Below, one piece after another: positions 1 to 64,000 of a stretch of 64,000 bases of DNA; the stretch's first letter is position 1, and the number at the start of each line of letters is the position of its first letter. This DNA is from Terriglobia bacterium (GTDB lineage: Bacteria; Acidobacteriota; Terriglobia; JAJPHL01; JAPKYU01). The position numbers and the translations under genes were made by a program. The stretch is from positions 512,001-576,000 of the forward strand of contig CBDBKE010000003.1 in NCBI GenBank assembly GCA_965206645.1. The letters run 5' to 3'. Under the pieces are notes generated by a model, which did not search any database, had not been told where the DNA came from, and worked only from the letters and a program-made list of their open reading frames with translations.

Positions 1-3000
1 AGCGGGGAAGTCCTGATGCACGCCGGCAGGAAAATCACGCCGCAGGTACTCAAGGAACTGCAGAAGGGCCGAGTGCAGCAGGTGGAGATTTCCCTCCACG
101 ATCTGGAAGGGGCGTTCACGGTGGCCGACGTCGTGAACCAGGAGTCGGGCGAAGTCCTGGCGGAAGCCAACAGCGAGCTGACTTCCAATTTGCTCTCCAT
201 TCTGCAAGATGCCAAGATTTCGGAGTTCAGCGTCTTGTTCCCTGAACGCGACGAGGTGGGTCCGGTCATCAGCCAGACCCTGAGGCGGGACATCATCAAG
301 ACTTCGCAGGAGGCTCTGATCGAGATCTACCGGAAGCTGCGCCCGGGAGATCCGCCCACTCTGGAAACAGCCACCTCGCTGTTCCAAGGGATGTTCTTTG
401 ACCCGCGCAAGTATGACTTTTCGCGGGTCGGGCGGTTGAAGTTGAACATCAAGTTGGGTGCAGATAGCTCCCTGGACAACCGCACCCTGGAGCAGGAGGA
501 CTTCTTCGCCACCATCCGCTACCAGCTCAAGCTGCGCCGCAATATCGGCAGTGTGGATGACATTGACCATCTGGGCAACCGACGCGTGCGGGCGGTGGGT
601 GAACTGCTGGAAAACCAGTTCCGCATCGGGCTGGTGCGCATGGAGCGGGCCATCAAGGAAAAGATGTCCGTCTACCAGGAGATCTCCACCGCGATGCCTC
701 ACGACCTGGTCAACGCCAAGCCGGTGATGGCCGCCATCCGGGAGTTCTTTGGCTCCAGCCAGCTCTCTCAGTTCATGGACCAGACGAACCCGCTGTCGGA
801 AATCACCCACAAGAGGCGCCTGTCAGCGCTGGGCCCGGGGGGCTTGAGTCGCGAGCGCGCGGGCTTCGAGGTGCGGGACGTGCATCCCACCCACTACGGC
901 CGCATTTGCCCCATCGAAACCCCGGAAGGCCCCAACATTGGATTGATCTCCTCGCTGTCCTGCTATGCGCAGATCAACGAGTTTGGCTTTATTGAGAGCC
1001 CCTACCGCAAGGTGGAGAAGGGGCGAGCAGTGGATTACGTCACAATCATCAACGGGGGCGATACCGGCTTGAAGGTGGCTGAGCACGTCGAGAAGCGCAG
1101 GCTTGAAGAGAGCAACCGCGAGACGAAGGCGCGGCACAAGCGGGTGGCCGAGTATGAGCCGTACTGCTTCTACCTCTCCGCCTGGGAGGAGGACAAGTAC
1201 GTGATCGCCCAGGCCAACGTGGAGTTGGACGAGAACGGACGCATCGTGCCCGAATTGGTGAACGCGCGCCAAGCGGGCAATTTCGTGCTGAAGAGCCGCG
1301 ACGAAATCGACTTCATTGACATCAGCCCGAAGCAGCTGGTTTCGGTGGCGGCCTCGCTGGTCCCCTTCCTGGAGAATGACGACGCCAACCGTGCCCTGAT
1401 GGGTTCCAACATGCAGCGCCAGGCCGTGCCACTGCTGCGAGCCGATGCGCCCCTGGTGGGTACGGGGATGGAATACGTCACCGCCCGCGATTCCGGTGCA
1501 GTGGTGCTGTGCCGGCGCAACGGGACCGTGGAGACGGTGGACAGCGAACGGATCATCGTGCGCGCCGAAGGGGAAGGGGAGCCGGGCACCATGTCGGCCG
1601 CCATCCACGCCGACGTCTACCGACTCACCAAGTTCAAGCGCTCCAACCAGAACACCTGCATCAACCAGAAGCCCGTGGTGCGCCGGGGCGAGCGCGTCGG
1701 CAGGGGACAGGTGCTGGCCGACGGCCCCTGCACGCACCGCGGCGAGCTGGCCCTGGGCCGCAACATCCTGGTGGCCTTCATGCCCTGGCGCGGCTACAAC
1801 TTCGAAGACGCGATCGTGGTCAGCGAGAAGCTGGTCAAGGAAGACAACTTCACCTCGATCCACATCGAGGAGTACGAGATCGAGGCGCGGGATACCAAGC
1901 TGGGCCCCGAAGATATCACCCGCGACATCCCCAACATCGCGGAGACCTTCCTGCGCGACCTGGACGAGAGCGGGATCATTCGCACCGGCGCCACCATCAG
2001 GCCAGGCGACATCTTCGTGGGCAAGGTAACCCCCAAGGGGGAAACCCAGCTGACCCCCGAGGAGAAACTGCTGCGCGCCATCTTCGGCGAGAAGGCGGGC
2101 GACGTGCGCGACGCCTCGCTCTACTGTCCCCCGGGCATTGAGGGCATTGTCGTGGATGTGAAAATTTTCTCTCGCAAGGGCCAGGAGAAAGACGAGCGCG
2201 CCAAGACCATTGAAGCCGCCGAGGTCACGCTCCTGGAAAGGAACTTGGCTGACCAGATCAAGATCCTTACCGACGAGCGGCGGAGCCGCTTGATGGCCCT
2301 GCTGGGTGCGAAGAGGCTGCTGGCCGACCTGCATGATGAGCGCACCAATAAGCGCCTGCTGAGCAAGGGCACGGTGCTGACACCGGATTTAATTGCCCAC
2401 ATCAAATCGCGAGACCTCAAGCGCATGAAGTTTGCCGACCGCGACCCGCGGCTCAACGAAGAGGTCGACGAGATTGAAGAGATGACGTCGCGGCAGATTG
2501 ACGTGCTGCAAAAGATCACCAAGGAGAAAGAGGAAAAGCTGAAGAAGGGCGATGAGCTGCCGCCGGGCGTGATCAAGCTGGTGAAGGTCTACATCGCCAT
2601 GAAGCGGAAGCTCTCGGTGGGCGACAAAATGGCTGGCCGGCACGGCAACAAGGGCGTCATCGCCCGGATCGTGCCCGAAGAGGACATGCCCCACCTGCCC
2701 GACGGCAAACCGGTGGAGATTGTGCTGAACCCGCTCGGGGTGCCTTCGCGCATGAACGTGGGCCAGATCCTGGAGACGCACCTGGGCTGGGCGGGCCAGG
2801 TGCTGGGGTTGCATTTCGCTTCCCCTGTCTTCGACGGCGCCACCGAGACCGAGATCAAGAAGATGCTGAAACAGGCAAACCTGCCCCTGTCCGGCAAGAC
2901 CGTGCTGTACGACGGGATGAACGGTGAGCCGTTCGAGCAGCCGGTGACGGTGGGCTACATCTACATGTTCAAGCTCTCGCACCTGGTGGACGACAAGATC

Positions 3001-3339
3001 CACGCCCGCTCGATCGGTCCCTACTCGCTGATCACCCAGCAGCCACTGGGGGGCAAGGCCCAGTTTGGCGGGCAGCGCTTCGGCGAAATGGAGGTGTGGG
3101 CTCTGGAGGCCTACGGCGCCGCCCACATCCTGCAGGAGCTGCTCACCGCCAAGTCCGACGACGTCTATGGCCGCGCCAAGATCTACGAAGCCATCGTCAA
3201 GGGCGAAGCGGCGATGGAGCCGGGAGTGCCGGAATCCTTCAACGTTTTGATTCGCGAGCTTCAGTCGCTGTGCCTGGACGTGGAACTGATGAAGCGCAAG
3301 AAAGAGCCGTTGGACACAGCGGCGGCTGCAGCCGATTAG
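1..3339 (+). CDS. rpoB: DNA-directed RNA polymerase subunit beta (5'-truncated by window edge)
   Basis: Motifs [44 protein letters not shown] and [16 protein letters not shown]; the N-terminus is missing and the frame is open from base 1. Confidence 0.99.
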
Positions 3340-3460
3340 CGCTGTGGCGGTTGACAAGAGGAATCTGGATGCACGCAAAGGGCACCAACAGAACCGCTGC
3401 GCGAGCAGTTGGCGTCTGGATGCGTAAATTCTGGTTTCTTAGCCTTGGGGCGAATGCCCA

Positions 3461-7657
<4,197 letters not shown>

Positions 7658-7744
7658 CTGCTCGTTCTGGGCTCTGGCTTCGACCGCCCCGAGCCCGACA
7701 AGCGGCCAGGCACGGCGCTACTCCCCATTACTAGACGGGCCGTT

Positions 7745-8950
7745 TCAGCGTGCTTTGCCGAAAATGCGCTCTAGGATGCCCAGGGCCCGGTCCACATGCT
7801 CTTCGCCGATGATGTAGGGCGGAAGGAAGCGGAGCACGGTGTCGTGTGTGCTGTTCACGAGCAGTCCGGCCTGCATCGCTTCGCTGACAATGGGGCGGGC
7901 GTCGAAATCCAGGTCAGCGGCCAGCATCAGCCCGCGGCCGCGCACAGCTTTGATAAAGGGAAACCGGCGCTGGAGTTGGCGCAGGCGACGCTGGAAGTAG
8001 GCGCCCACGCGCCGGACGTTCTTAAGCAACTTCTCCTGCTCTAGGATATCCAGGAATTCCAGGGCCACGCGGCAGGCCAGCGGCCCGCCTCCAAAGGTGC
8101 TTCCATGCATGCCGGTGCCTAGCGCGGCCGCCACCGGCTCGCGGGCGATGATGGCGCCCAGCGGCAAGCCCGCGGCCAGGGGCTTGGCCGCCACCACGAT
8201 GTCCGGCTTCACCCCAAGGCGGCGAAAGGCGAAGTAGTCGCCCGTCCGCCCCAACCCGCACTGGATCTCGTCCAGGATGAGCAGGGCGTCATACTGGCGC
8301 GCCAGTTGTGCGGCCGCGCGCAGGAATTCCAGGTCCAACTCGAAGATGCCGCCCTCCCCCTGGATGGGTTCCAGCAGAATCGCCGCCGTATGCTCGTTGA
8401 CTCGGGCCCGCAGGTCGGCCACGTCATTGAACCTGACGAACTCCACGCCGGGCAGCAAGGGGCGGAACGGCAGGCGGTACTTCTCTTGCCCGGTGGCGGC
8501 CAGGGCGCCCAACGTGCGTCCGTGGAAGGAGTTATCCAGCGCCACCAGGTGAAACTTGTTCTGCGCCTTGGCGCAGTAGGCCCGGGCCAGTTTGAGCGCG
8601 CCCTCGATTGCCTCGGTCCCGCTGTTGCACAGAAAGACGCGGTCCAGGCCGGCGAGCTTGGCTAGGCGCGCCGCTAGGGGCGCCTGGTAGGCGTGGTAGT
8701 ACAGGTTGGATACGTGGATGGCCCGGCGAGCCTGCTCCCGCATCACCTTCACGATGCGGGGGTGCGCGTGACCCAGCGCGTTTACCCCCAGGCCGCTGAG
8801 GAAATCCAGGTACTTGCGCCCTTCGGTGTCGTACACCCAGCAGCCGCGCCCGCGCTCAATCGCCAGCGGGTAGCGGGCATAGGTCTGAATCAGGTACTTC
8901 TTTTCCAGCTCTTCGATCGACGGTAAACGCCGCTTTTGCCTCGCGCGCAT
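7745..8950 (-). CDS. argD: Acetylornithine/succinylornithine aminotransferase (class III PLP)
   Basis: NSGTEAIEGALK, FHGRT, EPIQGEGG, DEIQCGLGRTG, AAKPLAAG (PLP lysine), HGSTFGG. Confidence 0.9.
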   Translation of the reverse strand: MRARQKRRLPSIEELEKKYLIQTYARYPLAIERGRGCWVYDTEGRKYLDFLSGLGVNALGHAHPRIVKVMREQARRAIHVSNLYYHAYQAPLAARLAKLAGLDRVFLCNSGTEAIEGALKLARAYCAKAQNKFHLVALDNSFHGRTLGALAATGQEKYRLPFRPLLPGVEFVRFNDVADLRARVNEHTAAILLEPIQGEGGIFELDLEFLRAAAQLARQYDALLILDEIQCGLGRTGDYFAFRRLGVKPDIVVAAKPLAAGLPLGAIIAREPVAAALGTGMHGSTFGGGPLACRVALEFLDILEQEKLLKNVRRVGAYFQRRLRQLQRRFPFIKAVRGRGLMLAADLDFDARPIVSEAMQAGLLVNSTHDTVLRFLPPYIIGEEHVDRALGILERIFGKAR

Positions 8951-9023
8951 GGCCGAAACTATATCGCAAACGACACTCCCGCATCAGCGGTTTCGGCCCC
9001 GACCGCAACTCTCGACCGCGACT

Positions 9024-9911
9024 CTACGAAGGCGCCACCACGGTGAGCGCGCCGGGGAATAGTTCCACTTCGGCCGGGGTGTGGCCGATAAATTCCCCAT
9101 CAGCGAAAATGTCTAGCGGGCGATCGGCTTCTACACGAACGCGCGAGGCCTGCAAGTAGGTCACCTCGGGGTGGCGCAGGTGGGTGCCGGAAAACACGCC
9201 AGGGAAGCGGAAAAGCAGCTTCAGCCGGGACATGTCGCGGACCAAACACAGGTCGAGCCGCCCGTCGGCCATGTCGGCGTGCGGGGCAATCCGCATGCCT
9301 CCGCCGTAGCTGGAAGCATTGCCGACGGCAAGCAGCATCATGGGTCCTCGAAGTTCGCCGCTGTCGCTTTGAATGTGAACCACCGGGACGCGCCACTCGA
9401 CCAAGGTGCGCAGCAGGGCGTAGATGTAGATGGCAGTGCCACGCAGGCGGCGGTGGCGGTTGGCGATGCGGTTGGCGTGAGAGTCCAGCCCGAAGCTGGC
9501 GATGCAGCCGAACCAGCGCCCCGCCACCCGCGCCAGGTCTACCCGACGCAGCGGGCCGGTGAGGGCCAGGCGCGTCGCTGCCTCCGTATCCCGCGGCAGG
9601 CCAAGGTTTCGCGCCAGGTCGTTTGCGCTGCCCAGCGGAACAATGCCCAGGGCCGCGCTGTTTTCTGAGGGGATTGTGCCCGCCCCGGCCAGGCCGTTCA
9701 GCACGTGATGGGCGGTGCCGTCGCCGCCCACGGCAACTACTCGTCCGTAGCCCGCATCGGCGGCTGCGCGGGCGCGCTCGAAAGCTTCCTCGGGCGATCT
9801 GGTCTCGGCCACTTCGGCGCCCAACTCCTGACACAACCGGCGCACCTGTTCCAGTTTCTTACGATAGTGACCGGGCCCAGCCGCTACATTCACCAACACC
9901 AGGGCTTTCAT
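9024..9911 (-). CDS. Diacylglycerol/lipid kinase family protein (YegS/DgkB-like)
   Basis: GGDGT, PLGSANDLAR, YGGG and ADGE motifs. Confidence 0.9.
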   Translation of the reverse strand: MKALVLVNVAAGPGHYRKKLEQVRRLCQELGAEVAETRSPEEAFERARAAADAGYGRVVAVGGDGTAHHVLNGLAGAGTIPSENSAALGIVPLGSANDLARNLGLPRDTEAATRLALTGPLRRVDLARVAGRWFGCIASFGLDSHANRIANRHRRLRGTAIYIYALLRTLVEWRVPVVHIQSDSGELRGPMMLLAVGNASSYGGGMRIAPHADMADGRLDLCLVRDMSRLKLLFRFPGVFSGTHLRHPEVTYLQASRVRVEADRPLDIFADGEFIGHTPAEVELFPGALTVVAPS

Positions 9912-9926
9912 TTCACAGAAAAACGA

Positions 9927-10010
9927 ATCCGCAGATTACACAGATTTCGCAGATTCTGTCTTTCCGCACTTAGATTGGACCATCTGCGAAAATCTGCGAA
10001 ATCTGCGGAT
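9927..10010. repeat. Imperfect palindrome built from 9-nt (GCAGATTNN-like) units
   Basis: ATCCGCAGATTACACAGATTTCGCAGAT at 9927-9954 is nearly complementary to ATCTGCGAAAATCTGCGAAATCTGCGGAT at 9982-10010. Confidence 0.85.
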
Positions 10011-10022
10011 GAATCTTGCTTT

Positions 10023-11827
<1,805 letters not shown>

Positions 11828-12436
11828 TCAGTACGAGGTTAATGGCCTCGGAGTAGATCCGGTGCTCTTCGCGCAGGATGCGTGCAGACAGCGTGTCCGG
11901 CGTATCGTCATCGAGCACCGGGACGCAGGCCTGCAGGATGATCGGTCCGTGGTCCACGAACTCGTCCACAAAGTGCACCGTGCAGCCGCTCACCTTAACA
12001 CCGTATTCTAAGGCCTGGCGCTGAGCTTCCAGGCCTGAGAAGGCAGGCAACAGCCCGGGATGGATGTTCAAGATTCGGTCGCGAAATTCCCGGACAACGT
12101 GGGGGCTGAGCACGCGCATAAACCCAGCCAGGCACACCAGGTCCACCTGTTTTTCTCGGAGCGCCGCCACCACCTGGCGGTCGTAGGCCTCCCGCTCCAG
12201 GCCCTTGGAAGGGAGAACGCCGGTGGGCAGGCCGCGCTGCCGGGCCCGCTCCAGGCCCAAAGCATCGGGGCGGTTACTGAGCACGACGGCGATCTCGGCG
12301 TTGATACGGCCGGCGGCGACATTGTCGGCGATCGCTTCAAAGTTCGAGCCGCGGCCGCTGAGCAGGACCGCGATTCGCTTCTTCATCCCGACAACCCTCC
12401 TGCAGTTGCTTATCGCTCTGACCGGAGGTCTTGGCC

Positions 12437-13468
12437 TTACACGTACTCTACCCGGCCCTTGCCAGGGACGACCCGGCCGATCAGGTAATGTTGTTCCTTC
12501 AGCCGGTCCAGCAGCGCGGCCGCCCGACTGTGGCGCGTCGGGGGAACGATCAGGACTAGGCCGACGCCCATATTGAAAGTGCGGAGCATTTCGGCGTCGG
12601 CAATCGCTCCCAACTTTTGAAGATAGCCGAAAATTGGCGGAACGGGCCAGGAATCCAGTCGAATTCGCGCGCGCAGCTTGTGGGGCAAGACGCGCGGGAC
12701 ATTTTCGGTGAGGCCGCCACCGGTGATGTGGGCGGCAGCGGCCAGGGCGCCTTCCTGCTGGAGACTCCGCAGCACCTGGAGGTAGCTGCGGTGCACCCGC
12801 AGCAGCTCCTTGCCCAGGGTTCCCTCCAGTTCGGGAACGCGGGAATCCACCCGTAGCGCCGCTTGCTCGAACAGCAGCTTGCGGGCCAGCGAGTAGCCGT
12901 TGGTGTGCAGTCCGGTCGATGGAATGCCGAGCAGCAGATGACCGGCGCGCACACGGCTGGGGTCCAGAATCTTGCGACGTTCGACCACACCCACGATGAA
13001 GCCGGCCATGTCGTATTCCCCGTCGGCGTAGAACCCGGGCATCTCGGCGGTCTCCCCGCCAACCAGCGCACAGCCGTTGGCGCGGCACGCTTTGGCCACT
13101 CCGGAGATGATCTGCTCGGTGACGGGCTGCTTCAGGCGCCCGGTGGCCAGATAGTCGAGGAAGAACAGAGGCTCTGCACCCCCGACGGCGATGTCGTTGA
13201 CGCAGTGATTGACCAGGTCGGTGCCCACGGTCCGATGGTTGCCCGTAAGGAACGCCACTTTGAGTTTGGTGCCAACGCCGTCACAACTGGATACCAGGAC
13301 CGGGTCTCGCCACCGGCGCTTGGGCATGCGGAACAACCCCCCAAAGCCGCCAATTTCCGCCAGAACATCTCGGGTAAAAGTCTTGCGGGCCAGCAAACGG
13401 ATTTGGGAGCGGGTGCTGCGGGCCATCGCGCGGTTTACACCGGCGTCGGCGTAGGTGATGGGCTTCAA
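12437..13468 (-). CDS. purM: Phosphoribosylformylglycinamidine cyclo-ligase (AIR synthase)
   Basis: TYADAGV, DGVGTKL, GGETAEMPG, GLHTNGYSL, HITGGG, TFNMGVG; TTG start at 13468 overlaps the lepB stop (TTGA). Confidence 0.96.
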   Translation of the reverse strand: MKPITYADAGVNRAMARSTRSQIRLLARKTFTRDVLAEIGGFGGLFRMPKRRWRDPVLVSSCDGVGTKLKVAFLTGNHRTVGTDLVNHCVNDIAVGGAEPLFFLDYLATGRLKQPVTEQIISGVAKACRANGCALVGGETAEMPGFYADGEYDMAGFIVGVVERRKILDPSRVRAGHLLLGIPSTGLHTNGYSLARKLLFEQAALRVDSRVPELEGTLGKELLRVHRSYLQVLRSLQQEGALAAAAHITGGGLTENVPRVLPHKLRARIRLDSWPVPPIFGYLQKLGAIADAEMLRTFNMGVGLVLIVPPTRHSRAAALLDRLKEQHYLIGRVVPGKGRVEYV

Positions 13469-14274
13469 AACAGCAATCCTGTGCGGGCCCACCGGGTTTT
13501 GGAAAAGAAGTTCCTCACCACCGAGGCGTAGAAGCGAGCCCGATTCAGAACGCCTTCCTGAAGCCAGTCATCCGTGGGCGCCTCGTAGGACCAGTACACC
13601 AGCAGCGGCTTGCCGACCACGTTCTCCAATGGCACCGAACCCCAGAAGCGGCTATCGTTGGAATTGTCACGATTGTCGCCCATGACAAACAGGTGCCCGG
13701 CCGGGACCGTGGTCGGCCCGTAGTTCTCGCGCCGTCTTGGGTGGGTGTGCACGGCGTAGGGCTCCTTCAACCTTTGCCCGTTGATCAAGACCTGGTGGCC
13801 AAGCACTTCCACTCGGTCGCCCGGCACCCCGATGACGCGCTTCACGTAGATCAAGGAGGGGTCACGGGGATAGCGGAAGGCCACAATGTCCTGACCCTTC
13901 ACGTGGCGCACAGCCGGCAGCCTCCAGTCGGTGAACGGGATGCGTGGCCCGTAGAGGAGCCTGGTCAAGAATACATGGTCTCCCACCAGGATCGTGTTTT
14001 CCATGGAGGCGGTGGGGATGATCGTTGGCTCACCGACGAAGGTGCGAATCAGGAACACAAGGACCACGATGCTGGCCAGCCAGCGGATATGGGCTAACAC
14101 CGCCGAGCGACCAGACCGGGTGGCCCCGGACGGAGCTACCGGAGCAGCGCCTTCTCCAGTCTCCTCGGAAACGGCCTCGACCGGCTCTGGGGCAGCCATG
14201 GCTTGGCCGCACGAGCCTTCTCCGGCGGTATGCAGGAGAGCCGCGCCGGTCCCTTCACGTGCCTCGTCTTGCAA
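13465..14274 (-). CDS. lepB: Signal peptidase I (start uncertain, possibly ATG 14199)
   Basis: TM segment, IPTASME (catalytic Ser), YVKRVIG (catalytic Lys), GDNRDNSNDSRFWG. Confidence 0.93.
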   Translation of the reverse strand: MQDEAREGTGAALLHTAGEGSCGQAMAAPEPVEAVSEETGEGAAPVAPSGATRSGRSAVLAHIRWLASIVVLVFLIRTFVGEPTIIPTASMENTILVGDHVFLTRLLYGPRIPFTDWRLPAVRHVKGQDIVAFRYPRDPSLIYVKRVIGVPGDRVEVLGHQVLINGQRLKEPYAVHTHPRRRENYGPTTVPAGHLFVMGDNRDNSNDSRFWGSVPLENVVGKPLLVYWSYEAPTDDWLQEGVLNRARFYASVVRNFFSKTRWARTGLLF

Positions 14275-15670
14275 GGCCAGCCTCCAGCTCGGCGTTCGGC
14301 AACTCGGTAGGATACTTACGGGTGTAGCAGGCAGTACAGTAGCGGCTGTCCTGATCCTCCACCGCCCGCCGCAGGCTCTCCAAGGAGAGGTAGGCCAGCG
14401 AGTCGGCGTTGGTGTACTCGCGGATCTGCTCGATCGAGCAGTTGGCGGCGATCAGTTCCTTTTCGTTGGGAGTGTCCACGCCGTAGTAGCAGGGAGAAAT
14501 GGTGGGGGGGCAGGAGATGCGCATGTGGACTTCGCGGGCCCCGGCCTCACGGATCATGCGTACGATTTTTCGACTGGTGGTGCCGCGCACGATGGAATCG
14601 TCCACCAACACCACCCGCTGCCCCTCCAGCAGGGTACGCACCGGATTCAGCTTCAGCTTGACGCCAAAGTCGCGGATGGTCTGTTCTGGCTCGATGAAAG
14701 TGCGGCCCACGTAGTGGTTGCGGATCAAGCCAAATTTCAGCGGAAGGCCGGATTCGTTGGCGTAGCCGGCCGCGGCAGGGACGCCGGAATCGGGCACGGG
14801 AACCACAATGTCGGCTCCGGCCGGAGCCTCGCGCGCCAGCAACCGTCCCAGCATCTCGCGGGACTCGTGCACGGGGCGCCCGAAGACGATGCTGTCCGGA
14901 CGGGAGAAGTAAACGTGCTCAAAAATGCAATAGTGGTGCGGCATCGGCGCGCTGAACCGCGTCCGGGTAGAGCTTCCGGCCTCGGCCACCACCAACTCGC
15001 CCGGCTCGATTTCCCCATCGTAGCGAGCGCCCAGCAGGTCGAAGGCGCAGGTTTCTGAAGCAACGACCACGGCGCCATCCAGCTGGCCCAGGCAGAGGGG
15101 CCGGAAGCCGCGCGGGTCCCGCACGGCGATGAGCCGGTCGCGAGTTAGCAGCACCAGGGAATAAGCACCTTCCACCTGGTGCAGTGCCTCCGCAAGGGCG
15201 TCGATCAGCAGCTTCTGGCGCGAGTGGGCGATAAGGTGCAGGATGACTTCGCTGTCGCTAGTGGTCTGGAAGATGGAGCCCCGCTGTTCCAGGCGCCGGC
15301 GGACTTGCCGCGCGTTCACCAGGTTGCCGTTGTGCGCCAGAGCCAGCAAGCCTTTATTGCAGTCCACGGTTAACGGCTGGGCGTTGTTCAGCGAGGTGTC
15401 GCCGGCCGTCGAGTAGCGCGTGTGGCCGACCGCGAACTGTCCGTGGAGTGACGCCAGTGCGGGCTCGCTGAAGACTTCCGACACCTCTCCCATACCCTTG
15501 TGCGCGCGCAACTGGAGGCCGTCGCTGGCCACGATCCCCGCGCTTTCCTGGCCACGGTGCTGGAGCGCATGCAGCCCCAGGTAAACCAGCTTGGCCGCTT
15601 CCGGGTGGCCACAGACTCCCATCACACCACATTCGTCGCGGAACTTGTCCGGCCTGATCACTGCGGCCAT
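14255..15670 (-). CDS. purF: Amidophosphoribosyltransferase
   Basis: Propeptide followed by ECGV, QHRGQESAG, VDDSIVRGTT PRPP site, Fe-S cysteines (CIFE, CYYG, CTAC). Confidence 0.97.
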   Translation of the reverse strand: MAAVIRPDKFRDECGVMGVCGHPEAAKLVYLGLHALQHRGQESAGIVASDGLQLRAHKGMGEVSEVFSEPALASLHGQFAVGHTRYSTAGDTSLNNAQPLTVDCNKGLLALAHNGNLVNARQVRRRLEQRGSIFQTTSDSEVILHLIAHSRQKLLIDALAEALHQVEGAYSLVLLTRDRLIAVRDPRGFRPLCLGQLDGAVVVASETCAFDLLGARYDGEIEPGELVVAEAGSSTRTRFSAPMPHHYCIFEHVYFSRPDSIVFGRPVHESREMLGRLLAREAPAGADIVVPVPDSGVPAAAGYANESGLPLKFGLIRNHYVGRTFIEPEQTIRDFGVKLKLNPVRTLLEGQRVVLVDDSIVRGTTSRKIVRMIREAGAREVHMRISCPPTISPCYYGVDTPNEKELIAANCSIEQIREYTNADSLAYLSLESLRRAVEDQDSRYCTACYTRKYPTELPNAELEAGLARRGT

Positions 15671-15700
15671 TATTGCTCCTGGTGCTTCCCCTCGTGGACT

Positions 15701-17956
15701 TCAGTTTTTCAGCTTTAGGTTGTCTGGCAAGGCCTGTTCCCAGATCACTTGCAATTCTTCGACGGTACTCTGGACCGCTGGGTTTCCGTTCACACTTAAC
15801 GAGAACCGTCCCGGTCGGGTCACGCCTAGCTCGTCGGCGCTGACCTCATATTGTGCCGCAATCGAATCCAGCGCGGCAAGGCGATTCTCCGCCACCGACA
15901 CCACAATGCGGGAGGAAAATTCAGCGAACAGGGCCAGTTGCGGACCGAGCGCGGAATCCAGGTTGGCCTCCAGCCCCATGCCGGAAAGGCAAGATTCGGC
16001 CAGCGTCACGACCAGACCCCCATCGCTGACGTCGTGGGCCGATTCAATCACGCCCTGGCGGACCAGCTCACGGCAGCAGGCCTGAACCCGAGCCTCATAC
16101 TCCAGATCCAGTGCGGGCGGCAACCCCCAGACACACCCCAGCACGCTGCGGGCATATTCGGTGGAACCGAAGCGCACCGCCGCCTCGTTGACGTCGCCGT
16201 CGGGGATGCCTCCTAGCAACACGACGCGGCGGCCGGCTGCGCGGAAGCAGTACCCGAGTGGCGTGGCGTCCTTTTCCAGCAGGCCCACCATGCCGACCAC
16301 CGGTGTGGGGTAAATGCTCTGGCCCAGTGTCTCATTGTAGAAGCTGACGTTGCCGCCGGTGACCGGGGTCTGGAGGGCGCGGCAGGCTTCCGCCAGGCCT
16401 TCCACGGCCTCAGCGAACTGCCACATGACTTCGGGTTTTTCCGGATTGCCGAAGTTCAGGCAATTCGTGGCGGCGATGGGCCGCGCCCCAGTGCAACTCA
16501 CGTTGCGACTGGCTTCGGCGACCGCCAAGCGCGCGCCCAGGCGCGGTTCCAGCCAGGCGTAACGTCCGTTGCCGTCCAGGCTGATGGCCAGACCCTGGCC
16601 TGTTTCTTTCAAGCGGAGGACAGCCGCATCGCTGCCTGGCCCCGCGATGGTGTTGGTGCGCACCATCGAGTCGTACTGCTCCCAGATCCAGCGCTTGCCG
16701 GCGATGGTGGGCGAGCCCAGTAGCTGTTTGCAGTCGGCGGTCAGGTTGCGCGCCCCGAAGCCGTGGCGGAATTCCAGGGGAGGCTCCAGCGGAACGGGCC
16801 GGGGAGCCGGCTTGCGCGGGCGCAGGTAAGCCGGGGCCTCCCGCGCCAGGGCGGCGTTGGGAATGTCAGCCACCACCCGGCTGTGATGGCGCACGCGCAG
16901 CCGCTGGTCGTTGGTGACTACGCCGATGGCCACTGCGTCCAGGCCCCACTTGTGGAAGACCGCAGAAATTTCCTGCTCCCGCCCGCGTTCGGCCACCAGC
17001 AGCATCCGCTCCTGCGACTCGCTGAGCATGATTTCGTAGGGAGACATGCCCGTCTCGCGCTGCGGGACCCGGTCCAGTTCGATCTCGATTCCAGTGCCAG
17101 CCCGCGCGCCCATTTCGCAGTTGGAGCAGGTGAGCCCTGCGGCGCCCATGTCCTGGATGCCCACGACCGCCCCGGTCTGCATTGCTTCCAGGCACGCCTC
17201 CAGCAGCAGTTTCTCCAGGAAAGGGTCGCCCACCTGGACGTTGGGGCGTTTCTGCCGGGATTCCTCCGTGAACTCGGCCGAGGCCAGCAAGGACGCCCCG
17301 TGAATGCCGTCCCGGCCGGTCTTGGCCCCCACGTAGATGACTGTGTTTCCCGGCCCGCCGGCACGCGCAAAAAACAGCCGCTCAGCGGGAGCCACGCCCA
17401 GGGCAAACACGTTGACCAGCGGGTTGGAGCTGTAGCACGGCTCGAAGACAGCCTCCCCTCCCACCGTCGGCACCCCGAAACAGTTGCCGTAGTGGGCGAT
17501 GCCCCGGACCACCCCGTCCAGGATGCGCCGGTTCCGCGCCGCTTGGGCGTCTGTCTGCACGGGCCCAAATCGCAGCGAATCCAGCACCGCAATGGGCCGT
17601 GCGCCCATGGTGAAGATGTCCCGCAGGATGCCGCCTACCCCGGTGGCTGCGCCCTGGAAGGGCTCGACAAAACTGGGGTGGTTATGCGATTCGATCTTGA
17701 AGACGCAGGCCCAGCCGTCGCCAATGTCAATGACGCCGGCGTTCTCGCCGGGGCCCTGCAGCACGCACGGGCCCTCGGTGGGCAGGTTCTTTAGCAGCAG
17801 GCGCGAACTCTTGTAGCTGCAGTGCTCGCTCCACATCACGCTGAAGATGCCCAGTTCGGTCAGGTTCGGCTCTCGCCCCAGCAGTTCGAGGATCCGGGCG
17901 TATTCTGCGGCGGTGATCTGGTGTTGCGTGACTACGTCGGGAGTAATCGTGCTCAC
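15701..17956 (-). CDS. purL: FGAM synthase subunit PurL (small form)
   Basis: [32 protein letters not shown]; GTG start at 17956 just after the purQ stop. Confidence 0.97.
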
Positions 17957-17961
17957 ACGGA

Positions 17962-18684
17962 TCAGCGCAAAGCGTGGACTGCGAAGGAAGCGCGCCGGGC
18001 CGTCCACTCCACCATCGAGCGGAACACGAACAGCCCATCAGTGGAACCCAGGCGCGCATCGCTGGCGCGTTCCGGGTGGGGCATCATCCCCAGGACATTG
18101 CCGGCTTCGTTGACGATCCCGGCGATATTGTGCAACGAGCCATTCGGATTCGCTTCCAGCGTGACGGCGCCCTCCGCGGTCGAGTAGCGGAACGCTACCC
18201 GACCGTTGCGCTCCAGTTCCGCCAGCGCGTCAGGCTCGGCGAAATAATTGCCCTCGGCGTGGGCGATAGGAATACGCAGGACCTGCCCGGGCTCGCAAGT
18301 AAGAGTAAAGGGCAACGAGGTGTTCTCCACACGGAGGTGTACGGGGCGACAAATGAACCGCAGGCTGCGGTTGCGCAGCGTAGCTCCGGGTAGCAGGCCG
18401 GTCTCCAGAAGAATCTGGAAGCCGTTGCAGATGCCCAGCACCAACCCCCCTCCGTCCGCAAAGCGCTTCACCGCCGCCAGCACCGGAGAGAAGCGCGCGA
18501 TGGCGCCCGTCCGCAGGTAGTCGCCGTAGGAGAAGCCGCCGGGCAGGATCACCGCATCGGCGTTTTCCAGATCCTGCGACCGGTGCCAGATGAAGCTCAC
18601 CGGCTGCTGCAACTGCATTCGAATCGCCTGGTAGGCGTCGTCGTCACAGTTGCTGCCTGGAAAGACGACTACCGCGAATTTCAT
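17962..18684 (-). CDS. purQ: FGAM synthase glutaminase subunit PurQ
   Basis: [30 protein letters not shown]. Confidence 0.97.
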
Positions 18685-19048
18685 GTCCTGTCTCTATGAT
18701 ACCACAGCGGACGACGCCGATCACGACCGAAACTGGCCCGGAAAAGGCGCGCGGACACATGACGTTTGGAGGAGTTGATTATGGAAGGAAAGAGACGCGG
18801 TGCTGAAATTGGTCCCCCCCGCAGAAGGGAAGTCAAGATAGCATAACTTGGAGATAACGGGAAAAATGCGCGGGACGAACTTCAACCCACACTACAACTT
18901 CTCCAATAAATTTCCTGACAGGCTGCTGGTAAACCTTCGGAGCGACCACTGGCTTCCTCTGACATCTCTGCAGGTTGGCCAAATTTGCAAAGCCAAACTC
19001 CAGCAAGCGGTTCTCGTCGCCTGAAGCGGTGCGTGGCTGCGCAGCCTG

Positions 19049-19393
19049 CTAGCTCGGATGCTCCGTCACGGGAGGTCGGCCTGGTCCACGTTTGGCACGG
19101 CGCTTGGGCCGGCCCGGTCCGCGGCGCTTCCGCGGCCTCCCCGGACCGCGACGTTTGGGCGGTCGCCCCGGACCGCGACGTTTGGGCGGTCGCCCCGGAC
19201 CGCGACGTTTGGGCGGTCGCCCCGGACCGCGACCGCGACGTTTTGGGCGACGTTTGGGCGGTCGCCCCGGGCCACGACGCCCCGGCGGGCGGCCGCGGCG
19301 GCCCAGCGCCGCCAGACGTTCCAGCGCGGAAATCGCTTCCTCCAGTTGTCCTTGTTCCCGACGAAGTGATTGTAGGATTCTCTGAACATTCAT
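19049..19393 (-). CDS. Small basic protein: N-terminal amphipathic helix/coiled coil plus 8 AT-hook-like GRP motifs; putative nucleoid-associated DNA-binding protein
   Basis: MNVQRILQSLRREQGQLEEAISALERLA followed by RRGRPP and repeated KRRGPGRPP; has its own promoter upstream. Confidence 0.8.
   Translation of the reverse strand: MNVQRILQSLRREQGQLEEAISALERLAALGRRGRPPGRRGPGRPPKRRPKRRGRGPGRPPKRRGPGRPPKRRGPGRPPKRRGPGRPRKRRGPGRPKRRAKRGPGRPPVTEHPS
19141..19221. repeat. 27-bp coding tandem repeat (3 exact copies plus degenerate flanking copies)
   Basis: (CCGGACCGCGACGTTTGGGCGGTCGCC)x3 encodes the KRRGPGRPP units on the minus strand. Confidence 0.95.
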
Positions 19394-19402
19394 AGGCGGT
19401 GG

Positions 19403-19431
19403 AATTTAAAAGGAAAATTACTGATTGTCAA
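19403..19431 (-). promoter_or_regulatory. Sigma70-type promoter of the AT-hook gene, probably leaderless
   Basis: Minus strand TTGACA-17 nt-TAAATT, 9 nt before ATG 19393, no Shine-Dalgarno sequence. Confidence 0.65.
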
Positions 19432-19563
19432 CGAAAATGATTGGGTTTCGTGAAAAAATTTACGTTCTTGGATATCAGCAACATATCTCAGCTCAGCGAC
19501 CTGCAACCCGCAAGCGACAGCAGGCAGAAATGAGGTGTGACGAAGCCAGCTGTGCAGGAAAAT

Positions 19564-21018
19564 TCAACTGCGTGGATGCGCGCGTTCGGGCGTAGCCACT
19601 TCCTCCCGTTCCCGCGCGTGCGAGTTGCGGCTTTTCCGCTTGATCTCGATGTTCAGCCGCTTTATTTTCTGATTTAGCGTCGAGAGGGGAATCTGGAAGC
19701 GCTCGGCGGCTTCAGTCTGGCTCCAGTTCGTTTTCTCCAGCATGTCCACAATGACCCGGCGCTCGCACTCGTCCAGGATCTCGAACAAGGAGGCGCCGGG
19801 GCGCTCCTCCACAACCGACAGCAGGCCCGAACCCTTGCCGGCTCGCTCCCGCAGGGATTCCGGCAACAGCAAAGGATCCACTAAGGGCTCCCGGGAAAGC
19901 ACAACCGCCCGTTCGACGGCGTTCTCCAGTTCGCGCACGTTGCCCGGCCAGTGGTAGTCCATCAGGTGCCGCATGGCTGCCGTCGAAAAGCGGCGCAGCG
20001 GTTTCTGGTTTTCCTCGCAATACTTCTTCAGAAAATGGTCCACCAGCAGCGGGATATCCTCTTTTCGTTCGCGCAGTGGCGGCAAAGGCAGCGAGATCAC
20101 GTTCAGACGGTAGTACAGGTCCTCGCGGAACTTGGCTTCGGCCGCCAGCCGGTGCAAGTCCGCGTTGGTGGCGGCAATAATGCGGACGTCCACCTTGACC
20201 AACTCAGTCGAGCCAAGCGGGGTGAACTCGCGCTCCTGAATCACCCGCAACAGCTTGGCCTGAGTTTCCAGGCCGATGGTGCCGATTTCATCGAAGAACA
20301 GGGTGCCTCGGTCGGCTACCTCGAAGAAGCCCTTCTTAGAAGCGACCGCGCTGGTGAAGGCTCCCTTGACATGGCCGAACAGCAGGCTTTCCAGCAGATC
20401 CACCGGCATGCTGCCGGTATTGACCGGCACGAAGGGGCGGTCGGCGCGCGGCGAGTGGGCGTGGATGGCTTTGGCGATCAGCTCCTTGCCGGTCCCGCTT
20501 TCCCCGCTCAGCAAGACCGTCGAGCGGCTGGGTGCAATCTGCTCCACAAGGTCGAGAATCTTCAGCATGGACTCGCCTTTGCCCACGATATTGGGGAGGC
20601 TGTAGCGCTGCTTCAATGCCCGCCGAAGCTGCACGTTTTCCGCTTCCAATCGGCGGGCGCTCACCGTGTTGCGGATTTCCAGCACGAGCTTCTCGTTATC
20701 CCAGGGCTTGGTCAGGTAGTTGCGGGCTCCGGCGCGCATGGCGGCCACCGCGTTCTCCACCGAGGCGTAAGCGGTGATCATCAGCACTGGCAGGTTCGGG
20801 TCCAGACGACGAATCTCTTCGAGCGCCTCGAGGCCGCTGCGGCCGGGCAGAGCCACATCCAGCAGCACCAGGTCGAAGACCCGGCGCCCCAGCAGTTGCA
20901 GGGCAGCTTCGGCGCTTTCGGCCGAGAGCGCCTCGAAACCTTCCAGGCCAAGCAGGGTCTCCAGGCTTTCCCGGACTTCTGCCTCATCATCAACAATCAG
21001 AATTCTTCCTTCAGCCAT
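19564..21018 (-). CDS. Sigma-54-dependent response regulator (NtrC family: REC-AAA+-Fis HTH)
   Basis: REC domain, GESGTGKE, GHVKGAFTSA (GAFTGA-like), WPGNVRELEN, C-terminal HTH. Confidence 0.95.
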   Translation of the reverse strand: MAEGRILIVDDEAEVRESLETLLGLEGFEALSAESAEAALQLLGRRVFDLVLLDVALPGRSGLEALEEIRRLDPNLPVLMITAYASVENAVAAMRAGARNYLTKPWDNEKLVLEIRNTVSARRLEAENVQLRRALKQRYSLPNIVGKGESMLKILDLVEQIAPSRSTVLLSGESGTGKELIAKAIHAHSPRADRPFVPVNTGSMPVDLLESLLFGHVKGAFTSAVASKKGFFEVADRGTLFFDEIGTIGLETQAKLLRVIQEREFTPLGSTELVKVDVRIIAATNADLHRLAAEAKFREDLYYRLNVISLPLPPLRERKEDIPLLVDHFLKKYCEENQKPLRRFSTAAMRHLMDYHWPGNVRELENAVERAVVLSREPLVDPLLLPESLRERAGKGSGLLSVVEERPGASLFEILDECERRVIVDMLEKTNWSQTEAAERFQIPLSTLNQKIKRLNIEIKRKSRNSHAREREEVATPERAHPRS

Positions 21019-21020
21019 GA

Positions 21021-23918
21021 TCAGACGCTCACGGTTTCTGGCAACGTCTCTCTCAACTTGTCCGGCAACCGGGGAAACTCCAGCAAGAAGGCGGTCCCCT
21101 GGCTCTGAGAGCTTTCCACTCGGATGGTGCCGGCATGCTCTTTGACGATCCCGTAGGTGACCGAGAGGCCCAGGCCAACGCCGGAGCGCAAAATATCCCC
21201 GTTGCCGGCGCGGGCGGCCTTGGTGGTGAAGAAGGGATCGTAGATGCGGTGGATGTGCTTCTGGGATATGCCCTGGCCACTATCCGACACCTGCACCTGA
21301 ACTGCACCTTCACTGGTTTCCGTATGGACCCGCAGACGGCCCCCTTCCGGCATGGCGTCTCGGGCGTTCAGGAACAGGTTGAGAAACACCTGCTGGAGCT
21401 TGCCGGCGTTGCCCTGCACGAGGGGCGGCTGCTGGGCGAAGCGGGTTTCCACCTCCACGTGGCTGGTTCTCAGCGGGTGCTCCAACAAGGCTAGTGTGTC
21501 GCGCACCACTCGGTGCAAGTCCACTGGCACCATCTGGGCGCTGCCGGTGCGGGAAAAGTTCAGCAGGTTATTGACGATTTCCGAGGCCCGGAAGGTGGAC
21601 TTGATAATCTTCTCCAGCAGCTTTCCGCGCGCGTCTTCGTTTGGGAGTTGCTTGGAGAGCATCTGCGCGTAGCTGGAGATGACCGTCAGCGGCGTGTTCA
21701 CCTCGTGGGCCACGCCGGCGGCCAGCAGTCCGACCGAGCTCAGCTTTTCCGCCTCGGCCAGTTGCTGCTCCAGTTCCACCCGCTCGCTCACGTCGTCGAA
21801 GATGAGCAGCCGGCCAATCGGTTCGAACCTCTTGCTGACCAAGGGGGCCACCGCGATGTTCAGGGCCCGCTCGCTGCCCGACGGCGTGCGCACCCGGTAC
21901 CGGTACAGGTTATGAATCCCGCTGTCGCTGCGGAAGCGCAGCAGCTCGGCCACCAGTTCCGCGGGAAGGACTTTGTCCACCGGTTGCCCGCGAGTTCGCT
22001 CGCGCGACAGACCGTACATCAGCTCCAGTTGCGTGTTCCAGCTTTCGACCCGGTCGTCCAGATCCAGCACCAGGATGCCTACGCTGAGCGACTCGACGAT
22101 GTTCTCGTTGAACTCCTTCAGGCGTTCGTATTCGGCTGCCTTTCGCTCGAGCCGCCGGTAGAGCCTTGCGTTCTCGACCGCCGCACCTAGATGCCCGGAC
22201 AGCGCCTCCAACAACGCCACGTCCTCGCTGGACAGGAAGTTGTTCTCGGTGGTCTGGCCCAACCCCAGGAATCCCACGATGCGCCCCTGGGCCCGGCAGG
22301 CGAGGTAATAGTGCAGGTCCAGGGTGGCGATCGCGCGGCGCGCCGGCTCCGGCTCGCCTGGCGCTTGCCGCGTGTTCTCAAAAAACAGATAGCCTCGCGC
22401 GGATTCAGCCCGAGCGGCATCCAAGAAGCCCAGGTCGAGGTCTCCGTCCAGTGACAGTCCCCGAGAATGCGCCAGCCGCATTTGGCCCTGCTCATCGTCC
22501 TGCTCACTGGGCTTTTCATCGGGCAGGAAGACGGCTACCCGGTCCACGTTGAGCGTGTGAGATAGCCGATCGGACACCGCCCCCAGCAGGTGCGGCAGAT
22601 CGGTTTCGGTGCTCAGCTCGCGGCCGAAGTCCACCAACGTTTTGCGGTAGTCGTAGCGGTCGCGGTAGAAGTGGCGGTCCAGTCGCTCTTGAATGCGGGC
22701 GCGCAGTGGATGGAACAGAAGGGCGCTGACCACCACCGCGATCACAAACCCTGTTGTTCCCGTGGCAGGCAAGCTGGAGTGGAATACTAGTCCGGCTAGG
22801 GCCACCACCGTAAAGTACATCGATACCAGTGTCAGGGTGGCCAGCGTATAAGCGGCGCCTCGGCGGAACAGAATGTCCACATCCATCAGCCGGTAGCGCA
22901 GAATCGCGTAGCCGAAGGTCAGGGGGATCAACACCAGGGAAAGCGCCGACAGCTTCATCCAACTGGTCGGCACCGCGCCGAACAGGAAGGGCAGGATGAA
23001 AAAAGCGGCAAAGGGGGCAATGCCGAGGGTCACGCCGCGAGTAATCCACTTCATCTGCTGGCGCAGCAGCGGTGTGTGCGCTCGACGATAAGCCTGGTAC
23101 AGCACGGCCGTGCCGCCCAGAAACCACGCCGCCAGGTGGGCGTAGGCGATGCGATCCAGCCACCAGCTCACGGTCCCGATCGGCAAGCCGATTTCCAGCA
23201 CTCGGGATACGACCCCTAGATGGACCAGCAGCAACGCCGCCGCCGGGGCGTAGGCCAGCGGGAGCAGGAACGAACGGCGCTTCAGCCAATCCCGTGGCTC
23301 TGGAAACGCCAGGGCAAAATGGAGAAACAGGGCCGGCTGCAGGAGGGTGGCCACCACGTTTGACCAGTAAATGGTCCAGTCCAAACCGTCCAGCTTGCCG
23401 GTGTAGCGGTAGAAATACAGGACAAACGAGGCCAGGCAGAACAGATAAAAGTGGAGTGCTCGCGCGGCCTGTCCCCGCCGCAGCACGACATACAGCCCGA
23501 TGCTCAAATACAGCAGCGCGACCAACTGCAAGTAGCGCTGAATGGAACTGCTCCTCTGTCGAGGCTGTGGAATGACAGAGGCGACGACGGGGCGCCCGCT
23601 GCGGCTCAGCACATATTCCGCACTGCCCCAGTTGCCCAGCTGGTAGAGCAGCCTTGTGACGCGGGTGGCCCGGGGAATGGGGGTGCTATTGATGCTGTGC
23701 AGTAGGTCGCCTTCCTGAATTCCGGCCCGCGCTGCCGGCCCGCCGGGCTCCACGTACCGGGCAACGACACCTGCCGCGCTGTCCTGCCAGGTCGCCCCGT
23801 CATGGGGAGGGTGGAATTTGCGCTGCTGGTCGAGGTTGATCCAGGCCAACACGCCCAGTGCGATCGTGAGTAATCCCACGAGTATGGACGTGAACCGTAA
23901 TCGGAATTCCCCGATCAA
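21021..23918 (-). CDS. Membrane sensor histidine kinase (PDZ, multi-TM, GAF, PAS, HisKA/HATPase)
   Basis: PGGPAARAGIQEGD PDZ motif, multiple TM helices, AHEVNTPL H-box, NARDAM, DSGQG, PFFTTK, GLGLS. Confidence 0.92.
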   Translation of the reverse strand: MIGEFRLRFTSILVGLLTIALGVLAWINLDQQRKFHPPHDGATWQDSAAGVVARYVEPGGPAARAGIQEGDLLHSINSTPIPRATRVTRLLYQLGNWGSAEYVLSRSGRPVVASVIPQPRQRSSSIQRYLQLVALLYLSIGLYVVLRRGQAARALHFYLFCLASFVLYFYRYTGKLDGLDWTIYWSNVVATLLQPALFLHFALAFPEPRDWLKRRSFLLPLAYAPAAALLLVHLGVVSRVLEIGLPIGTVSWWLDRIAYAHLAAWFLGGTAVLYQAYRRAHTPLLRQQMKWITRGVTLGIAPFAAFFILPFLFGAVPTSWMKLSALSLVLIPLTFGYAILRYRLMDVDILFRRGAAYTLATLTLVSMYFTVVALAGLVFHSSLPATGTTGFVIAVVVSALLFHPLRARIQERLDRHFYRDRYDYRKTLVDFGRELSTETDLPHLLGAVSDRLSHTLNVDRVAVFLPDEKPSEQDDEQGQMRLAHSRGLSLDGDLDLGFLDAARAESARGYLFFENTRQAPGEPEPARRAIATLDLHYYLACRAQGRIVGFLGLGQTTENNFLSSEDVALLEALSGHLGAAVENARLYRRLERKAAEYERLKEFNENIVESLSVGILVLDLDDRVESWNTQLELMYGLSRERTRGQPVDKVLPAELVAELLRFRSDSGIHNLYRYRVRTPSGSERALNIAVAPLVSKRFEPIGRLLIFDDVSERVELEQQLAEAEKLSSVGLLAAGVAHEVNTPLTVISSYAQMLSKQLPNEDARGKLLEKIIKSTFRASEIVNNLLNFSRTGSAQMVPVDLHRVVRDTLALLEHPLRTSHVEVETRFAQQPPLVQGNAGKLQQVFLNLFLNARDAMPEGGRLRVHTETSEGAVQVQVSDSGQGISQKHIHRIYDPFFTTKAARAGNGDILRSGVGLGLSVTYGIVKEHAGTIRVESSQSQGTAFLLEFPRLPDKLRETLPETVSV

Positions 23919-23988
23919 GGCTTCCTCACTAAGCTTCCTGCTTTCTTCCCCATTGGGCTCAGGCCCCTGGGGCCATCTCCACTGTAAC

Positions 23989-24033
23989 CGGTATCAAGGT
24001 GGTCGGCATCAAATTGGCCGGCATCAAGGTGGA
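23989..24033. repeat. 15-bp imperfect tandem repeat x3
   Basis: CGGTATCAAGGTGGT / CGGCATCAAATTGGC / CGGCATCAAGGTGGA. Confidence 0.7.
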
Positions 24034-24342
24034 TAGACGCCTCAACACCCAGCACTGACTCTCTCACCCTAGCAACTCTGTTTCCAATAACCAACGTCCT
24101 TTTCAGAATACATATTGATTGAGTATCAACTACTTGCATTTTAGCGTAAGCAGGCCTGGACCGAAATACGAAATATAGTATGCTGCCTACTATTTCCCAC
24201 ATAGTCCTGCCTGTTTCTTGTACCTGCTTCATATCACAATGGGATTGGGCTAGCTAGTCCGTGTTGAGGCGCGGCGCTGGGTTTCGGGGACAGCCCACGC
24301 GGTCAGCCTCAAGTGGTGTTTAGCCGAAGAGGGGATTACTGA

Positions 24343-26172
24343 TCAGAAGATGAAGCTAAAGCCGCCGCGGAAGCTGCGGTAGTTCTGGACCAGCAGGAAG
24401 CGTTCCCCATCGGCGGTAATGATGGGCACGTAGCCTTGAGCGAGCAGGTTGCGGAAATCGGCCAACGCTTCCACGCGGCCGGGTAGAACCACCAAAGAAG
24501 GCAGCGGCTGTCGCACCAGGATGTTCAGGTGAGGCTCGGCATACCCCAGGCTTTCGTCGTAAAAGTCGCCAGGAGTCACCGAGGGGCCAAACACCCACTT
24601 ATACCCGGCCAGGACCCGTGTTCGGGTCGCCGGGACATCGGCCTTCAGCTTGATGGCAAGCGCATGCCGGCGTTGCATTCTCAGAATGCTGCGCAACTCC
24701 TCCGGGTCTTTCGTGTGCAGGAACATCCGCTCCGGCGCCAGCACGCCGACGTAGCTATAGGCGAAAGTGCTTTGCAGTCGATCGGAGAAGGTTTGCCGCA
24801 CCGAGGCGCGCACGCCGCTAGTGTGATAATTGCCGCTGTTGAAGGAATACTGCTGGGTGAACACATCCGGAAACAAATCGGCCCAGAAGGGCTCGCCGTT
24901 AACGACAGCGTTCAAGGTCAGATCGCTGATTTCGTCCCGGTAGGCGCCGACTTCCGCCGCTGTGCGGGCACCCAGCTTTCGTTGGAAGCTGGCTTCTATG
25001 TGCCGGCTGCGTTGCACCGTAGGAGAGCCATTGCGCACCGACACACGCGGGAACACGGCCAATTGCGAGGCCACCTGGCGCAGCGGATCCGTGCCTGGAC
25101 GGTACGTCCGCGGCGTCGCCTCGGTATAGTAGACCTGAAACGAGGAAGACTCGCTGGACTGATAGATCACGCGCCCGTAGGGGCTGAAAGTGTTCAGCCG
25201 GTCCAGGAAACGGACGGAGTCATACAGGAAGCCATACTCGACGCGCAGGCTGTCGGCAAACTGCAACCCATTGCTGGCAGCCAGCGTCATGCTCTGTAAA
25301 TTCTCCGCGCTTCCGGGTCCCGAAAACGCGGCAGGCAGGAAAATTTGGCGCAGCGTCAGGGAGACTTCGGGGGTCGAGCCGCTGGCTAACTCCCGCCGCA
25401 ACGCGCCGCGGAAAGCAGCCGCCGGCGTGTGCCGCTCAAAGCCCAGGTTGCCGCTCAACAACACCCTGGTGTTTTGGAACGGGTTGTTGGCAACGGTGAA
25501 CGAGGTGTTGAAGTCGGCCTCGCTGCCGGCGATCGAGGAGCGCCCCATGCCTCCGCTGAACTGCAGCAGCGTTCGGTTCTCGGCGAGGTCGCGCAGGGTG
25601 GGCAACCTGTCGCCGTTCTGCTCGGGCAGGTAACGCAGCACTGGCCGGAAGACACCCGAACTGCGCAACACCCAAGCCCAGTCCTCGTCACTGTCCGGGC
25701 GGCTGCGGCGGCCCCGCAAAATGTCGACGGTTTCCAGCAATGAGGCTAAGTTGACCGAAAGGAAGGAGCGGACGCCGGGTTGGATCTGGATCTCCTGTCT
25801 CAGGAAAGGCAGGAAGCTGGTCAACGTGACGCGGAGGGAATACAGCCCAGGCTTGACCCGTTCCAGCAGGAACGCTCCCTTCTCGTTGGTGTAGGCGTGC
25901 TGGAGGATGCGGCCGTCTCCGCTGATGAGGGCGATGGCGGCTCCCATCTGCGGGATGCCCCGGCGGTTCGTGACCACTCCGGCGAGCGTTCCTAAAGGCG
26001 AGATCCTGCGGGGGGTGGCCCACAGAGAAGATAGGCAAGATGCCGCTAGCAGCCATACTCCCAAAGCGGCAATGAGTTTGCCTCTTCTATCCCTGTCCAA
26101 TCTGGCCCTGTCCAATCTGACCTCCTCGTGCAACTCGGCCTGTTCCCAGGCCGAGTTAGGTACCGCTGACAC
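24343..26172 (-). CDS. Outer-membrane protein with a carboxypeptidase-regulatory-like N-terminal domain and a TonB-dependent-receptor-like beta-barrel
   Basis: Signal peptide, GTLAGVV..TNEKGAF..PGLYSLRV motif, amphipathic beta strands, C-terminal Phe (GGFSFIF). Confidence 0.7.
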   Translation of the reverse strand: MSAVPNSAWEQAELHEEVRLDRARLDRDRRGKLIAALGVWLLAASCLSSLWATPRRISPLGTLAGVVTNRRGIPQMGAAIALISGDGRILQHAYTNEKGAFLLERVKPGLYSLRVTLTSFLPFLRQEIQIQPGVRSFLSVNLASLLETVDILRGRRSRPDSDEDWAWVLRSSGVFRPVLRYLPEQNGDRLPTLRDLAENRTLLQFSGGMGRSSIAGSEADFNTSFTVANNPFQNTRVLLSGNLGFERHTPAAAFRGALRRELASGSTPEVSLTLRQIFLPAAFSGPGSAENLQSMTLAASNGLQFADSLRVEYGFLYDSVRFLDRLNTFSPYGRVIYQSSESSSFQVYYTEATPRTYRPGTDPLRQVASQLAVFPRVSVRNGSPTVQRSRHIEASFQRKLGARTAAEVGAYRDEISDLTLNAVVNGEPFWADLFPDVFTQQYSFNSGNYHTSGVRASVRQTFSDRLQSTFAYSYVGVLAPERMFLHTKDPEELRSILRMQRRHALAIKLKADVPATRTRVLAGYKWVFGPSVTPGDFYDESLGYAEPHLNILVRQPLPSLVVLPGRVEALADFRNLLAQGYVPIITADGERFLLVQNYRSFRGGFSFIF

Positions 26173-27824
26173 TATTGTATCGTAAACGTCGCGGTAGGGG
26201 TGATGGATTGCTTTTTGATCCGATCCGTCACTTTTACCTGCAACTTGTACCGGCCCGGTTCCAGGCTCTCCAGCGGGAGCAACTTCTCCACCGTTATCTG
26301 CTGGAAGGCGCCCTTGATCTGGTCGCTGTTCTCGGTGAGCTGGAACAGGGTCTGGCCATTCTTCAGCAAAGCGTACTCGACGGTGGCCGAAGGCTTGCGA
26401 GTCTTCTCGTCGGTGGCCAGATTGTAGACTTGGAGGTAGATGCCCAAGCGCTGGTTGCGGCTAAACTTTTCCCCGACGCTGGGCCGCACTTTCGTAGAAC
26501 CAATGACAAACTGTCCCTTGCCGATCTGCCTGGTGGAAACCCTTTCCAGCCGATCGGCCAGAATCAGGCTGGAGGCGGCCAGCGAATCCTCATAGTAGCG
26601 GGGCACGCGCAGGGCCATCCGGCTGGTTCCCATGTTGCCGCTATGAATGTCCTTCAGCACCAGATCCAGCCGGTACAAGCCGGACCGCAGCGGCATTCCC
26701 TGCCAGTAGACGCGCTTCTGGTTTAGATACAGCTCCAACTGCTCGGCCGGCACATCTACTTGTATGACATCCTCAAAGGTTTGCACGACGCGCCCGGTCA
26801 GCGTGGTGACCCGCCCGAAGACGTTCACCAGCCCCCGCTGGATCCCCTCAATGTCCTCGAAGGTCATGTCCTTGACATTGACCTGCACGGTCAGAGCCGC
26901 CAGCACCGTGCTGGAGGTAATCCGAACGAAATCGGTGCGAACCTCGAAAGGGAACAGGTTGTAGCTGATCCTGGTCCTGACCACATCCTCCAGGTCCCGA
27001 AACTTGACCGGCGGAGGTCTCTGCAACTTGACGAACTGGTCCATACGCTCGAACTTGCTTTTGCTGGGGCTGTAGGGCCTCATGTCCGAGCCCTGGCCGA
27101 TTTGTTGGTGTTCGATGCCCAAAACGCGATCGACCTTGCTGGCCATGCCCATCGCCTCCAGATGGGTCAGCCCGGCGCCAGGTATATTGATAAGCGCGTC
27201 CTTCTCCGAGGGATCCATCGCCATGCGGAACTCCCCGGTCAAGCTCTTATCTACAAACTCGATCTCTATGTTGGTGCCGATGTCCTCGAGGTAGCGATAC
27301 CGCCATCTCTCGAACGGGTAGGTTTGGGTAAAGCCTCCGCCTTCGTCCATAGGCCTTTGGTACATGCCGCCCCCGACGTTCTCTTCTCTTTCGTCGGGCG
27401 GGCCGAAGGTGATGTAGATGCGGCCGCGGTCGCTTCTCCAGCCCGCAAATCCCGAGCCGAAGTATTGATTGGCATACGCAATACGCCGGTACACCTCTTC
27501 TTTGTACTCGTTCTCTACGCTGTCCGGCGTCGGATCACGGCGCAGCCAGAACTGCTCGATAAACTGCTCCCGTTCTTCCGCGTTCTGAAGGCGCTTGAAA
27601 GTTTTCCGCTCCTCTTCGGTGATGATATAGGCGACGTCTTCTTTGAGCCACCTTTGAAAGGGCCGATTTAGCTCCTTTTCCAGGGAACGCCGCCGGCGCT
27701 CGCGCTCTTTCTTGCTGAGCCGTGGCCGGCCGTCCTTGTCCTTGCCTTTGGCCACAACGGGCCCGGCCAGTAAAAAGAGGAAAACGGCAAACAATAGGAG
27801 GGGGACCCAAGCCTTGAGCTTCAT
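26172..27824 (-). CDS. GWxTD domain-containing protein (exported)
   Basis: Signal peptide from ATG 27824, WLKEDVAYIIT, FWLRRDP, GWRSDRGRIYITFGPPD, C-terminal Ig-like domain. Confidence 0.9.
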   Translation of the reverse strand: MKLKAWVPLLLFAVFLFLLAGPVVAKGKDKDGRPRLSKKERERRRRSLEKELNRPFQRWLKEDVAYIITEEERKTFKRLQNAEEREQFIEQFWLRRDPTPDSVENEYKEEVYRRIAYANQYFGSGFAGWRSDRGRIYITFGPPDEREENVGGGMYQRPMDEGGGFTQTYPFERWRYRYLEDIGTNIEIEFVDKSLTGEFRMAMDPSEKDALINIPGAGLTHLEAMGMASKVDRVLGIEHQQIGQGSDMRPYSPSKSKFERMDQFVKLQRPPPVKFRDLEDVVRTRISYNLFPFEVRTDFVRITSSTVLAALTVQVNVKDMTFEDIEGIQRGLVNVFGRVTTLTGRVVQTFEDVIQVDVPAEQLELYLNQKRVYWQGMPLRSGLYRLDLVLKDIHSGNMGTSRMALRVPRYYEDSLAASSLILADRLERVSTRQIGKGQFVIGSTKVRPSVGEKFSRNQRLGIYLQVYNLATDEKTRKPSATVEYALLKNGQTLFQLTENSDQIKGAFQQITVEKLLPLESLEPGRYKLQVKVTDRIKKQSITPTATFTIQ

Positions 27825-27998
27825 AGCAAACCTCGCCTTCGGCAACACACAGCCGACATCCGCCAACACTCCAGCACCATCAATCCTAAGAGCCTTGCCT
27901 CCCGTTCGTCAAGCAATCTGTCGCTGTCAAGGAGTCTTTGCGCTCCTGGGCCGCCTCCGGTCGAGGAAGTGGCCCGGAAGTGTCTGGCAGGCGGCATT

Positions 27999-28037
27999 CA
28001 ATACTGCCTGGCAATACTGCCTGGCGATACTGCCTGG
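27999..28037. repeat. 13-bp tandem repeat x3 in a divergent promoter region
   Basis: CAATACTGCCTGG x2 plus CGATACTGCCTGG. Confidence 0.85.
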
Positions 28038-28334
28038 CTTGGCTCGATGGGCCCTCGGCCCCAAATGCGATAGTTGACCGCTCCGGCAGACCTGCTGAGG
28101 TGCTTTGGGCTTAGTGTCTTGTGAGTGCCCGCCATCCAGGACACCATTCGGATTCTTGGCAACCTTGCCCGTCTCTGATCGTCTAATCTAAAAAGGACTA
28201 CTGGAACCTTGGGTGGGGTTTTGCGTATTATCGAACGGGGACCTTAAGATCGCCAGCGGCTCGTCCGGCGCAAAGGGGAAACAAGAGGACCGTGTGGATT
28301 TGCGCCTGGTGCGGCACTGACGGGAAGGCGCCTT

Positions 28335-29765
28335 GTGACTAAGCGGAAAAAGATCGCGATAACTGCCGGGGCTGCGTTGCTGGTGACCATCCTCGTCGTC
28401 GTCGGCATTAAAATCAGCCGCAGGGAGGTGGTGACCGTACAGACTGGCAGAGTCGTCCGCCAGGACCTGGTCTCCGTGGTGACCGCCTCCGGCGAGATCA
28501 AGCCGCTGAACTACGTCAACATTAACGCTACCGCCTTCGGCCGGATTACCGAAATTCTGGTCCGGGAGGGAGATGAGGTCCAAAAGGGCCAGCTGCTGGC
28601 GCGTCTGGAATCGGTCCAACCCTCAGCCGACGTCGAGGCCCAGCGGGCTGCGCTGCGGGCTTCTGAGGCGGACGCCGCCGCTGCCGGAGCTTCTGTCGGC
28701 TCAGCGAAGGCCGCCCAGCGCACGGCGGAGGCCGACCTGTTGCGGAGCCAGGCCGAACTGGAGAAGGCCCGGTTGGAGTTCCAACGCGCCGAGGCGTTGT
28801 TCGGCGACGAGCTGATCAGCAAGGCGCAATATGATGCGGCCAGCGCGGCCTATGAGGTGGCGTTGGCGGTTGTGGCCCAGACGGAAGCGCGCGTGGCGCA
28901 GACTCGTGCCCTGTTGGAGCAGGCCCGATCACAGCGGCAGACGGCGCGGACTCGCATCGGGCAGTCCCGGGCAGGCCTGACGCGCCTCTCCGACGTCCTA
29001 CACCAGTACAGCTTTTACGCCCCTTTGGATGGGGTGGTGACCGACCTGCCTGTGCACGTTGGTGAGAGTGTCGTCAGGGGCATCCAGAACTCGCCGGGGA
29101 GCCTGCTGATGACCATCGCCGACCTGTCCGTGATCACCGCCGAGGTGAAGGTGGATGAGACCGACATCGTCAACGTGCGCCTGGGTCAGTCCGGCGAGGT
29201 CTCCGTGGACGCCTTCCCAAACCAGACCTTCCAGGGGAAAGTGACCGAGATTGGTGCCACCGCCATCATCCGTTCCACAGGCTTGGCCGCCGCACAGTCC
29301 AATGTGGCCAGCCAGGAAGCCAAGGACTTTAAGGTGGTGGTGACCCTGGAGTCGCCTCCCGACAACTTACGCCCGGGGCTCTCCACCACGGCGAGAATCC
29401 GGACGGCGAGCAAGAAGGACGTCCTGGCGATTCCCATCCAGGCGCTCACCATCCGCCAGAAGTCAGACCTGGAAGAAGATGAGGAAGAGGACTCGAAGGC
29501 CGGGGCCGCCCTGGCCGCCGGTCCCGAGGCCCGGCGGAGAGAGAAAGACGGGAAGAAGGAGATTCAGGGTGTGTTTGTGGCGCGCGACAAACGAGTGGAG
29601 TTTGTGCCGGTGGAGACTGGGATCTTCGGCACAACCGACATTGAGGTCACTAGCGGCCTAAGCGGCGGCGAGGAAATCGTCACCGGCAGCTACAAGGTGT
29701 TGCGCACCATCCGCAGCCATGCCAGGGTCCGGGTGGACAACAAAGCGCCCAAAAAGGAAGAATAA
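28335..29765 (+). CDS. Efflux transporter periplasmic adaptor (MacA/HlyD-family MFP)
   Basis: N-terminal TM, lipoyl-like [18 protein letters not shown], long alpha-hairpin, APLDGVV, VDETDI. Confidence 0.92.
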
Positions 29766-29829
29766 CCCTAGGACCCACAGGAACGGATCGCCGCATTGCC
29801 AGCCACCGAAGCAACGGAGCAAGCGAGGA

Positions 29830-30573
29830 ATGGCGTCTTCTAGAGCGGGACTAGACTCCGCTGGCCAGCAGCCCAACCCACCCCCCGACAGCGTATTGAT
29901 CAAAACCGAGGATTTGTACAAGACCTACCTGATGGGCTCGGTCGAAATCCAGGCGGTCTGCGCCGTGACCTTGGAAATCCAGCGCAACGAATACGTGGCG
30001 GTCATGGGACCCTCCGGTTCGGGCAAATCCACCCTGATGAACCTGATCGGGTGCCTGGATACGGCTTCCGGCGGCCGCTACTGGCTCAACGGGCGGCTGG
30101 TCAGCGACCTGAGTGATGACCAGCTGGCCTTCATCCGCAACAAGGAAATCGGCTTCGTCTTCCAAACCTTCAACCTGCTGGGGCGAGCCTCCGCGCTGCA
30201 CAATGTTGAGCTGCCCCTGATTTACAACGGGACGCCGGCTCAGGAGCGGCTGCTCCGGGCCCAGGAGACTCTGCGGCTGGTGGACCTGGAGAACCGCATG
30301 CGCCACAGGCCCAGCGAGCTGTCGGGCGGCGAGCGTCAGCGAGTGGCCATCGCCCGGGCCCTGGTCAACCATCCCTCGATCCTGCTGGCTGATGAGCCCA
30401 CCGGCAACCTGGACTCGGCCACCAGCCGGGAAATCATGGAACTGTTCGACCGTCTGCATGCCCAGGGAAACACCATCGTGTTGGTGACGCACGAGCGCGA
30501 CATCGGCGCCTGCGCGCATCGTGTCATTCACATTCGAGACGGCAGAGTCGCCAGCGACGAACGAACCAGATAG
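29830..30573 (+). CDS. ABC transporter ATP-binding protein (MacB/LolD family)
   Basis: [32 protein letters not shown]; likely ATG at 29830 after GAGG. Confidence 0.93.
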
Positions 30574-30652
30574 TTTCTAGCGCAGCGACCCGCCCCCCCA
30601 CATTGTGCTGGCGTTGTTCTGGAGCCCGCACTGGTTTACTATTACGCGCGCC

Positions 30653-32437
30653 ATGGCCCAGCCCGGGGACTTCGCCTACCAGGTCAAGCAGTCGACCGAA
30701 ATTGTGCGGCTGGTCGGCGAGCACGTGCGGCTGAAGCGGAGCGGCGGGGCGCGCTATATGGGCCTATGCCCCTTCCATCAGGAGAAGACCCCCTCATTTT
30801 CCGTCCACGGCGGGCTGCAGTTTTACCACTGCTTCGGCTGCGGCGCTTCCGGCGACGTCTTTAAATTCGTCATGGAGACGGAACGGCTCACCTTCCCGGA
30901 AGCCGTGCGCCGGCTGGCCGAGCGGGCTGGCATCCCGCTTCCCCGCGCGCGGGGTCCGGAGGCCGACGCCGAAGCGCGCCTGCGGGCTGCGCTGCTGGAG
31001 ATGCACGAGACGGCGGCCGCCTTCTTCCAGCAGCGACTCCACTCGGCTGAAGGGGCAGCCGTCCGACAATACCTGGAGCGGCGCGGGGTGTCCCCCGAGA
31101 TGGCGGCCGAGTTCCGCCTGGGTTATGCGCCCGCTTCCGGCAGCGCTCTGCTCCGCCAACTTGGCCCGAGCTATGGCACGGAGGTGCTGGAGGCCAGCGG
31201 GCTGGTTCTGAAGCGCGACTCTGGCGGCCACTTCGACCGCTTTCGCGGGCGCCTCATGTTTCCTATCGGCAACGAAGCCGGCAAGGTGATCGCATTCGGT
31301 GGCCGCGCGCTGCGCAAGGAAGATCAACCGAAGTATCTGAATTCTCCGGAAACCCTCATCTATCGCAAGAGTCGCGTGCTGTTCAACTTCCACCGCGCCC
31401 GGGAAGGGATGCGCCGCCAGGAGCTGGTGGTGCTGGTGGAGGGGTACATGGACGCCCTGGCCGTCTTCTCCGCCGGGGTTAGCAACGTGGTTGCCAGTTG
31501 CGGTACCAGCCTGACGCTGCTCCAGGTCAAGGCGCTGGCGCCGCTGGTCAAGACGGTAGTGGTTAATTACGACCCGGACGCGGCTGGGGCGGCGGCCACT
31601 GAGCGATCATTGTCCACGCTGCTGGAAGAGGGCCTGAAGGTCGGCGTGCTGGCGCTGCCCACCGGCCAGGACCCCGACCAGTTCATCCGTTCCCAGGGAT
31701 CGGAAGCCTACCGCGCGCAACTGGAGGCTGCCCCTTCTTTCTTCGCCTTTCTGGTGGAGCGTGCGCGTGCGCTGTTCGATCTGGGCAGCGCCGCGGGACG
31801 GGCCGCCGCCGCACGTCATATTCTGCAGTACATCAATAAATTGCCGGACTCCATGGAGCGAGCCGAGTTGGCCAAAGACCTGGCGGATCGGCTGGGTCTG
31901 GACCGGCAAGTGGTCGGCCGCGAGTTGTCTGTCGCTGCCGCCGATCGGCGTCCCTGGACCGGAGCTGCGGCGTCCAATGCTTCCCAGTACGAGAAGGAAT
32001 TGCTGCGAGTGATTCTGGAGAACCCGGCGGCGCGGTCAAGCCTGTTGCAGGTTTTATCCGAGGCTGACCTGTGGGCCGATTGGGTCACTCGGCCCATCTT
32101 TTCCGCCCTCTCGGCCCTGGACTTGCCCTCGGGAGAAGCTTTGGACGTGACAGCCCTGTTCGACCGGCTGGAGCCGCCGGATCGCGCGCGTCTAGCCGGG
32201 ATCGTCCATCAGGAGGCAGTGGAACTGATCGCGCCGGACAAGGCGCAGCAGTATGTTGAGGAACTTCGCCGGTTAGGTCAATTGCGGCGGGTCCGGGAGC
32301 AGAAGCGTCGACAGCTGGCAACTGCTGGGTCCCCGCGCAGTGCGGAGGAGGCGCGGGGACAAGCCCAAATTGCGTTGGAAATCAACCAGATTGATGCCCA
32401 ATTGAATGCTCCTCACCACTTGCTCCGCCAAGGCTAA
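30653..32437 (+). CDS. dnaG: DNA primase
   Basis: CHC2 Zn finger CPFHQEKTPSF..CFGC, KYLNSPET, TOPRIM EGYMD and DPDAAG; upstream of rpoD. Confidence 0.97.
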   Translation: MAQPGDFAYQVKQSTEIVRLVGEHVRLKRSGGARYMGLCPFHQEKTPSFSVHGGLQFYHCFGCGASGDVFKFVMETERLTFPEAVRRLAERAGIPLPRARGPEADAEARLRAALLEMHETAAAFFQQRLHSAEGAAVRQYLERRGVSPEMAAEFRLGYAPASGSALLRQLGPSYGTEVLEASGLVLKRDSGGHFDRFRGRLMFPIGNEAGKVIAFGGRALRKEDQPKYLNSPETLIYRKSRVLFNFHRAREGMRRQELVVLVEGYMDALAVFSAGVSNVVASCGTSLTLLQVKALAPLVKTVVVNYDPDAAGAAATERSLSTLLEEGLKVGVLALPTGQDPDQFIRSQGSEAYRAQLEAAPSFFAFLVERARALFDLGSAAGRAAAARHILQYINKLPDSMERAELAKDLADRLGLDRQVVGRELSVAAADRRPWTGAAASNASQYEKELLRVILENPAARSSLLQVLSEADLWADWVTRPIFSALSALDLPSGEALDVTALFDRLEPPDRARLAGIVHQEAVELIAPDKAQQYVEELRRLGQLRRVREQKRRQLATAGSPRSAEEARGQAQIALEINQIDAQLNAPHHLLRQG

Positions 32438-32542
32438 GCCTGGTTGAGCTAAGCTAAGCCTGGTTGAGCTAAGCCTGGTTGAGCTAAGCCTGGTTGAGCT
32501 AAGCCTGGTTGAGCTAAGCCTGGTTGAGCTAAGCTTGGTTGC
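32433..32542. repeat. 15-bp tandem repeat (VNTR), about 7 copies, between dnaG and rpoD
   Basis: GCTAAGCCTGGTTGA repeated; the first copy contains the dnaG TAA stop; one 5-bp GCTAA stutter; last copy degenerate. Confidence 0.95.
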
Positions 32543-32625
32543 TCCCCCAAGGCCAAGCCTGGCCCAACAGGCTGGCGCGTCCCTCCTGAACCGCCCGCCA
32601 GAGCACGACGATTCCCTGGAATTCG

Positions 32626-32655
32626 TTGACGAAATGGTTCCTTTGTGATTATTAT
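32626..32655 (+). promoter_or_regulatory. Candidate sigma70 promoter for rpoD
   Basis: TTGACG-18 nt-TATTAT in an AT-rich intergenic patch. Confidence 0.45.
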
Positions 32656-32775
32656 AAGAGATTCTCTTCCTTTTGAAACTCTGGTGGGGGTTAAGTCGTC
32701 TAATCTAAAGGGCTGAAGTGTGTCTGTGCCAGCCCACCCCTGGCCGGCGGCGTTCTGGAGAGGAGTTGGCAGGTT

Positions 32776-34479
<1,704 letters not shown>

Positions 34480-34610
34480 CCCTGTCCAGTCTGGCAGTCC
34501 CCTTCACCCGCTCCTGCTTGTGCCAGGCCCCCCCCGGGGCCATTGCGCGGCAGGGGCCGACTTCCTCATTGCAACTGTAAACCTTGGATAGGGCGTTCTC
34601 TGGGAGAGGA

Positions 34611-34678
34611 TGGATTGCGTCCAACGCGCGTCTTCACCTGTCAGCTGCCTGAGCCGTCCGCGCGTTGGACGCAATCCA
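34611..34678. repeat. Perfect 20-bp inverted repeat with a 28-nt loop
   Basis: TGGATTGCGTCCAACGCGCG (34611-34630) and CGCGCGTTGGACGCAATCCA (34659-34678). Confidence 0.95.
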
Positions 34679-34702
34679 AAGTCAGTACACACATTCCAGG
34701 CA

Positions 34703-34738
34703 AATTCAGTCCCCTCTTCTTCGGGGGCACTATTATAC
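34703..34738 (-). CRISPR. Solitary degenerate CRISPR-repeat-like unit (no array)
   Basis: Minus strand GTATAATAGTGCCCCCGAAGAAGAGGGGACTGAATT: 36 nt, GT start, CCCC/GGGG stem, 8-nt tail ACTGAATT resembling the ACTGAAAC handle; overlaps the cas6 stop codon. Confidence 0.55.
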
Positions 34739-35704
34739 CCTCAGCGCGGCCTTGCGTTGAGTTTCTGGCTGGGCTTCGCTCGAGAATTCTCTACCCTGTA
34801 TTTCGTACCAGCCGTTGCCCCACACCGCATGTTTGCCCACGTGGAGGTATTGGCCGATGTGGAGCAGAGGAAGGAATTCGGCAAGGGCGTCGGCGGTCGG
34901 GGTGCCGAAGAGGGATTCGCCGAGGAAGCCGCCGATTGAGTGGCGGCGGCCGGTGCGGGCCGAGCGGCGCTGGCGCTCTTCCCAGTGCAAGTCCCGGCGA
35001 AGGCAGCCCACAGCCCGAGCGCGCTCAGCCAGTCCCCGGAAGTCCAACTGTAACGGACCGCCGCAGTAAAACGTAGCCAGCGCGTTCAACCGATCCCGCA
35101 GGCGACGCACCAGGTGATGGAACTCGGGCTCACGCACCTGCTTGTCCTCGAAAACCAGATCGGTCGGGGTGAGGAACCTTACCAGGACTTGCGATTGCGG
35201 ATTCCGAATTTCGAATTGGCTAAGTGGAGCCAGCTGCTCGACGCGCTCCAGGCGACAGCGGGCGCGGTTGAGCCCAAGGCCGGCTTCGGCTAGCCGGTCG
35301 AAGCTGAGCAAGAAATGGGGCAAGAGTTCGGTGATGCGGCCCACCAGAATCAGACCAAATTCCAGAGTTTCTCCAGGCGCATATTGGGTTTTTTCGTCAA
35401 TCTCAATGACGCCATTCTGTTTCGTTACCGGCGGCCGAATGACAAAGGGGCGAGGAATGGCCTGGTAATTGGACAGGGCGGGGGAGCCGGGCGGTGGTGC
35501 TGGCTCAAACACCTGAGCGTAGGGGCAGGTGGCGCGCAAATCGCAGCTGAGCGCCCCGGGACATTGCGGGTGGCAGCACTGCGCGCGCAGCGTCGTGCCG
35601 AGCGCGCCGCGCAAGACGTTGCCCTTGTTGCGCGCCGGCATGAACAGCGTCTGCTCGGGCACCAAGCGCAGGCGAAACTGAGCGAATTGCAGCCGGGAAA
35701 ACAT
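34733..35704 (-). CDS. cas6: CRISPR pre-crRNA endoribonuclease Cas6 (RAMP), orphan
   Basis: GNVLRGALG, Cys cluster CC..C..C..CPY, PRPFV, FLTP, C-terminal glycine-rich loop GQYLHVGKHAVWGNG; start probably ATG 35704 (ORF open to 35764). Confidence 0.9.
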   Translation of the reverse strand: MFSRLQFAQFRLRLVPEQTLFMPARNKGNVLRGALGTTLRAQCCHPQCPGALSCDLRATCPYAQVFEPAPPPGSPALSNYQAIPRPFVIRPPVTKQNGVIEIDEKTQYAPGETLEFGLILVGRITELLPHFLLSFDRLAEAGLGLNRARCRLERVEQLAPLSQFEIRNPQSQVLVRFLTPTDLVFEDKQVREPEFHHLVRRLRDRLNALATFYCGGPLQLDFRGLAERARAVGCLRRDLHWEERQRRSARTGRRHSIGGFLGESLFGTPTADALAEFLPLLHIGQYLHVGKHAVWGNGWYEIQGREFSSEAQPETQRKAALRV

Positions 35705-35805
35705 AGGTCCGGGGAAGCCGGGCCGCATCCTACGCCGCCAGAGATGGGTTTGCAAGTTCGGCATGAGACCGGAGACTACAAACTGAAGACTGGAGACCCG
35801 TGAGT

Positions 35806-36328
35806 TTAGCGGCGGGGCAGCAAACGGGTGCGACCAGAGGCGTTCACGACGGTGATCCGGCGAAAGCCCTCCGCGTAGGTGGGCGGGCGCAGCTTGCGCA
35901 CCATGCGCAGCATGACCTCCCGCGGCACGCGGCGTCCCCGGCGGGCGTTGCGCTCCCGGCAGACCTCGAGCGGCACATCGAAGAAGACCGCGTCTACACG
36001 GCAGTCGAACAATGCGGCCAGGCGGAAATAGCCCCGGCGCTCCTGGCGGTTCAGGTTGGTGGCGTCCACATAATGAACGCGCCGCCCCAGTCCTAGGCGC
36101 AGCCGCAGCAGCCAGCGCAGTGCCGAGAAAATCGCGGTCTGCTGCGACTGGTCGGTAACGTCATCGAGCAGCAGCTGGCGCAGCAGGTCGCTGGAGAGCG
36201 GCTGAATGCGGCGTCGGGCGAACCAAGTGGACTTTCCTGAGCCGGGGAGGCCCACAGCCAGAACAATTGTAGATTCCGGATTGCGGGATGAGGATTTCGA
36301 CTTCGGGCTTTGGACCTTGGTCTTTGGA

Positions 36329-36336
<8 letters not shown>
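35806..36336 (-). CDS. AAA_33/polynucleotide-kinase-like P-loop kinase
   Basis: GLPGSGKSTW, SSDLLR, VDATN, lid ERNARR; TTG at 36336 overlaps the end of fadE. Confidence 0.85.
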
Positions 36337-38098
<1,762 letters not shown>

Positions 38099-38131
38099 TT
38101 CTAACTCCTCGGTTTCCTCGGCAACGTAGCG

Positions 38132-38187
38132 CCCGTAGCGGCAGGCTTTACCCTGCCACGTGGCGCTGTAAAGGGCGCCGCTACGGG
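38132..38187. repeat. GTAG-type REP-like palindromic element
   Basis: CCCGTAGCGGC...GCCGCTACGGG enclosing two short hairpins (GGCAGG/CCTGCC and GGCGC/GCGCC). Confidence 0.7.
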
Positions 38188-38220
38188 AGGCTCTTTCTAT
38201 CGCGCTCCTGTATTTGTCTT

Positions 38221-38296
38221 GTCATTTCGAAGCGAGGAATCTGCTTCTAAGGGGGCATGCCCCGAACAGCAGATCCCTCGCTTCGCTCGGGATGAC
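38221..38296. repeat. GTCAT...ATGAC palindromic element (GTCATCCCGAGCGAAGCGAGGGATCT type)
   Basis: GTCATTTCGAAGCGAGGAATCTGCT...AGCAGATCCCTCGCTTCGCTCGGGATGAC. Confidence 0.75.
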
Positions 38297-38351
38297 TCGG
38301 ACTCGAACTGCAAGCAGTGCCCGTTTGTGGCACAGGTCTTGCGTGGCGCCG

Positions 38352-39542
38352 CTACCCTCCCAGGTTCTCGAAAATTCCGGCAGCGCCCATACCCCCGCCA
38401 ATGCACATGGTGACCATGCCATAACGCGCCTTGCGCCGCTTCATTTCCTGCAGCAGGGTGGCAGTCAGCTTCGCGCCGGTGCAGCCCAGCGGGTGACCCA
38501 GGGCGATGGCACCGCCATTGACGTTAACGCGGGCCGGATCCAACTCCTCCTGACGCATCACCGACAGCGCCTGCGCGGCGAAGGCCTCGTTCAGCTCGAT
38601 CAGCTCCATCTGGTCCAGCGTCAGACCGGCCAGCTTTAGCGCCTTGGGAATGGCGAAGGCCGGGCCAATGCCCATTTCCTCGGGCGGCACGCCGGCGGTG
38701 GCAAAAGCCAGGAATCGCGCCAGCGGCTTCAGGCCGAGGGCGCGGGCGCGCTCGGCCGACATGACCACCGCGCCGGCGGCCCCGTCGCTCATCTGGGAGG
38801 AGTTTCCCGCCGTCACCGTGCCGTTGGCGTGGAAAGCCGGCTTCAGTTTCGCAAGGGCCTCCATCGAGGTGTCAGCTCTTGGGCCTTCATCCACTGCAAA
38901 GGTGCCGGTGCGTGTGACAGGCCCGACCTGTCCTGGCGGGCCGGGCTCGGTGAGGCTGACCTCGAGCGGCACAATCTCCTCCTGGAAGCGGCCAGCCTGG
39001 ATGGCGGCCAGCGCCTTGCGATGGCTCTCGCAAGCAAAGCAGTCCTGCGCCTCGCGGTCGACGCCGTACTTGCGGACCAATCGCTCGGCGGTCAGCCCCA
39101 TCGAGAGGTAAGCGTCGGGATAGGTGTCCACCAGGTGCGGATTCGGCGCCGGCTTCTGGCCTCCCATCGGCACCAGGCTCATGGACTCGGTTCCGCCGGC
39201 CAAAATGACGTCGGCAAAGCCGGCCATGATCCGCTCGGCGCCCAGGGCGATGGACTGCAGGCCTGAGGAGCAGAAGCGGTTGACGGTCATGGCGCTGGTG
39301 GTGACGGGCAGGCCGGCCCTGAGGGCTGCGATGCGCGCCACGTTCATCCCCTGCTCGGCTTCCGGCATGGCGCAGCCCAGGATGACGTCTTCAATCTCGG
39401 CAGGGTCCAGGCCGGGCGTGCGCTGGAGCAGCGCCGAAAGCACGGTAGCGGCCATGTCGTCCGGACGCGTTGCCCGCAGCGTGCCTTTGTAGGCCTTGCC
39501 CACCGCGGTCCTGGCAACGGAAACAATGACGGCTTCCTTCAT
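38352..39542 (-). CDS. fadA: Acetyl-CoA C-acyltransferase (thiolase)
   Basis: [26 protein letters not shown]; ATG at 39542 (MKEAVIV). Confidence 0.95.
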
Positions 39543-39570
39543 CTGAAGGTCCTCTGCATCCGTAAGAGTC

Positions 39571-39593
39571 GGCAGGCAAGAATGCCTGCCCAC
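39571..39593. repeat. GTGG-type REP-like hairpin
   Basis: Minus strand GTGGGCAGGCATTCTTGCCTGCC between fadN and fadA. Confidence 0.6.
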
Positions 39594-39599
39594 GGGCAA

Positions 39600-42023
<2,424 letters not shown>

Positions 42024-42124
42024 TTTCGACGGTTCAAAAGTCGAGGCAATGATCCTTGACACGGACCCCACTCAATCTCTGGTTCAGGGCTCGTCACTTT
42101 TTTCTCTCGACTCCCATGGCCGGC

Positions 42125-42661
42125 TTATAGGATTTGTTCCAGCAGGCTGGCGAGGTAATTTTCATCCACGTAGCCGCTCTTGTAAGTGCGGCCATTCCAG
42201 TACATCCAGGCGCCCTGGGCCCCTTCGCCCGGGCAGAAGAAGATGCCGTGTTCCTCGACACGCTCCTCCTCCAGCAATTCCTGGTTGAAGAAGCGCACCT
42301 CGCCCTCCAGGATGTACGGCTTTTTGAAATTGTCGTTGGCCACCAGGTCGGCCGGGGCTCCGATGTCCAGCAACAGGATGCGGCCTCGGACGTTCATCAG
42401 CAGTTGCAGCTGGTTCTCTTCCGGGAAGTCGCCGGGAGGCTCGGGCGGCGACAGTTGCAGTTGGTCGTGTTCGACGTAAGAGTTCAGGTGGCTGGCGAAA
42501 CCGCTGCAGACGTGCCACAGATGCTGGACGGGCTCGGTCCGCCGCTGGCCGATCTGCCTCCGGTGCTCCTGTGCGGACTCGTCTTTGCGGCGCAGTTCCT
42601 CAATACGGCGCGCCAGCTTCTGAAAACGTTCATCGCGCGGATGTCTACCGAAGGCGATCAT
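42125..42661 (-). CDS. Hypothetical protein
   Basis: Host-like codon usage; ATGA overlap with the upstream ROK kinase. Confidence 0.75.
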   Translation of the reverse strand: MIAFGRHPRDERFQKLARRIEELRRKDESAQEHRRQIGQRRTEPVQHLWHVCSGFASHLNSYVEHDQLQLSPPEPPGDFPEENQLQLLMNVRGRILLLDIGAPADLVANDNFKKPYILEGEVRFFNQELLEEERVEEHGIFFCPGEGAQGAWMYWNGRTYKSGYVDENYLASLLEQIL

Positions 42662-43623
42662 GGCTGCACCTCCAGCGCTTGCAACGGCAGGTAGGCGGCG
42701 CCGTAGAGGCCTGCTTCGCTGCCCAGTTGCGAGCGGGCGATCCGGGTGCCCCCGGCGCGGTAGACGAAGGAGCGGCGCTCCACTTCGGCCAGCATCACCG
42801 GGGCAAACAAATCCCAGGCTTTGGTTACCCCGCCGGTGATGGCGTACAGGGGGAAATTGAAAATGTTCACCAAGTCGGCCAACGCGATGCCCAGGGCGCG
42901 GCCGACGACCGTGAAGATGTCGCGCGCGGCCTCCTCCCCTTCCAGTGCCTTGCGGTGGACCATCTCGGAGGTCAGTTCAGAGCACTCACGAGCTAGCTGG
43001 GCGAGCGCGGGACTCCTTCCCTCGCGGATAGCTTCGTGGGCCATCCGCACGATGGCGGTGGCCGACGCCAGCTGTTCCAGGCAGCCGTGGTTGCCGCAGC
43101 CGCAGCGGGGCCCGTCGGGGTTGACGGTGATGTGGCCGAATTCGCCGGCCATGCCCAGGGCGCCGTGCCAGACGCGTCCGTTCTGCACCACGCCGCCGCC
43201 CACTCCGGTTCCCAGCGTGAGCATGGCCAGGCTATCCACGTCGCGCCCCAGCCCCATCCACTTCTCTCCCAGCGCCGCGGCGTTTGCGTCGTTGTCGAGG
43301 AAGACCCGGACGCCCAATTGCTGCTCGATCTCGTCACGGATGGGATAATTTTCCCAGCCCGGCAGGTTCGGGGATTCGCGGATTCTCCCTTCCTCTGCGT
43401 AAATGATCCCCGGCACGCCGAGGCCGATGCCCGCCAGAGCCTGGGAAGAGTGGGGGGCGCGCAGTTTGTCCACCGCAGCTGAGATTTCCTGGAGCACAGC
43501 TTCGCGGCCTGCCCGCAGGTTCGTCTTCAGGCGGGTTTGTGTCAAGATCCGTCCCTGCACGTCGATAGTGGCGACACGCAGGTTGGTCCCGCCGAGATCC
43601 ACTCCGATAGCGAAATAACTCAT
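42658..43623 (-). CDS. glk: ROK family sugar kinase (glucokinase-like)
   Basis: DLGGT, NDANAAALGE, GTGVGGG, GEFGH, CGCGNHGCLE. Confidence 0.88.
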   Translation of the reverse strand: MSYFAIGVDLGGTNLRVATIDVQGRILTQTRLKTNLRAGREAVLQEISAAVDKLRAPHSSQALAGIGLGVPGIIYAEEGRIRESPNLPGWENYPIRDEIEQQLGVRVFLDNDANAAALGEKWMGLGRDVDSLAMLTLGTGVGGGVVQNGRVWHGALGMAGEFGHITVNPDGPRCGCGNHGCLEQLASATAIVRMAHEAIREGRSPALAQLARECSELTSEMVHRKALEGEEAARDIFTVVGRALGIALADLVNIFNFPLYAITGGVTKAWDLFAPVMLAEVERRSFVYRAGGTRIARSQLGSEAGLYGAAYLPLQALEVQP

Positions 43624-43705
43624 AAAGACAGGCGCTTAGGTCTCAGGTTTCAGGTGTTCGCCTGACAATCATACCCCATGCCTGGCGCCAGGAACTTGGC
43701 CCCTG

Positions 43706-44620
43706 TCAGTGACGCTGGCAGCGTGGGCAAAAAGTGCTGCCGCGGCCAGCGACCAGCAGGCGCCGAAGTGTCGCGCCACATCGCCGGCAGGGCTGGCCGT
43801 CCCGCCGGTAGACCTGATGGAATTGCTGAAACGTGCCAGCCTGCCCGAGGGCATCCAGGTAATTGGACACGGAGGAACCGCCGCGGGCGATCGCCTCCTC
43901 CAGCACGGAGCGTGTAGCACAGAACAAGGCGGCGGCCCTTCGGGCAGAGACGCGGCGGGCGCACGCAGCTGGATGCACGCCGGCGCGGAACAGGCATTCA
44001 TCGGCGTAGATGTTTCCCAGGCCTCGCAGGAAGTGCTGGTCAAGCAGCAACGACTTCACCCGCGCGGTTCGTTGGCCCATCCGGCGCACGAATTCCGACT
44101 CCGGGATCGCCAGCGGATCCGGCCCCAACCGTTCCAAGCGCGGCGGAAGGGCATTGTTGCCATCGGGAGCGGAGATCTCCATCCGGCCGAATTGCCGGAT
44201 GTCGGTGTAGCGCAAGACTTGCCGGGCCACCTGCGCGCGCCTGCCTTCGTCGGCCGGTTTGTTGGCAGCGATCTTCTGAATGGGTTCCAGCTCGAACCAA
44301 GCATGGGTATGCCGGGGTAGCTCGTGCCAGGAGGGCTCGCAGACAAACTGCCCGGTCATGCCCAGGTGGACAACCCACCAGAAGCCGGTTTGTCCGAGGC
44401 GACCCCTCTCACCCGGTGCCATGCGCAGCAGGATGTGTTTACCGTATCGTTGGATAGCCACTACCGAGGCTCCTTCCAGTGCCTGGACGAACTCCGCCGG
44501 CGGCGTCTGCAGGATGTGCGCCGCGGCGGCCGGCCCCACCATGACTCGCGCGATGCGCCGTCCAGGCAGGCAGGTGCGCAGCCCGCGCACAATGGTTTCC
44601 ACCTCGGGCAGTTCCGGCAT
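43706..44620 (-). CDS. mutM: Formamidopyrimidine-DNA glycosylase
   Basis: MPELPEVE, HLGMTG, GLGNIYADE, C-terminal CRRC..CPRCQ Zn finger. Confidence 0.97.
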   Translation of the reverse strand: MPELPEVETIVRGLRTCLPGRRIARVMVGPAAAAHILQTPPAEFVQALEGASVVAIQRYGKHILLRMAPGERGRLGQTGFWWVVHLGMTGQFVCEPSWHELPRHTHAWFELEPIQKIAANKPADEGRRAQVARQVLRYTDIRQFGRMEISAPDGNNALPPRLERLGPDPLAIPESEFVRRMGQRTARVKSLLLDQHFLRGLGNIYADECLFRAGVHPAACARRVSARRAAALFCATRSVLEEAIARGGSSVSNYLDALGQAGTFQQFHQVYRRDGQPCRRCGATLRRLLVAGRGSTFCPRCQRH

Positions 44621-44698
44621 AACAACTCCAAAGATAGCAGAGGACCCTGGATCAGCGAGGGCGAGTGATTTCCAACCGGGGAAGAGTTCGGACCGGCG

Positions 44699-45742
44699 CT
44701 AGGATTTCCTGAATCTCAGCTCTACATTGCCCATGCGGAGGACATCGTTGTCCTTGAGTACCACCGTCTCGTCGCCAGACATTTGTCGCTCATTGATCAT
44801 GGTTGGATTGGAAGTTTCAGGGGCCAGATTCACCAGCTTGAATTGCTTGTCCGAAGTGGAATAGGACAGGCGTGCCTGGTTGCGGCTCAAGGTGTTCGTC
44901 TTATCCTTGATTCGGATTCCGCCGGCAATGTCTGGGCTGTCGCGGCCGATTTCGATCTCATCTCGGCCGGACTGATCCGAAAGGTAAATCGTGTCGGTCT
45001 CCTGCCCATTCTCCAGGATGACCAAGGTGCCCGGTAGAACTTTGGAGGTCGTGAACACCCTGACTGTCTTGAAGTCCTCCACAGTTGAGGAAGCAACCTG
45101 GGCAGTTGGGAAGGCAACCGAGCCACTCTCAGCGGATGGTATGGGGAGAGGAGCAGGCTTGTAGGGGCGCCCAGGCTCAGGAGCGGGAGCAGGCTTGTAG
45201 GAGGGGACAGGTCCGGAAGCGGAAGCAGCCGGAGCAGCTTTTCTCCGCCTCAGCCTCACAACCACCCACAGCAGCGCAATCGCGATGGCGCCGATGAGAA
45301 TCAGGTTCTCTGTTGAAGGCAACTCCAGCGGCTGCCGAGCTGCTTCCTCTGTCTCCTCCCCAGCTGAGCCGACCTGCTTCCGCTTCGTTTCACTTATGAA
45401 AAATCTTTTGGAATCGGCATCCACCAGCGCCACACCGGTGACCAGCACCTCGGAATTAATCTGGGGTACCTTGTTGACTGTGCGGACAACAATGGTCGCA
45501 CCGTACCTGTCTTTCAGGTAATATGCCTTGAAGCTAGTCGAGGAAACCCGCTTTTCTGCCAAGACCCAGCCCCGGACTGCAACTTGCTCATTCTTATAGC
45601 GTGAGTGAAAACCGCGTACCAACTCACGAACGCTGATGGAAGTTTGGGCGTTGATCACACCTGCGAACAAGACAACGGTTAGAAGGCGGCACACCAAGGC
45701 TGCTACGGCCACGCCCCGAGTGAATAAGAAATCCATCCCCAC
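44699..45742 (-). CDS. Membrane-anchored FHA-domain protein (signal peptide, OB-like extracellular domain, TM, Pro-rich linker, FHA)
   Basis: IEIGRD..LSRNQA..NPTMIN..LKDNDVLRMG FHA pattern; TM followed by RLRRRK. Confidence 0.8.
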   Translation of the reverse strand: MGMDFLFTRGVAVAALVCRLLTVVLFAGVINAQTSISVRELVRGFHSRYKNEQVAVRGWVLAEKRVSSTSFKAYYLKDRYGATIVVRTVNKVPQINSEVLVTGVALVDADSKRFFISETKRKQVGSAGEETEEAARQPLELPSTENLILIGAIAIALLWVVVRLRRRKAAPAASASGPVPSYKPAPAPEPGRPYKPAPLPIPSAESGSVAFPTAQVASSTVEDFKTVRVFTTSKVLPGTLVILENGQETDTIYLSDQSGRDEIEIGRDSPDIAGGIRIKDKTNTLSRNQARLSYSTSDKQFKLVNLAPETSNPTMINERQMSGDETVVLKDNDVLRMGNVELRFRKS

Positions 45743-45934
45743 TGGGGCAATTCTACCCCCAACATATTGAAGTGGGAATGGAGAGAATGGGAAGAGGTGC
45801 CAGCGGCCACAACATTATAACGTCTCCCCTAAGGCCGCCCAGAAGGACTTGGGATCCCGCGCAAACGGTTTCCCCTTCGGGCTGTTCTGGCATATAACCA
45901 TCAGACAACAGAAGACAAAACGCGGGACAGGAGT

Positions 45935-46798
45935 ATGAGCATGAATCCAGAACGGGATCTCATCCGCCGAGTTGCCCAGGCAGTTGCCGGAAGCAAGGTG
46001 CGCATCATTGACCTGTCGCAGCCGTGGAGAATCGGCATGCCGCATTGGCCGACGCACCCGCCGTTCTTGTTCAGTTTAGCCAAGGGGCACGGGGACATCG
46101 TGCTGGAGGGCGGCGTCAGTTCGGCATCGGAGGTCATTACCCTGGGGGGCCACGTGGGAACGCACATCGACGCGCTCTGCCATTTCTCGCGGAATGGGCG
46201 CCTGTTTGGCGGGGCGGAGGTTGAGCCGAACCAAACGGTCGAACGCGGCCTGGCGGTGGGTAGCATTGATCAGGTTGTACCCATCGTGCGGCGCGGTGTG
46301 CTGCTGGACGCAGCGACGCCAGCCGCTGCGTCAAACGAAGATGCTGCGTCAAACAAAGCCGCGACAGAGGCGACAGGAATTCTGCCCCCCGCCTACGCCA
46401 TCACTGCCGCCCACCTTGAGGAGGCAGCAACGCGGGCTGGGGTGGCCGTCGAGTCGGGGGATGTGGTGTTGATCCGCACCGGGTGGGGCAGGCTCTGGGA
46501 CCGGCCGAGGGAATTTGTCGGTCACGGAGGCGCTCCGGGCGTGGACTTGAGCGGCGCCCGCTGGCTCAGCGGCAGCGGAATTTTTGCCGCCGGCTCCGAC
46601 ACCCTGGCCTTCGAAGTCACCCCCGGCAACTTCCCTGTCCATGTGCACCTGCTGGTGGAAAAGGGGATCCACATCATAGAGGCGCTGAACCTGGAGCCGC
46701 TGCACTCGGCGGGCATCCATGAGTTCCTGTTTATTGCCTCGCCGCTGAAAATCGTGGGCGGGACAGGCTCGCCGATTCGGCCATTCGCGCTTGCCTAG
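45935..46798 (+). CDS. Cyclase/kynurenine formamidase family metal-dependent hydrolase
   Basis: HVGTHIDA, GDVVLIRTGW, IIEALNL, GGTGSPIRP. Confidence 0.9.
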   Translation: MSMNPERDLIRRVAQAVAGSKVRIIDLSQPWRIGMPHWPTHPPFLFSLAKGHGDIVLEGGVSSASEVITLGGHVGTHIDALCHFSRNGRLFGGAEVEPNQTVERGLAVGSIDQVVPIVRRGVLLDAATPAAASNEDAASNKAATEATGILPPAYAITAAHLEEAATRAGVAVESGDVVLIRTGWGRLWDRPREFVGHGGAPGVDLSGARWLSGSGIFAAGSDTLAFEVTPGNFPVHVHLLVEKGIHIIEALNLEPLHSAGIHEFLFIASPLKIVGGTGSPIRPFALA

Positions 46799-46836
46799 CG
46801 GCGCAGGGACCAAGCCAGAGCGGCAAGGGGGAGGTA

Positions 46837-47694
46837 CTACTGTTCCACGGGGAACTCGGGGCGGGAGCCCCAGTCCAGCCAGGAGCCGTCGTAGTTGCGC
46901 ACCTTTGGGTGGCCCAGCAGGCGGAGGACGAAGTAAAGCTGGGAGGAGCGAGTGCCGCTGTTGCAGTAGGTGGCCACCTCGCGGTCGAAGTCCAGGCCGC
47001 GCTCCTGCAACAGGTGGCGGAGCTCCTCGGAAGTCTTGAAGCGGCCGTTCTCGGTGATGGTCTCGCGCCAGTCCAGATTCACCGCGCCGGGGATGTGGCC
47101 CCCGCGCATCCCTGCACGTGCCATGTCGCCAGCGTATTCCTCGGGCGAGCGCGCATCGAGCACCAGCGGGGGGTTTTTCAGCTCCAGTCGCTGGCGGATC
47201 CACTCGGCGGTGGCGATGCGGTTTTGGTTGGCCCGCGGCTGGAAGCTGCCAGCCGACACGGGGCGCGCTTCGGTTTCCACTGTCCCGCCTGCTTGCTGCC
47301 ACCCCGGCCAGCCGCCGTTGAGTACCCGTACGTTCGAGTGGCCAAAAAATTCAGCGAAATAGAAGAAGCGTGCAGCGAAGCGACCGCCATGGTTGTCGTA
47401 GGCGACTACCATTCGATCGGCGTCAATGCCCAATTCGCGAAACAGCGCCCGGGCCTGCTCCAAGGGCAGGGGTAAGCCGGCGCGATTGGCCTCCTGCTGG
47501 TCCAGCCTCCGTACGAAGCAGTGGACCGCGCCGGGAATGTGGCCCCGCTGGAAGGCTTCGGCCGGTCGTAGATCGACCACGCGAACCCGGTCCAGAGATT
47601 GCTTGAGTTCCTTGGGTTCGATCAGTAGAGAAACATCGCAGGGGGCCGCAACGACCCACGCCACCAGACCTACCAGCAGCATCCATGGCCGCAT
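46837..47694 (-). CDS. Tandem-rhodanese sulfurtransferase with a signal peptide
   Basis: GHIPGA twice, active-site CNSGTR, YDGSWLDW. Confidence 0.9.
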   Translation of the reverse strand: MRPWMLLVGLVAWVVAAPCDVSLLIEPKELKQSLDRVRVVDLRPAEAFQRGHIPGAVHCFVRRLDQQEANRAGLPLPLEQARALFRELGIDADRMVVAYDNHGGRFAARFFYFAEFFGHSNVRVLNGGWPGWQQAGGTVETEARPVSAGSFQPRANQNRIATAEWIRQRLELKNPPLVLDARSPEEYAGDMARAGMRGGHIPGAVNLDWRETITENGRFKTSEELRHLLQERGLDFDREVATYCNSGTRSSQLYFVLRLLGHPKVRNYDGSWLDWGSRPEFPVEQ

Positions 47695-47696
47695 AG

Positions 47697-47924
47697 TTAG
47701 CTCTTAGCGCCCAGCAGTCTGCGCGCTTCGGCGAATACTTTTTCCTCAGCCGCAGCGCGCGTGCTCTCTTCGGTGGAGGCAATGCGCGCCCTGGCGCCGG
47801 GCACCGGCACCTCCGCCTTGGCGTCATAAGTGCTGCCGAGCCGGTAAGAGGTGATGGTCACCGGATAGTCGCCGATCGTTTCGGTCCGCTTGGAATATTC
47901 CTCTGGTACCAGTTCACCTGCCAT
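47697..47924 (-). CDS. Small hypothetical protein
   Basis: ATG at 47924, about 75 aa, tightly packed in a minus-strand run. Confidence 0.6.
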   Translation of the reverse strand: MAGELVPEEYSKRTETIGDYPVTITSYRLGSTYDAKAEVPVPGARARIASTEESTRAAAEEKVFAEARRLLGAKS

Positions 47925-47969
47925 TGTTTGCTCCGCGGCTTGGCATCCCAGCCACAAGCAACGTCGCCG

Positions 47970-48737
47970 TTACCCGCCGACGAAAACCGGGTAGTGGCTG
48001 GCGGCGGCCATGAAGAACAGCATGGGGATCGAGAGCCAGGCACTGGCGCGCGAGACCAGAAACACGCGCCGCGCCAGTGTGGCCAACTCCGGGGGAACAG
48101 CCGTACCCTTCTCCGCGTTTTCCTGGGTCCAGGCGATGATGCGCTTCTGCGCCGGCCAGATAATGCCCCACACGTTAAACAGCATGATCATCCCCATTCC
48201 GCCGCCCACGCCGATCGAGAGGGCCCGGTTGCTGGCGCCCTCGTAGGTGTTGAACCGCACAACCAAGTGGATCATGATCAGAATCAGCACCGCGAATATG
48301 GCGCCGAACAACCAGCCATTCTTGACTAGCGCCGGGACGCGGAGCAAAAAGAACTCAATTTTAAAGGTGACCAGCACCAGCACTAGCCACACAATAAAGG
48401 TCTTCCAGAAAAACTGGCCCGGATTCTCCGGCGGCTCGGTGAGCAGGATGTAAAAGATAAAGTAGAGGAGGCCTGCCAATACGGTCACCAGGCCTGTCCA
48501 GCGAAACCACCACAGCGCCGGGGGCAGCAGCGCCGACACCACCTTGCTCCTGGTTGGGTCGTCCAGCTTCTTCATGAACCCCACGTTGACCAGATTGAAG
48601 AAATACAGCAACCCGACCCAGGTGATTCCGGCCAGAAAGTGAATCCAGCGCAGAAGCATCTGCAGGTTCGTGCCCAGGTCGCTGGGCGGCAAGACCATCT
48701 GTTGCGCCAGGGATTCAAAACCGCTCGCGAGAATCAT
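47970..48737 (-). CDS. Urate oxidase N-terminal/PuuD-like membrane protein
   Basis: RWIHFLAGITWVGLLYFFN, ALWWFRW, MLFNVWGIIWPAQK, SIPMLFFM. Confidence 0.85.
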   Translation of the reverse strand: MILASGFESLAQQMVLPPSDLGTNLQMLLRWIHFLAGITWVGLLYFFNLVNVGFMKKLDDPTRSKVVSALLPPALWWFRWTGLVTVLAGLLYFIFYILLTEPPENPGQFFWKTFIVWLVLVLVTFKIEFFLLRVPALVKNGWLFGAIFAVLILIMIHLVVRFNTYEGASNRALSIGVGGGMGMIMLFNVWGIIWPAQKRIIAWTQENAEKGTAVPPELATLARRVFLVSRASAWLSIPMLFFMAAASHYPVFVGG

Positions 48738-48843
48738 TGCTCTTCCTTAAAGAGGTGACATTCAGTTGGATGGTAGCCTGACGCACGCTCTACCCAGCGA
48801 TCCCCGATTCCTATGCCCAAGGTGCGCCCACTCATGGCGGCGA

Positions 48844-49861
48844 TCAGCGCCGATCGAATTCGAGGTAGGTCTTCTGCACGTTCCAGAGGTGAAAACCCGC
48901 TAGGAGCTGATCGAATTCTGTCAGACCTGCGTCGGCCGGTGGACGGTACTTCTTTCCCAATGGCAGACCAGCCAGCGTTCGCTCAAGGCTTTGCCCGGCC
49001 TGTACGGCCTCTTGCACCGACTGGAGGAGTTCGGTCAGATAGCTCATGTAACGTCCGAGAATTCGACTCGAGGAGGGAGCACCATGGCCGGGGATGATGC
49101 GCTCGACTGCGAGCGTCCGAGCAAAGCGGGCAATAGTTTGCAGGTAGGCGCGTGGTTTGCCCGCAACCAAGAAAGGGTTCATTCCTTCGCCCAACACCAG
49201 GTTGCCGGTCCAAGCAACGCGCGCTTCCGGGACGTAGATCACAGTGTCGCCAGGTGTGTTGCCATGGCCGAAGTGGTAGAGCTCCACCGCGCGGCCTCCC
49301 AAGTCGAGCCGCAGGTAGTCGTCAAAGACCACATCGGGCAAACGCAAGCGCGCGGTGGCGTATAGCGTTTGATCGTTGGTTTACAGTGGGCAACAGGAAC
49401 TGTTTCTCTTCCTCGAAGTCGCGCATACGCTTGGCCGTCTCGCGGTGGCCTACGACCAGCGTGGTGTCGGGGAACGCATAGTTGCCGAAGGTGTGGTCGC
49501 CGTGGAAGTTGGTGTTGACCAGGTAAAGAATCGGCTTGTCGGTCACGCGGCGAACCGCCGCTTGGATCTTCCTCGCCATCTCCCCACTGATGTGGGCATC
49601 AATCACTAGCACGCCCCGTTCCCCAACGATGAACCCACTGTTATCCACCGGCGGCTTGGTCGAGAGCAGGGCGTAGACGCCCGGTGCCAGCAGTTTTGTT
49701 TCAAGTTCTGCGCCGGCCGGATGGAGGGACGGCAGGATGAAGCCTTCTGGTCCTTGAAAGCCTGTTTGCTCTTGGGCAACCAAGGGCAATGCCAATGCGA
49801 TCAGTAGGATGATTGAGACTATCGTGACAGTCTTGCCGGTAGATCCAGGTACGAGAATCAT
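48844..49861 (-). pseudogene. Exported MBL-fold metallo-hydrolase split by a +1 frameshift near 49376-49382
   Basis: First frame has a signal peptide and NTNFHGDHTFGN; second has GHGNTPGD and IIPGHG; removing one base at AACCAAC joins them as LPTVNNDQTLYATARLRLPDVVF. Confidence 0.8.
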
Positions 49862-50069
49862 GGGTTTTCCTTCTCCGTCATATGGTTAACTTTCTGTGTC
49901 TCACCGCACGACAATTCATGCCGTGGGCTTCTTTGCATGCGCAGTACCAAGTGATTCTCATGCACCGGCAGACCGTTGGCGTCAAGGTCCGAGTGCCCTC
50001 CGGCTCCCTCCCCTAGCCGCGGCCAGCGAAGATGGCTCTCCGGGAAGGCGAGAACGGGAGCGAGGACGC

Positions 50070-50229
50070 TGCGAGGGCCGATGTGCTGGCGATGTCCTTT
50101 CAGAACCCGGAAGTGCGGCCGCTGATGGAACTGGAGGGGCTGAAGCAGTGGCTTCCCGGGCGCGTCAGCGAATACGCCCAACTGGAAAAAGCCGTAGAAA
50201 AGTTCCGATTCTATGGGCCCGGTGGCTGA
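50070..50229 (+). pseudogene. C-terminal remnant of a PhnD-like ABC substrate-binding protein
   Basis: LAMSFQNPEVRPLMELEGLKQWLPGR..YAQLEKAV resembles, from recall, the C-terminus of that family; no N-terminus is present. Confidence 0.45.
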
Positions 50230-50260
50230 CAAGAAAAAATGGCCGTAACCCGGCGTGGGA

Positions 50261-50839
50261 CTATTCTGTGGGCTTCCCATCCCTTTTGCAGTCCCGATTT
50301 CGCGCCAAAATCATGTTCTCGATTTCTGCTTTAGAGGTGATCCTTTTCTGCTCCAAAACTTGAAGAAGCGTATTGAGCAATTGAACCATGCTCTGCACCA
50401 TGCTCTCGTAGGTCGGGCCTGCTAGCTTGCCCAAAGCCTGTCCCGAAAGGCGCCTCAGCAGCTTTTCCAGCTGTGCGCGGCCGCGATCGCTCATGGAGAT
50501 GAATTGCAGACCCATGCCCATGCGAGGCGCGGAGAACTTCACCTCGGCGGTCGCCTCGAAACGTTCTTTTTCAATTTCGAGGCTGATGTGAACCCGGAAG
50601 TTCAAGGGGCTCGGTGCCAACATGTCAAGATAGCAACCGCCCAAGCCAATGTCGGCTAGGCGCGCTTGGGCTGGTGGACCGCCACTCAGGTCGCTGATGT
50701 TGGCCGTCGTGGACCACTCGAAGCGAGGATAAACGCGACGCTCGGAACTGCGGCGGTCGGCCTTTAATGCGTGGGCGTTAGTTTGTTCTTGAACCGGGGT
50801 ATTCATTCTGGAACGGTGGAACTCAACAAGCCTTGGCAA
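50261..50839 (-). CDS. PilZ domain protein (c-di-GMP receptor)
   Basis: ERRVYPR (RxxxR) and DIGLGG (DxSxxG-like), GMGLQF. Confidence 0.85.
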   Translation of the reverse strand: MPRLVEFHRSRMNTPVQEQTNAHALKADRRSSERRVYPRFEWSTTANISDLSGGPPAQARLADIGLGGCYLDMLAPSPLNFRVHISLEIEKERFEATAEVKFSAPRMGMGLQFISMSDRGRAQLEKLLRRLSGQALGKLAGPTYESMVQSMVQLLNTLLQVLEQKRITSKAEIENMILARNRDCKRDGKPTE

Positions 50840-50858
50840 TGTACGAGCTTGGGAGCGC

Positions 50859-52478
50859 TCAACGGCGACGTCTCAAGGTGGACGCCGAAGCTGTTGGACC
50901 GCGGGCGCGATCCAGCAGCTCGCGTACCTTGCGCGCCAGCGTCTCGGTGCTATAAGGCTTTTCCAGAACTGCGGCACCCTGCTCCGTCATGCGGCTGGGC
51001 AGCGCGGTCTGAGCGCTCCCCCCGGTGGTGAAGATGACTGGCAGGCGAGGCTTCAGCGCACACATGCGAGCGTAAGCGTCAGGCCCGCTGAGTCTGGGCA
51101 GCAGCACGTCGAGGACGACCAAGCTGATGCTTGCGTGCTGGGCCTGCGCTAACCGAACCGCTTCCTGTCCGTCACTGGCCAACAGCACCTGGTACCCCAG
51201 ACTGGCCAGCGTCTCCCTTGCCACCTCGCGGGCCCCCTCGCGGGCCCCCTCGTGATCCTCAGCCAACAGAATGGTTTCCGTGCCGCCGCCCGGCGGTCCG
51301 ACTGCCGCTTTCCTTTCCCGTTTGTTGGGGGCAGCCCCGGCCCCCGGGAAGTAGATGCGGACGCGGGTGCCCCGTTTGGGCTTGCTCTGGGTATCGATGA
51401 ACCCGCCGTGTTGCTTGACAATCCCATGAACCACGGCCAGGCCCAGACCGCTGGCCTGGCCCACTTGTTTGGTGGTGAAGAACGGCTCGAACATGCGCCT
51501 CGTCGTGGCGGCGTCCATGCCGGTGCCGTTGTCGGAAACGGCCAGCACCACGTAGCGCCCCGGCCGGGCGCCGGCGCGGCGCCGGGCTTCATCCCCAGTA
51601 AGATCCACGTTGCGGGTTTCGATCACTATGCGGCCGCCGTCGGGCATCGCATCACGGGCATTGAGGCACAGGTTGACCAGTACCTGCTCCAGTTCGGCCG
51701 GGACCGCCCAGGTCTGCTCCAGATTCGGCGCCAGTCCGGTTTCCACCCGGATTCCTTGGCCGAGGATATTTTCCAGCAGGCCGATCACACGGGCCACGGT
51801 CTGGTTCAGATTCACCCGGTACGGTTCCAAAACCCGATGGTTGGCGAAGGCAAGCAACTGCCGGCTCAGGCCGGCCGCGTGCTGGGCTTGCTCCTGAATC
51901 TTCTGGAGGTGCCTGCGCGAAGGGCCCGCAGTTGTTTTCTGCAAAGCCAGCTCCGTCCAGGCCAGAACGGCGAGCATCGTGTTGTTGAAGTCGTGGGCTG
52001 TCCCGCCTGCCAGCAGCCCGAGGGTCTCCATCTTTTGCGCCTGGCGAAGTTGCTCTTCGAGTTGCTTGCGCTCGGTAATATCCAGCAAGACCGAACCGAG
52101 ACCCACCGGTTTCCCACTGGGGTCGTGAATTAAGTTTTCATGAATTTCCAGCATTAGCCGGGAGCCGTCTCGGCGAACGTACTCGCGTTCGAAGGGGACC
52201 AGGCGCTGTTTGCCGGAGATCTTCCAGCGCACAGCTTCACGGCTGGTTTCCCGTTGCTCGGGAACCAGCAGTTCCCAGACGGGCTTGCCCAGAATTTCCT
52301 CGGCTTTCAGACCCAGAAGAGCGCACTCAGCGCGGTTGACGCGCCGCACGATTCCCTTGCGGTCGGTCTGATGGTAGGCGACCGGCGCCTCCTCAAATAG
52401 GCTGCGGAACTGCCCTGCGGCTCCTCCTGACTCTTGCTCAGGAGCCTTCCGGTCCTCCAGAAATCCCCACGCTCGCAC
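50859..52478 (-). CDS. Cytoplasmic hybrid histidine kinase (PAS-HisKA-HATPase-REC, CckA-like)
   Basis: DITERKQLEEQLRQAQKME, AHDFNN, NARDAM, FEPFFTTK, REC ILLAED..LDVLLP. Confidence 0.92.
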   Translation of the reverse strand: MRAWGFLEDRKAPEQESGGAAGQFRSLFEEAPVAYHQTDRKGIVRRVNRAECALLGLKAEEILGKPVWELLVPEQRETSREAVRWKISGKQRLVPFEREYVRRDGSRLMLEIHENLIHDPSGKPVGLGSVLLDITERKQLEEQLRQAQKMETLGLLAGGTAHDFNNTMLAVLAWTELALQKTTAGPSRRHLQKIQEQAQHAAGLSRQLLAFANHRVLEPYRVNLNQTVARVIGLLENILGQGIRVETGLAPNLEQTWAVPAELEQVLVNLCLNARDAMPDGGRIVIETRNVDLTGDEARRRAGARPGRYVVLAVSDNGTGMDAATTRRMFEPFFTTKQVGQASGLGLAVVHGIVKQHGGFIDTQSKPKRGTRVRIYFPGAGAAPNKRERKAAVGPPGGGTETILLAEDHEGAREGAREVARETLASLGYQVLLASDGQEAVRLAQAQHASISLVVLDVLLPRLSGPDAYARMCALKPRLPVIFTTGGSAQTALPSRMTEQGAAVLEKPYSTETLARKVRELLDRARGPTASASTLRRRR

Positions 52479-52740
52479 GCTTCACCCTCAGGCCGAGGAA
52501 CTGCACTTCGCCACAGCACAGGCTGCTAGGCTCTAGTTCGCGCAATCCTGAGTCTGCGAACTCCAGTGCCCAGCTCAGGGACGCCCCTACCCCGAACTGG
52601 CCCTTGCAACGCGAAGTCCGTTCTCTTCTGGTTTGCCTGCAATGGATTAGGGAACAGGCTGCAACGAGGGGGACCAATTTGAAACTACTATTCCGGTTTT
52701 GGAACTGACCCCTGCCAATTCGGCAGACGTCGGGCACCCG

Positions 52741-53343
52741 CTAGGTTTCCCGGGGTTGTAGCGGGTTGGGCTGTCCGCTGGAGAGGTTTCCGCGGAGGCC
52801 AAGCTGGTCGGCGACTGTTTTCATCGCTTCGATGCAGAAGCCGATGTGCTGGTCCAAGTCTACGGTGAGTTCGGCCGCCCCGCGGGTGATGTCGTCACGG
52901 TTGACCGAGCGCGCGAACGCTTTGTCCTTCATCTTCTTCCGCACCGAGCGCGCTTCCACCTCGAAGATGCTCTTGCCGGGCTTCACCAAAGCCACGGCGG
53001 TGAGGAAGCCGGCCAGCTCGTCGCAGGCGTAGAGCACCTGGGCCATTCGGGTGTCGCGCGGCACGCCGCTGTAGTTGGCGTGGCCCAGGATGGCGAGCCG
53101 CACGTCTTCCGGGTAGCCGCGCTCGGCCAGAATCTGGGATCCCTTCGTGGGGTGTTGATCGGGAGTCGGATAGCGCTCGTATTCGAAGTCGTGAATCAGG
53201 CCGACAATCCCCCAACGGGTTTCATCTTCGCCGTAGTGGCGGGCGTAGGCGCGCATGCAGGCCTCCACCGCTAGGGCGTGCTTGATCAAGCTTTCGCTCT
53301 GGGTGAACTCGCGAAGCAGGGCAAAGGACGAATGGCGATCCAT
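52741..53343 (-). CDS. HD-domain (HDIG-type) metal-dependent phosphohydrolase
   Basis: KHALAV, IHDFEYE, ILGHA, ACDELAG, KDKAFAR. Confidence 0.9.
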   Translation of the reverse strand: MDRHSSFALLREFTQSESLIKHALAVEACMRAYARHYGEDETRWGIVGLIHDFEYERYPTPDQHPTKGSQILAERGYPEDVRLAILGHANYSGVPRDTRMAQVLYACDELAGFLTAVALVKPGKSIFEVEARSVRKKMKDKAFARSVNRDDITRGAAELTVDLDQHIGFCIEAMKTVADQLGLRGNLSSGQPNPLQPRET

Positions 53344-53560
53344 GGTCCCAGTCTAAGCTCCGAAGTCCAAACTTCAAAGTGTCAGTCCGGAGTTCCGAGT
53401 CCCGCCTTTCGATCTTGGCCTTGGAATCTTTTGCATGCAGGTGTACCACAGCGGAACGAAAGGAGGACACCTTGACGATAACCCGAAAGGGAAGAAGTTG
53501 GGTACTCGACGGGAGACACAAAAAGTATACACGGAAAATATAAAACCCGGAATTATATAC

Positions 53561-53589
53561 TTGACAAGCCCATAGGGGTCTGAGACACT
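53561..53589 (+). promoter_or_regulatory. Transposase promoter overlapping the left TIR
   Basis: TTGACA-17 nt-GACACT, 6 nt before ATG 53596 (leaderless). Confidence 0.55.
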
Positions 53590-53595
53590 AGTGGC

Positions 53596-54570
53596 ATGGA
53601 GAAGGCCATGAACCTAGTTGGTTTTGCTCAGCACTTTAGCGATGAAGACAAAGCCCGCGAGTTCTTGGAAAAGCAACGCTGGCCAGAAGGTCCATTCTGT
53701 CCACACTGCGGCTTGCTTGGGGACGCCTACCGGCTGAAACCGACCGGAAAGGGCAAGACCCATGTCCGCAAGGGCGTTTGGAAATGCGCTGGCTGCCGCA
53801 AAGAGTTCACCGTCACGGTGGGCACAATCTTTGCTGATTCCCATATCCCTCTAAGCAAGTGGCTGCTGGCGATACACCTGCTTTGCTCCAGCAAGAAGGG
53901 CATGAGCGCCCACCAGCTACACCGGATGCTTGGCGTCACCTACAAGAGCGCATGGTTCATGGCCCATCGCATTCGGCATGCCATGACTCAGGAGCCGTTA
54001 TCATCGAAGCTCACCGGAACGATTGAGATAGACGAAACTTACATCGGCGGAAAGCTGCGCGTTGGTCCGCAGGTCACCAAGCCCGGAGAGAGGCCAAAGG
54101 ACCGCCTCAGCGCGGTTGCGAACAAGGCCGCTGTGGTTTCTCTCTTACAGCGCGGCGGCTCTGTGCGTTCTCGCCATGTGGGGCGCGTCACAGCCAAGAC
54201 GCTGAAGCCAATTATTAGGGAGATGGTCGCTGAAGACGCGCACCTGATGACTGACACTTCTACCGTGCTGGCGAGCGTGGGAAGGAAACGGAGGCATTCC
54301 CAAGTGAACCATTCCGCCAAAGAGTACGTTCGCTTTGAGGATGGCGTGTGCATCAGCACGAACACCGTTGAGGGGTACTTCGCGACCCTGAAACGGGGTA
54401 TCAACGGAGTGTATCACCACGTTGGGAAACAGCATCTTCACCGCTACCTGAGTGAGTTTGACTTCAGGTATAATGCCCGAAAGATTGCCGATGGCGAACG
54501 GTCGGCGTTGGCAATCAAGGGGACAGGTGGAAAGAGACTGATGTACCGGGACTCATGCGGGAAAGCGTGA
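53596..54570 (+). CDS. IS1595 family DDE transposase
   Basis: Zn ribbon CPHC..CAGC, SKKGMSAHQL HTH, EIDETY, LMTD, VNH, TNTVEGYF, YLSEFDFRYN. Confidence 0.96.
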   Translation: MEKAMNLVGFAQHFSDEDKAREFLEKQRWPEGPFCPHCGLLGDAYRLKPTGKGKTHVRKGVWKCAGCRKEFTVTVGTIFADSHIPLSKWLLAIHLLCSSKKGMSAHQLHRMLGVTYKSAWFMAHRIRHAMTQEPLSSKLTGTIEIDETYIGGKLRVGPQVTKPGERPKDRLSAVANKAAVVSLLQRGGSVRSRHVGRVTAKTLKPIIREMVAEDAHLMTDTSTVLASVGRKRRHSQVNHSAKEYVRFEDGVCISTNTVEGYFATLKRGINGVYHHVGKQHLHRYLSEFDFRYNARKIADGERSALAIKGTGGKRLMYRDSCGKA

Positions 54571-54751
54571 ACCCGACAACGCAAGGGCCGTGGAATCGGA
54601 AATCCACGGCCGAGAAAACCTGACTAAGTGCTATCAGCCTCGCAAGCTGCGGCACGCCTCTGCGTATCTGCCTGTGGCGCTCGCGACGCCTCACGCAGAT
54701 GGCCTAGTCTTTGTGTCTACCCAGGTCAAATTATACACGACGGGGGCATCC

Positions 54752-55570
54752 ATGGCTAGAATGCGTTTCGAGATTGTGGGCGAGTCCGGTGGCGTTTCCC
54801 TACCGACTTATTCTACTACAACTTTCAAACTTCTCCAACTTCTAAGGGAGATCGATTCGGCTATATCTGGCAAAAGTGGCGGCATGGTTAGTTGGTATGT
54901 CGTGGACCTTAAAAAAAACGGAACTCTGGCGTTAGAGATCGAATCGCGTCTCAAGAAACCTCCCAAAAGGCGGCGCGTGCAGATTCGAGATACTGCACCC
55001 GCAGTTTCCCAGTCTCTTGTCACCGGATTCGAGAATATGGAAATCCGTGGCATCAGTCCCCCGTATTTGTCGGAATTTGGATTGGCTAAGTTACAAGGCA
55101 TGATGGGTCTCCTGCAAAAGAACGGTGCACGGGGATTCATCGCTACCGCTGTTGAGGAGCATCGAGCTGTATCCGTGACAGAAAAGAGCGCACGGACACT
55201 AGCGGAATTACTACCTCCCCGTCGGGAAGAAAGGGCCTCGGTAGAGGGCGCATTAGAAACAATATCGATCCATGGAAAGAAAAGATTCATCGTCTACGAC
55301 TCGATTACCCGAAAGGGAGTGACTTGCATTCTTGGCGAGGAAGAGGACCGTCTACAGGAAGTAACTGCCGTTCTCGGTCGCAAGGTAATCGTGTCTGGAG
55401 TAGTACATTACAATATCAAGAATGAGCCGGTTCGGATAGCAGTTGAACGGCTCCGCGTTCTCCCTCCCGATAAGACGATTCCGACTGCTAAACAGCTAAC
55501 TGGTTCTGACCCAAACTTTACCGGAGAAATGACAACGGAAGAATATATTCGGAGTATCAGGCGTGCCTGA
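54752..55570 (+). CDS. Hypothetical passenger protein (~272 aa), candidate antitoxin or partner of the PIN nuclease
   Basis: Intact lower-GC ORF, GGGGG before ATG 54752, overlaps the PIN gene start by 8 bp. Confidence 0.75.
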   Translation: MARMRFEIVGESGGVSLPTYSTTTFKLLQLLREIDSAISGKSGGMVSWYVVDLKKNGTLALEIESRLKKPPKRRRVQIRDTAPAVSQSLVTGFENMEIRGISPPYLSEFGLAKLQGMMGLLQKNGARGFIATAVEEHRAVSVTEKSARTLAELLPPRREERASVEGALETISIHGKKRFIVYDSITRKGVTCILGEEEDRLQEVTAVLGRKVIVSGVVHYNIKNEPVRIAVERLRVLPPDKTIPTAKQLTGSDPNFTGEMTTEEYIRSIRRA

Positions 55571-56054
55571 GCCGTTATATAAGAAGCCCTACTTTGATTC
55601 CACGGTCCTTATCGCGTGGATCAAGAATGAGCAGATGGACGCGAATGGTGTGTCTGTAACCTCAAGCGGCAAGCCAGTCGCTGTTGAGCGCGGAAAGATT
55701 GGTGAGCATCTTCTGACGCTGTCCGAGCAGCGCGTCTTCCCGGTGGTCATCTCAGCCTTAACACTTGCAGAGACACATAAGAAAAAAGGGAAAGAGAAAC
55801 TGAGAGAGGAAGAAAACAAAAACATCCTCCGATATTTTCAGCATGACTTCATAGTCATAGTGCCAGTTGACCGCGCAATTGGCGAAGAAGCGAACGCATT
55901 GTGCCGAAAGTACGAGGACGAGGGTCTATCACCTGCTGACGCGATTCATCTAGCGTGTGCCAAGAGTGCAGGGTGTGATATCCTTTTGTCCTGGAATGGG
56001 GTTCTAAACAAGATTACTGATCCTGCGATAAGGACTGAAGAACCCGTGGCATGA
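55563..56054 (+). CDS. PIN-domain (VapC-like) ribonuclease
   Basis: YFDSTVLIAW, ISALTLAE, PVDRAI, ADAIHLACA, ILLSWN. Confidence 0.88.
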   Translation: MPEPLYKKPYFDSTVLIAWIKNEQMDANGVSVTSSGKPVAVERGKIGEHLLTLSEQRVFPVVISALTLAETHKKKGKEKLREEENKNILRYFQHDFIVIVPVDRAIGEEANALCRKYEDEGLSPADAIHLACAKSAGCDILLSWNGVLNKITDPAIRTEEPVA

Positions 56055-56112
56055 GTTCCTCCAAAGCCACCTCTACAGGAAAAGCTATTTCCCGAGAGTC
56101 TAGGTGCATCAA

Positions 56113-56280
56113 ATGAAGCAAATAAACGCAAGGCCGCTCTCCCTGCGCCCACTATCCTTCAGGGAAGCAGTCACGGACCTCCTGAAGGTCAAGCCGGAGC
56201 CGAAGCACCGCAAGCCGAAGGCACAGGGAAAGGGAAAGGGCCGCAAGAAGGTAGCTAGCGGGGCTAAACCTCGAAAGTGA
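56113..56280 (+). CDS. Small basic hypothetical protein (55 aa) near the right end of the IS
   Basis: MKQINARPLSLRPLSFREAVTDLLKVKPEPKHRKPK...; below the ORF-track cutoff. Confidence 0.45.
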   Translation: MKQINARPLSLRPLSFREAVTDLLKVKPEPKHRKPKAQGKGKGRKKVASGAKPRK

Positions 56281-56395
56281 ACCACTCGCCCGGAACGCGG
56301 GTATAGTTTTTTGGCCCTCCGGGACTCGTGAGTATACACCCATCTGATTCAATCCGTATTTGGGCTTGTTAAAGGGATAATTCCGACAAAACCTG

Positions 56396-56424
56396 TTGAC
56401 AATGTTTGATCGGAACCCCACAAT
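56396..56424 (+). promoter_or_regulatory. Sigma70 promoter of the XRE regulator, just outside the IS
   Basis: TTGACA-17 nt-CACAAT starting 2 bp after the right TSD. Confidence 0.55.
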
Positions 56425-56456
56425 GGTGCCCGGCGATCTTTCTCGGCACGAAGCGT

Positions 56457-57104
56457 TTGGCCTTAAGCGAAGCTGTTCTCACTCCCGCTCCCGCCCAAAT
56501 TTCTAACCCTGCCCCAACTCCGGCAGCCTGTGAGGAACGCCCGGTGGAACGGTGTCCGCGCTGCCGAATGGTGCAGTACCTAACGGCGCTGAACCGCTGC
56601 CGTCGCTGCTATTTGTCGCTGGTCGTGCCGGTGGTGGCCCCGCCCGAGCCGCGCGTGCCCACGCGGCCTGACGTGGCCGCCGGAGTCCGGGGCTGGCGCC
56701 GCATCCGCGGGCTGACCCAGAAGCAGCTTGCGGTCGGCGCGCGCCTGCCGCGCACCTATGTCTCCCGCATCGAAAATGGCCGCATCATCCCCGGGCTGGT
56801 CACCCTGGAACGGGTCGCCAATGCGCTGAAGGTTGCCCTTCCAGCACTGCTGGCTCCCGCGCCTCCGAATGGAAGGTCTTCGGGCAACGGGAACGGACAT
56901 AGCCTGGCGCGGGGAAACGGCAATGGGAACCATCTCAACTTTGCAACACCTCCCGCAAACGGCGGTGCTGCTCCATCCTCGGCGGTGGATGCGGAGGACT
57001 GTTTCCAGGAAATCCTGCAGTCCAGCGGGTTGCTGAACGGGCCGCAGCGTATGCAAGTGCTGCTGCGCCTGCGGGAACTGGTGGCCCCTCGACTGGCTCA
57101 CTGA
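56457..57104 (+). CDS. XRE-family HTH regulator with an N-terminal Zn ribbon (start uncertain)
   Basis: CPRC..CRRC, then RGLTQKQLA..RTYVSRIENG..PGLVTLERVANAL; NG-rich linker. Confidence 0.85.
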   Translation: MALSEAVLTPAPAQISNPAPTPAACEERPVERCPRCRMVQYLTALNRCRRCYLSLVVPVVAPPEPRVPTRPDVAAGVRGWRRIRGLTQKQLAVGARLPRTYVSRIENGRIIPGLVTLERVANALKVALPALLAPAPPNGRSSGNGNGHSLARGNGNGNHLNFATPPANGGAAPSSAVDAEDCFQEILQSSGLLNGPQRMQVLLRLRELVAPRLAH

Positions 57105-57367
57105 GCCCGACCTGATCGGGCCAGTTCGGTCACAACCCATCCCCGTCGCCAACAGGACCAGCGGCGCCAGCGGATGCCCCATAAACAGCACCAAGCGCCT
57201 TTGTCCAACTGTTTCCCGACGTTTGCCAAGCTCACGCGCACACGAAGTTCGCCCAGCCGGAAATCTCATCCGCTCCTAGCAAGTTGACTCCTGAGTGTGG
57301 TTGATAGACTCGTCGGGGAAGAAGAAGTTGCGGGAAAACCTTGGTGGCGGGTGGCGCAGTGCGCAGG

Positions 57368-57784
57368 CTACGGTGAGTGCCCGTGATCGCCTTTTCCCTC
57401 CAGCGGACAGGTCATTTTGCCGACAATCTCGTCAAAGCGGTGCCGCTGCTCCTCGTCAAAAATGTCCCGGATGCTGGTGATGCCTTCCTCCCGGATGTGA
57501 TGGGAGAAGGTGTGCAGATCGTGGTATTGCCGCAGGGTAGCATCCAGAATCGCTTCCATTTTTCGGCTCTGGGTTTCGGTGAGTTGGAGTTCTGTCTTGA
57601 TCTGCTCGATGTAGTGGGCGCGGTCGGCCTGGTCCCAGCTGGCTGCGGTGACGACGTGCCCCCGTGGGTGCAGCCAGAGGTGCTCCCGCAGATTCATGAG
57701 CAGCGCTCCGGCCACTATGCCCGCGAGGAAGACGACGGCGCTGTAGAGAATGGCACGGCTCCGGTTGGACATCTTACTCCCCAT
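57368..57784 (-). CDS. Membrane-anchored periplasmic helical protein (third gene of the ECF operon)
   Basis: N-terminal TM, LQLTETQ and FDEEQR (LTxxQ-like motifs). Confidence 0.7.
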   Translation of the reverse strand: MGSKMSNRSRAILYSAVVFLAGIVAGALLMNLREHLWLHPRGHVVTAASWDQADRAHYIEQIKTELQLTETQSRKMEAILDATLRQYHDLHTFSHHIREEGITSIRDIFDEEQRHRFDEIVGKMTCPLEGKGDHGHSP

Positions 57785-58262
57785 GCTGCCGGCCGGCCGG
57801 GGTCAGGATGGCCAGCAGCACTCGCTCGCGGTTAACGTGAGAATCGGCCGTGAGAGCTGGAGTCTCCGCATGAATGATGGGAGCATCCTGCATCAATGCG
57901 GCCGTCGCCGTGCCGCGTTCCGTCCGGCTAAACGTGACAAAATATGTGCTCAGCAACAGCAACAGCGCCATAACAGCAAGGCCAAGCTGCTGGGTGAATG
58001 CGGGAAACAACTGCCAGAAGGGCCATATCTGGCTTTTTTCGGCCTCCACCCGGGCCTGCACCCGGGCGTAGAAACCGGGAGTCGGCGCGACCAGTTCTTT
58101 CGTCACCAGGGCCCTCATCCATTGGCGCGTTTGGCCAAGCGCCTCCAGCTCCAGACGACAACTCGGGCAGGCCTCCAGATGGGCCTCCAGCTCCCGCCGG
58201 GCCGAGGGCAGCAAACTGCCATCCAGGCTCGCTTCCAAATAAGTTCGAACTACCTTGTGCAT
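57774..58262 (-). CDS. Anti-sigma factor, zf-HC2
   Basis: HLEACPSC (HxxxCxxC), single TM, downstream of the ECF sigma. Confidence 0.88.
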   Translation of the reverse strand: MHKVVRTYLEASLDGSLLPSARRELEAHLEACPSCRLELEALGQTRQWMRALVTKELVAPTPGFYARVQARVEAEKSQIWPFWQLFPAFTQQLGLAVMALLLLLSTYFVTFSRTERGTATAALMQDAPIIHAETPALTADSHVNRERVLLAILTPAGRQHGE

Positions 58263-58278
58263 TGCCTTTTCTTCCTCA

Positions 58279-58350
58279 TTTAGAAAACCACAGGCCGGCC
58301 TCTTTAGAAAACCACAGGTCGGCCCCTTCAGGAAACCAGAGGGCGGCCGT
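58279..58350. repeat. 24-bp tandem repeat x3 that includes the sigma gene 3' end
   Basis: TTTAGAAAACCACAGGCCGGCCTC / TTTAGAAAACCACAGGTCGGCCCC / TTCAGGAAACCAGAGGGCGGCCGT. Confidence 0.8.
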
Positions 58351-58972
58351 CACGCAGCATTCCGGATTTCTTGGCGGCTTTCACCAATTTTTGCCGGGCC
58401 CGAAACAGCTTCACTTTAACGGTGTTCTCATTCATGGACACCATGCGGGCCAGCTCCTCGACTGCATACCCCTCCATTTCTTTCATAAACAATAAGTACC
58501 GCTCTTCCTCGGAGAGTTTGTCGAGGAGTTTCGTCACGTATTCTCGAAGTTCGGCGCGGCGATCCAGGTCTTTCGCCCGATTTCGGCCGCGGCACTCCAT
58601 GTTATCAATGCGGCGCAGGTCATTCTCTTTCAAGTCGGCTTCGAAGGTCAGTGGCCGTGCCTTTTGCTTGCGCAAGTAGTCATAGCACTCGTTCACCGTG
58701 ATCTTATAGATCCAGGTGACCAGAGCGGAGCGAAAATCAAACTTGGGCAAGGAGAAATATGTCTTGGTAAATACTTGCTGGGCAATATCTTCCGCATCAT
58801 TCCGGTTACGTACAATGCCGCGGATGATGGAGAACACCTTGGCCTGGTAGCGTTCCACGATCTCGCGGAAGGCTTCCTGATCGCCTTTTTGGGCCCGGCG
58901 GATGACCGCTACCTCGGGCTGGACCGCCGGCTGAGTGGCTACGCTAAGCCCCTGTTCCATCACCCATTCCAT
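58328..58972 (-). CDS. ECF sigma-70 factor
   Basis: GDQEAF, DAEDIAQQVF, WIYKIT, TVKVKLFRARQKL. Confidence 0.93.
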   Translation of the reverse strand: MEWVMEQGLSVATQPAVQPEVAVIRRAQKGDQEAFREIVERYQAKVFSIIRGIVRNRNDAEDIAQQVFTKTYFSLPKFDFRSALVTWIYKITVNECYDYLRKQKARPLTFEADLKENDLRRIDNMECRGRNRAKDLDRRAELREYVTKLLDKLSEEERYLLFMKEMEGYAVEELARMVSMNENTVKVKLFRARQKLVKAAKKSGMLRDGRPLVS

Positions 58973-59076
58973 ACACCTACACGGACGTAAGGCGACCGCG
59001 CGGCGTTACTTGAAATTAGCCCCCCTCAGTTCGATACAACAGTAACAGCCCGGCTCCCGGCACTGCCCTCTGGGGG

Positions 59077-59104
59077 CCTACTCCCACTCGCCTACTCCCA
59101 CTCG
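59077..59104. repeat. 14-bp tandem duplication of the guaA 3' end
   Basis: CCTACTCCCACTCG x2. Confidence 0.85.
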
Positions 59105-60624
59105 ATGGTGCTGGGAGGTTTCGAGCTGATGTCGTACACAACTCTATTAACCCCAGGAACCTCGTTGACGATGCGGTTGGATAGGCGGCCGAGGAGGGTA
59201 GGGGGGAGAAGTACCCAGTCGGCGGTCATCCCGTCTTCGGACTGTACGCAGCGCAGGGCGATGGTGTAAGCGTAGGTCCGCTGGTCCCCCATCACTCCCA
59301 CGCTCCGCACTGGTAAAAGCACCGCAAACGATTGCCAGACCTTATCATAGAGGCCTTCCCGGCGAATCTCCTCCAACAGCACAGCGTCGGCATCCCTCAG
59401 GATAGCCAGCCGCTCCGGCGTCACTTCCCCCACGATGCGCACGGCCAAGCCTGGTCCAGGAAAGGGTTGCCGCTGCAGGACCCACTCCGGCAGGCCGAGG
59501 TCTCGGCCCACACGACGTACTTCGTCCTTAAATAGATCGCGCAGGGGTTCAATTAATTGCAGCTTCATTTCTTGCGGCAGTCCGCCGACATTGTGGTGCG
59601 TCTTGATGGTGGCCGATGGACCCTTAACTGACACTGATTCAATCACATCGGGATAGAGCGTTCCCTGAACCAGGTGTTCCACCGGACCCAGCTTGCCGGC
59701 CTCCTCTTCGAAGACGCGAATGAACTCCTCCCCGATGATGCGGCGTTTCTGCTCGGGATCGGTGACGCCGGCCAGCCGTTCCAGGAAGCGGCGCTCGGCG
59801 TCTACCCCGATCACGTTGAGCCCCAGCTCTTCCCGCAACAGTGCCAGCACGGTGGGGAACTCGTCTTTGCGCAGCAGCCCGTTGTCGACGAAGACGCAGG
59901 TCAGCCTCGCTCCAATCGCCCGGTGGACCAGCGTGGCTGCCACCGTCGAATCCACTCCTCCACTCAAGCCGCAAACTGCGTGGCTTGCCCCAACCTGCTC
60001 GGCGACCCGAGCAATCGTTTCCTCAATAAACGAGGCCGGGGTCCAATCCGGGCAGGCGCCGCAGATGTCCACGACGAAGGTGCGGAGGATCTGGGGTCCC
60101 TCAGGTGTGTGGTGGACTTCCGGGTGGAATTGAACTGCGTAGAGGCGCCGCTGCTGGTCCTCAATGGCGGCCACGGCATTCGCCGTGCGTCCGGTGGCCC
60201 GGAAACCCGGCGGCAGCGCTTCCACCTCATCACCGTGGCTATTCCAGACCATAAGTGTGGGAGGCACATGGGCCAGCAGGGCGGAGCCGTCCAGTACCTC
60301 AAGCTGGGCGCGGCCGTACTCGCGGCGCTCGGCGGGTCGCACCCGTCCGCCCAATTCGTGGACTAGCAACTGCAACCCGTAGCAGATGCCTAGCACCGGC
60401 ACCCCCAGCTCAAGGATTTGCGGCGAGCAGCGCGGTGCCCCCTCGTCAAAAACGGAACTGGGTCCCCCTGACAGAATGATGCCGCGGGGATTCATTTGCC
60501 GCAGCTTTTCGATTGGGGTGTGGAAGGGCAGGATGAGGCTGAAGACGTTTTGCTCGCGAATCCGCCGCGCGATCAGCTGGGTATACTGCGACCCAAAATC
60601 CAGAATGACGATGCTCTGGTGCAT
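59092..60624 (-). CDS. guaA: GMP synthase (glutamine-hydrolysing)
   Basis: [36 protein letters not shown]. Confidence 0.98.
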
Positions 60625-60982
60625 GAGAATGCCTAGGCCACATTGTACCTAACCTGTCTGGCTGCTCGCACCACCTGGGTCAGCGACCCAGAAACCAGGT
60701 GTTCTGCGCTTGGATGTCCGATTTGGGAGTTGGCCGCGACTTTCCTTTGGCGATGCCCTGGCGCCTTTCCCTTGACTCTGTCCTGAAGACCAGAAAAAAT
60801 CTTATCGGGACGGCTTATACGTCTCAAGGATGGGCATCAAGGAACGGGGCACCATCGGCAACAGCGATTTCCTGGAGTACACCTGGAGTAGAAGAGATGC
60901 ACGCATCCGGAGCACGGCTAACGTTGGCGATCCGCTGCCTGCCCCCATTCAGGCATAAGGGAGAATTGGAGCCAAGCGGAAG

Positions 60983-61327
60983 ATGAGCCTGTCGCGGCGG
61001 CAATTTTTCGAACGCTTCCGAGAGGTGGCCGAAGGGCCGCTCCGCTGGCGCGAACGGCGTGTCACCGAACTGCGCGAGTATGCCCTGAAGCAGATGCCCG
61101 CCGAGTGGACGCCCGAGCAGCGCGAGGAGGCCAGCCGGGCGGTGGAGCGCCGCTTGATCTACCTGAGCGACGAATCGCTGCGGACACCGGAGATGTACAA
61201 ATACGTCGTGGCCATCCTGGGCAGCAAGGAGCTTTTCTTTGAAACCACCGAGGTCTTTGAAACCACCGAGGCTGAGCAGGACTACCACCACCGCGAAGAT
61301 CCCTATTGCGAGGACTACTCCGGGTGA
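60983..61327 (+). CDS. Hypothetical protein
   Basis: Host-like codon usage; starts MSLSRRQFF. Confidence 0.6.
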   Translation: MSLSRRQFFERFREVAEGPLRWRERRVTELREYALKQMPAEWTPEQREEASRAVERRLIYLSDESLRTPEMYKYVVAILGSKELFFETTEVFETTEAEQDYHHREDPYCEDYSG

Positions 61328-61418
61328 GCCGCCGGCCTGGAAACCTCCGCGCGTTCCGCTAGCATCCTGAAAAGCACCCCTCCGGGCTCACGCGCCGCAG
61401 GGCTGGCCCGGTGCTAGA

Positions 61419-61970
61419 ATGCCGGCTGTGGAGCTTCCCTGGGAGCGGCCGGAAGGGGACTGGCAGTCAGTCTCACGCGCGGCGTTGGTGGGCTGGGTGG
61501 CCTTCTACGCGTTGTTCCTGCTGCACGCAGCCACCGATCGAGACGGCTTCCTGCTGATCGACAACGTCAACCTGATCATCCACGAGGGCGGCCATTTCCT
61601 TTTTGGTTGGTTTGGGTACACGATCGGCATCCTGGGCGGGACGCTCGGCGAGTTGCTGGTCCCGCTGCTGATTGCAATCTATTTCTTCTGGCATCGCCAG
61701 ACCGCGGCGTTGGCCTTCGCCGCCTTCTGGTTCTTCGAGAACTTCCCGTACATCGGCACCTACATGGCCGACGCGCGTACCCAAGTGATCCCGCTGGTGG
61801 GTACGGGTGAGCACGATTGGGAATTCTTGTTCAGCCATTGGGGTGTGCTGGGGCACGACCGCACGATCGGCGGCCTGACTCGCCGCCTCGGCTGGCTCGG
61901 CATGCTTGCCACCGTTGGCTGGCTCATCTGGATGAGCCGCCGGGTGCAACGACACGCTTCCAGTTCTTAA
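61419..61970 (+). CDS. Membrane protein with a HExxH motif (M50-like metalloprotease)
   Basis: IIHEGGH, several TMs, YMADA, HDW. Confidence 0.75.
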   Translation: MPAVELPWERPEGDWQSVSRAALVGWVAFYALFLLHAATDRDGFLLIDNVNLIIHEGGHFLFGWFGYTIGILGGTLGELLVPLLIAIYFFWHRQTAALAFAAFWFFENFPYIGTYMADARTQVIPLVGTGEHDWEFLFSHWGVLGHDRTIGGLTRRLGWLGMLATVGWLIWMSRRVQRHASSS

Positions 61971-62082
61971 CAAGTGACTTGGCTGTAACCAAAGCGGCGG
62001 CGCTGATTGCCCAACGCTCAGTCTGCAAATATACTGTTCACAGAACGGATTACTGGACCCGGGCGAAAGGGGAAAGGATCTG

Positions 62083-62769
62083 GTGACGAAAGAGCGGAGA
62101 TCCTATCAACGCAGCGGCCGAGACCGTCGCCGGCGATACATACCCGTATTGATTGAACGGCGCAGGGGAAGGAGGGATCGGCGCGACGAGACGGATCGCC
62201 GCAGGATAACTCTGAAAGATATCGTACTGCATTCGCTTGCAGGGGTGGATCCAGACCGTTTCGCTGGTCAGTTGGTGGAGCTGAAAGTGTTTCCTTCGGT
62301 TGAAGCGGCCCACCGTGCCTTGGTCCAGACGCCTGCCGTCCTGGCCCGTTACGTGGGTGACGAGACCTCCTTTGCGATCTGCTCTTCCCTGAAGGGGACC
62401 GGCGCGGATGTCGACTTGCGAAACTCCCACGTAAACTGCCGCCACTGCGCATTTCCCGTGCCTTGCGAGGGAGCGCCCGCTCGTTCGGGGACAGGTATTA
62501 CGTTCGCCTGCCCGTCCTGCCATGGCCTGACCATGCTCGACGCCCGGGACCGCAGCTTCCATCCATTACTGCGCTGCAGCGCCTGTCATTCGCTACTGAA
62601 TCTCCCAGTCAATGCCCGGGAAGGCAAGTACCGCTGCCGCTGCGGCCAGGTCCTCAGCTATAGCGGCGTGAAACTTGACATGGAACTGACTGCAGATTCC
62701 GATGAGGAACCCCCGCTTCCAGGAGCAGACAAAGAACCCAAACCTCCAGAACGTCCGCCAGAACTTTGA
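62083..62769 (+). CDS. Hypothetical protein with Arg-rich ERR/DRR motifs and multiple Zn ribbons
   Basis: ERRSYQRSGRDRRRR, ERRRGRRDRRDETDRRR; CRHC, CPSC, CSAC, CRC. Confidence 0.65.
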   Translation: MTKERRSYQRSGRDRRRRYIPVLIERRRGRRDRRDETDRRRITLKDIVLHSLAGVDPDRFAGQLVELKVFPSVEAAHRALVQTPAVLARYVGDETSFAICSSLKGTGADVDLRNSHVNCRHCAFPVPCEGAPARSGTGITFACPSCHGLTMLDARDRSFHPLLRCSACHSLLNLPVNAREGKYRCRCGQVLSYSGVKLDMELTADSDEEPPLPGADKEPKPPERPPEL

Positions 62770-62879
62770 ATGCCGGCCGGAGTGCGTTTGCTGATCGCGG
62801 CCGGCTAATGCTCTCCTACCACCAGGTGGCATCGCTGTTCCGCAGCCAGCTCCAAGGCCAGATCCAACGCTACACGACA

Positions 62880-64000
62880 CTAGCCGGGCGAAACCAGGGG
62901 AGTTTGCGAATAGGCCTGGGCGCGGCGGATGCGTTTCTCCACCGAGGGGTGGCTGTGGAAGAGGAACTCCAGTAGCGGATGGGGGCGGCGCTCGCTCAAG
63001 TTCTGAGCCGCTAGTTTCTCCATGCTGGAGATAAACGGATCAACCCGAGAGATGGCGCGCAGGGCGTAATCGTCGGCCTGCCGCTCAAAATAGCGGGAGA
63101 CGCTGTTCACCACCGGGAGCAGCACAAGCGAAAGAGCGGCGCCGACCAGCGCCAGCAGCGGCAAGTTGGCGAAATCGTCCAGGCCGAGGAAGCCGAACCG
63201 AGGCGTGAAGACACGCAAAGCCACGTCGGCCAGCCAGAACCCAGCGAAGCCGGTCGCCGCCTGAAGCGCCAGTGACTTGCCGATGTGATGATGGACGTGA
63301 TGCGCCAGCTCGTGCGCCAGGATGGACTCAATCTCCTCCGGCGAGTAGTTTTCCAGCAGAGTATCGGCCAGCAGGATGCGGCGCGTGTTGCCCCAGCCGG
63401 TCAGCGCGGCGTTGGCCTTGCGGCTCTTCGCGCTCAGCTTCCACTCGAAGATGCCGCGGACGCGCGTTCCGGCGCGGTCGCAGAGGCCGAGTAGCCGCTG
63501 GTTGATTTCCTTGTCCTGGAGCGGGCGGAACTTGTAAAACAGCGGGAACAGCAACACTGGGGCCAGGTTTGCCAGGGCTACCACGAATAGCAGGAAGACA
63601 GCCCAGGCGATCAGCCACCAGTGTTCAGGGAAGGAGCGAAGCAGGCGGTAGAGGACCTGCGTGGCCACGAGCGCCAGTGCAACACCCAGCGCGAAGCCTT
63701 TGGCTTGATCTTTCACCCAGGCCGCGCGGGTCTGGTTCGAAAGCCCGTAGCGGTGTTCCAGTACGTATCCGGAGTAATAGTCCAGCGGCAGTCCCAGGGC
63801 TTTTCCCAGCAGCGCTAGCAGCGCGGTGTAACACAGCAGGGCGACGCCGAAGTTGCGGGCCATTGCCCAGGCGAAGTCGCAAAGGACGGCTGACCAGCCC
63901 AGCAGCAGCAGCGCTGCCAGCCAGACCCAGCCGAGCAGGAAGTCGGCCAGCCGGAGGTAGCGCCGCGCGCGCTGGTAGCGCCGGGCGCGCGCCTCCTCCT
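62880..64000 (-). CDS. M48 family (Ste24-like) zinc metalloprotease, 5'-truncated by window edge
   Basis: ANAALTG, AHELAH, ERQADDYA, HSHPS; frame open to the window end. Confidence 0.93.
   Translation of the reverse strand, partial: EEARARRYQRARRYLRLADFLLGWVWLAALLLLGWSAVLCDFAWAMARNFGVALLCYTALLALLGKALGLPLDYYSGYVLEHRYGLSNQTRAAWVKDQAKGFALGVALALVATQVLYRLLRSFPEHWWLIAWAVFLLFVVALANLAPVLLFPLFYKFRPLQDKEINQRLLGLCDRAGTRVRGIFEWKLSAKSRKANAALTGWGNTRRILLADTLLENYSPEEIESILAHELAHHVHHHIGKSLALQAATGFAGFWLADVALRVFTPRFGFLGLDDFANLPLLALVGAALSLVLLPVVNSVSRYFERQADDYALRAISRVDPFISSMEKLAAQNLSERRPHPLLEFLFHSHPSVEKRIRRAQAYSQTPLVSPG

Follow-up and report, generated by a model that had tools for sequence, protein, structure and literature searches.

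A conserved solitary CRISPR-repeat derivative beside cas6 in a Terriglobia bacterium, a candidate guide RNA gene for an array-less type III complex

Introduction

What does a cas6 gene do when neither a CRISPR array nor another cas gene lies near it? A stretch of 64,000 nucleotides from a Terriglobia bacterium (hereafter the window; its genome is called G000) raises this question, since its cas6 stop codon lies within a 36-nt unit that resembles a CRISPR repeat. A sequence-only reading of the window had proposed a stand-alone Cas6 module that cleaves the 3' end of its own mRNA, with the remnant of a deleted class 1 locus as the simpler alternative. Solitary-repeat RNAs are known from type I, II and V systems, whose effectors they redirect to regulatory tasks. 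Here we examine the gene, the ancestry and conservation of the unit, and the cas genes found elsewhere in the genome.

Results

An intact cas6 with no further Cas match in the window

The product of cas6 scored 54.1 bits against PF10040 CRISPR_Cas6 (cut-off 25) and matched the PADLOC profile Cas6 PDLC01477 over nearly its full length (247.4 bits, residues 24-323). NCBIfam profiles gave no match for this protein, and a PDB search by sequence alone returned nothing. Cas6 proteins adopt a double ferredoxin-like, or RRM, fold. The best Foldseek matches of an AlphaFold2 model (mean pLDDT 77.3) were the Cas6 structures 4ILL (E 5.8e-12), 4C9D (4.2e-11), 3ZFV and 6FJW, with TM values of 0.5-0.66 on target against solved Cas6 structures. 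Near the C-terminus a glycine-rich segment, HVGKHAVWGNGW, contains four residues (G310, W315, G316 and G318) that are invariant across 10 homologues; we take this motif to be the defining glycine-rich loop of Cas6, as had been proposed. The last ~17 residues form a low-confidence tail in the model and run into the -10-like box described below. Homologues begin to align at about residue 21-24, so that translation may in fact begin with the ATG at 35704. Over 10 pairs dN/dS was 0.12-0.30, which indicates purifying and not relaxed selection. Synonymous sites appear to be near saturation between the genomes compared, dS being 0.68 between G000 and G003 and above 1 against G004 and G006. Profile matches, fold and selection all agree with the earlier description of the gene as intact.

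No further match was found in the window with PF10040, with six Pfam models that were searched genome-wide (RAMPs, Cas1, DevR, Cas5d, Cas3_HD and Cas_Cas6_C) or with two periodic-repeat scans, in agreement with the earlier observation that the 64 kb hold no other cas gene or array. It is also the sole Cas6 of the genome in searches with PF10040 and PF01881. Elsewhere the genome holds CRISPR debris, namely a Cas1e fragment, Cas2e, a 3-repeat I-E array, another Cas1 fragment and a truncated Cas3e. No type I effector was found in G000, where DevR and Cas5d gave no hits, the type I-B proteins of metagenome locus L063 gave no match and Cas3e was present as truncated pieces only; more generally, we found no DNA-binding type I, II or V effector in this genome.

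Table 1. Features of the cas6 locus, in positions of the window
Feature	Position	Strand	Remarks
rpoD-like sigma factor gene	32776-34479	+	Convergent with the element
Long hairpin	34611-34678	-	20-bp arms 34659-34678 and 34611-34630; loop variable in length and sequence
Unpaired spacer-like 'guide' stretch, 24 nt	34679-34702	-	Runs on into the long hairpin's 5' arm
8-nt handle ACTGAATT	34703-34710	-	Array-repeat equivalents ACTGAAAC or ACTGAAAG
Repeat-derived hairpin CCCC-GAAGAAGA-GGGG	34711-34726	-	Presumed Cas6 binding site; R1, stem and loop of L050/L051, folding
36-nt unit	34703-34738	-	Contains the cas6 TAA stop
TATAAT, -10-like hexamer	34732-34737	-	5-7 nt upstream of the hairpin; includes the cas6 stop TAA
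cas6	34733-35764	-	343 aa counted from the first ATG; TAA stop 34733-34735
AAA_33 P-loop kinase gene	35806-36396	-	Directly upstream of cas6; adjacency kept in G001, G003 and G004

A type III effector operon elsewhere in the genome

The genome-wide search for class 1 effectors showed that cas6 is an orphan at the scale of the window only. An intact cas10-csm2-csm3-csm4 operon, all four genes of which are matched by PADLOC and Pfam, lies 387 kb away on the same contig (G000:C3:154322-159651) and is conserved in the family; at the level of the genome Cas6 is no stand-alone module. The effector genes have no stops and show dN/dS of 0.10-0.30, and the operon is maintained in the family under purifying selection. 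Its short Cas10 was found in 11 of the 41 genomes searched and, with G000 excluded, in five of six members of the family and in all four of the sister family. In G001 cas6 is split by a transposon, and the effector genes there are intact.

Cas10 of G000 is 531 aa long. Cas10 models match it from about position 198, and the overlapping upstream frame has no family match. The HD nuclease domain is absent in every member examined. The GGDD cyclase motif is present in G000, G001 and G006 and in metagenome locus L070, and is replaced in G003 (GGSNA) and G005 (ENGSG); with the motif lost in two of five lineages, the cyclase site seems to be decaying in part of the family. The Csm3 aspartate is kept in all members, including those without GGDD. 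Reading through the operon revealed no csm5; csm4 is followed by a tRNA gene, whose anticodon, read by eye, is CGU (Thr). A conserved 135-nt stretch after csm4, considered as a possible cr-like RNA, is this tRNA gene, with an integration scar in G001.

In metagenome loci the Cas6 family is mostly linked to type I-B, with I-B-like genes in 33 of 80 loci and the short Cas10 in 2 of 80. Metagenome locus L070 is a canonical type III-A/D-like locus, with cas6-cas10-csm2-csm3-csm4-CARF-array as a single block; the CARF gene encodes a TM+CARF effector, and the array repeat belongs to the family of the unit in the window. The Cas6 of L070 is homologous to that of the window (39% identity), and its short HD-less Cas10, Csm2, Csm3 and Csm4 are homologous to the effector proteins encoded 387 kb away in G000 (36-54%). 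In contrast to L070, G000 has cas6 and the effector genes far apart, no homologue of the L070 CARF protein (tblastn), no array and a single guide-like RNA.

The unit at the end of cas6 and CRISPR repeats

For comparison with array repeats, we built a covariance model, R1, from 16 repeats, all from records other than this genome. Thirteen of them belong to arrays found by a blind periodicity scan at most 10 kb from Cas6 homologues, on the cas6 strand. The other three (G008, G015 and G023) came from a motif search whose pattern was designed with the unit already in view, which makes the model partly circular; G015 has no Cas6 match, and the array of G023 lies well away from its cas6. A regular expression on stem and handle fixed the register for all 16 sequences. 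Left out were L074 (an unrelated repeat), L051 (a duplicate of L050), and L041 and L077 (each flagged by only one or two k-mers).

In the whole 4.4 Mb genome, the best match of R1 was 34705-34726 on the minus strand (25.1 bits, rough E 0.0027), the runner-up having an E of 2.9. The orthologous site was also the top match in G003 (E 0.0027) and G004 (E 0.15). This alignment covers model positions 14-35 only and leaves the 5' 13 nt of a full-length repeat unmatched. The array repeat of L050/L051 and the unit share 25 consecutive identical bases, which take in the complete hairpin and reach 6 bases into the handle, and the stem is invariant in all 16 array repeats. The final two handle bases are unlike those of all 16: AC or AG has become TT, GT or CT, and the orthologues differ from one another at position 7. 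In Rfam the best match at the unit was CRISPR-DR32, with 19.6 bits well under the gathering score of 48. The unit occurs once in G000 when up to 9 mismatches are allowed, and the repeat-like unit is likewise single copy in G001 and G003, so there is no two-repeat array. Nor did we find an array of its repeat family in any of these three genomes.

These comparisons show that the site is a genuine CRISPR repeat derivative, more than a chance resemblance. Of the 36-nt repeat unit as first read, only the 3' 22-24 bases stand as repeat-derived (R1, L050/L051), and the 5' 12 bases contain instead a conserved TATAAT box. A second degenerate repeat suspected near 34480-34530 (GGGGACTG, with two other matches in the genome) is a 3' UTR common to three rpoD paralogues.

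Architecture of the element

The unit heads an element of 110-140 nt that comprises, in order, a -10-like box, a CCCC-N8-GGGG hairpin, an 8-nt handle, 24 unpaired bases and a 20-bp hairpin (Table 1). In five orthologues the box reads TATAAT, TACAAT or TATACT, and this conservation suggests that the element has its own promoter and is not merely a cas6 3' UTR. A scan with a sigma-70 consensus found no promoter and no -35 at the element, and terminators scored at background level only. Cas6 enzymes cut the repeat at the 3' base of the hairpin; the cut expected here would fall between 34711 and 34710. Downstream of the handle, the first 13 nt of the guide stretch vary among orthologues and the rest is nearly invariant.

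The long hairpin has a folding z of -4.44. Changes on both sides of its stem leave the pairing intact, and pair 58/123 is G-C, U-G or U-A in four of the five sequences and U-C in one. It probably serves the element and the convergent rpoD alike as a 3' end or terminator structure; the rpoD 3' end adjoins the element in G000, G001, G003 and G006. In a guide continued past the unpaired bases, the 20-bp hairpin would occupy positions 25-44.

Conservation and position of the element

The solo repeat is retained by relatives: the element is orthologous in five genomes of three genera. With a covariance model of the element, R2, it was detected in 5 of 11 genomes of the order, with no further orthologues. 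The 24-nt core was found in five related genomes among 61, a sixth match looking like chance; the genomes include metagenome assemblies, some only 62-72% complete. Outside the loop of the long hairpin, identity to G000 is 80-91% (78/86 in G003, 69/86 in both G004 and G006). Loop identity is 28/44, 10/30 and 5/30 in G003, G004 and G006, respectively, and tail identity is 2/11, 4/11 and 3/11. Across genera, hairpin plus handle are identical at 19 of 24 positions and the guide at 17-18 of 24, with loop and tail at random level. The CCCC/GGGG stem is kept though its own loop changes. In G001 the hairpin is short by 2 bases and the guide carries a 1-nt insertion.

In G000, G001 and G003 the hairpin begins 6-15 nt past the cas6 stop. 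In G004, however, a 598-aa TPR gene lies between cas6 and the element, and in G006 the element is beside rpoD with cas6 on a separate contig. The overlap with the cas6 stop codon is therefore incidental, and autoregulation of cas6 mRNA, as the sequence-only reading had it, falls away as a conserved role, because the element stands outside the cas6 3' UTR in these two genomes. Cleavage of the cas6 mRNA tail in this genus is possible, though it is not the conserved feature. Nor is the element a recent remnant of a deleted class 1 locus: close relatives keep the same arrangement and the family genomes searched have neither an array nor a full cas operon at the cas6/element locus.

Target searches and RNA libraries

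In G000, no complement to the guide rose above shuffled background, either by blastn-short of the intergenic region or in mismatch-tolerant scans with five guide segments. The effector and cas6 loci of G000, G001 and G003 contained only 9-11-nt guide matches, at non-orthologous places (exact matches of at least 9 nt), and no partially matching target in a cas or toxin promoter was found. Searches of phage and plasmid collections and two pattern scans of viral contigs gave no usable match; a Xanthomonas phage hit (38 nt, 85%, E 0.5) was taken as chance.

In RNA library X18, a 151-nt contig corresponds to 34665-34815 without differences, at a depth of 2.1; RNA libraries can hold DNA. Short contigs in X18 and X19 cover parts of cas6, and the contigs show neither ends nor strand. 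They are no evidence of transcription or processing, and uncovered stretches carry no information either way. X19 also contains one contig with a joint 34463>34612 (side 30), which probably comes from a relative with a shorter rpoD-hairpin spacer.

Discussion

The explanation that we favour, giving it about even chances, is that Cas6 releases one fixed guide for an array-less type III complex. The site would then mark the start of a small gene for a crRNA-like RNA, with its origin in the family of CRISPR repeats processed by this clade of Cas6. Transcription through the CCCC-N8-GGGG hairpin would start at the -10-like box or, in this genus, yield it as the tail of the cas6 mRNA. Cas6 would bind the hairpin and cut at its 3' base. 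The released RNA would begin with the 8-nt handle ACUGAAUU, continue with 24 unpaired nucleotides as a fixed guide and end in the 20-bp hairpin, which closes its 3' end. As the only repeat-bearing RNA of its family in the genome, it would load the Cas10-Csm2-Csm3-Csm4 complex, which would then act as a fixed-guide particle that binds and cuts RNA, and not in adaptive immunity. We infer that the element is transcribed, cut by Cas6 and loaded onto the Csm complex, and that a target exists. What the sequence data show is that the site descends from a repeat, that the element is conserved and that cas6 and the effector genes are under purifying selection; no array of the family was found. Mismatches adjacent to the handle chiefly influence the activation of Cas10, and the guide pattern (a variable first 13 nt, the rest nearly fixed) would be consistent with this. 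We also entertain, as a tentative picture, a hard-wired type III ribonucleoprotein in a family of Terriglobia-like bacteria, in which selection would maintain Cas6, a backbone based on Csm3 and a single guide RNA, inherited vertically, transcribed from a promoter of its own and processed by Cas6. The lack of an HD domain, the replaced GGDD of G003 and G005 beside a retained Csm3 aspartate, and the failure to find a CARF homologue would be marks of such domestication. Counting against a guide are the lack of a target and of a promoter match, the deviant handle and a guide whose end lies in a 20-bp hairpin, together with the guide insertion and split cas6 of G001, the missing csm5 and a Cas6 family linked to type I-B.

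Some of these points suit a module of Cas6 only, in which the hairpin sets the 3' end or stability of the cas6 mRNA, or yields a small RNA that needs no effector, and the type III operon is unrelated. The cas6 mRNA probably carries the hairpin in G000, G001 and G003, and a stable 3' hairpin with a deviant handle fits a free small RNA as well as a crRNA. Moreover, with a family linked to I-B and no type I effector left in G000, retention of cas6 could reflect an effector-independent role. We nevertheless think this unlikely. The element is kept away from the cas6 3' UTR in G004 and G006, so control of cas6 mRNA cannot be what is conserved; an 8-nt handle followed by 24 unpaired nucleotides is the geometry of a crRNA; and an array-less effector operon is held under purifying selection with no other evident source of guides.

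A decaying relic without function, be it the last repeat of a lost array or of an I-B CreR-like unit, would owe its conservation to a neighbour such as a terminator shared by rpoD and cas6. Such decay would suit a genome full of CRISPR debris, the transposon-split cas6 and shortened hairpin of G001 and the want of a target, and type III mini-arrays are judged degraded in the sections cited of 10.1101/2023.03.03.530964. Viewed from rpoD, however, the long hairpin comes first, and the repeat-derived hairpin, the handle and the guide follow 30-100 nt further on; they are still 19/24 and 17-18/24 identical across genera, whereas loop and tail between the constrained parts are at random level and cas6 dS exceeds 1. 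The CCCC/GGGG stem is also kept while its loop changes, and cas6 and four effector genes show dN/dS of 0.1-0.3, which makes a relic quite improbable to us. Proximity to rpoD, whose stop in G006 is ~5 nt from the hairpin and whose 3' end the element adjoins in four genomes, brings up a role on the opposite strand or in the DNA itself (an rpoD 3' UTR element or a protein binding site), with the repeat likeness ancestral and irrelevant. The long hairpin does fold on both strands, and R2 has a plus-strand match over model positions 49-116. We hold this to be very unlikely: it is on the cas6 strand that repeat likeness, -10-like box and handle are read, two rpoD paralogues of G000 have the same proximal 3' UTR but lack the element, and the rpoD stop of G000 has another, G+C-rich hairpin nearer to it.

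Returning to a fixed guide released by Cas6, the closest known counterparts are CreR, CreA and crlRNA, solitary-repeat regulators of type I-B, I-E, I-F and V-A systems (10.1101/2023.03.10.532045; PMC9458426; 10.1101/2023.03.03.530964; 10.1101/2024.12.27.630466). Like these RNAs as described in the sections cited, the element is a degenerate repeat outside an array and beside cas6, followed by a short spacer-like stretch, and its position is conserved among relatives (five genomes, three genera). Unlike them, it stands in a genome whose effector is of type III only, with no type I, II or V, and has neither a partially matching promoter target nor a coexisting array of its family. Solo repeats also lie between cas6 and cas8b in type I-B loci of Cas6 homologues (L045, L063/L071, L044, L109 and L103). 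The solo repeat described here may descend from an I-B CreR-like unit, because the Cas6 family is mostly type I-B-linked (33/80 against 2/80). For type III, the main sections cited of 10.1101/2023.03.03.530964 give no conserved or targeted mini-arrays and view them as degraded remnants; its supplements list type III mini-arrays, among which similar cases could be found.

Among type III systems, III-C, III-G, III-H and HRAMP/ARAMP lack an array of their own or have an inactivated Cas10 (Makarova et al. 2025, PMC12669027, in the sections cited here). [quoted passage not shown] It differs in that we found no matching-repeat array in the genome, in its lack of an HD domain and in offering one conserved cr-like gene instead. 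Racr, the RNA anti-CRISPRs of phages that consist of solitary repeats (PMC10651486, as far as the cited section goes), resemble the element as solitary repeat mimics that a Cas6-type protein could in principle bind. In contrast to Racr, the element resides on the chromosome, in synteny with housekeeping genes, and has passed vertically through three genera; it has no phage or plasmid match.

The locus offers a testable case: one repeat-derived RNA in three genera, a single Cas6 and an array-less minimal Csm operon that is losing its Cas10 outputs. Should Cas6 be the only partner of the RNA, the locus would clearly exemplify a function of Cas6 that needs no effector. If the RNA is indeed a guide, its gene would be the first of crRNA-like kind known to be conserved in the service of a type III effector, with a fixed RNA target, and four proteins with one short guide would make a natural minimal type III particle of practical interest. 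An adaptive immune system would then have been converted, in these bacteria, into a fixed RNA-guided regulator or innate sensor.

A type III effector operon accompanies an intact Cas6 gene

The sequence-only reading took cas6 to be intact, and this was borne out. The product matched Pfam PF10040 (CRISPR_Cas6) with 54.1 bits (cut-off 25) and the PADLOC Cas6 model PDLC01477 with 247.4 bits over residues 24-323; NCBIfam and PDB sequence searches gave no match. An AlphaFold2 model (mean pLDDT 77.3; input alignment of ten homologues) had solved Cas6 structures as its top Foldseek matches (4ILL, E 5.8e-12, then 4C9D, 3ZFV and 6FJW). The dN/dS of cas6, which that reading had proposed to determine, was 0.12-0.30 in ten pairs, while synonymous divergence from the host genome (G000) was 0.68 to its congener G003 and >1 to G004 and G006, from two further genera. 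An AAA_33 P-loop kinase gene lies 42 nt upstream of cas6; it adjoins cas6 in G001 (a congener), G003 and G004, and is not found beside Cas6 homologues in metagenome loci. A functional link to cas6, for example as an RNA 5'-OH kinase, would be purely speculative.

Cas6 had also been regarded as stand-alone, with the suggestion that class 1 effectors be sought elsewhere in the genome. RAMP, Cas10, Csm2 and Csm4 profiles located an operon cas10 (531 aa) – csm2 – csm3 – ankyrin/DUF2059 gene – csm4 on the same contig, 387 kb from cas6, which is therefore no orphan. At this operon csm5 was not seen, and csm4 directly precedes a tRNA gene. The four csm/cas10 genes stand beside thiI in G001, G003 and G006 and occur also in G005, a further relative; they are free of stops, with dN/dS of 0.10-0.30. 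This short Cas10 was present in 11 of the 41 genomes searched and, leaving out G000, in 5/6 of the family and 4/4 of the sister family. This Cas10 lacks the HD domain: models match only from about position 198 on, and no family matches the upstream frame. G000, G001 and G006 keep its GGDD motif, in place of which G003 has GGSNA and G005 ENGSG. The Csm3 aspartate, which we take to be the catalytic residue, is retained in all members compared. In metagenome locus L070, cas6 – cas10 – csm2 – csm3 – csm4 – TM+CARF – array form one block whose repeats belong to the same family as the 36-nt unit at the cas6 stop codon; L070 is presumably the complete form of the system. Its CARF protein had no homologue in G000 by tblastn.

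The gene inserted at the csm3-csm4 junction differs between species, and G001 has none. The host insert encodes a secreted-looking ankyrin/DUF2059 protein and that of G003 a PADLOC PD-T4-6-like Ser/Thr kinase with TPR repeats. Here the type III operon could have a hotspot for accessory genes. The tRNA gene directly 3' of csm4 (anticodon by eye CGU, Thr) is adjoined in G000 by an rve-type transposase gene. The G001 copy (L157) has a replaced 3' half, and a second, full copy is found 3.9 kb from it, a pattern that a mobile element would leave on integrating.

Positions of features (unprefixed, window, which is G000:C3:512001-576000; C1, C3 and C4, contigs of the host genome G000; L, loci)
Feature	Position	Strand	Remark
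cas6	34733-35764	minus	343-aa ORF
36-nt unit	34738-34703	minus	GTATAATAGTGCCCCCGAAGAAGAGGGGACTGAATT
cas6 TAA stop	34733-34735	minus	inside 36-nt unit
Repeat-model match	34705-34726	minus	
AAA_33 kinase gene	35806-36396	minus	84 bits
Csm operon	G000:C3:154322-159651		
Ankyrin/DUF2059 gene	L004:8317-9480 (G000:C3:155316-156479)		387 aa
Ser/Thr kinase gene, G003	L156:12147-14645		832 aa
tRNA gene 3' of csm4	L004:7160-7323		
rpoD-like 3' UTR sites	34440-34530; G000:C4:1195850-1196000; G000:C1:363950-364070		
Type I-B solo repeats	L045:1472-1560; L063:1952-2040; L044:2906-2975		
Type I-E remnant	L006:9122-9975 (G000:C4:1993121-1993974)		
Truncated Cas3e	L164:8451-9521		356 aa
Gabija pair	L164:13257-16761 (G000:C4:1085256-1088760)		GajA 504 bits, GajB 295 bits
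108-nt-period coding repeats	G000:C3:292200-294700; C4:1154450-1155100; C4:1165200-1165900; C4:445367-445800		

Comparison of the unit with CRISPR repeats

The unit is single-copy in the host genome, even with 9 mismatches allowed in 36, and its nature was therefore judged by comparison outside that genome. Metagenome contigs were scanned with an alignment of ten Cas6 homologues, giving 599 pattern matches, of which 535 encode relatives. From the best 80 loci, a blind k-mer periodicity scan picked out 17; L041 and L077 (weak), L074 (unrelated repeat) and L051 (duplicate) were left out. The 13 remaining arrays all lie on the cas6 strand, and their 37-nt repeats share the 3' end CCCC-N8-GGGG-A[CT]TGA[AG]A[CG]. 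The repeat of L050/L051 (...TGCCCCGAAGAAGAGGGGACTGAAAC) has 25 consecutive bases in common with the unit, from the base just before the stem, through all of stem and loop, to the sixth base of the handle.

A covariance model was built from the 13 array repeats and three from relatives' genomes, leaving out the unit. This model, partly circular because the three genome-derived repeats were found by a motif picked after the unit was known, and with the register of all 16 repeats set by a regular expression on stem and handle, ranked a stretch of the unit first in the whole 4.41 Mb genome (25.1 bits; E 0.0027, rough calibration; next E 2.9). The orthologous site was its top match in G003 (E 0.0027) and G004 (E 0.15), and the best unrelated matches in five relatives reached at most 18.5 bits. 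In Rfam the best model at the unit was CRISPR-DR32, at 19.6 bits far under the gathering score of 48. The repeat architecture proposed for the unit holds in part: the alignment spans model positions 14-35 only, and the 5' third is not repeat-like.

The unit is part of a conserved element

In G001 and G003 the order rpoD – cas6 – AAA_33 kinase – acyl-CoA dehydrogenase is retained, and the alignment of the cas6-rpoD spacer shows higher conservation 3' of the cas6 stop than at the C-terminal end of cas6. A 24-nt core (3 mismatches allowed) occurred once each in G000, G001 and G003, of one genus, and in G004 and G006. These five related genomes are among 61 searched; a sixth match, in G021 (3 mismatches), is likely due to chance. 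Run on 11 genomes of the order, a whole-element model recovered the copies of these five genomes. The repeat is indeed kept by relatives, across three genera.

In all five copies a box (TATAAT, TACAAT or TATACT) precedes a CCCC-N8-GGGG hairpin (loops GAAGAAGA, TGTCAAGA or GATCCAGA) by 5-7 nt; then come a handle AC[TC]GAA[TGC]T, 24-25 unpaired bases (the first 13 variable, the remainder nearly fixed) and a 3' hairpin of 17-20 bp with a loop that varies freely in both length and sequence. At one stem position four copies pair as G-C, U-G or U-A, and G001 has a U-C mismatch. The host RNA folds as described (z = -4.44 vs shuffles). Since identity outside the loop is 69-78/86 at the synonymous divergence of cas6 seen between these genomes, the element is under selection of its own.

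Identity of element copies to that of G000
Genome	Outside loop	Loop	Tail
G003	78/86	28/44	2/11
G004	69/86	10/30	4/11
G006	69/86	5/30	3/11

The repeat had been tied to the stop codon of cas6 itself, a view that the relatives contradict. In G004 the element follows cas6 at a distance of ~2.5 kb, with a 598-aa TPR gene in between; in G006 it lies between the rpoD 3' end and an unrelated gene, with cas6 on another contig; and in G003 a 9-nt duplication places the cas6 stop 5' of the box. The TATAAT box of G000 includes the TAA stop, whose overlap with the unit is incidental. Conservation of the box points to a promoter belonging to the element itself, which we treat as putative because no -35 was recognisable upstream of the box and a consensus promoter scan of the region returned no promoter. 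Three rpoD-like sigma factor genes have common 3' coding ends and ~50 nt of 3' UTR (31/33 and 25/25 identical stretches).

In G001, cas6 is interrupted by a 2.7 kb insert (DDE transposase and TIM-barrel gene), and the repeat hairpin is 2 bases shorter, with a 3-bp stem left. This single case fits a coupling of Cas6 and hairpin; it also shows that the system can be lost.

Other CRISPR material and origin of the element

All other CRISPR material found in the host genome is debris. Contig C4 carries a C-terminal Cas1e fragment (128 aa), a Cas2e that looks intact and a type I-E-like array of three 29-nt repeats, the last of them degenerate, followed by a 'mad2'-like gene on the other strand. There are also a second Cas1 fragment, a truncated Cas3e (HD part only) and a Cas3 fragment; a Gabija pair lies a few kb from the truncated Cas3e. 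Genome-wide profile searches of G000 found no DevR-type Cas7, Cas5d or second Cas6, and the type I-B proteins of L063 had no relative there. Arrays had likewise been proposed for a search across the genome: two periodicity scans of G000 found none beyond the I-E-like one and none of the Cas6-linked repeat family, and no array of that family was found in G001 or G003. In G008, an order-level relative, an array of 14 repeats lies 15 kb from cas6. Arrays of 108-nt period, picked up in G000 by the CRISPR-like scan, were rejected as CRISPR, being coding repeats of Sel1/TPR-type-looking proteins.

The present Cas6 family is mostly type I-B: among the best 80 metagenome loci, 33 have I-B-like genes and 2 a short Cas10. 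The repeat model gave single matches just 3' of cas6 in the I-B loci L045, L063/L071, L044, L109 and L103, where they precede cas8b-cas7b-cas5b-cas3b. The accessible text of two reports describes this position for CreR-like mini-arrays (10.1101/2023.03.03.530964; 10.1101/2023.03.10.532045). Several of these solo repeats end in ...AAAT, array repeats in ...AAAC or ...AAAG. Because the element shares the terminal T, it may derive from a CreR-like I-B solo unit rather than from an array. In L045, L063 and L044 the 5' part of the solo repeat is complementary to a stretch ~20 nt past the handle, enclosing a short spacer-like segment just before cas8b, an architecture that fits published CreR-like units.

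A possible fixed guide for an array-less Csm complex

We propose that Cas6 would cut at the 3' base of the element hairpin, and that the fixed guide, bearing the resulting 8-nt handle, would load the Csm complex. Type III crRNAs need an upstream repeat only and their 3' ends are trimmed, so that a single repeat would suffice. This is the simplest explanation because Cas6, one Cas6 substrate and the Csm backbone have been retained and the searches turned up no second source of guides; we rate its chances as about even. Against it, the handle deviates in its last two bases and varies at one position, the G001 guide has an indel, and a 20-bp hairpin covers would-be guide positions 25-44. Searches of G000, the effector and cas6 loci of G000, G001 and G003, phage and plasmid collections and viral contigs found no target for the guide. 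A role of the element with Cas6 only we consider unlikely. That the element is a non-functional relic is quite unlikely given the selection on it. A function on the opposite strand or at the DNA level is very unlikely.

In its way of working the element would resemble the solitary-repeat cr-like RNAs (CreA, CreR, crlRNA). Two of their features were looked for and not found: a target in a promoter that the guide matches in part, and a type I, II or V effector that binds DNA. Type III mini-arrays, in the accessible text of one survey, have no conserved positions, enriched Cas10 clades or targets and are probably degraded (10.1101/2023.03.03.530964), and array-less or cyclase-dead type III variants are thought, in the accessible text of the 2025 classification, to borrow crRNAs in trans (PMC12669027). 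In the open-access text covered, we found no report of a conserved cr-like RNA that goes with a type III effector. HD and the CARF effector are lost, as is GGDD in two lineages, which suggests that the Csm complex has been kept so that Csm3 can bind or cut RNA, rather than for signalling.
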